From assembly GCF_001677475.2 (NCBI RefSeq), contig NZ_CP015229.1: a DNA stretch of 64,000 bases, one strand, 5' to 3'. Positions 1 to 64,000 of the stretch are shown here, one piece after another; position 1 is the first letter of the stretch, and the number at the start of each line of letters is the position of its first letter. The notes under the pieces were generated by a model, which was not told the origin of the DNA, did no database searches, and worked only from the letters and a program-made list of their open reading frames with translations. This stretch comes from Escherichia coli (lineage in GTDB: Bacteria > Pseudomonadota > Gammaproteobacteria > Enterobacterales > Enterobacteriaceae). A program made the translations under genes and the position numbers.

Positions 1-409
1 CGCAGGCACCTTTTCGATCACCTGCATTAATTCGTTTATAAAACGTCGACGGGAAACACTTACCGGGGCCAATGTTATACGGACAGAATGACGCGATCCC
101 CGCTTTCTGGGGTTCGGTCAGCGGCACTTTGATGTTTTTCTCCACCCATGCCAGCGCCTTATCCCGTTCGATAGCGTTAACCCGGTCGCATTTTTCTTTC
201 GACAGCTTCATGCCAGGAATCACAGGCTTACCATCCACCCGGGTGGCTCCACGGCAGATGGTCCAGATCCCCGCACCATCACGGTATGCCGTGGTGTGGT
301 TACCTTCCTTTTCATCCAGAAACTGATCCAGGATTTCAGGCGCAGAAGCACCTGCGGCAATCAGCGCCAGAACGGCAGCCGATAAACCATAGCGGAGTTT
401 CCTGCTCAT
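1..409 (-). CDS. SAR endolysin (phage 21 R-type lysozyme), C-terminus outside window
   Basis: Minus-strand translation from ATG at 407-409 gives MSRKLRYGLSAAVLALIAAGASAPEILDQF...TAYRDGAGIWTICRGAT; no stop before window edge; directly downstream of pinholin. Confidence 0.75.
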   Translation of the reverse strand, partial: MSRKLRYGLSAAVLALIAAGASAPEILDQFLDEKEGNHTTAYRDGAGIWTICRGATRVDGKPVIPGMKLSKEKCDRVNAIERDKALAWVEKNIKVPLTEPQKAGIASFCPYNIGPGKCFPSTFYKRINAGDRKGAC

Positions 410-413
410 CAGC

Positions 414-629
414 TTACTCTCCCCGTGCCGCCTTACGCCGGTCCTCTCTGATTTTGAAATACAGGTTAGTCAGACATGTCAGCAGCCCAAACAGCAGACT
501 CCCCAGCACGCCTATTGCCGCCCACTGAGACGGGGAAACCCTGTCCAGCAACTGCAGGAACCAGTAGCCCGTTCCCACCGCTGACGTGGTGTATGACACA
601 CCTGTTGTGATTTTTTCCATCTGGTACAT
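414..629 (-). CDS. Pinholin (phage 21 S-type, 71 aa)
   Basis: 71-aa ORF with two hydrophobic segments and charged C-terminus ([13 protein letters not shown]), closely resembling recalled S21; immediately upstream of SAR endolysin. Confidence 0.75.
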
Positions 630-705
630 ACCCCGTCTCCCGCAATCCGGAAGCTCACAACATGAAAAAGGCCAGCAGCTGTTTACTGATGGCCCTGACT
701 CCCCG

Positions 706-978
706 TTACAGCATCATGACCGATTCGGGTTGAGGTTCAGTCGCATCGGCGACCGGTGATTCAGGCTGAACTTCACCGCTCTCTGCGGTGGTATCTCCCG
801 CTTCAGTCGGTGGCTCTGCCTGTACACCAAGCAGCTCATCCAGAATGGCATCAACTTCTGCATCAAGACGCGCTTCCAGGTTATGGCGAAGTTTCTGTTT
901 CAGTGCGCTCAGGACTTCTTCAGAGCGCAGGACGTCCTTCACTGCCTCAGCAGTGACCAGGGATGTAATTTCTGACAT
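706..978 (-). CDS. Hypothetical acidic phage protein (~90 aa)
   Basis: ORF in late operon between esterase and holin; start taken at internal Met (MSEITSLV...). Confidence 0.35.
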
Positions 979-1003
979 GGGATTTTCTCGCTGAAAGGGG
1001 TTG

Positions 1004-1186
1004 TTAAGGAGTAATGGGCTCTTCGGGTTTGCTTCCGGCTGACTGACTGGCGCTGATTTTCTCAGCGGCCCTTTTATCAATCTGCCTGCGCCAGAAGTCA
1101 CGCATGGCCCTGTACCCACCCGAAAGGAGATACAGCACACAGACCACCGTACAGAAGTACAGCATCAGCTGATGAATAAATGTCAT
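1004..1186 (-). CDS. Hypothetical small membrane protein (60 aa)
   Basis: ORF with one hydrophobic segment followed by charged tail; late operon position. Confidence 0.3.
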   Translation of the reverse strand: MTFIHQLMLYFCTVVCVLYLLSGGYRAMRDFWRRQIDKRAAEKISASQSAGSKPEEPITP

Positions 1187-1322
1187 AATTTCTTACCGTT
1201 ATGGTTAACTAAGTAAACAGTTTTCATTTAAAAATGCCGATGACGAAAGTGGTAGTATCTTTCCTTGATTCTCCATGAATCTCACACCGCCAGAGGTCTC
1301 AGGCAACTGGCGGCTTTTTTTA

Positions 1323-3263
1323 TCATGCCGCGGCATCCGCGTTGTTCACTTCCACCGCAATGCTGTCAATCAGCACCGGGTAAGTCGCATTCCTGGTAAT
1401 GTCTGTCACATGCATCTTATCCGCCGCAAAGGCACTGACCGGTGACTGCGTCAGCGTGAACGGTGTACCATCCTGACCATCAATAACCGGCGTTACCTGA
1501 AGGCTGTTATTCCCGGCAAAGCGGAAAGCCAGCGTATGCCATTCATTATCAAATGCGCCAAGGGTTCCCAGTTTCTGGTTATTTGTCGCCACTTTCGCAT
1601 TGTGGTACATCACATTCAGGTCTTTTGCGTCTGTCTGGATGTAAAACGATGCCAGCAGATTATTCCCTGCATCCCCTGTCAGGGTGACACCCTGTGGCAG
1701 AGAGGAAACCGGCCAGTAAAGCGCCATGACATACTGGTTTGCCACCAGTTCACCGGATGCCTTAAAGCGGCAACTGATTAAACCTCCATTTTTCAGCAGT
1801 TCAGCGCCAGTACCGGCATCATGCTCCAGATGCCATGACCCTTTACCTGTCTCCTTGCTCAGCTTCATCGCGGTTCCACCTGTTGCACCCTCATCAGCAA
1901 CAATTTCCGCTTTACCTCCGCCAGCACTCCAGCCCTGTTCGGTCAGCTTCCCTTCAGACTCACTGGCCCGGTAAGACAGCAGTGTTGTGGTGCTTACCGC
2001 TTCACTTTCTGACGGTGACGGCGTCGGTGCGCCAGTTTCAGAAGATGGAACATCGACTTTTACTGTGGTTCTCCCGGCATGAACCAGAATCGCCGTTGCC
2101 AGACGGTCGGAAATAATCCCACGGCGTGCCCAGGAGCTGAAATGGCTCGCCCTGTCCTGTGACGTCCAGGTGGCTGAGCTGTCACGCCATTTCGAACCGT
2201 AATAACCGATACCCGGAATGTCCGGGTCTTCTTCCGGTTTGTTCGTCGGCACATTCACCCCGTTCTCATCGGTCATGAACGGTACGAAATGGATATTCTT
2301 TTCCGTTTTGTTTTTATAGCTGCCGTACACCATCTGGTAGGTGGATTCGTTCTTCTGCTTCCAGAAATACGTCGTGTCCCCACATATCCAGGGAACACCG
2401 CCAGCAGAGCCACCGACGCACTGGCCAGCCATATCCGCCAGGTCTGCACGGAATTTATCAACCAGCGCACCAAACTGTGCTGCGTGATTTGCCGGCGTAC
2501 CGCCAAAATCAAATTCCCCCTGCATCCACACCACGGCAAACAGCACATTTTTCGGGTTCTTCTTCAGTGCTGCTTTTGTTCGACCTATAAGGTCCTTATA
2601 CAGGGGCTTGTCCACCCCCCAGCGCACTGAATTCTCCGAGGCACCGGTCGCGTCACTGTATGTGCCATCAGCTCCGGTGGTGAACGCTGAACCACCACGA
2701 CAGCACGGAACCAGCAGAATACCCGCATTCGCCGGTATAAACGGCAGCAGTTTTTTGGCGATATGCAGCCCCTGCCCCACGGTTCCGTACTGCCCCTTTG
2801 ACAGGTCCGCTTTCGGATGGTTAAGACGGCTCATGTCCTGCACATCATGCAGACAATGGTCCGCCGGAATGATGTCGTTATATTTACAGGCGACACCGCC
2901 CGGTGTCACCGTACTGCGACGCGCCAGCTGCTTAATACGCGGCTCCGGACGGTCATATGTCTCCGGTAGCGGAAGACCTTCACCGTATGACATACCATTG
3001 GACTGACCGGCAAGCGCAATCACATAGTAATATTCTGGCGCAACAGAAGGATTCGTTGAGGTCGTCGGACGGTTGCCTGGCTCCTCAGGTGATGAGATGC
3101 TTCCCTCGCTCACAACTGGCTGGATGAATTCCGCACCATAACCAGCTGTCGAAATCAGCGCACTACCATAAGGCTGCCACCCTTCCTTCAGTTTTTGAGT
3201 TATTCGTTCCGCAAGATCGGACGGCGATACCGCCCTGACCACGTCATAGTGTTTAAATGCCAT
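1323..3263 (-). CDS. nanS-p: Prophage sialate O-acetylesterase-like protein (NanS-p family)
   Basis: 646-aa ORF starting MAFKHYDVVRAVSPSDLAERITQKLKEGWQPYG (DUF1737-like N-terminus) followed by esterase-like core; located between tRNAs and lysis genes as in Stx-type prophages. Confidence 0.7.
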   Translation of the reverse strand: MAFKHYDVVRAVSPSDLAERITQKLKEGWQPYGSALISTAGYGAEFIQPVVSEGSISSPEEPGNRPTTSTNPSVAPEYYYVIALAGQSNGMSYGEGLPLPETYDRPEPRIKQLARRSTVTPGGVACKYNDIIPADHCLHDVQDMSRLNHPKADLSKGQYGTVGQGLHIAKKLLPFIPANAGILLVPCCRGGSAFTTGADGTYSDATGASENSVRWGVDKPLYKDLIGRTKAALKKNPKNVLFAVVWMQGEFDFGGTPANHAAQFGALVDKFRADLADMAGQCVGGSAGGVPWICGDTTYFWKQKNESTYQMVYGSYKNKTEKNIHFVPFMTDENGVNVPTNKPEEDPDIPGIGYYGSKWRDSSATWTSQDRASHFSSWARRGIISDRLATAILVHAGRTTVKVDVPSSETGAPTPSPSESEAVSTTTLLSYRASESEGKLTEQGWSAGGGKAEIVADEGATGGTAMKLSKETGKGSWHLEHDAGTGAELLKNGGLISCRFKASGELVANQYVMALYWPVSSLPQGVTLTGDAGNNLLASFYIQTDAKDLNVMYHNAKVATNNQKLGTLGAFDNEWHTLAFRFAGNNSLQVTPVIDGQDGTPFTLTQSPVSAFAADKMHVTDITRNATYPVLIDSIAVEVNNADAAA

Positions 3264-3480
3264 GAATCCTCCCGGCCGGGATAATGTACTGAATAAGATA
3301 AGGAGTGAGCGGAAGTCCCGAAACACAAGGGAAAAAGACAACCACCCGCAAAAAAGAAATACACTCCTCACAGTTGCGCAGGGTGATTACTGTAAGGTAT
3401 TATTCGCAGCGTTAATTAATTGTTCATATTGCTTTTCTTCTTGCCAACCGCTCTTCCCGGGGGCGGCTTTTTTTGCATGT

Positions 3481-3504
3481 AAAAGGCCCCTGCTATGAGG
3501 GGCC
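3481..3504 (-). terminator. Putative intrinsic terminator upstream of esterase gene
   Basis: Minus-strand hairpin GGCCCCT-catagc-AGGGGCC followed by TTTT. Confidence 0.4.
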
Positions 3505-3752
3505 CTAGTATATGCCTAATCTCTGTATACTGCATGGTGCCGGGTGCCTCCCGGTGAGTTCGGCCTGGTGCCACCAAACCCGCGTATTCTCGCTTACGAT
3601 CATCAAAGAGATCATACCATTCACCAGTCGCCCCTCCGCACAGGGGGATTCACCATGCCAGTTTCTTTTAACAAACTCCCCGCAAATCAGACAACTGTCA
3701 ACTGTCTGAATTGTGAGACATTTAAAATTTTCGGGGCATGACTGATACCCGG

Positions 3753-3917
3753 CTAACTACCTGGCATGCCCTTTTTCACCAAAGGGAAAAGCACCACCAC
3801 AATACCAACCACCAGCACTCCATCCGCCAGCACCGACATGACCCTGCTGGTGAAATCCACCATCACCACCAGAAACAGCAGGAGTGCCACAGCAGCCAGA
3901 CGCAGTTTTAATGTCAC
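3753..3917 (-). CDS. Small hydrophobic protein (~54 aa), start overlapping upstream stop
   Basis: GTG start overlaps the TGA of the TerB-like gene; product VTLKLRLAAVALLLFLVVMVDF...GIVVVLFPLVKKG is strongly hydrophobic; not in ORF track (short). Confidence 0.3.
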   Translation of the reverse strand: MTLKLRLAAVALLLFLVVMVDFTSRVMSVLADGVLVVGIVVVLFPLVKKGMPGS

Positions 3918-4345
3918 AGGTGGTTCTCCAGTCGCAGGCCAAGAACACCGGCGATCTCTTCCAGAACCTTACGCTCTTCCGGCTCAATTTCACCATCCGC
4001 TTCAGCAATGGCCACCGCCACATCCAGCACATCTTCCGCTTCATGCGTATCGTGTTTTACATCTTCAATTTCACGCAACGCCGCTCGACGACCAATTTTA
4101 AAGTTGGTGTCAAGCTGACCTGTGATCGTGGCACTGATGGCATTAATTTCTGACGTAAACGCGGACAACGCAGGCTGGTTACGTAATACCTGTTCGATCT
4201 TCGCTTTCTCTGAAGCCTCACATTCACCATCTGCATAGGCCACCAGATAGGCAGCATTAATAACCGCCTGTGCCAGATCACGTTTCTCAAACTTTTTAAT
4301 TTCCGCTGCCGCTCTGCGGGTTTTCTTTTTGAAAATACCAAACAT
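3914..4345 (-). CDS. TerB-family (tellurite-resistance TerB-like) protein
   Basis: 143-aa ORF with paired ADGE(C/I)E-type motifs (AYADGECEASEKAKIE; AEADGEIEPEERKVLEEIAG) typical of TerB domain. Confidence 0.6.
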   Translation of the reverse strand: MFGIFKKKTRRAAAEIKKFEKRDLAQAVINAAYLVAYADGECEASEKAKIEQVLRNQPALSAFTSEINAISATITGQLDTNFKIGRRAALREIEDVKHDTHEAEDVLDVAVAIAEADGEIEPEERKVLEEIAGVLGLRLENHL

Positions 4346-4514
4346 CGTGACGTTCCTTTAGGTGGGTGAGCCAACGCCCGGGAGCGATCTGCCCACAGAG
4401 AAAGTCACACTGACCACTCCGTAAGCTCACCCCCGAAAGGCTCTGTGGTTGATATGCGCCGGGCGTGGCGCGGAGACAAAAAAGGCCCGCAAAAGCGAGC
4501 CTGGTAAATAAATA

Positions 4515-4591
4515 TGGCGCGTTGTACTAGATTCGAACCAGTGACCGATTGCTTAGAAGGCAATTGCTCTGTCCGGCTGAGCTAACAACGC
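4515..4591 (-). tRNA. argO: tRNA-Arg (anticodon UCU)
   Basis: 77-nt cloverleaf on minus strand: acceptor GCGTTGT/ACAACGC, anticodon loop CU-UCU-AA, TTCGAAT T-loop, encoded CCA. Confidence 0.8.
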
Positions 4592-4604
4592 AGTGTACAG
4601 ATAA

Positions 4605-4681
4605 TGGACCGCCATCGAGGACTCGAACCCCGCGCAACCAGCTTCGAAGGCTGGCGCTCTATCCCGATGAGCTAATGGCGG
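4605..4681 (-). tRNA. argN: tRNA-Arg (anticodon UCG)
   Basis: 77-nt cloverleaf on minus strand: anticodon stem CCAGC/GCTGG, loop CU-UCG-AA, TTCGAGT T-loop, encoded CCA; acceptor stem begins with C (unusual). Confidence 0.7.
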
Positions 4682-4688
4682 TAGGTGA

Positions 4689-4764
4689 TGGTGGCCCTTG
4701 CTGGATTTGAACCAGCGACCTGGCGATTATGAGTCGCTCGCTCTCACCACTGAGCTAAAGGGCC
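4689..4764 (-). tRNA. ileZ: tRNA-Ile2 type (anticodon CAU)
   Basis: 76-nt cloverleaf GGCCCTTTAGCTCAGTGG...anticodon loop CU-CAU-AA...GGGCCACCA; CAU anticodon could also be Met, Ile2 inferred from Stx-phage ileZ-argN-argO arrangement. Confidence 0.7.
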
Positions 4765-5134
4765 GGGCGCAGGATAATAACGGCACGTAACTAATTCTGC
4801 AATATCATCCGTTCTGACTGACTAAATTCTGAACTTCCCTGACCGTCTGCTCAAAACGCCCGCTCTCCAGCTCAACGCCAATTGCACGACGCCCCAGCGA
4901 CATTGCTGCTTTGACGCTACGGACATAAAAAAGCCAGCCACTGGGGGAGGCTGGCAAACTCGTAGAGCAAAATGCTGTTACGCAAACTTCGTTACAGGGT
5001 TATCCTGCAATACTTAAAATATACAATATTTAGAAAACTAATAGCACCATATGCGATTTTTAAGATTTTATTATTAATTGCGGTCGCACCTTCCTTTCTG
5101 TGTACTTTCCGTATAACTAACAGGATTCCGGATA

Positions 5135-5160
5135 CAAAAAACCCGCGCATCGGCGGGTTA
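5135..5160 (-). terminator. Intrinsic terminator between AT-rich island and tRNAs (possible tR')
   Basis: Minus-strand hairpin AACCCGC-cgatgc-GCGGGTT followed by TTTTTT. Confidence 0.5.
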
Positions 5161-5271
5161 AGCAGCGTGGCAATGTAACCACTCTTATCATGATATGCAG
5201 ATTTTTACGTACGTAAAATACTTTTTAGCATCCCGTTCAATCGGGAGCGGAATCAGGGATTCCGCGACGCT

Positions 5272-5586
5272 TCACACCACCTCTGGTGGGGATTTTCGAG
5301 CTCTTTTTTTACCACATAGCAATGTATTCAGTCGGCGTTGTTTGGGGCTTCTGCATAAACGACACCAGCTTTGCGGCCTTTTCTTATTCCAACAAATTCT
5401 GAATTCTAATTTTTTCTCAATTTCCTCATCAGAGACAGCTATTTTGCCGCAGAGAGGGCAAGTGTGCTTTTTATCATACTCGGTTTTCAGCACCTCAATT
5501 AACTTACGAATTAATGGCTTGATGTCATAAACGTTCCGCAAATCATAATCATGACCGATTTGAGCATAACTTATCTTCTGCAACAT
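5272..5586 (-). CDS. Hypothetical Cys-rich (zinc-ribbon-like) protein
   Basis: 104-aa ORF with CPLCGK...CWNK...CRLCRS; GGAGG 9 nt upstream of ATG; AT-rich; overlaps upstream gene by 16 nt. Confidence 0.45.
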   Translation of the reverse strand: MLQKISYAQIGHDYDLRNVYDIKPLIRKLIEVLKTEYDKKHTCPLCGKIAVSDEEIEKKLEFRICWNKKRPQSWCRLCRSPKQRRLNTLLCGKKRARKSPPEVV

Positions 5587-5864
5587 CCCTTTTCCTCCAG
5601 GCGTTGAAAGCCTTCTTCTATAATGGCACGAGATGCACGCATTCTGGTGGCAAAAAGAGATATTGACGGTAATGTTTGTGAATCTACATCTTGATGAAAT
5701 GAAACAAAATTAGCCAGCAGAGCTAATTCTGAATGGTTTATTTTTAACCTGTGCTGGTATTTCAAAAGCTCTCTGAGAATAACGAACCAGTCAATGTTTA
5801 AAATATCATCACTCCACAGAGACAAATCGTTTTTCTCTGCTTCCGGGAAATCCTCGATGTCCAT
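5571..5864 (-). CDS. Hypothetical winged-helix-like DNA-binding protein
   Basis: ~97-aa ORF; segment LPSISLFATRMRASRAIIEEGFQRLEEKG resembles winged-helix recognition region of replisome-organizer N-terminal domains; AGGGG upstream of second ATG. Confidence 0.4.
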   Translation of the reverse strand: MDIEDFPEAEKNDLSLWSDDILNIDWFVILRELLKYQHRLKINHSELALLANFVSFHQDVDSQTLPSISLFATRMRASRAIIEEGFQRLEEKGCCRR

Positions 5865-5994
5865 TTTACCCCTGTTCATTGTTGTATCTCTGCGGTTAAA
5901 CGGTAGATAACTCTTACGTCCTTGTCCTATAAAGTAAATAGCATAACGTTCACAAATTTACATACTTCACATAGTGAACGACAAGCGCCTGCTA

Positions 5995-6375
5995 TCACAG
6001 GCGCTGCACATATCGGTCCATTTTCAGTCTGACACCAAGTAACATTAACATCCCTTCAACCACGCCCTCCGCTTTCTGTAATTTTTTACCAATAGTTCCA
6101 TCAGAGCATCCATGCTTACGTGCCAGCGCCATGAACGTCTCCCCCAACACGTAATAATCAACCAGCAAGTCATGCAGATCACTGTTGTTCCTGTTAAGGC
6201 GAGCCATACACCCGCATATAATCATCGCGTCATCGTCACAACACTGTGGACGTGATTTTACTTTTTCGGGGATCAGTCCCTTAAATCCGGCAGCAATGGG
6301 CGACCATGTAACATCCTCATGGTTATTTGCCGCCCATGCCCCCCAGCGCTCAAGAACCTGCCGGATATCACGCAT
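5995..6375 (-). CDS. Late-gene antiterminator Q (QuuD / phage-21 Q family)
   Basis: [24 protein letters not shown]...[19 protein letters not shown] closely resembles recalled QuuD. Confidence 0.8.
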
Positions 6376-6565
6376 CAGTATCTTTACCCCATCCGCGATG
6401 AACCATAAGGACTCCATTGACGACGGCGTGCTTTTTCGCATCTTTATCATCAATGTATTTTCTGACTGTGGCACGATTGCAGTTCAGTATTCTGGCGACT
6501 TCTGTCTGATTTCCCCTGGTGCAGATCAGTAATTCAGGTATCGTTTGAATTTTAGCATTCATCAA
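6368..6565 (-). CDS. Small HTH-like protein
   Basis: 65-aa ORF with [21 protein letters not shown] helix-turn-helix-like segment; overlaps Q start by 8 nt. Confidence 0.35.
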
Positions 6566-6924
6566 ATGTTCTCCAGTTCGGTGATTTTTATCCCCACTCT
6601 ACCGCCAGGCACTTTCACGCCGCGAATTACGCGAATGTCATCGAATTGCTCGTCGTCTTCCGCAAATCCGGCGTGGATAAGAGAGTCGAGTAAACCTTTT
6701 AGGATGTTATCGAGGTCGCGACGGCGGGAATCTGGTGGTTCAGCAATAATTGTGATGCTAAGTCGTGATTTAGTGAAAATGTCTAATCTGAGTTGCCGGA
6801 TGATTTGCTGTACGTCTTTTCGGTATTTCTGGCCTTTATCGCTGATGTAGTACTGGCTTCCCCGTCTTCGCCAGTAGGTATTCACCGTCGGCGGCCAGGG
6901 AAGCACAAACTCATATTCATTCAT
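6562..6924 (-). CDS. rusA: RusA Holliday-junction resolvase
   Basis: 120-aa ORF with LPWPP..N.Y and DSRRRDLDN motifs characteristic of RusA. Confidence 0.85.
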   Translation of the reverse strand: MNEYEFVLPWPPTVNTYWRRRGSQYYISDKGQKYRKDVQQIIRQLRLDIFTKSRLSITIIAEPPDSRRRDLDNILKGLLDSLIHAGFAEDDEQFDDIRVIRGVKVPGGRVGIKITELENI

Positions 6925-7211
6925 GACTTAATTTTCCCCTCCTTCAGTAGTATCGCCTGCGTCCTGATCACGCCTTCCAGGTGGTAAAGTCTGGCGTCTT
7001 TGTTGTCGAGATTATGGGTGCGTCGGTCGATTTCATCGTGACACGCGCTACAAGCCCATGAGCCGATCAGGTCGTCAGGCTTCATTCCCGTTCCGCAAAT
7101 TCCAGCCATCCGGTAATGTGCCAGAACTGTAGTTTCAGGATTGCCATTGCATACGCCGTAAATACGTACCTGGCATTCTCTGCCGCGCGCTTCTTTGCGT
7201 AGGTTAGCCAT
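6921..7211 (-). CDS. Cys-rich nin-region protein (DUF1364 / YbcO-like)
   Basis: 96-aa ORF with CQVRIYGVC...CSACHDEID; conserved position upstream of rusA. Confidence 0.5.
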   Translation of the reverse strand: MANLRKEARGRECQVRIYGVCNGNPETTVLAHYRMAGICGTGMKPDDLIGSWACSACHDEIDRRTHNLDNKDARLYHLEGVIRTQAILLKEGKIKS

Positions 7212-7416
7212 TTACCTTCCCTCGCAATTGAAGAATTGACTGAAGGTCTTTTTTAATAAATATGCGAGTGCGAATTGAGCAGTAGTTTTCCTTCATTCTG
7301 GCGTAGTAATAGTCCTTTCTTTGCTTAAGCTTGTTGGCATCCGCTGTCATCCAGTCTTTTACAGCAAACTTAATTAACCAGCGGTAGCAGAGATACCATT
7401 TCAGATAATCACTCAT
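7204..7416 (-). CDS. Hypothetical nin-region protein
   Basis: 70-aa ORF, 8-nt overlap with downstream gene. Confidence 0.35.
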   Translation of the reverse strand: MSDYLKWYLCYRWLIKFAVKDWMTADANKLKQRKDYYYARMKENYCSIRTRIFIKKDLQSILQLRGKVNG

Positions 7417-7642
7417 CGTCTTCTTCCTCGTACATTGAGCTATTCGGATCGCTCATCAGTTCTGCGCAGCAATCGGAGCACACGTGAACTTCCAGCACAT
7501 GCAGCTTCTGACCGCAGTTAGCGCACGTTAAAGCTCGCTCGACGCTTTCTTTCTGGTATTGAAGAGATTGGGATGGACTAAGCATGGCTTTCACCATTAA
7601 AAAGTCGCTTGTAAGCATCAATGTCTCGTTTTGCTTCACCAA
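7409..7642 (-). CDS. Hypothetical Cys-rich protein with acidic tail
   Basis: CANCGQ...CSDCC motif, C-terminal EEEDDE; true start probably an internal Met because the 5' end overlaps the upstream gene. Confidence 0.35.
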   Translation of the reverse strand: MVKQNETLMLTSDFLMVKAMLSPSQSLQYQKESVERALTCANCGQKLHVLEVHVCSDCCAELMSDPNSSMYEEEDDE

Positions 7643-8021
7643 GCTTTCGTCTTAATTCCATGTTTTCTGATTCAAGCTTTTCCATGTCTTGCTGGTATCG
7701 ATCGCGGTGTTCTTTCCATGCTTTTCGATACGCCTTCATGTATGTCGTATTGGCCTTTCTCTTTGCCTGACGAACTGCGTGGTGGTTTTTCACAAACCAG
7801 TCAGGGTCGTTAAATGCTGCTCTGGCGCATGTATACCAATAATTTGTTGCCTCCCTGTTTAGCCAATAAATACTGATAAATGGCAACTGGATAGACACCA
7901 TTTTTCGTTGAGACTCTTTCTCGCCAAACATGTGCCCTTTTTTGATGCTAAGGCCAAATCCAGGTTGAATTAAAAGCATTGTCATTTCCTCGCACGATGT
8001 CTTAGCCACCGGATATCCCAC
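7578..8021 (-). CDS. Hypothetical phage protein with C-terminal coiled coil
   Basis: 147-aa ORF; start uncertain. Confidence 0.4.
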
Positions 8022-8154
8022 AGGTGAGCCGTGTAGTTGAAGGTTTTTACGTCAGATTCTTTTGGGATTGGCTTGCGTTTATTTCTGGAGCGTTTCGTTG
8101 GAAGGTATTTGCAGTTTTCACAGACTATATCGGTGATGCTTCGTCGCTTTCGTC

Positions 8155-8556
8155 TCATTCATACCTCCTGTCAGTAAATCTGATCCCCTGCTCCACAGCC
8201 CAGGAAGTTGTGTACTCAATCAGGCTTGCCATACGCTTCACGCTCATCTGCGCACTGCTTTCGCGGATATTGACGTATTCACCTTCAAGACCTGGCAAAA
8301 CATCAGCTTCCTGTTTTGTCGCCACGGCATGACCGCTGATTAACAAAACTTTCCACTGTTCTGGTTTTAGCCATCTGCCGCACCACTGAACCTGTCGGGA
8401 GATATCAGCGACCATCGCGTGAAATTTGGCATTTTGAGATAATTTTCTTGTTGGTTTGCGGATGTCTATGATGAATTTATCGGGGGCGGATTTTACTGCG
8501 TTTAATGCGTTAGCTCTGACGGATTCATTAATCAGATGATACCTTTGTCTTTCCAT
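8155..8556 (-). CDS. ninB: NinB recombination protein
   Basis: [30 protein letters not shown] matches recalled lambda NinB core (LDQNRKLWACLGDVSRQVEWHGRWL). Confidence 0.75.
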
Positions 8557-9238
8557 TAGATAGCGCCTCTTCTATGGTTTTTCCTCTCATTAGCCTTACT
8601 GTAATCGTTGAGTAGGGTATGCCTGTTTCTTCACTCCATTCTTTAATGGTCATTGTTTTCCCGTACGCTGTAAGATTTCGCGTTCTTCTGGTGTTGAGCT
8701 TTTGCTCTCGGTCAGTAGCCCATCGGCAATTCTCTTTGCAGTAATCACCATTGACATCAATACGATCAATGCTGCATCCGTCAGGCCTCTCTCCCATGTC
8801 TTCCAGGAAAAGATCAAATGAATTCCACCGTTCACAAACGCGAATCCCCCTCCCTCCATAGTTTTTGTATCCTGGTGTTTCGGGGTTATTGCATCTAGAT
8901 TTCATTTGGGCCCATGAAGAATATGCGCCCTTCCTTTTCCTGGGTTTTCCGTTATTTGCACATCTCAATGCTGCCGATTTCTTTACAAGACATCCGCATG
9001 ATTTAGTTCTACCTGTTGTCAGGGCCGAACGATAAATAAGTTTTTCCTTTCCACAATCACACCGACAAACCCATCGGCTTTCTCCAACTTTACCTCTTGG
9101 GTTTATATATGGATCTCCTTTTCGTAATACCACCAGGAGTCCGTATCTGTTGCCAATTTCAACCATATAGTAATTCCTTGCGCTTGTAGTCAGTAATGCG
9201 GATGGTGACTGGCTTGTCTTTATCGAGAGTTGTTGCAA
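8528..9238 (-). CDS. Cys-rich phage protein, possible HNH-type nuclease/DNA-binding protein
   Basis: CRCDCGK...CGC Zn motif and GYKNYGGRGIRVCERW...CRWAT segment; family assignment is from memory only. Confidence 0.4.
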   Translation of the reverse strand: MQQLSIKTSQSPSALLTTSARNYYMVEIGNRYGLLVVLRKGDPYINPRGKVGESRWVCRCDCGKEKLIYRSALTTGRTKSCGCLVKKSAALRCANNGKPRKRKGAYSSWAQMKSRCNNPETPGYKNYGGRGIRVCERWNSFDLFLEDMGERPDGCSIDRIDVNGDYCKENCRWATDREQKLNTRRTRNLTAYGKTMTIKEWSEETGIPYSTITVRLMRGKTIEEALSNGKTKVSSD

Positions 9239-9323
9239 GGATGGCGTTAATGGCGAATTGTTGCTGCTGCTTACTTCGGAGGAAGATAGTCTGGTTCATT
9301 ATTCCCTCTCATTGGATTTTCCC

Positions 9324-9348
9324 AACAAAAAAGGAGCCGAAGCTCCTT
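9324..9348 (-). terminator. Intrinsic terminator after Bro-N antirepressor gene
   Basis: Minus-strand hairpin AAGGAGC-ttcg-GCTCCTT followed by TTTTTTG. Confidence 0.4.
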
Positions 9349-9353
9349 TAGTT

Positions 9354-9986
9354 TCAGAATTCAAATTGTCTTGCCCGTAGTTGCGCCAGCATGCTTCTGG
9401 CCCTATGCACCATATAGTTGGCGGGATCAAGTTTTGCTGCTTCGCGGAGCAATGTGTCGCGAGTCCGGTTGGTTATATGACGAGTCTCGTAGGCCAGATC
9501 AAACAGTTTCCCGTAGTAATCAGAGTTCAGTTCTCTCATGACGGGGTATAGCTGTTTACTGAGTTGTTGTGCTTTTTCCATCCAGAGTTGAACGTAGCAG
9601 AGCAGGATGATGTCTTCTGCTGTGAATTGCGGCTGAATATGAGGTTGTGGCGGTATAGCGCTTTTTTCAGCTTCACGGTCCAGAATATCCAATACCCAGC
9701 GACGAAACTCTTTTGCTATTGGAGTTCGAGCAAACATCGCTATTAGGTGAGCGCCGCGTAATGAGAAGATGCGAGTCTCTTGCTTGTCCCCTTTAGGATC
9801 GGTCAATTTGACCGAGGCTGTCATACCGTTTGTGAATTCATCTGCGTGACGGGCATAGATGCGTGTTACCGAGCTTTGATCTGCATATTGTAACGCGCTG
9901 GCTATTTGGGGGGCAGACAACCACAGTAGACCATCTCGTTGAACGGTCTGGAATTGAACATTGTGGAATACAAGTTGAGTGCTCAT
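9354..9986 (-). CDS. Antirepressor-like protein, Bro-N-type N-terminal domain
   Basis: 210-aa ORF; C-terminal ~100 aa homologous to the adjacent paralog (QPQFTAEDIILLCYVQLWMEKAQ...LRARQFEF). Confidence 0.55.
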   Translation of the reverse strand: MSTQLVFHNVQFQTVQRDGLLWLSAPQIASALQYADQSSVTRIYARHADEFTNGMTASVKLTDPKGDKQETRIFSLRGAHLIAMFARTPIAKEFRRWVLDILDREAEKSAIPPQPHIQPQFTAEDIILLCYVQLWMEKAQQLSKQLYPVMRELNSDYYGKLFDLAYETRHITNRTRDTLLREAAKLDPANYMVHRARSMLAQLRARQFEF

Positions 9987-10240
9987 AGTTTTATGTCCTT
10001 TCGATTCGTTCAGATCACCCCGTGTTCAGCAGGGCGGTCGGGTACTTGAACACCGTCGAAAGTTCGGCCCGCATCCTTAGCCTTGCGGCTGTTTTTCGGT
10101 ATACGCGCTACCCGACCATATCTGAAAAATGGACATAAAAAATCCGCATGACTGACGGGCGCGGTTTCCGCTTTCGAAGGTGTGTTCAGCACCATGGAGC
10201 GGAATATATCCCCGCTAATGCGGATTTGTCAAATCTGGCC

Positions 10241-10906
10241 TTAAAACTCGAATTGTCTTGCCCGCAGGCTTTTCAGCATTGGTCTGGCCCGCTGGATAAC
10301 GAAACTTGACTGGTCAAGCCGTGCCGCCTCCCGCAGTAGCGCGTCTCTGTTCTTCGTCACCATGTAGATGGTTTCAAACGCAATGTCATACAGCTTGTTC
10401 GTGTATGAGGAGTTCAGCTCTTTCATAATGGGATACAGGTGTTTGCTGATGTTCTGGGCTTTTTCCATCCAGAGCTGCATGTAGCAAAGGAGGATGATTT
10501 CCTCGGCTGTGAATTGTGGCTGAATCTGCGACTGCTGTTCGGTTTGTATTGTTTTTCCCAGGCTGAAATAGCAGTCTTCCAGTTTTTCGAATACTTCCCA
10601 CGCTCGATCGGTTTCGAGCATTTTTGCATGACGGGCTGCGCCGCGTTCTGTCCAGAGGATGAGGTGCTTTGTACGCGGTGCAACTAAGTTACTTTGAGTA
10701 ACCTTGTTCTTAAATTCCCGCAATTCAGCCCCTTCCAATTTGAAGTAGTGCTTCCCGCAAACAAAACGCTCGGCATTGCGCGTATAGTTCACTTTGATGT
10801 TATTAGTTTCGGTGCCATAAAGTTGTGCCAAAAGCTCGGTGGTAATAACAAGAATCTGGTTATGGGTAATCGGGGAGATGGTTTCAACAGAGATTTGAGT
10901 TGTCAT
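10241..10906 (-). CDS. Antirepressor-like protein, ORF6N-type N-terminal domain
   Basis: N-terminus LAQLYGTETNNIKVNYTRNAERF...KHLILWTERGAARHAKML resembles ORF6N; C-terminus shared with 9354-9986 gene. Confidence 0.55.
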   Translation of the reverse strand: MTTQISVETISPITHNQILVITTELLAQLYGTETNNIKVNYTRNAERFVCGKHYFKLEGAELREFKNKVTQSNLVAPRTKHLILWTERGAARHAKMLETDRAWEVFEKLEDCYFSLGKTIQTEQQSQIQPQFTAEEIILLCYMQLWMEKAQNISKHLYPIMKELNSSYTNKLYDIAFETIYMVTKNRDALLREAARLDQSSFVIQRARPMLKSLRARQFEF

Positions 10907-11064
10907 AATGACGCCCTCTAGTGGTTTCTAAACTATCACCACCGTAAGGTTCCAATCATCGGGTGGTGAGACGCACAGGGTTGGAACTACCGGGAAACCG
11001 ACCGGCGAGCTTTTCAGCTCCCCCATGCGCCCCACCATAATTCAGATGTGCGCGTGCATACGAC

Positions 11065-11089
11065 AATAAAAAACACGCTCGCGGCGTGT
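11065..11089 (-). terminator. Intrinsic terminator upstream of antirepressor gene
   Basis: Minus-strand hairpin ACACGC-cgcga-GCGTGT followed by TTTTTATT. Confidence 0.4.
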
Positions 11090-11173
11090 GTTTGTCGCGG
11101 TCTCTATCCGGGGTTCCAATCCCGACGGCCAACTCGACCGTGCGAAGAATATAATCCCGGATAAGTAATTACG

Positions 11174-11257
11174 TCAACCCCAGCGGCAAATCGAATACTC
11201 CACCAGCGCCACCGCCAGTGCAATTCCTGCCGTTGTGAACGCCTCAGGCCAGGTCAT
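11174..11257 (-). CDS. 27-aa hydrophobic peptide, start overlapping upstream stop
   Basis: ATG overlaps TGA of 11254-11577 gene (ATGA); product MTWPEAFTTAGIALAVALVEYSICRWG; not in ORF track. Confidence 0.25.
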   Translation of the reverse strand: MTWPEAFTTAGIALAVALVEYSICRWG

Positions 11258-11577
11258 CGTAAAACATCCTCCACGCTTATAAGTCCGTTTCGCTCCAGAT
11301 AGTCCATCGCTTTATCCGGTAATTTGCAGCCCGGTTTCGCTTTCCTCAGTTGCCAGGCTAACTGCTTTACCAGCATGGTTAACTCGTCGACCAGACGCTG
11401 ATATCCCACTGGTTTGTATTCATGCAATTTACCAGCTGGCTCTGCTACCAGCGATGCCAGTGCAATTTTGAATAACTCACCCTCTACCCGTGCCATCTCT
11501 GAATTAGGGTGGCATTTCGCAATCGCTATTTTTAATTTAGCTTCTTCGATTAATTGCTCTTTTGTTAATTCAGTCAT
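11254..11577 (-). CDS. Hypothetical phage protein (107 aa)
   Basis: Clean ORF in nin-like region. Confidence 0.5.
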   Translation of the reverse strand: MTELTKEQLIEEAKLKIAIAKCHPNSEMARVEGELFKIALASLVAEPAGKLHEYKPVGYQRLVDELTMLVKQLAWQLRKAKPGCKLPDKAMDYLERNGLISVEDVLR

Positions 11578-11672
11578 TTTTCATTACTGCCCTTTCAGGC
11601 GGACTCCTGATGTTCTGAGGGTACAGAAATCCCTCCGGTTAAGGATTAAATTTTTAACAGTGCTAAATTTAA

Positions 11673-12029
11673 TTATTCAGTTCTGGATTTTGTCGCTCTG
11701 CGCATCCGCGCTTTTGCGTTACGCTCAATCTGAATTAGCTTTTCTATATTTTTCCGCCTTTCCCGTTCCTCCTGACGCAATAGCCTTACATCATCTGCCA
11801 GTCTGGTTTCTCTTTTCGCCACAGAGAGCATCCAGTCAAACGGCTCCACAACTGCACCGCAGATTTTACAGCGGACCTGACGCTCTTTTTCGTCAACCCG
11901 GACAGAGTCGTGATGACAATATGGTCTTTCCGATGGCTCATAAAGAAAATTAACCTGATTACGTGGGTCATCCTCTTTTACCGGAAATAAAACAATATTA
12001 CTTAACTCATCTTCTGGTTTTATTTCCAC
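11673..12029 (-). CDS. Hypothetical Cys-containing phage protein
   Basis: ORF with CHHD...CKICG; start set at GTG 12027-12029 preceded by AGGAGA, just past upstream stop. Confidence 0.4.
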   Translation of the reverse strand: MEIKPEDELSNIVLFPVKEDDPRNQVNFLYEPSERPYCHHDSVRVDEKERQVRCKICGAVVEPFDWMLSVAKRETRLADDVRLLRQEERERRKNIEKLIQIERNAKARMRRATKSRTE

Positions 12030-12030
12030 G

Positions 12031-12333
12031 TTAGTCTCCTTTAATACGAATCCCTGCAACACGTAGTGCATGTTCTAAATCAGCAAGATAAAGCCAGCTA
12101 CCATTTTCTTTAGGTATCATGACATGACGCTCATCAGCATTTATCGGGTGTCCATATCGAAGTTCATAGCCAGCCGGTAGCTGGACTTCCCTTGCTTCCA
12201 GTTCTGCAATGCGCTTGTCTTTGGCTTCCAGTTCATCAAGAACCTTCTTTATGGCTGGTGAATGTGCCGTATAACTCGCAGCCGGACCAGCAAGCATTAT
12301 CCTGAGCTGTGCTTTCGCTTTTTCTATTCTCAT
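12031..12333 (-). CDS. Hypothetical phage protein (100 aa)
   Basis: ORF; abuts next gene. Confidence 0.5.
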   Translation of the reverse strand: MRIEKAKAQLRIMLAGPAASYTAHSPAIKKVLDELEAKDKRIAELEAREVQLPAGYELRYGHPINADERHVMIPKENGSWLYLADLEHALRVAGIRIKGD

Positions 12334-12645
12334 CTATGCCATCACCTTGTTTCGCAACCAGACACAAACCGGACCATCTTCAGTATCATGAATGGAGCCA
12401 ATAAACCAGCCTTCGCCCTCTGGTCGTTCCGGTTCCCAGGTGGAAATATCGGGGTCATCTGCAACCGGATTTAAATAATCTTCATCCATGCTGCAAATAG
12501 TCCACTGAAGATTATTTGCCTTCATCCAGGCGCTAAACTCTTCCGTTGAAATATATTCCCGACCGTCACAGAACTTTTCATATTCTGGATGTGTCCAGCA
12601 GCCATATTCATCACGTTCTACTGGTATTTCTCTAATTTCATTCAT
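12334..12645 (-). CDS. Hypothetical phage protein (103 aa)
   Basis: ORF; 8-nt overlap with upstream gene. Confidence 0.5.
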   Translation of the reverse strand: MNEIREIPVERDEYGCWTHPEYEKFCDGREYISTEEFSAWMKANNLQWTICSMDEDYLNPVADDPDISTWEPERPEGEGWFIGSIHDTEDGPVCVWLRNKVMA

Positions 12646-12892
12646 TTCTGTTCTCCCATGTTTTCAGACTTTCACCGCAGAACGGGCAAAATGAAACCCG
12701 AACTGGTGATTTAGAAAATTCACCGGAACGCAACATCACTAAATCAGGGTCGCGAGTTAAATTCTCATTCCAGATTTTGTATATCAGCAGACCTTTTCGC
12801 GTCGTGTATTCAGCATCATGCTCAAGGGAGTTTGCCAGTGCCGTACACGGTTCTATCTTGTTGCCATAAACCTGGCATTTTGATTTACCCAC
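12638..12892 (-). CDS. Hypothetical Cys-containing phage protein (84 aa)
   Basis: ORF with CPFCG; 8-nt overlap with upstream gene. Confidence 0.45.
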   Translation of the reverse strand: MGKSKCQVYGNKIEPCTALANSLEHDAEYTTRKGLLIYKIWNENLTRDPDLVMLRSGEFSKSPVRVSFCPFCGESLKTWENRNE

Positions 12893-13373
12893 TGGTCGCT
12901 TCCTTCACAAAAATAATCCAATGTGTTTTATCGTTCTTACCGGTGCGCTGGCTGATGATTGGTTTCGCGTCGGTTAGTGCCAATATCTGGCGGACAGGTA
13001 TTTGCGTTTCATTCCATTTAAAAATCAGAACACCGTGTGGCCACAACACACGAAAGGCTTCTTTAAATCCCTGCCGCAAATCATCACGCCAGGTATCTTT
13101 ATTCAGCCGTCCATATTTCTTTCCCATCCAGGCGTTATCACCAACACGCTCAAGATGCGGAGGGTCGAATACAACAACCGGAAACGATGCGTCTGCAAAT
13201 GGTAATGCACGAAAATCTGCTATCAGGTCAGGGCTAATTATCAGGCGTCGTCCATCACATAATGTGTGCTCTTCTTTTCTGATATCGCTAAATATCGCCC
13301 GGTCGTCATTCTTATCGAACCAGAACATACGGCTGCCACAGCACATATCAAGAATGGTTGCAGGTGTACTCAC
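12885..13373 (-). CDS. Small SAM-dependent methyltransferase, probable orphan DNA methyltransferase
   Basis: 162-aa ORF with N-terminal DMCCGS (motif I-like) and downstream VVFDPPH (DPPY-like motif IV); no adjacent restriction gene. Confidence 0.5.
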   Translation of the reverse strand: MSTPATILDMCCGSRMFWFDKNDDRAIFSDIRKEEHTLCDGRRLIISPDLIADFRALPFADASFPVVVFDPPHLERVGDNAWMGKKYGRLNKDTWRDDLRQGFKEAFRVLWPHGVLIFKWNETQIPVRQILALTDAKPIISQRTGKNDKTHWIIFVKEATSG

Positions 13374-13801
13374 AGCATCACCTCCTGAAATTTCCCCTGA
13401 TAAAACGCCAACACGCGCTGCATAACCTCACTCTTCCGGCACTCGCGACAGATTATGTTCAGACGCCTGTCGTAACGACGTATTTCTCCGTCTGGTAATG
13501 AATAAACCAGGTCCGGGTCGCTCTTTTTTTTCACTGCTGCTTTCGACATCTTTTTGCGGGCCTTTATCCAGTCCTTACGTGCCTGTTCAGACGGAAATAG
13601 CCCGTAGCCGGAGTTGTATAAATCGCCACTGGCAACCAGCTCTCTGGCAAGAACACTCATCAGATATCTTGTCGCACCTGTTTTCGCTTCCAGTTGCCGT
13701 AACGTCTCGCGCCCGCTCAGACGCACAAGTTCAACAACCTGTACCTTAATTTTTTCCCGCTCTTCTTGTGTAAATACTTTTGCCATAAGCGCCTCCGGCA
13801 A
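13370..13801 (-). CDS. Hypothetical phage protein (143 aa)
   Basis: ORF; 4-nt overlap with methyltransferase gene. Confidence 0.5.
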   Translation of the reverse strand: MPEALMAKVFTQEEREKIKVQVVELVRLSGRETLRQLEAKTGATRYLMSVLARELVASGDLYNSGYGLFPSEQARKDWIKARKKMSKAAVKKKSDPDLVYSLPDGEIRRYDRRLNIICRECRKSEVMQRVLAFYQGKFQEVML

Positions 13802-14572
13802 TCACTTTTCCGATGCAACACGGCGGGAAGAATCAGCAATCTGTCGAACAATATCCCGGTGCTTGTTCAGCTCCCGCAGCGCGGCGCAGACACGCTCCCA
13901 CTTCTGGACATGATTTTTCGCCCGACGCAGTTCGCGGTTTGCCATATGCAGCGATGGTAAAACCAGGTCATCCGCTCGCGTTTCAGTAAACGATGGCAAC
14001 GACTGCACAATGTCCGCCACAGTTTCTGTTTTAATATCTTCCTGTGTTGCAGCTTCCTGTACCGGTAACGCAACACCTGCTGGCTGAGGAAAGGCTTTAC
14101 CATCGGTTTCTGCTACCGATGCAGCTTTCGGCTCTGCTGGTAAATTATCTCCAGGCATGCAGTAGCGAAATTTACCGTTCTGATTTACGCGTGCCAGGCG
14201 TCCCGTTGCGGTTACCACCGCCAGCGTGGAAGCAACCTTGCGAGTGCTGACACCGAACTTACCCGCCAGTTCCTCACATGTTTTAGCCCCCTCCTGAGAG
14301 ATAAACTCAATCATCATGTCAGCGCTAACTTTTGGAGCGACCTCTTCGGTTACCACATCCGGCGCTTCAGGTTGTAGTGCCTGCCCTTCGGTTACCCCGG
14401 ATTCACCTTCGACAGCCAGAAACCAGGTGTGACCCGTTTTATCAACAACGCCATTTTTTTTGAGTTCCCACAGTTCGTTGAGAACTTCTTCACGGCTGAT
14501 ATCAAGCCGCGCCGCCAGTTCAACAGAATTGGCTTTTCCCATCGCTTTCAGTGCATGCAGTACGGTTTCCAT
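13802..14572 (-). CDS. Hypothetical phage protein with winged-helix-like segments (256 aa)
   Basis: ORF directly downstream of DnaC-like gene. Confidence 0.5.
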
Positions 14573-14597
14573 CGAAAATTTACCTCGTCAAAAATTC

Positions 14598-15338
14598 TCA
14601 CATACCCTGACGCCCAACGTTTGATCGCCAGCTCTCCCAGTTAAAACTCACCCAACGACCACCGTTCATGGTCATACGGTCCATCACCCGCTCGCCGAGG
14701 AGTGTGCTCATCGCTGCGTGATTCAGGTTCGTCAGGATTCCGACAGTGCGCAGTGATGCCGTTCTGCGGTCGACGATCTGGTTCAGTATGACCTGCTCGT
14801 TGCGCGTATCCCGCTGCATGCCAATTTCATCCAGGACCAGAAGGTCGACCCCGCAAAGTTCCTGTAAAAATTTCTCACCGGACTTGCCGTTGTCATAGCC
14901 GTCATGCAACACGCTCATGACATCGGACACGGTGACGATAATCACGCTTCTCCCCTTCGCCATCAGCCGGTTGCCAATCGCTGCTGCCAGGTGATTTTTA
15001 CCGGTACCAGGTTTACCGCTGAACACGAAGTTTGTACACCCGGTCATCAATTCATCGGCAATGGATTTCGCCTGGCTCAGAGCATGGCGCTGACCGTCGT
15101 TCTGCACCCGGTAGTTCTCGAATGAGCACTTCCTGTGAAGCGGCTGGATGCCCGCACGGTTCAGGATTTTTTCAACCCGCGCCTGATGATTCTGGCGGTT
15201 AATTTCCTCGCTGCGCTTACGGCCCTCAGCCAGTTGCCATTCCCGCCATTCGTCGGTCGTCCGGAACGGTGCTGCCACGTGCGGTGGTGCCAGACGGCGC
15301 ACCCGTTCAAGAATCCCTCCTGTCGAAATGTTTTTCAT
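14598..15338 (-). CDS. DnaC-like replicative helicase loader (AAA+ ATPase)
   Basis: Walker A FSGKPGTGKNHLAAAIG and Walker B DLLVLDEIG in DnaC/IstB-like context. Confidence 0.8.
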   Translation of the reverse strand: MKNISTGGILERVRRLAPPHVAAPFRTTDEWREWQLAEGRKRSEEINRQNHQARVEKILNRAGIQPLHRKCSFENYRVQNDGQRHALSQAKSIADELMTGCTNFVFSGKPGTGKNHLAAAIGNRLMAKGRSVIIVTVSDVMSVLHDGYDNGKSGEKFLQELCGVDLLVLDEIGMQRDTRNEQVILNQIVDRRTASLRTVGILTNLNHAAMSTLLGERVMDRMTMNGGRWVSFNWESWRSNVGRQGM

Positions 15339-15344
15339 GGCTGA

Positions 15345-16427
15345 TTACCCCCTGAACCCCGGCGGAATTTCGGTGTCCGGTTCAGAAATGTGGTTCACGC
15401 AACGCTGGCTGACTGCGCCAGCCTTCGGCAGCGACCACGGATTTTCGAAATTCCTGTTCGGGCCAAAAAACGTCGATGCCTGCTGAACAAATTCAGTTCC
15501 CGCTTTCCCGGTAGCCTCCAGGTATCTTGCGTAACGCCTCACGCCATCCAGCACGACATCCGGTGACACCCCTTCGCGTAATCTGGCCCTCCAGGCATTG
15601 AACGCGGATTTCTTCGGGTTTGACCCTGCCCGATGCGGATATTCACGCCAGACCCGTTCGAACACGTCAGGATAATCAACTCGTCCCGCAGACGGTCCCG
15701 GCATCGCCCGGGTTAACCCAATCGGCTTCCCGCTCATCGCGGAATCGGCTTCAGGCTGCTGCGGTTGGTGTTGTTGCTCCGGTTCGACGAGCAGCACCTG
15801 CTGCACACAACGCCCGGAATCTGCTTCCGGTGTCATGCCAGCTGGTCCTGGACGTTCAGTCAGAACGGGACAAGAATCCACCAGTGGGTCCGTGGCGATT
15901 TTTTCGCCATGGACCAGAAGGGTTTTATCTCTTTCCTGTTCCTGTTCCTGTTCCTGTTCTTGGCTTGAAAGGGGCTCTGAAGGGGCTTCAATTTTCCGAC
16001 ATGATTCACGTCTGACATCCAGGTGGAAATCATCCTTATATCTATCATAAAAGGATGATAAAAAAGGATTTTCCAGCAACGCGGAATATTCATTTCTTAC
16101 CCCAGCACAACGGTTATCGCCTGGTTTCAGCGCTTCACCAACCTGCCATGCTGCCATTTCATGCACCCATACAACCTCAGAATCATGGTCATAGCTGCAA
16201 AAACCAGCCTCGCAAGCCATTTGAAGCCCCTTAGAAGCCCCTTCAGGATCAAGTCCGGTTTCGTGAGCAATGTACAAAACAGGCAGGTAATAAAGGCCCA
16301 GCATATTGGAATGAGGCGAGGTCATCATATACAACGCCACTACCATACATTCCGGACCAGACTTCCTTAGTTTTCGCCCTGTATCGCCTAACCAGAACTG
16401 AGGTGAAATTGTTGCGTAATTACGCAT
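15345..16427 (-). CDS. Replication initiator (lambda O-like replisome organizer)
   Basis: 360-aa ORF between cII and DnaC-like gene; internal repeats and an AT-rich tract inside the coding region resemble an O-gene-embedded origin. Confidence 0.55.
   Translation of the reverse strand: MRNYATISPQFWLGDTGRKLRKSGPECMVVALYMMTSPHSNMLGLYYLPVLYIAHETGLDPEGASKGLQMACEAGFCSYDHDSEVVWVHEMAAWQVGEALKPGDNRCAGVRNEYSALLENPFLSSFYDRYKDDFHLDVRRESCRKIEAPSEPLSSQEQEQEQEQERDKTLLVHGEKIATDPLVDSCPVLTERPGPAGMTPEADSGRCVQQVLLVEPEQQHQPQQPEADSAMSGKPIGLTRAMPGPSAGRVDYPDVFERVWREYPHRAGSNPKKSAFNAWRARLREGVSPDVVLDGVRRYARYLEATGKAGTEFVQQASTFFGPNRNFENPWSLPKAGAVSQRCVNHISEPDTEIPPGFRG
15935..15958. repeat. Hexanucleotide tandem repeat (CCTGTT)x4 inside replication gene
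   Basis: Perfect four-unit repeat; encodes (EQ)n on minus strand. Confidence 0.9.
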
Positions 16428-16460
16428 AGTCCCCTCGCATACAAGATTTACTCCATACCG

Positions 16461-16610
16461 CAGACGGTCCCGGTATCTCCCGGGTTAACCCAATCGGCTT
16501 CAGGCTGCTGCGGTTGGTGTGACTGCACATTGGTGTGACTGCACATCTTCACAGACGGTCCCGGTATCTCCGGGTTAACCCAATCGGCTTCAGGCTGCTG
16601 CGGTTGGTGT
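16461..16610. repeat. Two direct copies of a ~60-bp repeat, third copy at 15689-15775 inside the replication gene; includes tandem 15-bp repeat
   Basis: cagacggtcccggtatctc(c)cgggttaacccaatcggcttcaggctgctgcggttggtgt at 16461-16520 and 16552-16610; ggtgtgactgcacat duplicated at 16516-16545. Confidence 0.85.
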
Positions 16611-16680
16611 TGTTGCTGGCGAAATTCTTCCAGATGTGGCAGAATTATTACCGTGTATTGCTCCATGCCCTGCCTGAATA

Positions 16681-16977
16681 TCAGATATTCATCAGGATTT
16701 GCTCAGAACGTCCGGCCCCAACCGGACGTTTTTTATTTGCATGAACGTTAATGGCATGCTGGAAAGCCCGGCTGATCGGACTGATATCAGATGCCATCTG
16801 GAACGCGCATAAAATCGCCGCGATGTATCGCCAGTCGGTACGACTGACCTTCGATTCATGGCAGCCAATCATCTTCGCCAGTCCCCTTTGCGTCAGAGCT
16901 GACAGGTTGATAAGTAAATCCGTTTCAGCGCGATCGATATCGCGCTGCGACAGTTTGCTGTAACTTGTTTGTGACAT
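16681..16977 (-). CDS. cII: CII-like transcriptional activator
   Basis: C-terminus KKRPVGAGRSEQILMNI matches lambda CII C-terminus (KKRPAATERSEQIQMEF); position between cro and replication gene. Confidence 0.75.
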   Translation of the reverse strand: MSQTSYSKLSQRDIDRAETDLLINLSALTQRGLAKMIGCHESKVSRTDWRYIAAILCAFQMASDISPISRAFQHAINVHANKKRPVGAGRSEQILMNI

Positions 16978-17120
16978 TTCTTATGATTCCAAATAGTGAA
17001 TAGTTAGTTGAAAGGTATGCGTGGAAACGCATATGGCCTTAATTGGTCAGATATCTTGGGCCTCGCTTTTCAGCGACGTAGGACGAATGTCCATTGTGAA
17101 AAGAGCAGTGTTAATTGAGC

Positions 17121-17360
17121 TTATCGTTGACGATCAGGATTCGCTACATTGCGTAACCATTCGGCGGTAAATTTGCCATCAGATGCATTGGCGAGAATTT
17201 CCGAATAGTTGGTTTTCATCGTGTATTCGGTGCGAGGTAACGCTCCGTTTTTAACCCACTTATGAATTGCAACATTTGACAACCCGCATAAACGGGCAGC
17301 GACTGTTTGACCACCAACAGCTTTTACTGCGAATTGTATCGGATTCATACTGCTATCCAT
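17121..17360 (-). CDS. Cro-like HTH repressor
   Basis: 79-aa ORF with HTH-like QTVAARLCGLSNVAIHKWVK; divergent from cI. Confidence 0.6.
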   Translation of the reverse strand: MDSSMNPIQFAVKAVGGQTVAARLCGLSNVAIHKWVKNGALPRTEYTMKTNYSEILANASDGKFTAEWLRNVANPDRQR

Positions 17361-17440
17361 TAATTTAGTTAACTTCGAGTTAATGTTAACTATTAGCTGA
17401 CAGTTATGTCAACTATGTTTGATAATTAACGTATGGTTAA
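17361..17440. promoter_or_regulatory. Divergent cro/cI promoter-operator region (OR)
   Basis: Two perfect TTAAC-N5-GTTAA palindromes (17369-17383, 17426-17440); rc TTGACA at 17407-17412 for cro; CTGACA-18bp-GATAAT ending 7 nt before cI ATG. Confidence 0.5.
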
Positions 17441-18203
17441 AAAAGATGAACTAAAAGAAGCGTTCTCAAAGAGACTACTACAGGCATTATTAGATGCAGG
17501 TGTGGGCGGACGCGGTCAGGCTAAGCGGATTCAGAATGCAATGAAACTGCGAGGCATTGATATCTCTGAACCGGGGATCTGGAAATGGCTTAATTCTGCA
17601 TCAATTCCAGAAAAAACAAGTATTTTGGCACTTAGTGACTGGCTTTCCGTGAGGCCGGAGTGGTTGGAGTATGGCAGTAACGAGCCATCCGTAAAACAGC
17701 GACCTTCAATTCCAAACGAATCAGAATGGGGTTCCCTTGAAACTTGGGACAGAAATACACCACTACGAGATGATGAAGTTGAGGTGCCATATCTGAAAGA
17801 CATTGAGTTTGCATGCGGTGACGGAAGAGTTCATTGCGAAGATCATAATGGTTTTAAATTACGCTTCTCAAAAGCAACCCTGCGCCGTGTCGGAGCTAAC
17901 AGTGATGGTTCTGGTGTGCTTTGTTTTCCGGCTACTGGTGATAGCATGGAGCCCGTGATACCAGATGGAACAACAATCGCAGTAGACACAAACAACAAAC
18001 GTATTGTTGACGGCAAACTCTACGCCATCGCACAGCCTGGTGTCGGTGATGAAAAACTGAAGCGTATAAAACTATTGTACAGACGCCCCGGTGGAAAACT
18101 AATCATACGCAGTTATAACAGTGAAGAGTACCCTGACGAAGAAGCAGATACTCAAAGCGTGGAGATTATCGGAAAAGTTTTCTGGTATTCAGTTCTGCTT
18201 TAG
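17433..18203 (+). CDS. cI: CI-type prophage repressor (HTH N-terminus, S24 LexA-like C-terminus)
   Basis: 256-aa ORF with GDSMEP active-site motif and K-containing LexA-like C-terminal domain. Confidence 0.85.
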   Translation: MVKKDELKEAFSKRLLQALLDAGVGGRGQAKRIQNAMKLRGIDISEPGIWKWLNSASIPEKTSILALSDWLSVRPEWLEYGSNEPSVKQRPSIPNESEWGSLETWDRNTPLRDDEVEVPYLKDIEFACGDGRVHCEDHNGFKLRFSKATLRRVGANSDGSGVLCFPATGDSMEPVIPDGTTIAVDTNNKRIVDGKLYAIAQPGVGDEKLKRIKLLYRRPGGKLIIRSYNSEEYPDEEADTQSVEIIGKVFWYSVLL

Positions 18204-18213
18204 CCCCTCTCCC

Positions 18214-18237
18214 CCCGGCCTCAGAGCCGGGTTTTTT
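18214..18237 (+). terminator. Intrinsic terminator after cI
   Basis: Hairpin CCCGGC-ctcaga-GCCGGG followed by TTTTTT. Confidence 0.55.
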
Positions 18238-18366
18238 ATTAACCCAGCTAGCCAAAACTCATCTATCCTAGCTTCTATACCCCTTCATACTTGATAACCG
18301 TCGCTCACCGAACAAGCAATAATAATTAACTAAAAATCAAAAACATAGAATTTCCCCACAATAATT

Positions 18367-18409
18367 TTAACTTTTGGTTATTGACTAATGCTAACCAACA
18401 GTTAATAAT
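18367..18409 (+). promoter_or_regulatory. Candidate pL with operator half-sites (OL)
   Basis: TTGACT(18381-18386)-17bp-AATAAT(18404-18409); operator-like TTAAC-N5-GTTAT (18367-18381) and TAAC-N5-GTTA (18392-18404). Confidence 0.4.
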
Positions 18410-18445
18410 CATTTCACCAACAGGTCACCGATAACAACGCGGCCC

Positions 18446-18473
18446 CAATTGGAAAGCTCTTTAAACAACGTCG
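18446..18473 (+). promoter_or_regulatory. Candidate nutL (boxA + boxB hairpin)
   Basis: GCTCTTTAA (boxA-like) followed 5 nt later by GTCGA-acac-TCGAC hairpin, between putative pL and N-like gene. Confidence 0.35.
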
Positions 18474-18599
18474 AACACTCGACTACGTGGCTGCAAAGCC
18501 AGATCGCCCAACCGCATAAGCTGTCGGGTGCAATGCCGAAGCAATCATCTCAGGGGAGGCTTCGAGATTGCATCGCCAAAGTTTATTCGGGAGAAATCT

Positions 18600-18872
18600 A
18601 TGTCCAGAAAAACAGAATTTAAAGGCACCGCAGCTTCCCGCCGCAGAGCACGCAGGGCCGAGCTTCAGGGTCTGGAGGCATCAAGCGCTGATAAACTGCA
18701 CCGCCCCACACCTTCACGGGTGTACTTACAGTGCAAACGCAAAGCCGCAATGCGAGCTGAAGTAGTCACGATAACGACATTAACCAGAAAATATGAAGGC
18801 TCTACTTGTCTTCCAAACACTGCACTTTACGCAGCTGGCTATCGCAAATCAGGAACAATAACAGCGAGGTGA
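18600..18872 (+). CDS. N-like antiterminator with arginine-rich motif
   Basis: 90-aa ORF; N-terminal TAASRRRARRAELQGLE resembles lambda N ARM (QTRRRERRAEKQAQW); first gene right of cI. Confidence 0.55.
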   Translation: MSRKTEFKGTAASRRRARRAELQGLEASSADKLHRPTPSRVYLQCKRKAAMRAEVVTITTLTRKYEGSTCLPNTALYAAGYRKSGTITAR

Positions 18873-18875
18873 TTG

Positions 18876-19589
18876 ATGACCACGCCTTCAGTTTTGCCGC
18901 AAAAATTATGGCGTCCGCTTGCAGAGATTAAAAACTTCGTTGAAAAAATGCCTGATGGTGTTCGCCTTACGGAGGTTACAAAAAAAGTTAAGACGTTTGC
19001 CGAACTGTCAGGAAAAGAGAGAAACCAGCTCATCGATTTTATCGATAAACGGGAAAGCATCATTGTATTTAAGGTCAGAAAAGAAGGTTCTGGTAACGGA
19101 GTAACCTTTTTCCGCCACAAAAAATATGGATATCCCAAACGGGAAGGAAACGTCACAATCATTAAGGACCTTCAATCAAAATTATGTACCAAATGCGGGC
19201 AGACAAAATCAGTCAATGATTTTTATTCAGATGCCAGCAAGCGTGACGGGAGAGCCATTTATTGCAAGAAGTGCGAATCTGCAATGAAACGCTCACGCAG
19301 AGAATGCAACAAATTAATTCTGCAACAACAGGAACCTGAAATGAATAACCTCAAAGCAGTATCACCTTCACCAGAAACACTCAGAAAACAGGCTGAAGAA
19401 TTGCTGAAAGCCGCCGAAATTGCGGAGAAAAAACGCCAGGAAGATGATGTATTCAACAAAAAACTTGCGCCCTTAAAACTTGAAATTCTTCAGGCCGCCG
19501 GAAAAATGCAGCTTAAACTGGACGAATTCATCGACTGTATGGATGAAATGAATAAAGCAGTTCAGAAGCTTAAAGAGCTGACCGCCTGA
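18876..19589 (+). CDS. Hypothetical protein with Cys4 zinc-ribbon and C-terminal coiled coil (237 aa)
   Basis: CTKCGQ...CKKCES; GAGGTG upstream of ATG; follows N stop directly. Confidence 0.5.
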   Translation: MTTPSVLPQKLWRPLAEIKNFVEKMPDGVRLTEVTKKVKTFAELSGKERNQLIDFIDKRESIIVFKVRKEGSGNGVTFFRHKKYGYPKREGNVTIIKDLQSKLCTKCGQTKSVNDFYSDASKRDGRAIYCKKCESAMKRSRRECNKLILQQQEPEMNNLKAVSPSPETLRKQAEELLKAAEIAEKKRQEDDVFNKKLAPLKLEILQAAGKMQLKLDEFIDCMDEMNKAVQKLKELTA

Positions 19590-19620
19590 TATTAATAAAT
19601 TGCAACTACCGGAGTTAACT

Positions 19621-19977
19621 ATGAACGAAACAGAACTGAAGCACATTATCGCCCTGCTTCTGGAAGATGCCAGACAGGTTTATCGACTTAGCCCAAACTC
19701 CGCAACGCAGGAACGCATCCGGATGGCAGAAAAAGCGCTGAAACAGGAGAGTGAAAATAACATATCCGAAGTTAGCGCGAATGGTGAAAATGAAGCAATA
19801 GAAATAAACAGCAATATCAGCGACGGCGTAATAGCTTCATCCCACAAGACAATTCTCATGGGCGCACGACTTCTGGAGGTGATTACGAGTGAGCTTGAAA
19901 AGAACGGCATCAAGCCCACCCCTTGTTATTTAGAGTGTGTGTTAAATGTTATTGCTTACTCGATGTTCCGTCGGTGA
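19621..19977 (+). CDS. Hypothetical protein (~118 aa)
   Basis: ORF; start taken at MNETELKH. Confidence 0.45.
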   Translation: MNETELKHIIALLLEDARQVYRLSPNSATQERIRMAEKALKQESENNISEVSANGENEAIEINSNISDGVIASSHKTILMGARLLEVITSELEKNGIKPTPCYLECVLNVIAYSMFRR

Positions 19978-20090
19978 CAGATGAAAGTTTTCGATCAAGG
20001 AATGTTTCAAGTGCATCGTAAATAATGGAAATCGCCCCAGACGCCTGAGTAACACCCCCGCAGCAACATCCATGTATCAATATCCTCTTT

Positions 20091-20132
20091 GGCGGACATC
20101 GGTTTGCCGATTACTGATGTCCGCCCTTTTTT
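20091..20132 (+). terminator. Intrinsic terminator inside accessory block
   Basis: Hairpin GGCGGACATC-15nt-GATGTCCGCC followed by CTTTTTT. Confidence 0.5.
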
Positions 20133-20290
20133 AAAGTGAATTTTATGATGCGGTGAATGCGGCTATGCGCACGCGGAACAGTTAAACCGACAGGATGTCA
20201 CGGAAAATCATCATCCCCTGCTCCGGCGTTAATTGTTAACTGGTTAACGTCACCTGGAGGCACCAGGCACCGCATCAACAAAGTTCATTT

Positions 20291-20530
20291 GTGAAAATGG
20301 AGATAATTATGATTGCTCATCACTTCGGAACTGATGAAATACCACGTCAGTGCGTGACACCTGGCGATTATGTTCTTCATGAAGGCCGCACATATATCGC
20401 TTCAGCAAACAATATTGAAAAGAGAAAGCTCTATATTCGTAGCCTGACTACAAAAACATGCATTACCAACTGCATGATTAAAGTATTCATCGGGCGCGAT
20501 GGCTTACCCGTAAAAGCAGAGTCGTTGTGA
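20291..20530 (+). CDS. Hypothetical protein (79 aa)
   Basis: ORF downstream of internal terminator; start uncertain. Confidence 0.35.
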
Positions 20531-20615
20531 CGAGCAATTAAAATACACCTTCCATATCTGTAACAGACAAGCCGAAATAAAAACCGCATTAATTATCAAT
20601 CACGGAAAAATCAAA

Positions 20616-21002
20616 ATGAAAGAACTTGCGCAAAATGAAATATTTTCCGAAACCAGTCCTGATGCAATAAATGAACTCAAAGAAATTGCAGAACGCATCA
20701 GTAAAATATGCAAAGAATACCAAATCGACTTTGTATTTTCTTTTTCAGTACTTACAGAGGTTGGAAATAACGAATATAAGGACAGTCGTTTTGTTTTATG
20801 TGGGTTAAATGGCAAAACACCAAGCCCATATATTCATGCTGCACGTGAAGTCGTCAGAAGCAACATTGGAGCACAACAAATCCATACACTGGCGCAGGCT
20901 CTTGAGTTTGCAAGAGAAAATTCTGAGTGCGACTGCCCTGAATGCCAGCACGAAAAGGAAAAAACAACTCACAAAACAGCAAACCAGGCAACCTTCCACT
21001 GA
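20616..21002 (+). CDS. Hypothetical protein with C-terminal Cys cluster (128 aa)
   Basis: ORF ending SECDCPECQHEKE. Confidence 0.45.
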   Translation: MKELAQNEIFSETSPDAINELKEIAERISKICKEYQIDFVFSFSVLTEVGNNEYKDSRFVLCGLNGKTPSPYIHAAREVVRSNIGAQQIHTLAQALEFARENSECDCPECQHEKEKTTHKTANQATFH

Positions 21003-21109
21003 AATAAAAATCCGGCAGCGCAGGCTACCGGATTTCTCCCTGCGTCACCGTATTCGGAGAAATCAGACAAAGGGCCGCTAATTCTAATCCAGCCAGAGGT
21101 TTAAATACA

Positions 21110-23179
21110 ATGAGCGCTGATAAACAGACTTTTGCACTACACTGCGAAGCAAAAAACGATAAAGTCAGAAAACGCCTTAGCATCAAAGGCGGTTTTTTCT
21201 GGACCGAGGCCAGAAAACTTTCTGTCGCAGTTTCCCGCTGCATTGCAGCCATGGACGATGCAGGCTACGACGAGGATGATTTCAAAAAACCCGTTCGCGT
21301 AAATTTCCCCGTCGTGAATGACCTTCCACCGGAAGGCGTGTTTGATACTGAATTCTGCAACCGCTATGAAAAAGGCGGTAACGATGGCATCACCATGATG
21401 GCTATCCCCTTCGATGACAACATCAACGGTGAAGATGCTACAACTGCTGGCGATGACAACGATAACCTGGACGGAACTATTCCGGATGATGTGGAGAAAA
21501 GCGAATCCCCGGACAGCGACGATGACTGTTCTGAGTGTGAAATTCCCGTCGCCACTCTGAGCCTTACTCATCGCTTCCTTCACCTCTTCTTCTTCAGCAA
21601 GGATGAAGATGGAAAATACCGGCATCACGCCACACCAGAACAACGTAATCAGGTGATTCGTCTGGAGATGGACACAGAAGACAGTTACCTTCAGAGCCTG
21701 CTTACTGCTGTGCGTTCACATCCAGAACTGGATAAGCTGACGAATTATCATCTGGGAAGACTGGCACAATCCGTTGGAAAGGCATTCTCTCACTCAACAA
21801 CCCGTCATATCAGCCCGGCCGAATTCGACAAGTTCATCTCCACCTGGATGAAAACAGACTATGTGGATCAGGGATTGCTGGCAAAAGAATGGCAGAAAGG
21901 AAATTGTGTTACAGGCATCACCCGTACGCCTTCCGGTGCTAACGCTGGCGGCGGAAATCTTACCGATCGTGGCGAAGGCTTTACCCACAATCAGGCATCA
22001 CTGGCGCGAGACATTGCCACTGGCGTTCTGGCCCGTTCAATGGATGTGGATATTTATAACCTGCACCCTGCACATGCAAAACGCGTTGAAGAAATCGTTG
22101 CAGAGAATAAACCGCCCTTTTCTGTTTTCCGTGACAAATTCATCGCCATGCCCGGTGGGCTGGATTATTCCCGCGCCATTGTGGTGGCTTCCGTGAAAGA
22201 AGCACCAATCGGCATTGAGGCTATCCCGGCGCGCGTGACTGAATATCTCAACAAAGTGTTGACCGAAACCGATCACGCTAACCCGGATCCGGAAATCGTA
22301 GAAATTGCCTGCGGTCGCTCATCAGCCCCGATGCCGCAGCGCGGAACAGCAGAAGAGATACATGACGATGAAGAAAAGCAGCAAACATCGGACGCAATGT
22401 CTAATGAACAGGCAGCGCCTGAATCAGTGGAAGAAATTCCAGTTAAACATAATGCGGACACGCAATCACTGGAAAATGTCTCATCTGTAGAAACGAAATA
22501 CCAGGAACTGAGAGCAGAACTCCATGAAGCCAGGAAAAACATTTCGCCCAAAAATCCTGTCGATGCAGACAAATTGCTGGCTGCCTCTCGTGGGGAGTTC
22601 GTTGAAGGTATCAGCGACCCAACCGACCCGAAGTGGGTGAAGGGGATCCAGACTCGCGACACTGAGGACCAGAATCAATCCAAAGTGGAACAAAATGAGC
22701 CAGAAGCAGAACAAAACAGCCCGGATACGCAACAAAACGGACCGGAAGAGCAACAGCCAGGGCCAGTAATGCAACAGGAAGTGGAAAAGGTTTGCACCGC
22801 ATGCGGTCAGAACGGTGGCGGGCATTGCCCTGACTGTGGTCCAGTAATGGGAGATGAAACTTACGCTGAAACTTTTGGAGAAAATGACACCGCTGCTGGA
22901 GATGACCAGGCACAAATGAAGAATGAATACATTCAGAAAAATGCTGTTGATACAACTCAGGAACACGATTCGGTTGTTCACATCGATCCAGATAGTGATG
23001 CTTCTGACAATAATGATGATTCAGAGCAAGCAGATTTCGACTGGAAAAGGCAACTCGTGCTTGCAGCCGTCTATGGTTTGTGCGCAAACCCTGCATGCGT
23101 CGCAACAGCGCCAGCAATCCCTGATATCGCAATCATGATTGCCAACAGGCTTGAAAATTTTGGAGGTGATAAATCATGA
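21110..23179 (+). CDS. Large highly acidic protein of unknown function (689 aa) with C-terminal Cys4 motif
   Basis: Multiple D/E-rich tracts ([50 protein letters not shown]), [16 protein letters not shown]; stop overlaps gam start. Confidence 0.6.
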
Positions 23180-23472
23180 ATGCCTGGCTTATCCCCGATC
23201 GCATTGAAGAGCAGTCATGGGCACGACACTACCGGCAAATTGCCCGTGAGGAAAACGAGACTGAACTGGCGGACGACCTGGAAAAAGGTCTGCCCCAGCA
23301 CCTGTTTGAATCGCTGTGCATCGATAATCTGCAACGTCATGGAGCCAGCAAAAAAGCCATTGCCCGTGCATTTGATGACGATGTCGATTTTCAGGAACGC
23401 ATGGCAGAACACATCCGGTACATGGTTGAAACCATTGCCCGCCACCAGATTTATATTGATTCAGAGGTATAA
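23176..23472 (+). CDS. gam: Gam (RecBCD inhibitor)
   Basis: 98-aa product near-identical to recalled lambda Gam C-terminal 98 aa (EAQSWARHY...[12 protein letters not shown]...MVETIA). Confidence 0.9.
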
Positions 23473-23477
23473 ACCAG

Positions 23478-24263
23478 ATGAGTACAGCTCTCGCAACGCT
23501 GGCAGGGAAGCTGGCTGAACGTGTCGGCATGGATTCTGTCGACCCACAGGAACTGATCACCACTCTTCGCCAGACTGCATTTAAAGGTGATGCCAGCGAT
23601 GCGCAGTTCATCGCATTGCTGATCGTTGCCAACCAGTACGGCCTTAATCCATGGACGAAAGAAATTTACGCCTTCCCTGATAAGCAGAACGGCATCGTTC
23701 CGGTGGTGGGCGTTGATGGCTGGTCCCGCATTATCAACGAAAACCAGCAGTTTGATGGCATGGACTTTGAGCAGGACGATGAATCCTGTACATGTCGGAT
23801 TTACCGCAAAGACCGTAATCATCCGATCTGTGTTACCGAATGGATGGATGAATGCCGCCGCGCACCATTCAAAACCCGCGAAGGCAGAGAAATCACGGGG
23901 CCCTGGCAGTCGCATCCCAAACGGATGTTACGGCATAAAGCCATGATTCAGTGTGCCCGTCTGGCCTTCGGATTTGCTGGTATCTATGACAAGGATGAAG
24001 CCGAACGCATTGTCGAAAATACCGCATATACTACAGAACGTCAGCCGGAACGCGACATCACCCCGGTTAACGAAGAGACCATGTCGGAAATTAACGCCCT
24101 TCTTACTTCCATGGAAAAAACGTGGGATGACGACCTCTTGCCGCTCTGTTCCCAGATATTTCGCCGCTACATTCGAGCGTCGTCAGAACTGTCCCAGGCC
24201 GAAGCAGAGAAGGTTCTTGGATTCCTGAAACAGAAAGCCACGGAGCAGAAGGTGGCAGCATGA
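23478..24263 (+). CDS. bet: Bet (Red-beta single-strand annealing protein)
   Basis: 261-aa product near-identical to recalled lambda Bet ([72 protein letters not shown]...). Confidence 0.92.
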
Positions 24264-24940
24264 CACCAGAAATTATCCTACAACGTACCGGGATCGACGT
24301 GAGAGGTGTCGAGCAGGGAGATTATGCATGGCAAAAATTACGGCTCGGGGTCATCACAGCTTCAGAAGTTCACAACGTGATAGCCAAACCCCGCTCCGGA
24401 AAGAAATGGCCTGACATGAAAATGTCCTACTTCCACACCCTGCTGGCTGAGGTCTGCACGGGTGTGGTCCCGGAAGTTAACGCCAAAGCCCTGGCATGGG
24501 GAAAACAGTACGAGAACGACGCCAGAGCCCTGTTTGAGTTTACTTCCGGCGTGAATGTTACTGAATCCCCGATCATCTATCGCGACGAAAGTATGCGTAC
24601 CGCCTGCTCTCCGGATGGATTATGCAGTGACGGCAACGGCCTTGAGCTGAAATGTCCGTTTACCTCCCGGGATTTCATGAAATTCCGGCTCGGTGGTTTC
24701 GAGGCCATAAAATCAGCTTACATGGCCCAGGTGCAATTCAGCATGTGGGTGACTCGAAAAGATGCCTGGTACTTCGCCAACTATGACCCGCGCATGAAGC
24801 GTGAAGGCCTGCATTATGTCGTGGTCGAGCGGGATGAAAAATACATGGCTGGTTTTGACGAGATGGTGCCGGAGTTCATCGAAAAAATGGACGAAGCACT
24901 GGCTGAAATTAGTTTTGTATTTGGGGAGCAATGGCGATAG
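24260..24940 (+). CDS. exo: Exo (lambda 5'-3' exonuclease)
   Basis: 226-aa product near-identical to recalled lambda Exo (...[33 protein letters not shown]...). Confidence 0.92.
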
Positions 24941-24978
24941 CCGTAGCAACGAGGTGCAAATGATATGACAGTTAAGGA

Positions 24979-25239
24979 ATGCTACCGGTGTTCGTCCTGA
25001 TCCAGCGCGGGCAATCTTTCGTCGATGCCAACAACTATCCGGTGGAAATCTGCAAGGTAACTCTTACTCAGGTGATCTACCGAAGACTCGACGGCAGAAC
25101 CCGAGCCACTTCAATTGGTGCATTTAATGAAGAATTTGAGCGAGTCGACCACAACGAACTACACATGATTAAAGCGGAAATTGAGAAGGAAATGCATATT
25201 GCCAGCCTTCGAAAAATGCGACGTACATCAATCAACTGA
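24979..25239 (+). CDS. Hypothetical small protein
   Basis: ORF between exo and xis; start codon uncertain. Confidence 0.3.
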   Translation: MLPVFVLIQRGQSFVDANNYPVEICKVTLTQVIYRRLDGRTRATSIGAFNEEFERVDHNELHMIKAEIEKEMHIASLRKMRRTSIN

Positions 25240-25273
25240 CAACCGCCTTCGGGCGGTTTTTAATGGCAAAAAT

Positions 25274-25645
25274 ATGGATTCACACAGTATCACCCTCAAA
25301 GAGGCCTGTCAGTTTCTCAAGATATCAAGGCCAACAGCTGTTAACTGGATACGAACGGGCCGACTACAGGCAACACGAAAAAATTCTTCCGGTAAAAGAT
25401 CACCTTATCTCACAACCCGGCAAGCCTGCATTGCAGCACTTCATTCACCGCTGCATACTGTCCAGGTGAGCGCGGGTGATGGCATAACAGAGGAAAGAAA
25501 ATGTCACTCTTCCGCAGAGGTGAAATATGGTACGCCTCGTACTCGCTCCCGGGCGGGAAGCGAATTAAGGAGTCTCTTGGCACAAAGGACAAGCAGCAAG
25601 CTCAGGAGTTGCACGACAAGCGAAAAGCAGAACTCTGGCGAGTAG
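25274..25645 (+). CDS. xis: Excisionase-like HTH protein
   Basis: [31 protein letters not shown] matches Xis/AlpA-type HTH; directly upstream of and overlapping int; C-terminal extent uncertain. Confidence 0.5.
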
Positions 25646-26664
25646 ACAGACTGGGGGATATGCCAGATGTCACTTTCGAAGAAGCCTGCCTGAGATGGCT
25701 TGAGGAAAAAGCCGACAAGAAATCCATCGATTCCGATAAATCCAGAATCGCATTCTGGATTGAGCATTTCGAGGGAATAAGGATTAAGGATATATCGGAG
25801 GCAATGATCTACTCAGTTATCAGCAAAGCGTATAACCGAAAAACAAAGGAGAGATGGAAGTTGCAGGTGGAGGCTGCATTAAGAAAAGGGAAAGAACCAC
25901 CAGCCTATATACCTAAATCGGTGAGCACGCAAACAAAAGCAACACACCTGGCAATGATCAAGGCTATTCTGCGCGCCGCAGAGCGAGACTGGAAATGGCT
26001 TGAAAAAGCACCTGTAATCAAAATACCTGCCGTAAAAAACAAACGCGTGAGATGGCTGGAAAAAGAAGAAGCCAGGAGACTCATTGATGCATGTTCTGAC
26101 CCCCTGAAATCTGTAGTTAAATTTGCATTGGCAACTGGCCTGAGGAGATCAAACATTATTAATCTGGAGTGGCAACAAATCGATATGCAGCGACGTGTTG
26201 CCTGGGTAAACCCTGAAGACAGTAAGTCAAACCGCGCTATTGGGGTCGCACTGAATGACACTGCCTGCAAGGTGTTGCGTGATCAAATAGGCAAACATCA
26301 CCGCTGGGTGTTTGTTTATACCACTGCTGCCAGAAGGCCTGACGGGACAATGACACCAAGCATCAGAAAGATGCGCCTGGACTATAACACATCGTGGTTA
26401 ACAGCATGTCGTCGGGCAGGAATTGAAAATTTCCGTTTTCATGACCTCCGCCATACCTGGGCCAGTTGGTTAATTCAGTCAGGTGTACCGCTGTCAGTAC
26501 TTCAGGAAATGGGCGGCTGGGAGTCTATCGAAATGGTGCGTAGGTACGCACACCTTGCACCTAATCATTTGACAGAGCACGCGAGGAAAATTGACGACAT
26601 ATTGGGTGACGATGTCCCAAATTTGTCCCACTCTGAGGTTTTTGAGGATGCAAAGAAAGCATAA
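25501..26664 (+). CDS. int: Tyrosine integrase
   Basis: 387-aa ORF with HDLRHTWAS...RRYAHL catalytic region; last phage gene before host junction. Confidence 0.85.
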
Positions 26665-26701
26665 GCAATTGAATTAGAATGAGTTAAGCTCACGCTTTCA
26701 A

Positions 26702-27256
26702 GTGGTGAGCAACAACTTTAAAGATCTTGGCCCGGAAGTCAGTTTCCGCCGTATTTATGAATATGCTGGCGGCGACTGGCAGGAAGATAATGGCGTCTGG
26801 CACCAGAACGTGTTCGCTTATTATCTCTCCATCTCCTGTAACCATTGCGATGACCCCGCATGTACAAAAGTCTGCCCCAGCGGCGCAATGCATAAGCGTG
26901 AAGATGGCTTTGTGGTGGTTGATGAAGATGTTTGTATCGGCTGCCGCTACTGCCACATGGCTTGTCCGTACGGCGCGCCACAGTACAATGCTGAAAAAGG
27001 GCACATGACGAAGTGCGATGGTTGTTATTCGCGCGTCGCCGAGGGGAAACAACCCATATGTGTCGAATCCTGCCCGCTGCGTGCACTTGAGTTCGGTCCA
27101 ATTGAAGAGCTGCGCCAGAAGCACGGCACTCTGGCTGCCGTTGCGCCACTGCCGCGCGCGCATTTCACAAAACCCAATATCGTTATCAAACCTAACGCCA
27201 ACAGCCGCCCGACCGGCGATACCACTGGTTATCTGGCTAACCCGGAGGAAGTGTAA
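26702..27256 (+). pseudogene. ynfG: ynfG 3' fragment (DmsB-like Fe-S subunit), 5'-truncated at prophage junction
   Basis: In-frame C-terminal ~180 aa of a DmsB-type ferredoxin (CNHCDDPAC..., CIGCRYCHMACP) with no upstream N-terminal Cys cluster; frame opens just after int. Confidence 0.6.
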
Positions 27257-27257
27257 A

Positions 27258-28112
27258 ATGGGAAATGGATGGCATGAATGGCCACTGGTTATCTTTACCG
27301 TATTGGGTCAATGCGTAGTAGGCGCGCTGATTGTTAGCGGAATTGGCTGGTTCGCCGCCAATAATGACGCAGACCGTCAGCGTATTGTCCGTGGCATGTT
27401 TTTCCTCTGGCTGTTGATGGGCATCGGGTTTATTGCCTCTATCATGCACCTGGGATCCCCACTGCGGGCGTTTAACTCGCTGAATCGAATCGGAGCTTCT
27501 GGTCTGAGTAACGAGATTGCTGCCGGTTCCATATTTTTTGCCGTTGGCGGATTATGGTGGCTGGTGGCAGTCATCGGTAAAATGCCGCAAGCGTTGGGGA
27601 AACTCTGGTTACTTGTCAGCATGGCGCTCGGCGTCATTTTCGTCTGGATGATGACCTGCGTGTATCAAATCGACACAGTGCCAACCTGGCATAACGGTTA
27701 CACTACGCTGGCTTTCTTCCTGACAGTATTGTTGAGCGGTCCAATACTTGCTGCCACAATTCTGCGGGCAGCCCGCGTTACATTTAATACCACACCATTT
27801 GCCATCATTAGCGTTCTGGCGCTGATCGCTTGTGCCGGGGTGATTGTGCTGCAAGGTTTGTCTCTGGCGTCTATTCACTCATCCGTACAACAAGCCAGCG
27901 CACTGGTACCAGATTATGCCTCCTTACAGGTCTGGCGTGTGGTATTGTTATGCGCAGGTCTAGGATGCTGGCTTTGTCCGCTCATTCGTCGCCGTGAACC
28001 TCACGTTGCCGGACTTGTTCTGGGGCTAATCCTCATACTTGGCGGTGAGATGATCGGGCGTGTGCTCTTTTATGGCCTGCACATGACGGTAGGAATGGCT
28101 ATTGCAGGTTAA
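27258..28112 (+). CDS. ynfH: DMSO-reductase-type membrane anchor subunit YnfH
   Basis: 284-aa polytopic membrane ORF starting MGNGWHEWPLVIF, start abuts ynfG stop. Confidence 0.85.
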   Translation: MGNGWHEWPLVIFTVLGQCVVGALIVSGIGWFAANNDADRQRIVRGMFFLWLLMGIGFIASIMHLGSPLRAFNSLNRIGASGLSNEIAAGSIFFAVGGLWWLVAVIGKMPQALGKLWLLVSMALGVIFVWMMTCVYQIDTVPTWHNGYTTLAFFLTVLLSGPILAATILRAARVTFNTTPFAIISVLALIACAGVIVLQGLSLASIHSSVQQASALVPDYASLQVWRVVLLCAGLGCWLCPLIRRREPHVAGLVLGLILILGGEMIGRVLFYGLHMTVGMAIAG

Positions 28113-28154
28113 CAAATTGGTGCGGGGCAACCCGCACATTTCAGGATGTTAGGA

Positions 28155-28769
28155 ATGACCCATTTTTCACAGCAAGATAATTTTTCTGTCGCGGCGCGCG
28201 TGTTGGGTGCGCTGTTTTATTACGCTCCAGAGAGTGCTGAAGCCGCACCTCTGGTTGTGGTACTCACCAGTGACGGCTGGGAAACTCAGTGGCCGCTACC
28301 AGAAGCGTCATTAGCGCCGCTGGTGACAGCTTTTCAGGCACAGAGTGAAGAGACTCACGCCCAGGCCTGGCAGCGTTTGTTTGTCGGCCCGTGGGCACTG
28401 CCGTCTCCGCCGTGGGGATCGGTCTGGCTGGATCGCGAATCTGTGCTGTTTGGCGATTCAACATTGGCACTTCGTCAGTGGATGCGCGAGAAAGGCATTC
28501 AGTTTGAAATGAAGCAAAACGAACCGGAAGATCATTTTGGTTCACTGCTGTTGATGGCTGCGTGGTTGGCGGAGAATGGTCGCCAGACAGAATGCGAAGA
28601 ATTGCTGGCATGGCACCTTTTTCCGTGGTCAACACGATTTCTTGACGTTTTTATCGAAAAAGCAGAACACCCTTTCTACCGTGCACTGGGTGAACTGGCT
28701 CGCTTAACGCTGGCGCAATGGCAATCACAACTGTTGATTCCTGTCGCGGTTAAACCACTCTTTCGATAG
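28155..28769 (+). CDS. dmsD: Tat proofreading chaperone DmsD
   Basis: 204-aa ORF MTHFSQQDNFSVAARVLGALFYYAPES; conserved position after ynfH. Confidence 0.85.
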   Translation: MTHFSQQDNFSVAARVLGALFYYAPESAEAAPLVVVLTSDGWETQWPLPEASLAPLVTAFQAQSEETHAQAWQRLFVGPWALPSPPWGSVWLDRESVLFGDSTLALRQWMREKGIQFEMKQNEPEDHFGSLLLMAAWLAENGRQTECEELLAWHLFPWSTRFLDVFIEKAEHPFYRALGELARLTLAQWQSQLLIPVAVKPLFR

Positions 28770-28962
28770 GATCACCGTAATATTGCCGGATGGTGACGAT
28801 TACGCGCAATTCGGCAATAATAGGTTACAGTGTCACCTTTTTAATCTCTTAAAGCACGCACTGCTTTTGCGGCTGGCCTCTTTTGCCGCAAAATAGTCAC
28901 CCGTGTTTAATTGCCCATTTCTGCTCATGCATCATCTACACATCTATCCGGATCTGCGCACT

Positions 28963-30219
28963 ATGTTCCGCCGTCTGCTTATCGCAACAGTCGTCGGTAT
29001 TCTCGCGGCCTTTGCCGTTGCCGGGTTTCGTCATACGATGCTGCTACTGGAGTGGTTGTTCCTCAATAATGACTCGGGCAGTCTGGTCAATGCAGCTACA
29101 AATCTTTCCCCGTGGCGACGGCTGCTAACTCCGGCGCTCGGCGGACTGGCGGCGGGTTTGTTGCTGATGGGCTGGCAGAAATTTACCCAGCAACGCCCTC
29201 ATGCGCCGACCGATTACATGGAAGCGTTGCAAACCGATGGTCAGTTTGATTACGCAGCAAGCCTGGTTAAATCGCTTGCCTCTCTGCTGGTAGTAACCAG
29301 CGGCAGTGCAATAGGTCGCGAAGGTGCGATGATTCTTTTAGCTGCCCTTGCCGCCTCCTGTTTTGCCCAACGTTTTACGCCACGCCAGGAGTGGAAATTA
29401 TGGATCGCCTGTGGAGCTGCGGCGGGAATGGCTGCGGCCTATCGCGCCCCGCTTGCTGGCAGTTTATTTATAGCCGAAGTGCTGTTTGGCACTATGATGT
29501 TGGCCTCTCTCGGCCCGGTGATTATTTCCGCCGTCATGGCGTTGCTGGTTAGCAATCTTATTAATCATAGCGACGCGTTACTCTACAGCGTACAACTCTC
29601 AGTGACGGTTCAGGCTCGTGACTATGCGCTGATTATCAGTACAGGTGTGCTGGCAGGTCTGTGCGGACCACTGTTGTTAACGTTAATGAACGCCTGTCAT
29701 CGTGGATTTGTGAGCCTCAAGCTTGCGCCGCCCTGGCAACTGGCACTGGGCGGGTTGATCGTGGGTCTGCTTTCCCTGTTCACACCTGCAGTGTGGGGCA
29801 ATGGCTATAGCACCGTACAATCCTTTTTAACCGCCCCGCCACTGTTAATGATCATTGCCGGGATCTTCCTCTGTAAACTGTTTGCCGTGCTGGCGAGTAG
29901 TGGTTCTGGCGCGCCCGGTGGTGTCTTTACACCGACGCTATTTATCGGTCTTGCCATTGGCATGCTGTATGGTCGTAGCCTGGGATTATGGTTCCCTGAT
30001 GGCGAAGAAATTACGCTTTTACTCGGATTGACCGGAATGGCGACACTGTTGGCGGCGACCACGCACGCGCCGATTATGTCGACGTTGATGATATGTGAAA
30101 TGACCGGGGAGTATCAGCTACTCCCCGGTTTATTGATTGCCTGCGTAATTGCGTCGGTAATTTCGCGGACGTTACACCGTGACTCTATCTACCGCCAGCA
30201 CACTGCGCAGCATAGCTAA
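28963..30219 (+). CDS. clcB: Voltage-gated ClC-type chloride channel ClcB
   Basis: 418-aa membrane ORF with GREG and GxFxP ClC motifs. Confidence 0.85.
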
Positions 30220-30867
30220 GCGGATGTATTGCCCCAGTTCACGCTGTTCGGCGCGCGGCAGATAAGGCAGTTCACCAATGAGCGGTGCCGGAAGTTTTTT
30301 ACCCAGCACATCAATGATTTCCGCATAATGCGCCAGTCCTGGATTGATTCGGTTAGCCACCCAGCCAATGAGCGGCAGCCCGTCGTTGGCAATCGCCTGA
30401 GCTGTTAGTAGTGCATGGTTAATGCAACCTTCCTGAATACCGACAACCATCAATACCGGCAGTTGTTCCTGCACCACCCATTCAGAGAGCGGACGCAAAT
30501 CATTCATCAGACTGCGCCAGCCGCCAGTCCCTTCTACCACGACATGATCGACTTTATCGGTCAGGTTTGCCAGGCCGTTTGAAATGAGGGTGTAATTGAT
30601 TGGGCAACTGTGCGCCACGCTACTTTCTTCTTCGCTTAACGCGATAGGATTAACTGCTTCATAAGGCAGTTCGATGGTTGAAACACTCTGCAACACCAGG
30701 GCATCTTTATTACGCAGCCCTTCGGGTGTCTCTTTGCTCCCCTTCGCTACGGGTTTATATCCCGCAACCGTTTTTCCCTGGGAGGCTAACGCTTGTAGCA
30801 ATGCGCGGGAAACCACCGTTTTCCCTACAGAAGTGTCTGTACCGGTAATAAAGAAACGCTTCAGCAT
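30172..30867 (-). CDS. ynfK: Dethiobiotin synthetase paralog BioD2 (YnfK)
   Basis: 231-aa ORF with P-loop GTDTSVGKT; convergent overlap with clcB. Confidence 0.85.
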
Positions 30868-30991
30868 CACTAACTCCACCGTTATGCTTCACAAATATAA
30901 ACCAGGAAAATAATTAACCTTGAAAGTCTAAGTTATGCTTTCCTGGCCCAAATTGAGATAGCGCAAATTTTGGTAGAACAGTTAAAAAATG

Positions 30992-32212
30992 TTAACCCTG
31001 CAACAGACGAATCAACAAAGAACCGTTATACATCGCGTCTTTTACCAGCGCAGCCCCTGCCATCGTACCCTGGTTAGAAAACTGAGTACTCTCAACGCTA
31101 ATGTGCTGACTATACGCAGGAAGGGCCTGCTGACGGATGCTGTCCGAGATGACCGGGAAGAGGATATCTGCCGCTTTACTTAACGGTGAGCCAATCAGTA
31201 TTTTTTGCGGGTTAAATAAATTCACCATGATGGCAAGAATGCGACCGACATGCGCGCCTACCCCGGTAATGATGTCTTTTGCCAGTAGATCGCCGCGCAA
31301 TGCCGCCTGACACAATGAGTCCACGGTTAACGGTTGTCCATGTAACATCGAGCTCATGGATTGATTGAGACGCAGCTGTGCCAGCTCAAGAATACTGTCC
31401 ACACTGGCGATGGTTTCGAGGCAACCGTGATTCCCGCAATAACAGCGTTTCCCATACGGGTCAACCTGTGTGTGGCCTATTTCCACGAGGCTACTGCTGC
31501 CTGCGTGTAGCAGATGACCATCGGTAATGACGCCCGCCCCCACGTTGTGATCGATAACCACCTGAATCACATCGCGCGCCCCGCGTGAGGCACCAAACAA
31601 GGCCTCTGCCATCGTCCATGCGCTGATATCATGCTGGATATAAACCGGTACGCCGGTATGCTGCTCCAGCGCCTCGCCGAGCGGCATCTCTTTTACATCC
31701 TCGTAGAACGGCATGCGATGTACAATGCCATTTTCCGTATCAATAATTCCCGGCAAGGTTATGGCAATCGAAGTTAGACGCTCAAGTTTTTTCTGGTGGC
31801 GGATAAAAAACTGATCGATATGGGAAATAATACGATCCAGCAATGGTGAGTCATCTTTTAACGCCAGTTCCTGCGCCTCCTCCACCACCAGTTTGCTGCT
31901 CAGATCGCGCAGAGCAAGGAAAATCTCCCCGCGACTAATGCGCAGAGAAAGATAGTGCCAGGCTTCAGTTTCAACCACCAGCCCCACCGCCGGACGGCCA
32001 CGGTTCCCCGCTTCTTTGATTTCCAGCTCTTGCACCAGGTGTGCTTCGAGCATCTCACGGACAATTTTAGTGATACTGGCAGGAGCCAGTTGCGCCAGAC
32101 GGGAAAGATCGATACGCGAGACTGGACCAAGCTGATCAATCAGGCGATATACCGCGCCCGCGTTGGTCTGCTTTATTTGATCAATGTGCCCAGGCTGGTT
32201 TTCAGCAACCAC
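30992..32212 (-). CDS. mlc: Mlc (DgsA) ROK-family global regulator
   Basis: 406-aa ORF MVAENQPGHIDQIKQTNAGAVYRLIDQLGPVSRIDLSR. Confidence 0.9.
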   Translation of the reverse strand: MVAENQPGHIDQIKQTNAGAVYRLIDQLGPVSRIDLSRLAQLAPASITKIVREMLEAHLVQELEIKEAGNRGRPAVGLVVETEAWHYLSLRISRGEIFLALRDLSSKLVVEEAQELALKDDSPLLDRIISHIDQFFIRHQKKLERLTSIAITLPGIIDTENGIVHRMPFYEDVKEMPLGEALEQHTGVPVYIQHDISAWTMAEALFGASRGARDVIQVVIDHNVGAGVITDGHLLHAGSSSLVEIGHTQVDPYGKRCYCGNHGCLETIASVDSILELAQLRLNQSMSSMLHGQPLTVDSLCQAALRGDLLAKDIITGVGAHVGRILAIMVNLFNPQKILIGSPLSKAADILFPVISDSIRQQALPAYSQHISVESTQFSNQGTMAGAALVKDAMYNGSLLIRLLQG

Positions 32213-32346
32213 CGCATACTCCCTATATTTTCGCGCTCCGAAATAATCTGTAGGCTATGGTGAAGCACTTCAATACGTGTCGTCAAATTTTTACTTAGGC
32301 ATGTGATTAACAGCACATTTTTCGGGCTTTTTCGCTGAAATTTCCC

Positions 32347-33240
32347 TCACCTGAGAGCATTCAGCAGATGAATACGAAAGTTTCGCGCAGCTGGACTTTG
32401 TTCATGATGTTTCGGCCAGACCAACCACATTTCAGAAACCGCATCCTCTTCAGCAATCGGCACCCAGCGCATTTCGTTGAGCTGAACACGTTTAAATGAC
32501 GCAGGCAAAATTGAAACACCCAGACCGGCGGAAACCAGACCGATGATGGTCATAGCCTCACCCACCTCCTGAGTGATGACGGGCGTCAAATGGTAACGTC
32601 GCATCAGTCCGAGAATATCGTCATACAGCCCTGTCCCTACGTGCGGATCAAAAAAGACAAAGGGTTCTTTCGCCAGTTCAGCCAGCGTTACATTCGGGTT
32701 ATTTGCCAGGGGATGATCGTGCGGGATCATCGCCATAAGCGGTTCATGGACGATGACTGCGTGTTCAAGCGTCTCCGGTAACGCTGTGTTACGCAGCAAT
32801 CCCATATCCAGCGTTCCTTCAATGAGCGGGGCGATTTGCTCGCGAGTGTTCATTTCGCGGGTTTGTAAATGGACATCAGGATAATCACGGCGAAACAGCG
32901 ATAACGTATCAGACACCGCCCGAATAAAAGGAGCGGACGAAGTAAAACCAATACGCAACTCCCCCGCTTCACCCTGATGCAGTCTTTCCGCTCGAGCGGC
33001 AGCGTCATCCACCATAGACAGGATTTGCCGACTATCTGCAAGAAACTGTTTTCCTGCTGCTGTCAGCAATACACTGCGATTGGTTCGTGCCAGCAGTCGG
33101 GCACCAATTTGTTGCTCCAGCGCTTGAATCTGCTGACTTAGCGGCGGTTGCGAAATATTCAGGCGGGCAGCGGCGCGCCCGAAATGCAGCTCTTCCGCAA
33201 CAGCAACAAAGTAACGCAGATGACGAAGTTCAATATTCAT
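32347..33240 (-). CDS. ynfL: LysR-type transcriptional regulator YnfL
   Basis: 297-aa ORF with N-terminal LysR HTH; divergent from ynfM. Confidence 0.85.
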   Translation of the reverse strand: MNIELRHLRYFVAVAEELHFGRAAARLNISQPPLSQQIQALEQQIGARLLARTNRSVLLTAAGKQFLADSRQILSMVDDAAARAERLHQGEAGELRIGFTSSAPFIRAVSDTLSLFRRDYPDVHLQTREMNTREQIAPLIEGTLDMGLLRNTALPETLEHAVIVHEPLMAMIPHDHPLANNPNVTLAELAKEPFVFFDPHVGTGLYDDILGLMRRYHLTPVITQEVGEAMTIIGLVSAGLGVSILPASFKRVQLNEMRWVPIAEEDAVSEMWLVWPKHHEQSPAARNFRIHLLNALR

Positions 33241-33346
33241 ATTTAAAACATCTTATTTGAGATTATTAATATATTAGACAGAACAATTCGATTTTCCTAC
33301 CCTATGTATAAGCCTGATCCACAGGCATATTTAGCAAGGATTTCAA

Positions 33347-34600
33347 GTGAGCCGTACTACAACTGTTGATGGCGCTCCGGCAAGCGACACTGACAAGCAA
33401 AGCATTTCTCAGCCAAATCAATTTATTAAACGCGGTACGCCGCAATTTATGCGCGTCACCCTGGCGCTGTTCTCTGCCGGACTGGCAACCTTTGCACTTC
33501 TCTATTGTGTGCAGCCTATCCTTCCGGTGCTTTCGCAGGAGTTTGGCTTAACGCCCGCGAACAGTAGTATTTCACTGTCCATTTCCACGGCGATGTTGGC
33601 TATCGGTTTGCTGTTTACTGGCCCGCTATCCGATGCCATTGGGCGCAAACCAGTGATGGTAACGGCGCTACTGTTGGCCTCCATTTGTACGTTACTTTCG
33701 ACAATGATGACCAGCTGGCACGGCATTTTGATTATGCGCGCCTTGATTGGGCTTTCGTTAAGTGGCGTGGCTGCTGTTGGCATGACTTATCTTAGCGAGG
33801 AAATCCACCCCAGTTTCGTGGCCTTTTCGATGGGGTTGTATATCAGCGGCAACTCAATTGGCGGCATGAGCGGACGCTTAATTAGTGGTGTCTTCACGGA
33901 CTTTTTCAACTGGCGAATTGCTCTGGCGGCAATCGGTTGTTTCGCGCTAGCCTCGGCGTTGATGTTCTGGAAAATCCTCCCGGAATCACGCCATTTTCGC
34001 CCGACTTCGCTGAGACCTAAGACGTTGTTTATCAACTTTCGTCTGCACTGGCGTGACCGGGGATTACCGTTATTGTTCGCAGAAGGCTTTTTGCTGATGG
34101 GGTCGTTCGTCACGCTGTTTAATTACATCGGCTATCGGTTGATGCTCTCCCCCTGGCATGTCAGTCAGGCCGTGGTTGGCTTATTATCGCTGGCCTATTT
34201 GACCGGTACATGGAGCTCACCCAAAGCCGGAACCATGACCACCCGCTATGGGCGCGGTCCAGTGATGTTGTTTTCGACGGGGGTTATGCTGTTTGGTTTA
34301 CTGATGACCTTATTTAGCTCGCTGTGGCTGATCTTTGCCGGAATGTTACTCTTCTCAGCCGGGTTCTTCGCAGCCCACTCAGTAGCCAGCAGCTGGATCG
34401 GCCCCCGCGCAAAACGCGCTAAAGGCCAGGCCTCCTCGCTGTATCTGTTCAGTTACTATCTGGGGTCGAGTATTGCCGGGACGCTGGGTGGTGTTTTCTG
34501 GCATAACTATGGCTGGAACGGCGTCGGCGCATTTATTGCTCTGATGCTGGTCATTGCTCTGCTGGTCGGGACGCGTTTGCATCGTCGTCTGCACGCCTGA
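33347..34600 (+). CDS. ynfM: MFS transporter YnfM
   Basis: 417-aa 12-TM-like ORF. Confidence 0.85.
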   Translation: MSRTTTVDGAPASDTDKQSISQPNQFIKRGTPQFMRVTLALFSAGLATFALLYCVQPILPVLSQEFGLTPANSSISLSISTAMLAIGLLFTGPLSDAIGRKPVMVTALLLASICTLLSTMMTSWHGILIMRALIGLSLSGVAAVGMTYLSEEIHPSFVAFSMGLYISGNSIGGMSGRLISGVFTDFFNWRIALAAIGCFALASALMFWKILPESRHFRPTSLRPKTLFINFRLHWRDRGLPLLFAEGFLLMGSFVTLFNYIGYRLMLSPWHVSQAVVGLLSLAYLTGTWSSPKAGTMTTRYGRGPVMLFSTGVMLFGLLMTLFSSLWLIFAGMLLFSAGFFAAHSVASSWIGPRAKRAKGQASSLYLFSYYLGSSIAGTLGGVFWHNYGWNGVGAFIALMLVIALLVGTRLHRRLHA

Positions 34601-35023
34601 AAAATAAGTCCGGACTGCGGTAAATACCCATCCGGACTTATTGCCTGCTCAAACCAACGTTAATAGCCATCCTAAAATAGACGAAGCGCCAGCCAATTCC
34701 CGCAGCGCATCTAGCGTCATCAGGATTATAAGTACCCAAATAAACGGATTCATTTTGCTGTGTGTCATTTATTACTGATGCGCAGTTATTCTACCGCTTT
34801 GTAAGTAGTAAAATAGTTAACCCGATCAAGACTACTATTATTGGTAGCTAAATTTCCCTTAAGTCACAATGCGTTATTATCAATGCTGTAATTTATTCAG
34901 CATTTGTACATATCGTTACACGCTGAAACCAACCACTCACGGAAGTCTGCCATTCCCAAAGATATAGTTATTTCAACGGCCCCGCAGTGGGGTTAAATGA
35001 AAAAACAAATTGAGGGTATGACA

Positions 35024-35332
35024 ATGAAAAAAGTATTAGCTCTGGTTGTTGCCGCTGCTATGGGTCTGTCTTCTGCCGCCTTTGCTGCAGAGACTGCGAC
35101 CACTCCTGCTCCGACTGCGACGACCACCAAAGCAGCGCCTGCGAAAACCACACATCATAAAAAACAGCATAAAGCAGCACCTGCCCAGAAAGCGCAGGCG
35201 GCTAAAAAGCATCATAAAAATGCGAAAGCTGAACAGAAAGCCCCTGAACAAAAAGCGCAGGCAGCGAAGAAACACGCCAGGAAACACAGCCATCAGCAAC
35301 CGACAAAACCTGCTGCACAACCCGCAGCGTAA
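35024..35332 (+). CDS. asr: Acid shock protein Asr
   Basis: Signal peptide [21 protein letters not shown] followed by low-complexity K/A/H/Q-rich repeats. Confidence 0.85.
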
Positions 35333-35424
35333 GTTTTCAACAGTAATGCTGGCGCGCCCCCTCGCGCCTGAAAATTACGGTGCTAAGCGGGTAACGTTTA
35401 GCACCGCCTTTAGCGGAGGGTAGT

Positions 35425-35508
35425 ATGGTGGGCCGTTATCGCTTTGAGTTCATTCTTATCATCCTTATTTTATGCGCACTGATTGCCGCCCGTTTTTATC
35501 TTTCCTGA
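35425..35508 (+). CDS. ydgU: Small hydrophobic protein YdgU (27 aa)
   Basis: ATG preceded by GGAGGG; MVGRYRFEFILIILILCALIAARFYLS; conserved position between asr and ydgD. Confidence 0.6.
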   Translation: MVGRYRFEFILIILILCALIAARFYLS

Positions 35509-35607
35509 TCGTAGTTATCTGATTTTACTCCCACTTTCATCCCGTCCCGTCTATAGTATTTATGAGGGTTTGCTTTTAATAATCATAATTACCCACCAGA
35601 GTGTGAT

Positions 35608-36429
35608 ATGCGTACAACCATTGCTGTAGTGTTGGGTGCAATTAGTTTGACGTCTGCTTTTGTGTTTGCAGATAAACCAGACGTTGCCAAATCGGCAAAC
35701 GATGAGGTCAGCACCCTGTTTTTTGGTCATGATGATCGTGTGCCAGTGAATGACACGACCCAATCACCGTGGGATGCGGTTGGGCAACTGGAAACGGCCA
35801 GCGGCAATTTATGTACGGCGACGCTGATTGCACCCAATCTGGCATTAACAGCAGGACACTGTTTATTGACGCCGCCTAAGGGTAAAGCCGATAAAGCGGT
35901 GGCGCTGCGTTTTGTGTCAAATAAAGGTCTTTGGCGCTATGAGATCCACGACATAGAAGGCCGCGTTGATCCGACACTGGGAAAGCGGTTAAAAGCAGAT
36001 GGGGATGGTTGGATTGTTCCTCCCGCAGCTGCGCCGTGGGACTTCGGTTTGATTGTGCTACGTAATCCCCCTTCTGGCATTACACCGTTGCCGTTATTTG
36101 AGGGAGATAAAGCCGCGCTTACCGCCGCATTAAAATCGGCTGGTCGTAAAGTCACTCAGGCGGGATACCCAGAAGATCATCTCGATACGTTGTACAGTCA
36201 TCAAAACTGTGAAGTGACTGGCTGGGCGCAAACGTCGGTAATGTCACATCAGTGCGATACCTTGCCGGGTGACAGCGGTTCGCCTCTGATGTTGCATACC
36301 GATAACGGCTGGCAATTAATTGGGGTACAAAGTTCGGCTCCTGCTGCGAAAGATCGCTGGCGCGCCGATAATCGGGCCATTTCTGTTACCGGTTTTCGTG
36401 ACAAGCTGGATCAACTGTCACAAAAATAA
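35608..36429 (+). CDS. ydgD: Trypsin-like serine peptidase YdgD
   Basis: Signal peptide plus catalytic motifs TAGHC and GDSGSP. Confidence 0.85.
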
Positions 36430-36467
36430 TGTTCAAACGCTGCCCGACAGCGCGGGCAGCGTGTTCA

Positions 36468-36797
36468 TCAGGCAAGTTTCACCATGATCATTCCAGCCAA
36501 CAGCAAGACCAGGCCAATCCAGCCTTTACGATTTAACCGTTGACCAAACAAGATCCAACCTGCGGCTAACGTGGCGGCAATACCAAACCCGCCCCACAAT
36601 GCATAAGCGACAGACAAGTCGATCCCTTTAACGGCCTGAGAAAGCGCACTAAAGGCAGCCAGCACCGCTGCCAGGGAGAGCAAGCCAAATATTTTGCGAC
36701 GAAAGCCGTCAGAAAATTTCAAAAAGACGTTAGCAACGATTTCCAGCACGATTGCCAATGCCAGCCAGGCGGCGTGAACCCATTCAAACTGCGCCAT
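36468..36797 (-). CDS. mdtI: SMR-family spermidine exporter subunit MdtI
   Basis: 109-aa 4-TM ORF overlapping mdtJ. Confidence 0.85.
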
Positions 36798-37149
36798 GGT
36801 TCACCTCCAGTTCAGGTTTACGCGCTTTACGGGTACCTGATTTGATCAACACAATCCCGGCGACCAGGGTGGTTAACCCGGCAATTTTCATCAGCGATAA
36901 ACTTTCGTCGAATAACAAAACGCTAAACAAGGTAATAAATAAAATACCGATACCTTCCCACAGCGCATAAGCCACGCCTAAGGCTATTTTTTTAACGGCG
37001 AAAGAGAGAAATATATACGACAGAGAAATCATCACCAGCATTAAAATAAAGCCGCCATTTCCCTCACTGACGCTCGCCCATTTCATAGACAGCGTACCGG
37101 TAATTTCTGTAGCAATAGCCAGACCTAATAAAATCCAATAAATATACAT
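36784..37149 (-). CDS. mdtJ: SMR-family spermidine exporter subunit MdtJ
   Basis: 121-aa 4-TM ORF. Confidence 0.85.
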
Positions 37150-37560
37150 TATCCTTCTCCTGCAAGAGAATTATTTTAATTTTCGCTTAATTCAGCGAAA
37201 CCAAAGTAAAGTGGTCAAGCCCCGCGCATAGGGCAAGCTTAGGCAGAAGAAAGGACTAAAGCGCGTTGCGCCAGTGCTGCTCACCTACGAGCAAGATAGT
37301 GGATGAGGTACGAAGATGGGTAAATGTAGAAAATAACGTCCTGAACAAATTGTCCATAATATTACAATTATCCGCAGTGTTGCTTCTCGTCATCGCGGAT
37401 GATAATTGTCCTCGGTAGTTGAACACGCCTTTTTTGTATCATAGCTTAAGAATTAACTCAAAATATTTTCATTTCTTTACCTGAGCGGTTTGATTTTCGT
37501 TATGATGACGGAGCGAAAAAGACATTATTATTAGCAAAGGAAGAAAAAACGGGGACAAGC

Positions 37561-38595
37561 ATGGCAAAGCCGATCATCACGCTCAATGGCCTAAAAATCG
37601 TCATTATGTTGGGAATGCTGGTCATTATTCTCTGCGGTATCCGTTTTGCCGCCGAGATCATCGTGCCGTTTATTCTCGCATTATTTATTGCTGTTATTCT
37701 TAACCCGCTGGTGCAACATATGGTCCGCTGGCGAGTGCCGCGTGTACTGGCGGTGTCGATTTTGATGACCATCATCGTGATGGCGATGGTGTTGCTATTA
37801 GCTTATCTGGGTTCCGCGCTCAACGAGTTGACGCGGACGTTACCGCAATATCGCAACTCTATTATGACGCCGCTGCAAGCTCTTGAGCCGTTGTTGCAAC
37901 GCGTAGGGATTGACGTCTCAGTTGACCAACTGGCGCATTACATAGATCCGAACGCGGCGATGACGTTGCTCACCAACTTATTGACGCAGTTATCTAATGC
38001 CATGTCATCAATCTTTTTATTGCTGCTGACGGTGCTGTTTATGCTGCTCGAAGTGCCACAATTGCCCGGAAAATTTCAGCAAATGATGGCGCGTCCGGTT
38101 GAAGGGATGGCGGCGATTCAACGTGCGATTGACAGTGTTTCTCATTATCTGGTGCTGAAAACAGCCATCAGCATCATCACCGGCCTGGTCGCCTGGGCGA
38201 TGCTCGCCGCACTCGATGTTCGCTTCGCTTTTGTCTGGGGATTGCTGGCCTTTGCGCTTAATTACATCCCTAATATTGGTTCAGTTCTCGCGGCAATCCC
38301 CCCTATCGCTCAGGTACTGGTGTTTAATGGCTTCTACGAAGCGTTGCTGGTGCTGGCGGGATATCTGCTGATTAATCTGGTCTTCGGCAATATTCTGGAG
38401 CCGCGCATCATGGGACGTGGGCTGAGGCTTTCGACATTGGTGGTATTTTTGTCGTTGATTTTTTGGGGATGGTTGTTAGGACCGGTGGGTATGCTGCTTT
38501 CCGTGCCGTTGACAATTATTGTCAAAATTGCGCTTGAACAAACAGCGGGAGGTCAAAGCATCGCCGTTCTGTTAAGCGATCTCAATAAAGAGTGA
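37561..38595 (+). CDS. tqsA: AI-2 exporter family protein TqsA (YdgG)
   Basis: 344-aa polytopic membrane ORF. Confidence 0.85.
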
Positions 38596-38616
38596 CGGCC
38601 TCCGCAGAGGCCGTCA
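38593..38616 (-). terminator. Hairpin between convergent tqsA and pntB
   Basis: TGACGGCCTC-cgca-GAGGCCGTCA perfect 10-bp stem; U-rich stretch on minus strand. Confidence 0.4.
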
Positions 38617-38619
38617 GGG

Positions 38620-40011
<1,392 letters not shown>

Positions 40012-40018
40012 TTACCCC

Positions 40019-41614
<1,596 letters not shown>

Positions 41615-42074
41615 TCATGTACGAGCTAAATGTTACTCCGTTAAAATAAATTAGTAACAAACGCCCTATAACGTACTGAAAATTATGCCTGTGATCTAGC
41701 GCCAAAAATCAGTATTTCGGCGTGAACTCGCAAAATATTAACGATTCAGCCGTGATAGTGGGATAAACACCTTAGAACGCCGGATAAAGACTGATAATTG
41801 TCTTCGACGGTCAGGTAAAACGAGACATCGCCCCGGTACGAATCACTACTTAACATTAAATTAACTTATACAATTCAGTTGCTTCAGCAGTATTGATGCT
41901 GATACGGCTGTTTTTTAAGCATCGACGGTCATTTGAGCACGATTAAAATTGGCTTAAGGAATGTGATATGAAAAATGACGCAGACAGTTACACCGTTTAA
42001 ATGCAATAATCAGCCACGTTTCTCGTTAATAACAATACCAGTACCTGGTTTGCGCAAGGCGAAGGATTATTTTT

Positions 42075-43019
42075 ATGAAGCTTAAGAACACCCTCCTGGC
42101 GTCGGCACTGCTTTCTGCTACGGCATTCTCCGTTAACGCAGCAACAGAACTGACACCGGAGCAAGCGGCAGCGGTTAAACCTTTTGACCGTGTAGTGGTT
42201 ACCGGTCGTTTTAATGCTATTGGCGAAGCGGTGAAAGCCGTTTCTCGTCGCGCAGATAAAGAAGGTGCCGCCTCTTTTTATGTTGTCGACACTTCTGATT
42301 TTGGTAACAGCGGTAACTGGCGTGTGGTCGCTGACCTCTATAAAGCCGATGCTGAAAAAGCAGAAGAAACAAGTAATCGCGTAATTAACGGTGTTGTCGA
42401 ACTGCCGAAAGATCAGGCTGTTCTGATTGAACCGTTTGACACGGTCACCGTCCAGGGCTTCTATCGTAGCCAGCCAGAAGTCAATGATGCCATCACCAAA
42501 GCGGCAAAAGCGAAAGGTGCCTACTCTTTCTACATCGTTCGTCAAATCGATGCCAACCAGGGCGGCAACCAGCGTATTACTGCATTCATCTATAAAAAAG
42601 ATGCGAAGAAACGTATCGTCCAGAGCCCGGATGTGATCCCGGCAGATTCCGAAGCAGGACGTGCAGCTCTGGCTGCCGGTGGCGAAGCTGCGAAGAAAGT
42701 TGAGATCCCGGGTGTTGCGACTACCGCATCACCAAGTTCTGAAGTCGGTCGCTTCTTTGAAACCCAGTCATCAAAAGGCGGGCGTTACACCGTCACGCTC
42801 CCGGATGGCACTAAAGTCGAAGAACTCAACAAAGCGACCGCAGCGATGATGGTCCCGTTCGACAGCATCAAATTCTCTGGCAACTACGGCAACATGACCG
42901 AAGTCTCCTATCAGGTTGCGAAACGTGCCGCGAAGAAAGGTGCTAAGTATTACCACATCACCCGCCAGTGGCAGGAACGTGGTAATAACCTGACCGTCAG
43001 CGCAGATCTGTATAAATAA
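42075..43019 (+). CDS. ydgH: Periplasmic DUF1471-repeat protein YdgH
   Basis: Signal peptide and three internal repeats. Confidence 0.85.
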   Translation: MKLKNTLLASALLSATAFSVNAATELTPEQAAAVKPFDRVVVTGRFNAIGEAVKAVSRRADKEGAASFYVVDTSDFGNSGNWRVVADLYKADAEKAEETSNRVINGVVELPKDQAVLIEPFDTVTVQGFYRSQPEVNDAITKAAKAKGAYSFYIVRQIDANQGGNQRITAFIYKKDAKKRIVQSPDVIPADSEAGRAALAAGGEAAKKVEIPGVATTASPSSEVGRFFETQSSKGGRYTVTLPDGTKVEELNKATAAMMVPFDSIKFSGNYGNMTEVSYQVAKRAAKKGAKYYHITRQWQERGNNLTVSADLYK

Positions 43020-43037
43020 CTATTCAGTTACTCCTAT

Positions 43038-43068
43038 AAGGCGGCTTGATGCCGCCTTTCGCATTTTT
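43038..43068 (+). terminator. Intrinsic terminator after ydgH
   Basis: AAGGCGGC-ttgat-GCCGCCTT followed by TCGCATTTTT. Confidence 0.5.
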
Positions 43069-43204
43069 AGTCACAAATTTCCCCGCGACCATTGCATGCA
43101 GACACATCTCTTCGTAAAATCCCGCGCTTCAGTGGCAAACTCCATTTTTATGCGTTTTGCCCTAATATTTATTCTTCTTATCACGTTTTAATCACTGGAT
43201 ATCG

Positions 43205-44587
43205 ATGGAAAAGAAACTGGGACTGAGCGCACTCACCGCGCTGGTATTAAGCTCAATGCTGGGCGCGGGTGTTTTCAGTCTGCCGCAAAATATGGCGGCA
43301 GTTGCCAGCCCGGCAGCACTGCTCATCGGCTGGGGTATTACTGGCGCTGGCATTTTATTGCTGGCCTTTGCCATGCTGATCCTCACGCGCATTCGTCCCG
43401 AACTTGACGGCGGTATCTTTACCTATGCCCGCGAAGGGTTTGGCGAGCTAATCGGCTTTTGTTCCGCATGGGGATACTGGCTGTGCGCAGTCATCGCCAA
43501 CGTCTCCTATCTGGTGATCGTTTTTTCCGCGTTAAGCTTTTTTACGGACACGCCGGAATTGCGCCTGTTTGGCGATGGTAATACCTGGCAATCGATAGTC
43601 GGTGCATCGGCTTTATTGTGGATTGTTCACTTTTTGATCCTGCGCGGGGTGCAAACCGCTGCCAGTATTAACCTGGTGGCGACACTGGCAAAATTGTTGC
43701 CGCTTGGTCTGTTTGTCGTGCTGGCGATGATGATGTTCAAACTGGATACCTTCAAGCTCGACTTCACCGGACTTGCACTTGGCGTACCCGTTTGGGAACA
43801 GGTGAAAAACACCATGCTGATCACCCTGTGGGTTTTCATTGGTGTGGAAGGTGCCGTGGTTGTTTCTGCGCGTGCGCGTAATAAACGTGATGTTGGCAAA
43901 GCGACACTGCTGGCGGTTCTCTCCGCTCTGGGCGTTTACTTGCTGGTAACGCTGCTTTCGCTGGGTGTGGTGGCACGTCCTGAACTGGCTGAAATTCGTA
44001 ACCCGTCAATGGCCGGTCTGATGGTGGAAATGATGGGACCGTGGGGCGAAATCATCATCGCTGCCGGTTTGATCGTTTCCGTTTGCGGCGCGTACTTAAG
44101 CTGGACCATCATGGCGGCGGAAGTTCCGTTTCTTGCAGCCACTCATAAAGCATTCCCGCGCATTTTTGCGCGCCAGAACGCACAAGCTGCGCCGTCCGCT
44201 TCACTATGGCTGACCAACATCTGCGTGCAAATTTGTCTGGTACTCATCTGGCTGACCGGTTCCGATTACAACACATTGCTGACCATCGCCTCAGAAATGA
44301 TTCTGGTGCCCTATTTCCTGGTCGGCGCGTTCTTGCTGAAAATCGCAACCCGTCCACTGCATAAGGCGGTAGGTGTCGGTGCCTGCATTTATGGCTTATG
44401 GTTACTGTACGCCTCTGGTCCAATGCACTTGCTGTTATCCGTTGTTCTGTATGCACCGGGGCTGCTGGTTTTCCTGTATGCGCGCAAAACGCATACACAT
44501 GATAATGTACTGAACCGTCAGGAAATGGTGCTGATTGGCATGCTGTTAATTGCCTCAGTTCCGGCGACCTGGATGCTGGTGGGATAA
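43205..44587 (+). CDS. ydgI: APC-family amino-acid antiporter YdgI (arginine:ornithine antiporter-like)
   Basis: 460-aa 12-TM-like ORF. Confidence 0.8.
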   Translation: MEKKLGLSALTALVLSSMLGAGVFSLPQNMAAVASPAALLIGWGITGAGILLLAFAMLILTRIRPELDGGIFTYAREGFGELIGFCSAWGYWLCAVIANVSYLVIVFSALSFFTDTPELRLFGDGNTWQSIVGASALLWIVHFLILRGVQTAASINLVATLAKLLPLGLFVVLAMMMFKLDTFKLDFTGLALGVPVWEQVKNTMLITLWVFIGVEGAVVVSARARNKRDVGKATLLAVLSALGVYLLVTLLSLGVVARPELAEIRNPSMAGLMVEMMGPWGEIIIAAGLIVSVCGAYLSWTIMAAEVPFLAATHKAFPRIFARQNAQAAPSASLWLTNICVQICLVLIWLTGSDYNTLLTIASEMILVPYFLVGAFLLKIATRPLHKAVGVGACIYGLWLLYASGPMHLLLSVVLYAPGLLVFLYARKTHTHDNVLNRQEMVLIGMLLIASVPATWMLVG

Positions 44588-44623
44588 CGTTCATCCCATC
44601 GTTGGATAGCAAAGGAGATAACG

Positions 44624-45346
44624 ATGGGTAAAACCCAGCCCTTGCCAATATTAATTACTGGCGGAGGTCGTCGCATCGGCCTCGCCCTCGCATGGCATTT
44701 CATTAATCAAAAGCAACCGGTGATTGTCAGCTATCGGACACACTATCCAGCCATTGATGGACTGATTAATGCAGGTGCGCAGTGTATTCAGGCTGATTTT
44801 TCGACCAACGACGGTGTGATGGCGTTTGCCAATGAAGTACTAAAAAGCACCCATGGTCTGCGTGCTATTTTGCATAACGCCAGTGCGTGGATGGCGGAAA
44901 AACCGAGTGCGCCACTGGCCGACGTGCTGGCTTGCATGATGCAGATCCACGTTAATACCCCATACCTGCTCAACCATGCGCTGGAAAGATTACTGCGTGG
45001 GCACGGACACGCCGCCAGCGATATCATTCACTTTACCGATTATGTGGTGGAGCGCGGTAGCGACAAACATATTGCGTATGCTGCAAGCAAAGCGGCACTG
45101 GATAATATGACCCGCTCGTTTGCCCGCAAGCTGGCACCGGAAGTGAAAGTGAATTCTATTGCGCCATCGCTGATCCTGTTTAATGAACATGATGATGCCG
45201 AATATCGACAACAGGCGCTGAATAAATCACTGATGAAAACCGCGCCTGGCGAGAAAGAAGTGATCGACCTGGTCGATTACTTACTTATCAGCTGCTTTGC
45301 CACCGGACGCAGTTTCCCACTTGATGGCGGTCGTCATCTGCGTTAA
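44624..45346 (+). CDS. folM: Dihydromonapterin reductase FolM (SDR family)
   Basis: 240-aa ORF with N-terminal TGGGRRIG Rossmann motif and YxxxK. Confidence 0.85.
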   Translation: MGKTQPLPILITGGGRRIGLALAWHFINQKQPVIVSYRTHYPAIDGLINAGAQCIQADFSTNDGVMAFANEVLKSTHGLRAILHNASAWMAEKPSAPLADVLACMMQIHVNTPYLLNHALERLLRGHGHAASDIIHFTDYVVERGSDKHIAYAASKAALDNMTRSFARKLAPEVKVNSIAPSLILFNEHDDAEYRQQALNKSLMKTAPGEKEVIDLVDYLLISCFATGRSFPLDGGRHLR

Positions 45347-45678
45347 TGCAGCTTTATCCAGCATATAATCAACACCCATGCGCTTATTCCCCAGCACGCA
45401 ACAGAACCAACAAAAGCAGCGGGTAAGCGCATCATTCCGGTGAAATACCACAGCGACACCAGGTAAACAAAATAGGGAATAATCGACCACATGCTAAAAA
45501 TGATGGTTGCGCGCAAGGCTTCAATGCCGCGTTCGCTGGCAACAATATAATGCGCGATGAGTGCAAAGGTCGGGAAAAGTGGTATCAGCCCGGCGATATA
45601 ATAATTTTTCGTTTTTGCTAAAACACCAATCAACAGCACTACCAGCGCACCGAGCGCGGCTTTGATTACCAGCCCCAT
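45343..45678 (-). CDS. ydgC: GlpM-family inner membrane protein YdgC
   Basis: 111-aa hydrophobic ORF convergent with folM. Confidence 0.8.
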   Translation of the reverse strand: MGLVIKAALGALVVLLIGVLAKTKNYYIAGLIPLFPTFALIAHYIVASERGIEALRATIIFSMWSIIPYFVYLVSLWYFTGMMRLPAAFVGSVACWGISAWVLIICWIKLH

Positions 45679-45806
45679 CTTTTTACCTTAACACTTCCAT
45701 AACAAGTCATCAGTAGAATACCTGATGAAACCTTGTTTAGAAACGATTGATAGTAAGTAAAAACAGCGGGGTGTATTGTGACGTTTTTATATCTACCGTG
45801 AATGTT

Positions 45807-46526
45807 ATGAACACTATCGTATTTGTGGAAGATGATGCGGAAGTCGGTTCACTGATTGCTGCGTACCTGGCAAAACATGATATGCAGGTTACCGTGGAAC
45901 CGCGCGGCGACCGGGCCGAAGAAACTATTTTGCGAGAAAATCCGGATTTGGTGTTACTCGACATCATGCTACCAGGCAAGGACGGCATGACCATTTGTCG
46001 TGATTTACGCGCAAAGTGGTCCGGACCGATTGTTCTTCTAACCTCTCTCGATAGCGATATGAACCACATCCTGGCACTGGAAATGGGTGCCTGCGACTAT
46101 ATTCTCAAAACGACGCCCCCTGCTGTTTTGCTAGCGCGTTTACGTTTGCATTTGCGTCAGAATGAGCAAGCCACACTGACCAAAGGTCTACAGGAAACGT
46201 CTCTGACTCCCTACAAAGCCCTGCATTTCGGCACATTGACCATCGATCCCATCAACCGCGTAGTCACCCTGGCTAACACTGAAATCTCGCTCTCGACAGC
46301 TGATTTCGAATTATTGTGGGAATTAGCTACCCATGCCGGGCAAATCATGGACCGCGATGCATTGCTGAAAAATTTACGCGGCGTCAGTTATGACGGACTG
46401 GATCGTAGCGTGGACGTGGCTATTTCGCGGTTAAGAAAAAAACTGCTCGATAACGCCGCAGAACCTTATCGCATTAAAACTGTGCGTAACAAAGGCTATC
46501 TATTTGCGCCTCATGCATGGGAATAA
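45807..46526 (+). CDS. rstA: Response regulator RstA (OmpR family)
   Basis: 239-aa ORF MNTIVFVEDDAEVGSLIA... with receiver and winged-helix domains. Confidence 0.9.
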   Translation: MNTIVFVEDDAEVGSLIAAYLAKHDMQVTVEPRGDRAEETILRENPDLVLLDIMLPGKDGMTICRDLRAKWSGPIVLLTSLDSDMNHILALEMGACDYILKTTPPAVLLARLRLHLRQNEQATLTKGLQETSLTPYKALHFGTLTIDPINRVVTLANTEISLSTADFELLWELATHAGQIMDRDALLKNLRGVSYDGLDRSVDVAISRLRKKLLDNAAEPYRIKTVRNKGYLFAPHAWE

Positions 46527-46529
46527 GCG

Positions 46530-47831
46530 ATGAAAAAATTGTTTATCCAGTTTTACCTGTTATTGTTTGTCTGCTTCCTTGTGATGTCTCTGCTGGTTGG
46601 GCTGGTGTACAAATTTACCGCCGAACGCGCGGGCAAACAGTCGCTGGATGATTTGATGAACAGTTCGCTGTATCTGATGCGCAGCGAATTGCGTGAGATC
46701 CCCCCACACGACTGGGGTAAGACGCTGAAAGAGATGGATTTAAATCTCTCTTTCGATCTGCGTGTCGAGCCACTGAGTAAATACCATCTTGATGATATTT
46801 CCATGCACCGACTGCGTGGCGGCGAAATTGTCGCCCTGGACGATCAGTACACGTTTTTGCAACGTATCCCGCGCAGCCACTACGTGCTGGCAGTTGGTCC
46901 TGTTCCTTATCTTTATTATCTCCATCAGATGCGATTGCTGGATATCGCCCTGATCGCTTTTATTGCTATTTCCCTCGCCTTTCCGGTGTTTATCTGGATG
47001 CGTCCGCACTGGCAGGATATGTTAAAACTGGAAGCAGCGGCGCAACGATTTGGCGATGGGCATCTCAATGAACGTATCCACTTTGATGAGGGTTCGAGCT
47101 TTGAACGACTTGGTATCGCATTTAACCAGATGGCCGACAATATCAACGCCTTGATTGCCAGCAAAAAACAGCTTATTGACGGTATCGCTCACGAACTGCG
47201 AACACCGTTAGTGCGCCTGCGTTATCGACTGGAGATGAGCGATAACCTGAGCGCCGCCGAATCCCAGGCGTTGAATCGCGATATCAGTCAACTTGAAGCT
47301 TTAATTGAAGAGCTGCTGACTTATGCCCGACTCGATCGCCCACAAAACGAGCTTCATCTTAGCGAACCAGACCTGCCGTTGTGGCTGTCAACGCATCTGG
47401 CAGACATTCAGGCAGTAACACCCGATAAAACGGTACGGATTAAAACGCTCGCGCAAGGCCATTATGCGGCGTTGGATATGCGCTTAATGGAGCGCGTGCT
47501 GGATAATTTGCTCAATAACGCCCTGCGCTACTGTCATTCAACGGTTGAAACCAGCCTGCTACTGTCGGGGAATAGAGCGACATTAATTGTTGAGGATGAT
47601 GGCCCAGGGATTGCCCCAGAAAACCGCGAACATATCTTTGAACCTTTTGTTCGCCTCGATCCCAGCCGGGATCGCTCAACCGGCGGCTGCGGGCTGGGGT
47701 TGGCAATTGTCCACTCTATAGCACTAGCAATGGGCGGTACGGTTAATTGTGACACCAGCGAACTGGGTGGTGCCCGCTTCTCGTTTAGCTGGCCGTTATG
47801 GCATAACATCCCGCAATTTACCTCTGCTTGA
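46530..47831 (+). CDS. rstB: Sensor histidine kinase RstB
   Basis: 433-aa ORF with two TM segments, HAMP, H-box AHELRTP and ATPase motifs. Confidence 0.9.
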   Translation: MKKLFIQFYLLLFVCFLVMSLLVGLVYKFTAERAGKQSLDDLMNSSLYLMRSELREIPPHDWGKTLKEMDLNLSFDLRVEPLSKYHLDDISMHRLRGGEIVALDDQYTFLQRIPRSHYVLAVGPVPYLYYLHQMRLLDIALIAFIAISLAFPVFIWMRPHWQDMLKLEAAAQRFGDGHLNERIHFDEGSSFERLGIAFNQMADNINALIASKKQLIDGIAHELRTPLVRLRYRLEMSDNLSAAESQALNRDISQLEALIEELLTYARLDRPQNELHLSEPDLPLWLSTHLADIQAVTPDKTVRIKTLAQGHYAALDMRLMERVLDNLLNNALRYCHSTVETSLLLSGNRATLIVEDDGPGIAPENREHIFEPFVRLDPSRDRSTGGCGLGLAIVHSIALAMGGTVNCDTSELGGARFSFSWPLWHNIPQFTSA

Positions 47832-47872
47832 CACTACGCGCACGGTGGTCAAGTCACCACCACTGTGCTATA

Positions 47873-50236
<2,364 letters not shown>

Positions 50237-50417
50237 GGCCTGCTCCTCACCTGATTAATTTTTTCTTTCTGTTTTGCTTTCGCTAAGCAACTTTTAGCTC
50301 ACTCATTATTTACCATTTGATAACAAATGTTTGGTCTTTCGTGCCATGTAAAAAAACCGCCCCGAATGAACTGCACCCCAAAAGTTGGACACTCAACGAA
50401 GTAAGGTGCAGTTTTTT

Positions 50418-50939
50418 ATGAGTAAATATTCTCTCAGCTTTAAGCTTGAGGTTGTGCAGCACTATCTTTCCGGCATGGAAGGGCAGAAAGCGACTGCAAA
50501 GCGTTTTGGTATCGATCACAGTGCCGTTCGTAAGTGGACTGCTGCCTGGAAGCTTCATGGCGAAGCCGGACTTACCACCCGGCATTTCGCCTATTCTCCC
50601 GTCTTTAAAGAGTCCGTTATCCTGCATATGCGTGAGCACCGGTTGTCTGTTCGCGAAGTCTGTGCAAAATTCACTATTCCGGCTTTCTCCACGGTCCTTC
50701 TGTGGGAACGCCTGTATGATGAAGGGGGATTAGAAGCCCTCACTGACAGCCGACGCGGGAGAAAAACGATGCCAGAACGCCCTGAAAATAACCCGGCACC
50801 TTCTTTACAGGCTCCTCTTAACCATGATGAACGAGAGGAACTTGAACAACTGCGTGTTGAAGTGGCTTATCTAAAAAAGTTGCAGGCCTTGCTCAGGGAA
50901 AAAAGCACGTCAAAACGCGGGATAAAACGCAGATCGTGA
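50418..50939 (+). CDS. IS3-family transposase OrfA (HTH)
   Basis: 173-aa ORF MSKYSLSFKLEVVQHY...; contains A_AAA_AAG slippery heptamer at 50873-50879. Confidence 0.8.
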   Translation: MSKYSLSFKLEVVQHYLSGMEGQKATAKRFGIDHSAVRKWTAAWKLHGEAGLTTRHFAYSPVFKESVILHMREHRLSVREVCAKFTIPAFSTVLLWERLYDEGGLEALTDSRRGRKTMPERPENNPAPSLQAPLNHDEREELEQLRVEVAYLKKLQALLREKSTSKRGIKRRS

Positions 50940-51775
50940 ATGAGTTAAGGCCGGACTTCCCTCTTGCGCGCTTGTTAAAAGCGGCAGGGCTGGCGAGAAG
51001 TACGTTCTACTGGCAACTGGCGAGCGGTAAAAAACCAGACAAATATGCCGATGATAAGCGGCAGATTTTAACGCTGTTCCATAAACATAAAGGACGGTAT
51101 GGATACAGGCGAATCACGCTGGCTATCCGCCGGGAAGGAAGCTTACTGAACCATAAAAAGGTTCAGAGGTTAATGAAGGCGTTAGATTTAACCTGCTGTA
51201 TCAGAAGGAAGAAATACAACTCTTACAGAGGCCGGTATGGGAAAGTGGCGGGTAATGTGCTGAACCGGCAGTTCAGTGCGGATAAGCCCAACCAGAAGTG
51301 GGTAACAGATGTCACGGAATTTAAAATCAGCGGAGAAAAACTGTATCTGTCCCCCGTTCTGGATCTGTATAACGGAGAAATAGTTGCGTATCAGATGGCG
51401 TCCCGTCCTCTTCTGTCGATGGTGGATGACATGCTGTTGAAGGCTGTATCTGTACTGGGTAAAGACGAATACCCGCTGCTCCACTCAGATCAGGGCTGGC
51501 AATATCAGATGGCGCATTATCAGAACCGGCTTAAGGAGGCTGGTCTGAAACAGAGCATGTCAAGGAAGGGGAACTGTCATGACAATGCGGTGATGGAAAG
51601 CTTCTTCGGCACGCTGAAATCTGAGTGTTTTTACCTGATGGAACACAAGAATATCAGCGAGTTGCGCATGGCTATCGATAATTACATCCACTATTACAAC
51701 CATGAAAGAATAAAACAGAAACTGAAAGGCCTGAGTCCGGTAGAGTACCGAACCCAGGCCCTGATAGCCGCTTAA
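50936..51775 (+). CDS. IS3-family transposase OrfB (DDE catalytic domain; likely expressed as OrfAB by -1 frameshift)
   Basis: 279-aa ORF in -1 frame relative to orfA with integrase-core-like DDE region (HSDQGWQY..., ...NAVMESFFGTLKSE). Confidence 0.8.
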   Translation: MNELRPDFPLARLLKAAGLARSTFYWQLASGKKPDKYADDKRQILTLFHKHKGRYGYRRITLAIRREGSLLNHKKVQRLMKALDLTCCIRRKKYNSYRGRYGKVAGNVLNRQFSADKPNQKWVTDVTEFKISGEKLYLSPVLDLYNGEIVAYQMASRPLLSMVDDMLLKAVSVLGKDEYPLLHSDQGWQYQMAHYQNRLKEAGLKQSMSRKGNCHDNAVMESFFGTLKSECFYLMEHKNISELRMAIDNYIHYYNHERIKQKLKGLSPVEYRTQALIAA

Positions 51776-51823
51776 TATAAACCGTCCAACATTATGGGGT
51801 CAGTTCACGAAGGGCGGCTCTGT

Positions 51824-53470
51824 TTATTTCACACAGCGGGTGCATTGTGTGAGTTGTATCTGCTGGAAGAAGTCATTTCCTTTATCATCCACAAGGATAA
51901 ACGCCGGGAAATCTTCCACTTCAATTTTCCAGATGGCTTCCATTCCCAGTTCCGGATATTCAACACATTCCAGGCTCTTAATACTTCCCTGCGCCAATAC
52001 AGCTGCCGGACCACCGATACTGCCGAGGTAGAAGCCGCCGTGTTTTTTACAAGCATCCGTCACCTGCTGGCTGCGGTTGCCTTTCGCCAGCATGATCATA
52101 CTTCCGCCCTGCGCTTGCAGTTGATCGACATAAGAATCCATCCGTCCGGCGGTCGTTGGGCCAAGAGAACCGGAGGCATAACCTTCCGGCGTTTTGGCCG
52201 GACCCGCGTAGTAAATCGGATGATCTTTAATGTACTGCGGCAGCCCTTCACCGTTATCCATCCGCTCTTTCAGTTTGGCGTGAGCAATATCACGACCAAC
52301 GATAATCGTGCCATTCAGCGATAAGCGTGTAGAAACGGGATACTGCGACAACTGTGCGAGGATCTCTTTCATCGGACGGTTAAGGTCAACGCGCACCGCT
52401 TCGCCTTCTCCCGCTTTGCGCAGCTCTTCCGGGATATATTTGCCTGGATTATGTTCCAGTTTTTCGATCCAGACACCCTGACGGTTGATCTTCGCTTTGA
52501 TATTACGGTCAGCAGAACAGGAGACACCCATACCGACCGGGCAGGATGCGCCGTGACGTGGCAGGCGAATCACGCGGATGTCGTGAGCGAAGTATTTACC
52601 ACCAAACTGCGCACCCAGACCAAGATTTTGCGCTTCGATCAGCAATTCTTTTTCCAGTTCCACATCGCGGAACGCCTGACCGTGCTCATTCCCTTCCGTT
52701 GGTAGTTCATCATAGTATTTCGCGGAAGCCAGTTTCACCGTTTTAAGGTTCGTTTCTGCAGAAGTTCCACCAATAACGAACGCAATATGATACGGAGGAC
52801 AGGCCGCCGTACCCAGAGTGCGCATCTTCTCAACCAGGTAATTTTTCAGTTTCCCCGGCGTTAGTAACGCTTTGGTTTCCTGATAGAGATACGTCTTGTT
52901 TGCCGAACCACCACCTTTGGCGATACAGAGGAATTTGTACTCGTCGCCATCAACGGCATAAAGATCGATCTGCGCTGGCAGATTGGTGCCGGTATTCACC
53001 TCTTTATACATATCCAGTGGCGCGTTTTGCGAGTAGCGCAGATTATCTTCGATATAAGTGTTATAGACACCGCGCGCCAGCGCCGCTTCATCACCACCAC
53101 CGGTCCATACACGCTGCCCTTTTTTACCAACAATAATCGCGGTGCCGGTATCCTGACAGGTCGGCAGAATGCCTTTCGCCGCGATGTCGGAGTTACGCAG
53201 GAATTGCAGCGCCACATATTTATCATTTTCGCTGGCTTCTGGGTCACGCAGAATGTCGGCCACCTGTTGTTGGTGAGCCGGACGCAGCATAAACGACGCA
53301 TCATGAAACGCCTGACGCGCCAACAAAGTTAACGCTTCGGGTGCGACTTTCAAAATCTCCTGCCCTTCAAATTCAGATACGCTAACGTGTTCGCTGGTTA
53401 GCAGGTAATACTCAGTATCATCTTTTTTGAGTGGAAAAGGAGCCTGATAATGAAAGGGTTTGTTTGACAT
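51824..53470 (-). CDS. fumA: Fumarate hydratase class I, aerobic
   Basis: 548-aa [34 protein letters not shown]. Confidence 0.92.
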
Positions 53471-53668
53471 TGTTCTCTCACTTACTGCCTGGTTTGGTTA
53501 TGCTCTGGGCGGGTGTTCCGTTGCCCTGTTAAAAGCGAGTAACAATATCCTACACACTTTTTTAACAAAAACTGAGACTAGTACGACTTTTTGCGGCTCC
53601 AGGTTACTTCCCGTAGGATTCTTGCTTTAATAGCGGGATTAATTTCCACATTAAAACAGGGATTGATC

Positions 53669-54844
53669 ATGCAAAAACTCATTAACTCAGTGCAAAACTA
53701 TGCCTGGGGCAGCAAAACGGCGTTGACTGAACTTTATGGTATGGAAAATCCGTCCAGCCAGCCGATGGCCGAGCTGTGGATGGGCGCACATCCGAAAAGC
53801 AGTTCACGGGTGCAGAATGCCGCCGGAGATATCGTTTCACTGCGTGATGTGATTGAGAGTGATAAATCGACTCTGCTCGGAGAGGCCGTTGCCAAACGCT
53901 TTGGCGAACTGCCTTTCCTGTTCAAAGTATTATGCGCAGCACAGCCGCTCTCCATTCAGGTTCATCCAAACAAACGCAATTCTGAAATCGGTTTTGCCAA
54001 AGAAAATGCCGCAGGTATTCCGATGGATGCCGCCGAGCGTAACTATAAAGATCCTAACCACAAGCCGGAGCTGGTTTTTGCGCTGACGCCTTTCCTTGCG
54101 ATGAACGCGTTTCGAGAGTTTTCCGAGATTGTCTCCCTACTCCAGCCGGTCGCAGGTGCACATCCGGCGATTGCTCACTTTTTACAACAGCCTGATGCCG
54201 AACGTTTAAGCGAACTGTTCGCCAGCCTGTTGAATATGCAGGGTGAAGAAAAATCCCGCGCGCTAGCGATTTTAAAATCGTCCCTCGATAGCCAGCAGGG
54301 TGAACCGTGGCAAACGATTCGTTTAATTTCTGAATTTTACCCGGAAGACAGCGGTCTGTTCTCCCCGCTATTGCTGAATGTGGTGAAATTGAATCCTGGC
54401 GAAGCGATGTTCCTGTTCGCTGAAACACCGCACGCTTACCTGCAAGGCGTGGCACTGGAAGTGATGGCGAACTCCGATAACGTGCTGCGTGCGGGTCTGA
54501 CCCCTAAATACATTGATATTCCGGAACTGGTTGCCAATGTGAAGTTCGAAGCCAAACCGGCTAACCAGTTGTTGACCCAGCCGGTGAAACAAGGTGCAGA
54601 ACTGGACTTCCCGATTCCTGTGGATGATTTTGCCTTCTCGCTGCATGACCTTAGTGATAAAGAAACCACCATTAGCCAGCAGAGTGCCGCCATTTTGTTC
54701 TGCGTCGAAGGCGATGCAACGCTGTGTAAAGGTTCTCAACAGTTACAGCTTAAACCGGGTGAATCAGCGTTTATTGCCGCCAACGAATCACCGGTGACTG
54801 TCAAAGGCCACGGCCGTTTAGCGCGTGTTTACAACAAGCTGTAA
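53669..54844 (+). CDS. manA: Mannose-6-phosphate isomerase
   Basis: 391-aa ORF MQKLINSVQNYAWGSKTALTELYG. Confidence 0.92.
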   Translation: MQKLINSVQNYAWGSKTALTELYGMENPSSQPMAELWMGAHPKSSSRVQNAAGDIVSLRDVIESDKSTLLGEAVAKRFGELPFLFKVLCAAQPLSIQVHPNKRNSEIGFAKENAAGIPMDAAERNYKDPNHKPELVFALTPFLAMNAFREFSEIVSLLQPVAGAHPAIAHFLQQPDAERLSELFASLLNMQGEEKSRALAILKSSLDSQQGEPWQTIRLISEFYPEDSGLFSPLLLNVVKLNPGEAMFLFAETPHAYLQGVALEVMANSDNVLRAGLTPKYIDIPELVANVKFEAKPANQLLTQPVKQGAELDFPIPVDDFAFSLHDLSDKETTISQQSAAILFCVEGDATLCKGSQQLQLKPGESAFIAANESPVTVKGHGRLARVYNKL

Positions 54845-54944
54845 GAGCTTACTGAAAAAATTAACATCTCTTGCTAAGCTTATTAAAGGCTTATAACACC
54901 TTCAGGCGGCCAGTCCGCCTGATTTCATTTTATGGATAATCATT

Positions 54945-56453
54945 ATGAATAAATCGCTGGTAGCGGTAGGCGTCATTGTTGCGCTAGGCGTAGTCTGGAC
55001 AGGCGGCGCATGGTATACAGGCAAGAAGATTGAAACCCATCTCGAAGACATGGTCGCGCAAGCGAACGCGCAACTCAAACTGACAGCTCCTGAATCCAAC
55101 CTGGAAGTCAGTTATCAAAACTATCATCGCGGCGTATTCAGCAGCCAGTTGCAACTGTTGTTGAAACCCATTGCCGGGAAAGAAAATCCGTGGATTAAAA
55201 GCGGTCAGAGCGTCATCTTCAACGAATCGGTTGATCATGGTCCCTTTCCCCTTGCCCAGCTCAAAAAACTGAACCTGATCCCGTCGATGGCATCAATTCA
55301 AACCACGCTGGTTAATAACGAAGTAAGCAAACCACTGTTTGATATGGCAAAAGGTGAAACGCCTTTTGAGATTAACTCCCGCATTGGTTACAGCGGAGAT
55401 TCCAGTTCCGATATTTCGCTCAAACCACTGAATTACGCGCAAAAGGATGAAAAAGTCGCCTTTAGCGGCGGCGAGTTCCAGTTAAATGCTGACAGAGACG
55501 GCAAAGCTATCTCCCTTTCCGGGGAGGCGCAAAGTGGTCGGATAGACGCAGTTAACGAATACAACCAGAAAGTGCAGTTGACCTTTAATAATCTGAAAAC
55601 CGACGGTTCCAGCACGCTGGCAAGTTTTGGTGAGCGCGTAGGAAACCAAAAACTGTCACTGGAAAAAATGACCATTTCAGTGGAAGGCAAAGAACTGGCA
55701 CTGCTGGAAGGCATGGAGATCAGCGGTAAATCGGATCTGGTCAATGATGGTAAAACGATCAATAGCCAACTGGATTACTCGCTAAACAGCCTGAAGGTAC
55801 AGAATCAGGATCTGGGCAGCGGCAAGCTGACTTTAAAAGTCGGCCAGATTGATGGTGAAGCCTGGCATCAGTTTAGCCAGCAATATAACGCGCAAACTCA
55901 GGCGCTGCTGGCACAGCCAGAAATTGCCAACAATCCCGAACTTTATCAGGAGAAAGTGACAGAAGCCTTCTTTAGCGCCCTGCCGCTGTTGCTGAAAGGC
56001 GATCCGGTGATTACTATTGCGCCGCTAAGCTGGAAAAACAGTCAGGGTGAAAGTGCGCTGAATCTTTCGCTGTTCCTGAAAGATCCGGCAACGACTAAAG
56101 AAGCGCCGCAAACGCTAGCGCAGGAAGTAGACCGCTCGGTTAAATCTCTGGATGCGAAACTTACCATTCCGGTGGATATGGCAACTGAGTTGATGACTCA
56201 GGTAGCGAAGCTGGAAGGTTATCAGGAAGATCAAGCGAAAAAACTGGCGAAACAGCAAGTTGAAGGTGCATCAGCAATGGGGCAGATGTTCCGTCTGACC
56301 ACCTTGCAGGACAATACCATCACCACCAGCCTGCAATATGCTAACGGTCAGATCACGTTAAACGGGCAGAAAATGCCACTGGAAGATTTTGTTGGGATGT
56401 TTGCGATGCCGGCATTAAACGTTCCGGCTGTACCCGCTATTCCGCAGCAGTAA
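54945..56453 (+). CDS. ydgA: DUF945-family protein YdgA
   Basis: 502-aa ORF with N-terminal TM/signal segment. Confidence 0.85.
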   Translation: MNKSLVAVGVIVALGVVWTGGAWYTGKKIETHLEDMVAQANAQLKLTAPESNLEVSYQNYHRGVFSSQLQLLLKPIAGKENPWIKSGQSVIFNESVDHGPFPLAQLKKLNLIPSMASIQTTLVNNEVSKPLFDMAKGETPFEINSRIGYSGDSSSDISLKPLNYAQKDEKVAFSGGEFQLNADRDGKAISLSGEAQSGRIDAVNEYNQKVQLTFNNLKTDGSSTLASFGERVGNQKLSLEKMTISVEGKELALLEGMEISGKSDLVNDGKTINSQLDYSLNSLKVQNQDLGSGKLTLKVGQIDGEAWHQFSQQYNAQTQALLAQPEIANNPELYQEKVTEAFFSALPLLLKGDPVITIAPLSWKNSQGESALNLSLFLKDPATTKEAPQTLAQEVDRSVKSLDAKLTIPVDMATELMTQVAKLEGYQEDQAKKLAKQQVEGASAMGQMFRLTTLQDNTITTSLQYANGQITLNGQKMPLEDFVGMFAMPALNVPAVPAIPQQ

Positions 56454-56465
56454 TTCACAGCCAAA

Positions 56466-56491
56466 ACGCCGGAGATTTTTCTCTCCGGCGT
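56466..56491. terminator. Bidirectional intrinsic terminator between ydgA and uidC
   Basis: ACGCCGGAGA-tttttc-TCTCCGGCGT with T-run on plus and A-run before it. Confidence 0.55.
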
Positions 56492-56497
56492 TATTTC

Positions 56498-57763
56498 TTA
56501 CTTCAACATAAAGTCATACTGAATACTCATTTTCACATCCCAGTAATTCAGGCGATCGCCCAGAGTACTGCCATCGCGCTTTTCCCGCCCTTTATCGGCA
56601 GCAAGAAAGAAATTCATCCCTTGTAACGGCCCTTCGCTGACCCGATAGTTCATACCACCTAAGATACCCGCGCCTTCAATCCGCACATCTCGTTTACTGG
56701 ATTCATAGCCGCGAGTCACAATCGGTGCAAATGTCAGCGTAAATTGCGGAGTTACACGGTAGTTAACGCCCAATTGCCAGGACTGCATTCCTTCACGGTT
56801 ACGATCAAGACTTAATGAAAAGGGATAGCCAATGTCGGTATCCACCACGGCACCATTCATTGCATGGCGCAAATAACCACCACTGCCAAATACGCTTCCC
56901 CACGGCGCATTCCAGGTCAATTGTCCACTAACCAACGCCGTTTCATTGGGCTGGCTGGTATTACGACTTAAACCTTCGAGCTGCGCGTAAAAGCCGAGCA
57001 ACTCCCCTTTCAACGTATAATTCGGGTCGAGCGGTATGCTTTTCTCAAGAATACTTTGTATCTGATTGGAAACATCTTTCTGTACCGATGCCCCCAGAGA
57101 ATAGCGACTGGTATTATCATGCCAACTGGCGGCTAAAAAAGAACGTGCGCGGTGTTTATCGTATTTTCCCGTCTGGCTGTTATACACCCCTTCATCACGA
57201 ATACCGGTTGTTGAATCGGTCCATAAAAATACTCGTGAACGCCACATTCCCCACAGATCAATATTTGGCGTTAAAGCCCAATAACCTAATGCTCCTTCAG
57301 AAACTGTCGGTAATGTACGTTGCGAACTGCCAGCCATTAACGGAATACGATAAGGTAAGCTACCATAACTATAATCCGTCCCGAAGCGACCTAATTTAAG
57401 TAGGCTATTTTCACTGGGTTTTATTTTTACTGCTCCCAGGGCAAAGCCAAAACTTTTATCACCATCAAGATACCACCGGGTACTCATATCAGCACGAGCA
57501 CCTAATTTATAAACATAATACGCCCCGCCTTCAACGCCAATAATATTGGAATAATAACCACTATTGAAATCGAGCAATCCTCCCTGTACCCATGCGTAAA
57601 TATCTCTTCCCGCGCCAGCACTGGGCTTATCAGCCCTGCGTAATTCATTTTTCAGTCTGATGCGCAGTCCCGCTTCATCGTCAGCCAGTTGCGCCGCGTA
57701 AGCAGAGGTAAGGCCAGAGGCAGCCGTCAGGCAAATAACGGCCATGGCCACTATTTTTCTCAT
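56498..57763 (-). CDS. uidC: Outer-membrane porin-like protein UidC
   Basis: 421-aa ORF with signal peptide, ends in aromatic residue pattern typical of OM beta-barrels. Confidence 0.85.
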   Translation of the reverse strand: MRKIVAMAVICLTAASGLTSAYAAQLADDEAGLRIRLKNELRRADKPSAGAGRDIYAWVQGGLLDFNSGYYSNIIGVEGGAYYVYKLGARADMSTRWYLDGDKSFGFALGAVKIKPSENSLLKLGRFGTDYSYGSLPYRIPLMAGSSQRTLPTVSEGALGYWALTPNIDLWGMWRSRVFLWTDSTTGIRDEGVYNSQTGKYDKHRARSFLAASWHDNTSRYSLGASVQKDVSNQIQSILEKSIPLDPNYTLKGELLGFYAQLEGLSRNTSQPNETALVSGQLTWNAPWGSVFGSGGYLRHAMNGAVVDTDIGYPFSLSLDRNREGMQSWQLGVNYRVTPQFTLTFAPIVTRGYESSKRDVRIEGAGILGGMNYRVSEGPLQGMNFFLAADKGREKRDGSTLGDRLNYWDVKMSIQYDFMLK

Positions 57764-57801
57764 AGTTGCACCTTTGATGTTCTGATTATTTTTATTGAAT
57801 A

Positions 57802-61034
<3,233 letters not shown>

Positions 61035-61203
61035 TTAACCAATTCTGTGTTGCACACAGTTATCTGTGAGAAACCCATGGAAGAGAAATGGAAATAAAAA
61101 GAACTGACACCGCGATCAAAAAACCAAAAACTGCAATACCCACAGCGTGATATAGATCGCATTAATCTTTCAAACAGCGTTGACAGAAGCCATAAAATAA
61201 GCA

Positions 61204-61219
61204 ATCGAACGTTCGTTCG
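61204..61219. promoter_or_regulatory. Candidate UidR operator in uidA promoter region
   Basis: TCGAACGTTCGTTCGA with perfect 10-bp palindrome CGAACGTTCG, between uidR and uidA. Confidence 0.3.
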
Positions 61220-61371
61220 AGCGTCTTGAGAACGATAAACTCTCATGACATATGGCTACGGTGAATATTTTTGGGGGAATTCTCCGATCCCGGGGAGATT
61301 GTATTTTGTACAGGGAAATTAAAGTATGAAACGCGGGCTCAGTTGTCACCAGCCCGCGGAAAGAGAGAGGA

Positions 61372-61962
61372 TCAGGATGCGGTTAAGATACCGCCAATCA
61401 TCGCGCGTAATCCCTGAGCAAACGACGCTTCACGCGCCAGATCTTCCGCTTCGATATCGGCCAGTACACCGTAGGTCAGATCCAGCAGTAAACGTGAAGT
61501 CATTGCCGTGTTGATGTCTGGGCTTATCTCGCCTTTTTGCTGGGCATCACGCATCCGCTGGGCAACAAATTCCGTGATCGTCATATGCTTATTTTTAAGC
61601 ATGGCGGCGACCTGTGGGTTACGCATCCCTTCCGCCATAATTTCGACCACCAACGCCCGTTGTCCAAAGGCTTCATGGGTGAGAGAGACAATAGACTCGA
61701 CCATATAGTCAACGAAATGAATCCCTTCAATCGGTTCCCGGAAACGGGCCAGCGCCCTCTCCTGGTCCTGTAAGATAATCGCCTGAATCAGGGCTTCTTT
61801 GGAGATGAAATGGTGATAGAGCGTCCCGGGACTAATGGCGCAAGATTTACAGATGGCTTTCATCGAGGCACTGTGAAATCCATTTTCTGAAAAAATCTCT
61901 CTGGCAGCATTGAGGATCCGGGTCCGTGTCGGTTGTGCTTCAGTCTGCATGTTATCCATCAT
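61372..61962 (-). CDS. uidR: TetR-family repressor UidR
   Basis: 196-aa ORF with N-terminal TetR HTH (RTRILNAAREIFSENGFHSASMKAICKSCAISPGTLYHHF). Confidence 0.9.
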   Translation of the reverse strand: MMDNMQTEAQPTRTRILNAAREIFSENGFHSASMKAICKSCAISPGTLYHHFISKEALIQAIILQDQERALARFREPIEGIHFVDYMVESIVSLTHEAFGQRALVVEIMAEGMRNPQVAAMLKNKHMTITEFVAQRMRDAQQKGEISPDINTAMTSRLLLDLTYGVLADIEAEDLAREASFAQGLRAMIGGILTAS

Positions 61963-62190
61963 AAAACCATTATAGTTAGCGTGAATAACTAGTTTACCGC
62001 GTTGTCAGGTGAGCGCCTATCATTGCTGTTGAATAGTGCGAAGGCACACTCTATTCGTATACTTTTCACCCAGCAATTGGTTAACCAATAGCCGTGATTT
62101 GGCTGCCAGTTGTTTCGCAGAGACGTTGATGAATTGCACACGCTATCCCGGTAAACAACACATACGGCTGTTTACCGGTTCGTTAGTGTA

Positions 62191-62958
62191 TTAATTCAGC
62201 TCCTGTACCCCACCACCGGAGACGGTGAGAATTTGTCCGCTTACCCAGCTGGCTGCAGGCGAGCAAAGGAACAGCGCCGCGTTAGCAATATCTTGCGGTT
62301 GGCCCAGACGTCTGATCGGCGTGTGCTGTAACATTTTTTGTTCAATTTCTGGTGTAATAACGGATTTCAAGGCATCGGTTAATATTGCCCCCGGCGCAAT
62401 GCCATTCACCCGAATATTTTTTTCACCCAGGTCAAACGCCATATTTCTGACCAGATGACTGGCCGCAGCTTTAGATGATGCATAAGAAGTCATGTTTATA
62501 TTTTTATTTTCTGCCGCCATAGAAGTGATGGTCAGAATAACGCCACCGCCATTTTTTTCCATTTCTGGCGCAACAAGTTGTGACAGATGGAAAAAAGAAA
62601 ACACATTCAGTTCATAAGCACGGCGAAAATCTGCCATTGGCATATCAAACGGTTTAGGACCACCGCCACCGGCGTTGTTAACCAGGATATCAACTTTACC
62701 CAGCTTACTGACGGCAAAGTCTGCCAGTGCAGAGAGTTCCTGTTCGGAAGTAATATCACAACGGCAGGCAAATGCCTGACCACCCAGTTGTTGAATTTCA
62801 TCTACAACATGGTTAGCTGCGTCGGCGTTAATATCACTGACCACCACAGATGCGCCAGCTGTCGCGAATGTAATGGCAATTTCTTTACCAATACCTGCAC
62901 CGGCACCTGTGATGATGGCACATTTTCCGTCGAGTCTCAGGTTGTCAGAATTAAACAC
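62191..62958 (-). CDS. hdhA: 7-alpha-hydroxysteroid dehydrogenase (SDR)
   Basis: 255-aa ORF with TGAGAGIG Rossmann motif and YxxxK. Confidence 0.9.
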   Translation of the reverse strand: MFNSDNLRLDGKCAIITGAGAGIGKEIAITFATAGASVVVSDINADAANHVVDEIQQLGGQAFACRCDITSEQELSALADFAVSKLGKVDILVNNAGGGGPKPFDMPMADFRRAYELNVFSFFHLSQLVAPEMEKNGGGVILTITSMAAENKNINMTSYASSKAAASHLVRNMAFDLGEKNIRVNGIAPGAILTDALKSVITPEIEQKMLQHTPIRRLGQPQDIANAALFLCSPAASWVSGQILTVSGGGVQELN

Positions 62959-63069
62959 ATAAACCTCCTGTGAACTTCAGTAAAAATAAAAGGCACCGCC
63001 TGTGTGCCACATTTTTTATCATTAACCTTGAGGAAAGGACACTACCAGGTATAGCAGATAAAGAGAGGA

Positions 63070-64000
<931 letters not shown>

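What the first reader, a model, noticed from the sequence alone, without database searches (positions are those of the whole stretch)
50363..51810. IS3-family element inserted in the loop of the fumA terminator hairpin, between fumA and fumC
A 1,440-bp element with imperfect terminal inverted repeats (TGAACTG...CAGTTCA), an orfA/orfB pair in -1 frame relation and an A_AAA_AAG slippery site is flanked by a 4-bp duplication CGAA. Removing it restores CCGCCC-CGAA-GGGCGG followed by a T-run on the minus strand, a canonical intrinsic terminator just after fumA. The insertion therefore splits the fumA terminator and sits in the region that normally carries the fumC promoter, so it could alter fumC expression by polarity or outward transcription. 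Loop-targeted insertion is reminiscent of hairpin-targeting IS150-group elements such as IS1397.
Basis: partly seen in the sequence, partly recalled or inferred. Interest (0 to 1): 0.6.

Follow-up and report, generated by a model that had tools for sequence, protein, structure and literature searches.

The report
ISEcB1 inserted in fumA terminator loop
A known 1.4-kb jumping gene (ISEcB1) sits exactly in the loop of the hairpin that ends fumA transcription, and other genomes show that it and its relatives repeatedly land in such terminator hairpins.

Summary
Window 50367-51807 (1,441 bp, one base longer than stated) is an intact copy of ISEcB1, a catalogued IS3-family element. It has 24-bp TG...CA inverted repeats, orfA/orfB in 0/-1 frames, an in-frame A_AAA_AAG and a 4-bp duplication, CGAA. 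The unoccupied site AAAAAAACCGCCCCGAAGGGCGG is present in 5,392 of 5,426 complete E. coli genomes. On the minus strand it is a stem plus U7, starting 6 nt after the fumA stop.

The IS1397 comparison is also right. IS1397 shares 24 of 25 left-end bases and sits with a 4-bp duplication in a REP loop. All five distinct ISEcB1 insertion events I examined lie in hairpin loops at three loci: fumA/fumC twice (1 bp apart, same orientation), yfbM/nuoN, and sseA in both orientations. In each, the left end faces AAAAAACCGCC. More distant elements with the same 22-nt left end, from several phyla, show an A-run plus GC arm outside that end in 42% of cases, against 4-6% in controls.

The only perfect Mar/Sox/Rob-box match in the window lies between the IS and fumC, so fumC's own promoter region is not interrupted. 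Effects on expression are untested. The element is known.

The parts
50350..50356 (-). A7 on the + strand, which is the U-tract of the fumA terminator on the - strand. It is now separated from the upstream stem arm.
50357..50362 (.). Left stem arm, CCGCCC, of the split fumA terminator hairpin.
50363..50366 (.). Left copy of the 4-bp target-site duplication, CGAA. This is the whole tetraloop of the hairpin.
50367..51807 (+). ISEcB1, complete copy of 1,441 bp. It differs from the commonest sequence of the other copies by one synonymous base (IS position 318, window 50684).
50367..50390 (+). Left inverted repeat (IRL). Its first 22 nt are identical in related elements from many phyla.
50368..50417 (+). 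Hairpin in the IS left end. IRL nt 2-11 pair with the region holding the putative orfA ribosome-binding sequence (AAGGUG), followed by U6 just before the ATG. It probably blocks expression from transcripts entering from outside (inferred).
   Evidence: z = -3.0
50418..50939 (+). orfA, 173 aa, with helix-turn-helix domains.
50873..50879 (+). Slippery heptamer A_AAA_AAG in the orfA frame, the likely -1 frameshift site.
   Evidence: RefSeq 'programmed frameshift' annotation
50936..51775 (+). orfB in the -1 frame, with the rve (DDE integrase-type) catalytic domain. The fused OrfAB spans 50418-51775 and is 452 aa.
51784..51807 (-). Right inverted repeat (IRR).
51808..51811 (.). Right copy of the duplication, CGAA.
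51812..51817 (.). Right stem arm, GGGCGG, of the split hairpin. It starts 6 nt after the fumA stop codon.
50329..50347 (-). Perfect Mar/Sox/Rob-box consensus upstream of fumC. It lies 19 bp on the fumC side of the IS and is intact.
   Evidence: only match in the window; 0.06 expected by chance
48833..50236 (-). fumC (class II fumarase), downstream of the split terminator.
51824..53470 (-). fumA by synteny (manA-fumA-fumC-tus). PGAP labels it fumB. Its terminator is the insertion target.

Best explanation
The feature is an intact, probably still mobile copy of ISEcB1, an IS3-family element related to IS150 and IS1397. It transposed into the 4-nt loop of the intrinsic terminator just downstream of fumA.

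Shown here:
- The identity of the element, its two reading frames, its inverted repeats and its 4-bp duplication.
- The empty site.
- All five distinct ISEcB1 insertion events examined sit in the loop of a perfect GC-rich hairpin that follows an A-run, with IRL next to the A-run arm.
- The staggered 4-bp cut lies within about 1.5 nt of the hairpin's centre in each case.

Inferred:
- OrfAB, made by a -1 frameshift at A_AAA_AAG, moves the element by the copy-out/paste-in route through a circular intermediate that is typical of the IS3 family.
- The transposase complex chooses targets as IS1397 does, by recognising a hairpin-forming palindrome and cutting across its loop. The preferred palindromes here are terminator hairpins (A-tract, CCGCC...GGCGG) rather than REP units.

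Consequences at this locus (inferred):
- The fumA terminator can no longer form.
- fumA transcripts enter the IS antisense to the transposase gene.
- fumA-to-fumC read-through transcripts are interrupted by 1.44 kb.
- fumC keeps its own SoxS/MarA/Rob-type promoter region.
For: Identity:
- 99.9% over 1,440 nt to RefSeq 'IS3-like element ISEcB1' copies.
- NF033516 at 410 bits, cutoff 160.
- rve and HTH Pfam domains.
- The window copy differs from the commonest sequence by one synonymous base.

Empty sites were verified at all three loci.

Target loops:
- fum, duplication CGAA, stem 6, loop 4.
- fum, duplication CCGA, stem 6, loop 4.
- yfbM/nuoN, duplication CATG, stem 7, loop 5.
- sseA, duplication AATT, stem 16, loop 6.
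- sseA in the opposite orientation, duplication TTTT, stem 14, loop 7.
- Stems of at least 6 bp occur at 3.7% of random positions.

The window's insertion is independent of the other fum insertions:
- It is offset by 1 bp.
- Its flanks differ from those strains at about 1.4% of positions, while the IS differs at 0.2% or less.
- The same flanks are 99.5% identical to an IS-free strain.

Distribution in 5,426 complete genomes: 84 carry the element at yfbM/nuoN, 31 at sseA and 2 at fumA/fumC. Ninety genomes have a full-length copy.

Recent activity: BL21 derivatives have a second copy, at sseA, carrying the B-lineage base 969A. REL606 has only the yfbM/nuoN copy.

IS1397 comparison: IRL is identical at 24 of 25 positions, and the duplication TTTA lies in a REP loop.

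Related elements with the same 22-nt IRL:
- 50 of 118 distinct left flanks have an A-run plus GC arm.
- Controls give 4.0% at random positions and 5.9% at non-ORF positions (p about 1e-30).
- Only 2 of 118 have a T-run instead.
- Where both ends were available, hairpins reconstitute, for example in L077, L029, L042, L169 and L173.
Against: - ISEcB1 was seen at only three hairpin loci, and all share AAAAAACCGCC. Recognition of structure and recognition of sequence therefore cannot be separated for this element.
- A similar hairpin in the same window (25243-25260) is unoccupied.
- About 29 of the 146 chromosomal BLAST places were not inspected (my subtraction). These include partial copies.
- One BL21(RP) copy has no duplication and no hairpin, probably because of a rearrangement.
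- Among distant relatives, only 9 of the 15 events with both ends have a perfect stem of 5 bp or more around the duplication. One (L111) sits in a stem arm rather than the loop.
- The terminator scan reported the fum hairpin only on the + strand. It missed the sseA and nuoN hairpins, probably because their A and T tracts pair with each other.
- The RNA structure downstream of the slippery site is not significant (z = -1.2).
- Frameshifting, transposition, terminator function and fumC expression were not measured.
Confidence: 0.85

Rival explanations
1. ISEcB1 inserts without real target preference. Copies are seen in terminator loops only because insertions between genes and beyond the stop codon are harmless and survive selection.
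For: Intergenic and inter-operon locations are over-represented for insertion sequences in general, and terminator-like sequences are common upstream of them (preprint 10.1101/2025.07.22.666184). Only three loci are known for ISEcB1.
Against: Selection cannot explain precision at the base level. Five distinct events all lie within a 4-7-nt loop. Two independent events in the same tetraloop are 1 bp apart and in the same orientation. The non-ORF control frequency for the flank motif is 5.9% against 42% observed.
Confidence: 0.05
2. The target is read as duplex DNA sequence (roughly AAAAAACCGCC plus a fixed spacing) and not as a hairpin or cruciform. The palindrome is incidental.
For: All ISEcB1 sites share AAAAAACCGCC on the IRL side. 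The insertion point is 9-12 nt from the start of CCGCC. Orientation is fixed at the asymmetric fum site, and both orientations occur only at the symmetric sseA hairpin.
Against: Relatives with the same IRL, including several copies within one genome (a Moraxellaceae MAG and a Hydrogenophaga MAG), sit beside arms of different sequence such as GCCGAC, CCGCC, GCCCTC and CCCGGC. IS1397 uses a REP palindrome with no A-run. The cut tracks the centre of the hairpin across loops of 4 to 7 nt.
Confidence: 0.3
3. The 1.44-kb segment is ancestral intergenic sequence, or a dead relic, rather than a recent insertion of an active element.
For: One paper lists ISEcB1 among 'incomplete' elements of REL606 (PMC7881107).
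Against: The site is empty in 5,392 of 5,426 genomes. Both reading frames are intact and OrfA is identical to other copies. The copy differs from the commonest sequence by one synonymous base. The BL21 lineage gained a second copy that REL606 lacks.
Confidence: 0.01

Closest known systems
ISEcB1 as annotated in E. coli B (REL606, BL21) between yfbM and nuoN
   Same: The DNA is 99.9% identical, with the same length, inverted repeats, reading frames and frameshift annotation. That copy also lies in a terminator-type hairpin loop, with duplication CATG.
   Different: The locus differs (fumA/fumC). The window's exact insertion (duplication CGAA) was not seen in any of the 5,426 complete genomes or in the other fumA/fumC-site contigs examined (L144, L145, L149). 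All other fumA/fumC copies examined have duplication CCGA.
IS1397 and ISKpn1, the REP/PU-loop-targeting IS3-family elements (Clement 1999; Wilde 2001, 2003; cited through PMC1525189)
   Same: For IS1397: IRL is identical at 24 of 25 positions, the size is about 1.43 kb, and it has orfA/orfB with a frameshift. Its 4-bp duplication is made of loop nucleotides of a GC-rich palindrome.
   Different: For IS1397: OrfB is only 52.5% identical and OrfA 37%, and DNA identity is 66% over a quarter of the element. The ISEcB1 targets are single-copy A-tract/CCGCC terminator hairpins, not REP units. ISKpn1 was not examined here.
IS150
   Same: Similar size, two reading frames and an A_AAA_AAG frameshift motif (the motif from my own background knowledge). 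The DNA is 67% identical over the last 23% of the element, including the right end.
   Different: IS150 is not known to need hairpin targets (background knowledge from its many in-gene insertions in evolution experiments, not tested here).
Bacterial class C group II introns, which insert after intrinsic terminators (background knowledge: Robart, Seo and Zimmerly 2007)
   Same: They use terminator stem-loops as a harmless landing site.
   Different: They are retroelements that recognise single-stranded DNA hairpins and insert downstream of the stem. They are not DDE transposons that cut across the loop.
REP-targeting elements of other families: ISPsy8 (IS3 family); IS621, ISPpu9 and ISPa11 (IS110 family)
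   Same: They home to abundant extragenic palindromes (PMC1525189).
   Different: Their targets are repeated REP elements. The IS110-family members use a different recombinase and different chemistry.

Membership tests
IS3 family | Transposase with a DDE (rve) catalytic domain that matches the family model | tested here: met
   NF033516 scores 410 bits against a cutoff of 160. PF00665 rve is found on orfB.
IS3 family | orfA and orfB in 0/-1 frames, joined by a programmed -1 frameshift at an A6G-type motif | tested here: met
   A_AAA_AAG at 50873-50879 is in the orfA frame. The fused product is 452 aa, the length RefSeq annotates. Frameshifting itself was not assayed.
IS3 family | Imperfect terminal inverted repeats ending 5'-TG...CA-3' and a 3-5-bp target duplication | tested here: met
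   24-nt inverted repeats and a CGAA duplication.
IS3 family | Copy-out/paste-in transposition through a circular intermediate | not testable with these tools
   This needs detection of circle junctions by PCR or in sequencing reads.
ISEcB1 (named element) | Near-identity to the reference element over its full length | tested here: met
   99.9% over 1,440 nt, with 1-3 differences from 11 other copies. The ISfinder record itself could not be consulted.
IS150 group | Sequence relationship to IS150 and IS1397 and a length of about 1.4 kb | tested here: met
   The only named relatives found in E. coli are IS150 and IS1397. OrfB is 52.5% identical to IS1397 OrfB. The formal ISfinder subgroup was not checked.
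IS1397/ISKpn1-type loop-targeting elements | Insertion inside the loop of a palindromic hairpin, with the duplication made of loop bases | tested here: met
   True for 5 of 5 distinct ISEcB1 events and for the IS1397 copy L143.
IS1397/ISKpn1-type loop-targeting elements | The target is a REP/palindromic unit of a BIME | tested here: not met
   The targets are 16-19-nt hairpins flanked by A and T tracts, directly after the stop codons of fumA, nuoN and sseA. By inspection they do not resemble the GCCTGATAAGACGCG...GCGTCGCATCAGGC unit that holds IS1397.
IS1397/ISKpn1-type loop-targeting elements | Fixed orientation relative to the target palindrome | tested here: inconclusive
   Both fum events have the same orientation. 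Both orientations occur only at the symmetric sseA hairpin. Too few asymmetric sites are known.
Intrinsic (Rho-independent) terminator, as the target | GC-rich stem-loop followed directly by a U-tract, just downstream of a gene | tested here: met
   CCGCCC-UUCG-GGGCGG-U7 starts 6 nt after the fumA stop codon (z = -4.9). The nuoN and sseA hairpins fold similarly. Termination activity was not measured.

The most novel reading that the evidence does not exclude
ISEcB1, IS1397 and a large, old set of related elements share an almost invariant 22-24-nt left end, although their transposases are only about 50-60% identical. They occur in Proteobacteria, Bacteroidota, a Streptococcus genome and an Anaerolineaceae (Chloroflexota) MAG.

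The novel reading is that these form one group of transposons that recognise DNA hairpins. Most members would home to the loops of intrinsic terminators, with the left end next to the terminator's T-tract arm. REP targeting by IS1397 and ISKpn1 would then be a special case of a general, so far undescribed, terminator safe-harbour strategy.
Probability: 0.45. Interest if true: 0.65.

Novelty: new member of a known kind. Interest (0 to 1): 0.4.

Why it matters
At this locus, the insertion removes the terminator between fumA and fumC and puts 1.44 kb between the fumA promoter and fumC. It therefore provides a natural allele for testing how much fumC expression depends on read-through from fumA and how much on its own stress-responsive promoter.

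More generally, an insertion sequence that reliably lands in terminator loops rarely kills genes. It does rewire the 3' ends of transcripts, so it would be a quiet modifier of operon boundaries.

If hairpin recognition is a shared property of the elements with this conserved left end, it offers two things. One is a simple system for studying how a DDE transposase reads DNA structure. The other is a possible tool for inserting DNA at terminators.

Tried and rejected
- Rfam scan of 50100-52000 at E <= 1 found nothing.
- The structure downstream of the slippery site is not significant (z = -1.2), so I make no claim about a frameshift stimulator.
- The promoter scan found no outward promoter at the left end. 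It found one weak inward antisense match in IRR, fewer than expected by chance.
- The terminator scan was unreliable for hairpins whose A and T tracts pair with each other. I used RNA folds instead.
- A metagenome scan with an ISEcB1-specific 40-mer gave only two contigs, both at yfbM/nuoN.
- Exact-protein look-ups for OrfA and OrfB returned only the same three loci.
- The primary IS1397 and ISKpn1 papers (PMC94167, PMC95333, PMC169884) are not held. Their content is cited second-hand or from my own knowledge.
- Literature searches for ISEcB1 target preference, for terminator-loop targeting by IS3-family elements and for the IRL sequence found nothing specific.
- I considered that the A-run plus arm might belong to the element itself. 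The empty sites rule this out.
- I considered that the two fum insertions are one event. The 1-bp offset at both junctions and the 1.4% flank divergence argue against it.

Full report
**1. What is in the sequence**

Window 50367-51807 is a 1,441-bp element.
- The ends are 24-nt imperfect inverted repeats: TGAACTGCACCCCAAAAGTTGGAC at 50367-50390, and its partner at 51784-51807.
- The element is flanked by direct repeats CGAA at 50363-50366 and 51808-51811.
- orfA (50418-50939, 173 aa) and orfB (50936-51775) overlap in 0/-1 frames.
- A_AAA_AAG at 50873-50879 is in the orfA frame. A -1 shift there gives a 452-aa fusion protein. RefSeq annotates the same length as a programmed frameshift in identical copies.
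- The fusion matches the NCBIfam IS3 transposase model at 410 bits, against a cutoff of 160.
- Precomputed Pfam hits give helix-turn-helix domains on orfA and HTH_21 plus rve on orfB.

**2. Identity**

The element is 99.9% identical to sequences that RefSeq names 'IS3-like element ISEcB1 family transposase'. Full-length copies occur in 90 of 5,426 complete E. coli genomes.
- The window copy differs from the commonest sequence of the other copies by one synonymous base, Ala89 of OrfA. It is therefore intact.
- ISEcB1 is distinct from its named E. coli relatives. IS1397 is 66% identical over 25% of the length, and IS150 is 67% identical over 23%.
- In the papers I could search, ISEcB1 appears only in lists.

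**3. It is an insertion, and the target is the fumA terminator**

Removing the element and one CGAA gives GTAAAAAAACCGCCCCGAAGGGCGGCTCTGTTTATTT.
- IS-free strain 9 has exactly this sequence.
- A 400-nt reconstruction of the empty site matches contiguously in 5,392 of 5,426 genomes.
- On the minus strand the site reads CCGCCC-UUCG-GGGCGG followed by U7. The stem starts 6 nt after the fumA stop codon (z = -4.9).
- The duplicated CGAA is the whole tetraloop.
- With the IS present, no terminator-like hairpin is found there.

**4. The fumC promoter**

The only perfect match in the 64-kb window to the Mar/Sox/Rob-box consensus AYNGCACNNWNNRYYAAAY is at 50329-50347 on the minus strand (0.06 expected by chance). 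It lies 19 bp on the fumC side of the IS left end, between the IS and fumC.

The insertion is therefore upstream of fumC's own stress-responsive promoter region and does not interrupt it. The IS should interrupt the read-through route. This is inference and was not measured.

**5. Other ISEcB1 copies show the same behaviour**

| Locus | Duplication | Stem / loop | Sources |
|---|---|---|---|
| fumA/fumC, window | CGAA | 6 bp / 4 nt | |
| fumA/fumC, other strains | CCGA | 6 bp / 4 nt | L001, L004, L144, L145, L149; |
| yfbM/nuoN | CATG | 7 bp / 5 nt |; empty site |
| sseA | AATT | 16 bp / 6 nt | L146, L138; empty site |
| sseA allele, opposite orientation | TTTT | 14 bp / 7 nt | L134, L148; |

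- Stems of at least 6 bp occur at 3.7% of random positions.
- The yfbM/nuoN hairpin is AAAAAAAACCGCCGA-GCATG-TCGGCGG. It is the site occupied in E. coli B.
- The sseA hairpin is the symmetric AAAAAACCGCC-GAATTT-GGCGGTTTTTT. The opposite-orientation copy lies in an allele of it, AAAAAACCGCC-TGATTTT-GGCGGTTTTTT.
- In every case IRL abuts the AAAAAACCGCC arm, and the 4-bp cut lies within about 1.5 nt of the centre of the hairpin.
- The two fum events are independent. Both junctions are offset by 1 bp. The window's flanks differ from the CCGA carriers at about 1.4% of positions, while the IS differs at 0.2% or less. The same flanks are 99.5% identical to an IS-free strain.
- In the complete-genome set, 84 genomes carry the element at yfbM/nuoN, 31 at sseA and 2 at fumA/fumC.
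- BL21 derivatives have a second copy, at sseA, with the B-lineage base 969A. REL606 has only one copy. This points to recent activity.

**6. Relation to IS1397**

An IS1397 copy between torD and cbpM reads ggcctgataagacgcgTTTA|TGAACTGCACCCCAAATGTTGGACA...GGGGTTCAGTTCA|TTTAgcgtcgcatcaggc.
- The left end is identical to ISEcB1 at 24 of 25 positions.
- The 4-bp duplication lies in the loop of a REP palindrome.
- The proteins are only 52.5% (OrfB) and 37% (OrfA) identical.

ISEcB1 nevertheless fails the feature that defines the IS1397 and ISKpn1 targets, because its hairpins are terminators and not REP units.

**7. A wider pattern**

The exact 22-mer of the ISEcB1 left end occurs in at least 120 stretches of species-representative genomes. 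These include Neisseria, Haemophilus, Burkholderia, Hydrogenophaga, Polynucleobacter, Moraxellaceae, Bacteroides, Streptococcus and Anaerolineaceae. It also occurs in 24 viral-collection contigs.
- The full-length examples encode OrfB proteins only 49-60% identical to ISEcB1 OrfB.
- Of 118 distinct left flanks, 50 have an A-run followed by a GC-rich arm 5-18 nt from the junction. The frequency is 4.0% at random positions and 5.9% at non-ORF positions (p about 1e-30). Only 2 have a T-run instead.
- Where both ends were available, several rebuild clean hairpins around the duplication. Examples are L077 AAAAGGCCCGC-att-GCGGGCCTTTT, L169 AAAGGGCCGC-gcaagaat-GCGGCCCTTT, and L029, L042 and L173.
- Others are imperfect, and one (L111) lies in a stem arm.
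- Copies within a single genome sit beside arms of different sequence. That favours recognition of structure over recognition of a fixed sequence for the group as a whole.
- I found no paper describing this. One preprint reports terminator-like sequences upstream of insertion sequences in general.

**8. Mechanism proposed**

Shown here: the anatomy, the loop-centred 4-bp duplications, the recurrence and the orientation.

Inferred:
- OrfAB mobilises the element by the IS3-type circle pathway.
- The transposase complex selects a hairpin-forming palindrome and cuts symmetrically across its loop.
- IRL ends up next to the arm that carries the terminator's T-tract, so transcription from the terminated gene enters antisense to the transposase gene.
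- The IS left end itself folds so that IRL nt 2-11 pair with the putative ribosome-binding region, followed by U6 (z = -3.0). This would limit expression from outside transcripts in the sense direction.

**9. Limits**

- ISEcB1 is known at only three loci, and all share CCGCC.
- A similar hairpin at 25243-25260 in the window is empty.
- About 29 chromosomal BLAST places were not inspected (my subtraction).
- No expression, frameshift or transposition data exist here.
- ISfinder and the primary IS1397 papers could not be consulted.

**10. Verdict**

The element itself is already catalogued. What is probably new is that it belongs with IS1397 as a loop-targeting element but uses terminators as targets, and that this may be general for elements sharing this left end.

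Noticed in passing
L012-L131, L152-L175: The 22-nt left end TGAACTGCACCCCAAAAGTTGG is identical in elements from distant phyla, although their OrfB proteins are only 49-60% identical to ISEcB1 OrfB. That is unusually strong conservation for a transposon end.
   Followed up: partly
L135, L003, L139 versus L134/L148: In genomes that also carry the opposite-orientation sseA copy, the 7 nt left of the yfbM/nuoN copy read TGATTTT (TGATTT in L139) instead of GAGCATG. That matches the other copy's flank. It looks like gene conversion spilling into the flank and ending in the shared AAAAAACCGCC.
   Followed up: partly
L005/L007 (BL21 lineage, sseA); L002; L006: All three B-lineage copies are preceded by ATG. 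The BL21 sseA copy has an imperfect duplication, AATG on the left and AATT on the right, while non-B strains have AATT on both sides. Either one base of donor flank moved with the element or there was a very short conversion.
   Followed up: partly
window 50368-50417: The IS left end folds so that IRL pairs with the putative orfA ribosome-binding region, followed by U6 right before the ATG (z = -3.0). By eye, comparable complementarity follows IRL in IS1397 and several distant relatives (sequences).
   Followed up: partly
window 25243-25260 (- strand): This is an unoccupied hairpin of the same type, AAAACCGCC-CGAA-GGCGG with a T-run. It is a potential ISEcB1 target in the same window.
   Followed up: no
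L006 (BL21(RP), near ybcW): This ISEcB1 copy has no target duplication and no hairpin. It lies next to IS421 and a truncated IS3, and the strain has five BLAST places for the element. It probably results from a rearrangement.
   Followed up: no
L046-L065 (Bacteroides sp. OM05-12): More than 20 copies of a related element sit at contig ends beside two recurring flank types: AGTGAAGGCACTTTTTT, and CTCAATTCTCAACT repeats. This suggests species-specific repeated targets, similar to REP targeting.
   Followed up: no
L012-L016, L039, L106, L107 (Neisseria, Haemophilus): The left flanks read AAAAGGTCGTCTGAAA or GGCCGTCTGAAA. These look like the DNA-uptake-sequence hairpins that serve as terminators in Neisseria (identified from my own background knowledge).
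   Followed up: no
window 51824-53470; L001, L004, L011 annotations: RefSeq (PGAP) labels the class I fumarase next to fumC and manA as 'fumB'. By synteny it is fumA.
   Followed up: no
PMC7881107 versus L002: The long-term evolution experiment paper lists ISEcB1 as an incomplete element in REL606. The REL606 copy is nevertheless full length (1,441 bp) and differs from the commonest sequence only by OrfB E134K.
   Followed up: partly
L150 (strain Z1323HEC0009): An isolated 40-bp match to the ISEcB1 right end lies next to an IS110-family transposase gene.
   Followed up: no
The terminator scan misses hairpins whose flanking A and T tracts can pair with each other, because the T-run is absorbed into the stem. 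Bidirectional terminators are therefore under-reported.
   Followed up: yes

Follow-up and report, generated by a model that had tools for sequence, protein, structure and literature searches.

The window, which is the whole 64,000-nucleotide stretch of Escherichia coli contig NZ_CP015229.1 (assembly GCF_001677475.2) that we analyzed, carries the repressor gene uidR, two genes of the gus (uid) operon, and the neighboring gene hdhA, all on the minus strand:

62958-62191, minus strand: hdhA, neighbor gene
61372-61962, minus strand: uidR (gusR), TetR-family glucuronide repressor of 196 amino acids (Pfam TetR_N and TetR_C_11; PDB 6AYI)
61332-61358, minus strand: probable intrinsic terminator of uidR, a hairpin followed by a U-rich tail (-18.7 kcal/mol, z = -4.0)
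59172-60983, minus strand: uidA (gusA), beta-glucuronidase of 603 amino acids, the regulated gene (RefSeq annotation under the matches)
57802-59175, minus strand: uidB (gusB), glucuronide transporter, second gene of the operon (MFS_2 orthologue 3' of gusA in related loci)

The UidR protein matched PDB entry 6AYI, “HTH-type transcriptional regulator UidR,” with E = 3.6e-125, and the RefSeq names under the nucleotide matches were uidR, uidA, and hdhA in 5,419 of 5,426 complete E. coli genomes. The hairpin at 61332-61358 (GCGGGCU...AGCCCGC followed by UUUCAUACUUUAAUUU) was missed by a simple terminator scan and is kept among the gusA-bearing Escherichia sequences; it is likely the uidR terminator. 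Rfam gave no match in 60900-62250 at E <= 1. The best identity among the 5,426 complete E. coli genomes was 98.2% for positions 60900-62200 and 98.8% for positions 30000-36000. As none reached at least 99%, we conclude that the window comes from an Escherichia lineage that is poorly represented among these genomes.

The 388-bp spacer between uidR (61962-61372) and uidA (60983-59172) contains the palindrome of interest, which can be described at three nested levels:

61205-61220: 16-mer TCGAACGTTCGTTCGA, containing the perfect 10-bp palindrome
61206-61215, no strand assigned: perfect 10-bp palindrome CGAACGTTCG, core of the proposed operator
61202-61220, minus strand: 19-nt conserved footprint TCGAACGAACGTTCGATTG, proposed GusR/UidR operator O1 (position weight matrix [PWM] and conservation across nine genera)

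The initial annotation had reported a perfect 10-bp palindrome at 61204-61219, between uidR and the start of uidA. Both the palindrome and its intergenic location were confirmed, but the coordinates were one base off: 61204-61219 reads ATCGAACGTTCGTTCG, and the quoted 16-mer sits one base to the right (plus-strand context, agcaaTCGAACGTTCGTTCGAgcg). From the center of the palindrome, the uidA ATG is ∼230 bp downstream and the uidR stop codon ∼160 bp upstream. A second reading of the 16-mer is as a 7-2-7 inverted repeat, TCGAACG-tt-CGTTCGA. Palindromy by itself is at chance level under either reading. The window contains 51 perfect 10-bp palindromes, compared with 70 ± 9 expected from Markov-1 simulations, and 5 7-2-7 inverted repeats, compared with 4.5 expected; the pattern with at most one mismatch occurs twice, with 2.1 matches expected. 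The case for function must therefore come from position and conservation only. Elsewhere in the window, at 15686-16610, direct repeats of 41 to 49 nt are spaced 772 and 90 nt apart; two 41-nt copies are identical, and every repeat has the palindrome GGGTTAACCC within it. A 16-nt tandem duplication is present at 16514-16545, and the repeats are probably internal repeats of a coding sequence.

Spacer sequences of the window, K-12, five diverse E. coli genomes, and Escherichia whittamii were aligned, and the variable columns were counted:

61221-61371, uidR stop to the site: 76 of 151 columns variable
61202-61220, 19-mer: 2 of 19 columns variable
60984-61201, site to the uidA ATG: 15 of 218 columns variable

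The site marks the upstream edge of a conserved regulatory region. The 16-mer is intact or changed at one position throughout this alignment, reading TCGAACGAACGTTCGG in K-12 and O157:H7 and TCGAATGAACGTTCGA in strain M70. A 32-nt query around the site was found as a single copy in 5,416 of the 5,426 E. coli genomes, with 872 identical matches, 3,574 at 95 to 99% identity (one mismatch in the sampled rows), and 970 at 90 to 95%. In E. coli O157:H7 Z1826, uidA is annotated as a frameshifted pseudogene, and both the operator (TCGAACGAACGTTCGG) and uidR are intact. A contig scan with the UidR protein alone recovered three Escherichia loci, two of them without the uidA region. Escherichia sp. MOD1-EC7003 and E. 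coli SCPM-O-B-8794 have kept uidR, and the DNA downstream of it has been lost or replaced, with no uidA 3' of uidR in the aligned stretch. The operator is cut off after GCTAGAGCGAAC in MOD1-EC7003 and is absent from SCPM-O-B-8794.

To extend the comparison beyond Escherichia, GusR orthologues were found by protein search, and their loci were fetched with genomic context. These came from Enterobacter hormaechei, Salmonella enterica, Cedecea, Yersinia, Buttiauxella, Pantoea, Erwinia, and Mixta, and the encoded proteins are 47 to 63% identical to the window protein in alignment. In the loci of each of these eight genera, gusA and gusB adjoin gusR. The pattern T[CA]GAA[CT]GAAC[GA]TTCG[AG]TTG, or more compactly T[CA]GAA[CT]GAACGTTCG[AG]TTG, occurs exactly once per complete gusR-gusA locus fetched from the nine Enterobacterales genera. 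Its first position lies 236 to 264 bp upstream of the gusA ATG in all nine, always in the gusA sense, whether gusR is divergent or codirectional. gusR is divergent in six genera (loci L012, L013, L015, L018, L019, and L022) and codirectional in E. coli, Yersinia (L016), and Erwinia (L020). Given that distance and orientation relative to gusA stay constant despite these flips of gusR, the operator belongs to the gusA side of the module. In the nine-genus alignment, the block at 61202-61220 forms the most conserved 19 columns of the spacer, at 0.94, compared with 0.71 for the next best block and a mean of 0.57. The 13-nt degenerate core has 19 occurrences in the 177 kb compared, all of them orthologous, and by arithmetic ∼0.02 chance matches are expected on both strands. 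A PWM built from the nine genera scored the window site at 34.0; the runner-up, at 13.1, was the same site on the other strand.

The inner 8 bp of the palindrome (GAACGTTC) are unchanged in eight of the nine genera, with one change in Mixta, and the full 10 bp are unchanged in five. In the same orthologues, the GusR helix-turn-helix and recognition helix, SPGTLYHHF.SKEAL (within ..SMK.ICK....SPGTLYHHF.SKEAL..), is invariant or nearly so. A near-invariant DNA-reading head therefore matches an invariant operator core, and the operator is co-conserved with the GusR orthologues that bear this head. Two gus loci of Enterobacter hormaechei have transposases of IS1, IS66, and IS240 and the reverse transcriptase of a group II intron on their flanks; on CP070545.1 (269 kb), plasmid-type genes, which encode a ParM-like ALP_N protein, an H-NS-like protein, and FlhC, also flank the locus. 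In these loci, the operon appears to reside on mobile or plasmid DNA.

Numbered from 61220 toward uidA, the footprint reads T1 M2 G3 A4 A5 Y6 G7 A8 A9 C10 G11 T12 T13 C14 G15 R16 T17 T18 G19. Written around its axis, the operator is TCGAACGAAC/GTTCGATTGa, with the perfect 10-bp core at the center and the axis, between positions 10 and 11 (61211 and 61210 in the window), marked by the slash. The pairs from 10-11 out to 6-15 all match. Farther out on the same axis, A4-T17 and C2-G19 match, and T1-A20 matches in six genera. Pantoea and Erwinia have 8 of 10 dyad pairs matching over 20 bp; for the window, the count is 7 of 9. These pairings support the view that the palindrome is the core of a pseudo-palindromic operator with a probable extent of ∼20 bp and a probable axis at 10/11. 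The axis of the 7-2-7 reading is less favored, as it does not account for the invariant TTG at the flank and loses its outer pair or pairs in four genera. Pseudo-palindromes of ∼20 bp are typical of TetR-family operators, and the size of the dyad would suit a TetR-family dimer.

Among the Salmonella loci, one (L021) has a codirectional gusR-like gene whose product (P0083) is 57% identical to the usual Salmonella GusR (L013). The operator position in L021 is occupied by TAGATCGAACGGTTGATCG, which has 15 of 19 bases as in the canonical site and differs at the other 4. The gusA-upstream DNA of L021 (4380-4615) is 98% identical to that of L013 from GC(C/T)ATATGTCAACGG onward, and the homology ends just before the operator. 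Because the homology begins just downstream of the operator, we place a recombination breakpoint at the operator itself. Regulator and site have thus changed together and the rest of the module has not, which links the site with GusR and not with some other factor.

The gus system has been studied in some depth. GusR is a ligand-released repressor of TetR fold with known structures (PDB 6AYI and 6AYH), and the operon is induced by glucuronides, which relieve GusR repression. According to Pellegrino et al. (2023; PMC9881133), GusR has two operator sites, O1 and O2, both upstream of the gusA promoter, as their schematic also shows. They report that the uidR-uidA spacer alone gives a reporter glucuronide-inducible expression and that the operon is subject to catabolite repression. 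Their deletion “to remove O1 site” (Op-delta plasmid, primers DE6279 and DE6280, Table S3) abolished the pNPG/GusR response. Direct binding of purified GusR to O1, reversed by glucuronide, is attributed there to Little et al. (2018). The primer halves map to 61320-61339 and 61139-61160 in the window, which defines the deleted segment:

61161-61319, minus strand: segment equal to the published O1 deletion, 159 bp

By our mapping, which has a resolution of 159 bp rather than of a single site, the palindrome lies inside this segment. It is the only conserved dyad there; the other conserved element of the segment, GTCAA, is not a dyad. Cross-genus conservation and inclusion in the published deletion support the initial suggestion that the palindrome serves as an operator of UidR. 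The further suggestion that it is one half of that operator gives way to a core of a ∼19- to 20-bp pseudo-palindrome. Likewise, the site is inside the regulatory spacer, as had been proposed, but on the published schematic it is upstream of the UidR-controlled promoter and not part of it. A PWM scan of the uidR-uidA and hdhA-uidR spacers detected no second GusR-like site that could correspond to O2, whereas the literature draws two GusR sites. Full-text literature searches with the operator sequence in both orientations, and with GAACGTTCG together with “glucuronid,” returned no match.

Downstream of the proposed operator, the spacer contains a series of further conserved or recognizable elements:

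61180-61184, minus strand: conserved GTCAA block, identical and at identical spacing in all aligned sequences
61146-61161, minus strand: CRP-like box TGCGATCTATATCACG (compare TGTGA-N6-TCACA), conserved in position and tentatively assigned to CRP by its textbook consensus
61115-61120, minus strand: TTTGAT, which is TATGAT in several other genera, a candidate -10 element whose distance from the CRP-like box is fixed
61030-61044, minus strand: uidA-proximal UxuR/ExuR-type box AATTGGTTAACTAAT (TGGT-nn-ACyA), a motif match
61008-61023, minus strand: second UxuR/ExuR-type box AAAGGTTGACCAGTAT, just upstream of the Shine-Dalgarno sequence

In all nine genera, TTG directly follows the operator, with a gap of 17 nt between TTGnnn and the final AA of GTCAA (61180-61204, minus strand). 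Five blocks downstream of the operator are common to the genera at fixed spacing (GTCAA, the CRP-like box, TTGCA(A/G), TTTTaTGATC, and TCAGwwC), and GATAAC and the two UxuR-type boxes are shared at less exact spacing. The UxuR/ExuR-type boxes were assigned by the known GntR-type hexuronate-repressor motif and by published statements that UxuR corepresses uidA. The second box reads TGGTTGACCAAT in Enterobacter, Salmonella, and Cedecea and TGGTTAACC in Yersinia and Erwinia. A third palindrome of this type (TGGT-nn-ACCA), the near-perfect GCAATTGGTTAACCAATAGC, lies at 62073-62092, upstream of uidR, and the other genera have counterparts close to gusR and gusA, such as TTGGTCAACCAA in Cedecea. This distribution suggests that uidR and the operon may both be under hexuronate-repressor control.

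Consensus scans of the window and of ten sequences from nine genera revealed no consistently placed sigma-70 promoter, and in E. coli these scans recognized none over or beside the operator. If TTTGAT/TATGAT at 61120-61115 were the -10 element, then by arithmetic the operator would be centered ∼100 bp upstream of the transcription start and the UxuR boxes would lie downstream of it. The CRP-like box would then be centered at -45.5, a noncanonical position for CRP. On the opposite strand, TTG and GTCAA read TTGAC(A/T)-N17-AA(T/C)CGA, and no convincing promoter was seen in either direction. In Pantoea (L019, about 2815-2850), the two elements form a perfect inverted repeat, CGATTGA-N17-TCAATCG.

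We considered three other explanations for the site, together with two further known motifs. That the palindrome arose by chance, with the true operator elsewhere in the 159-bp deleted segment, would accord with the count of 51 10-bp palindromes against ∼70 expected and with the coarseness of the published deletion. Conservation effectively refutes this reading: the 19-mer is nearly invariant in nine genera at a fixed distance from gusA, its 19 core occurrences are all orthologous where ∼0.02 would be expected in 177 kb, and the uidR-side remainder of the deleted segment (61221-61319) is polymorphic in Escherichia (76 of 151 columns across 61221-61371) and unalignable between genera. Just as improbable is a Rho-independent terminator of uidR, formed by the stem TCGAAC/GTTCGA with UUGCUUAUUUUAU after it on the sense strand of uidR. 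A consensus scan did list the site as terminator-like on the minus strand, and it is downstream of uidR on the same strand. Its hairpin, however, is weak (-6.5 to -8.6 kcal/mol, z = -0.78), with 43 of 200 shuffled sequences folding at least as well, and a far better terminator follows uidR directly at 61332-61358. Moreover, the motif is equally kept where gusR is divergent and no transcription enters the site, and the T-rich tail becomes an A-run in Pantoea, Buttiauxella, and Mixta.

A somewhat less remote explanation, though one we still consider unlikely, is that the conserved site serves a factor other than GusR, either another regulator of gusA or an unrecognized promoter (TTG...GTCAAy 17 nt on, or TTGACA-N17-AATCGA on the other strand). 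Conservation is indeed asymmetric, taking in TTG beyond the palindrome and also GTCAA at its fixed spacing; the Buttiauxella and Mixta pairs TTGAAC-17-AATCAT and TTGAAC-17-AATGAT score 8/12; and the CRP-like box would by arithmetic be centered at -61.5 of the hypothetical leftward TTGACA-17-AATCGA pair. Yet most genera have -10 candidates that lack the invariant final T, and in E. coli no pair in either direction reaches 9/12. The motif is present only in gusR-bearing loci and differs where the regulator has been exchanged, its dyad is of the kind expected for a TetR-family dimer, and the literature assigns O1 in this segment to GusR. A promoter element here would also be compatible with GusR binding, as one abutting the operator would simply explain repression. 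We rejected a UxuR/ExuR operator, as the site reads CGAACGTTCG and not TGGT-nn-ACCA, and boxes of the latter kind are found at 61030-61044, 61008-61023, and 62073-62092. A CRP box was also rejected, given that the operator does not match the CRP-like box at 61146-61161.

Based on the position of the site, its extreme conservation together with GusR, and its inclusion in the published O1 deletion, we conclude that the palindrome is very probably (about 0.88) the center of O1, the high-affinity GusR/UidR operator in the gus (uid) operon. O1 itself is already known from E. coli (Blanco et al. 1985; Little et al. 2018; PMC9881133), at the same locus, in the same spacer, and with the same regulator gene, and there is nothing new in kind here. 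The K-12 O1 region has one change (TCGAACGAACGTTCGG); in the window allele, the final base of the 16-mer is A rather than G, and this difference extends the outer symmetry. Overall, the window is only ∼98 to 99% identical to the closest complete E. coli genomes, and we find no substantive difference from the known O1.

Among TetR-family systems, tetO is a 19-bp palindrome bound by one TetR dimer, and QacR IR1 spans 28 bp and is bound by two dimers. Like these operators, the gus site has a dyad of ∼20 bp and a ligand-released repressor of TetR fold encoded beside its target, and, as in tetR/tetA, six of the nine genera have the regulator gene pointing away from its target operon. Unlike tetO, which overlaps its promoters, the gus operator lies ∼230 bp upstream of the gusA ATG with no recognizable promoter over it. 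The operators of UxuR/ExuR, which are GntR-family repressors, are in the same spacer and coregulate uidA according to the literature, but they have a different motif and other coordinates.

In the mechanism that we propose, the two helix-turn-helix heads of GusR would hold the ∼20-bp pseudo-palindrome when glucuronide is absent, keeping uidABC off. Glucuronide bound in the C-terminal domain would release GusR, and the operon would be transcribed, subject to further control by catabolite regulation and by the UxuR boxes beside the uidA start. Given that there is no recognizable sigma-70 promoter near the site, simple occlusion does not explain repression. As for how a site ∼230 bp upstream of the uidA start codon could repress, our best guess is that it acts from afar on a CRP-dependent promoter farther downstream and possibly cooperates with the UxuR sites close to that promoter. 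The literature on the operon describes UxuR as a corepressor of uidA, and the title of Blanco et al. (1986) claims “cooperative regulation” by UidR and UxuR, on genetic grounds. Given this claim and the distal layout, repression would most likely work at a distance or by looping.

The operator stands at the head of a ∼240-bp module with the order operator, TTG-N17-GTCAA, CRP-like box, TTGCA(A/G), TATGAT, and two UxuR boxes; in the nine Enterobacterales genera, spacing is exact in the upstream half and order is kept throughout. A more speculative idea, for which we would give well under even odds, is that the operator anchors this module across the nine genera either through a DNA loop between GusR and UxuR or with TTG/GTCAA as an unrecognized promoter or a site for a third factor. 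If true, a GusR-UxuR loop would join an unusual heterologous pair, a TetR-family and a GntR-family repressor. The gus operon is the source of the GUS reporter gene, and its control by GusR matters for the reactivation by gut microbes of glucuronidated drugs such as irinotecan (SN-38G). The consensus and its fixed distance from gusA could be used to annotate GusR-controlled gus operons and to design glucuronide-responsive switches.
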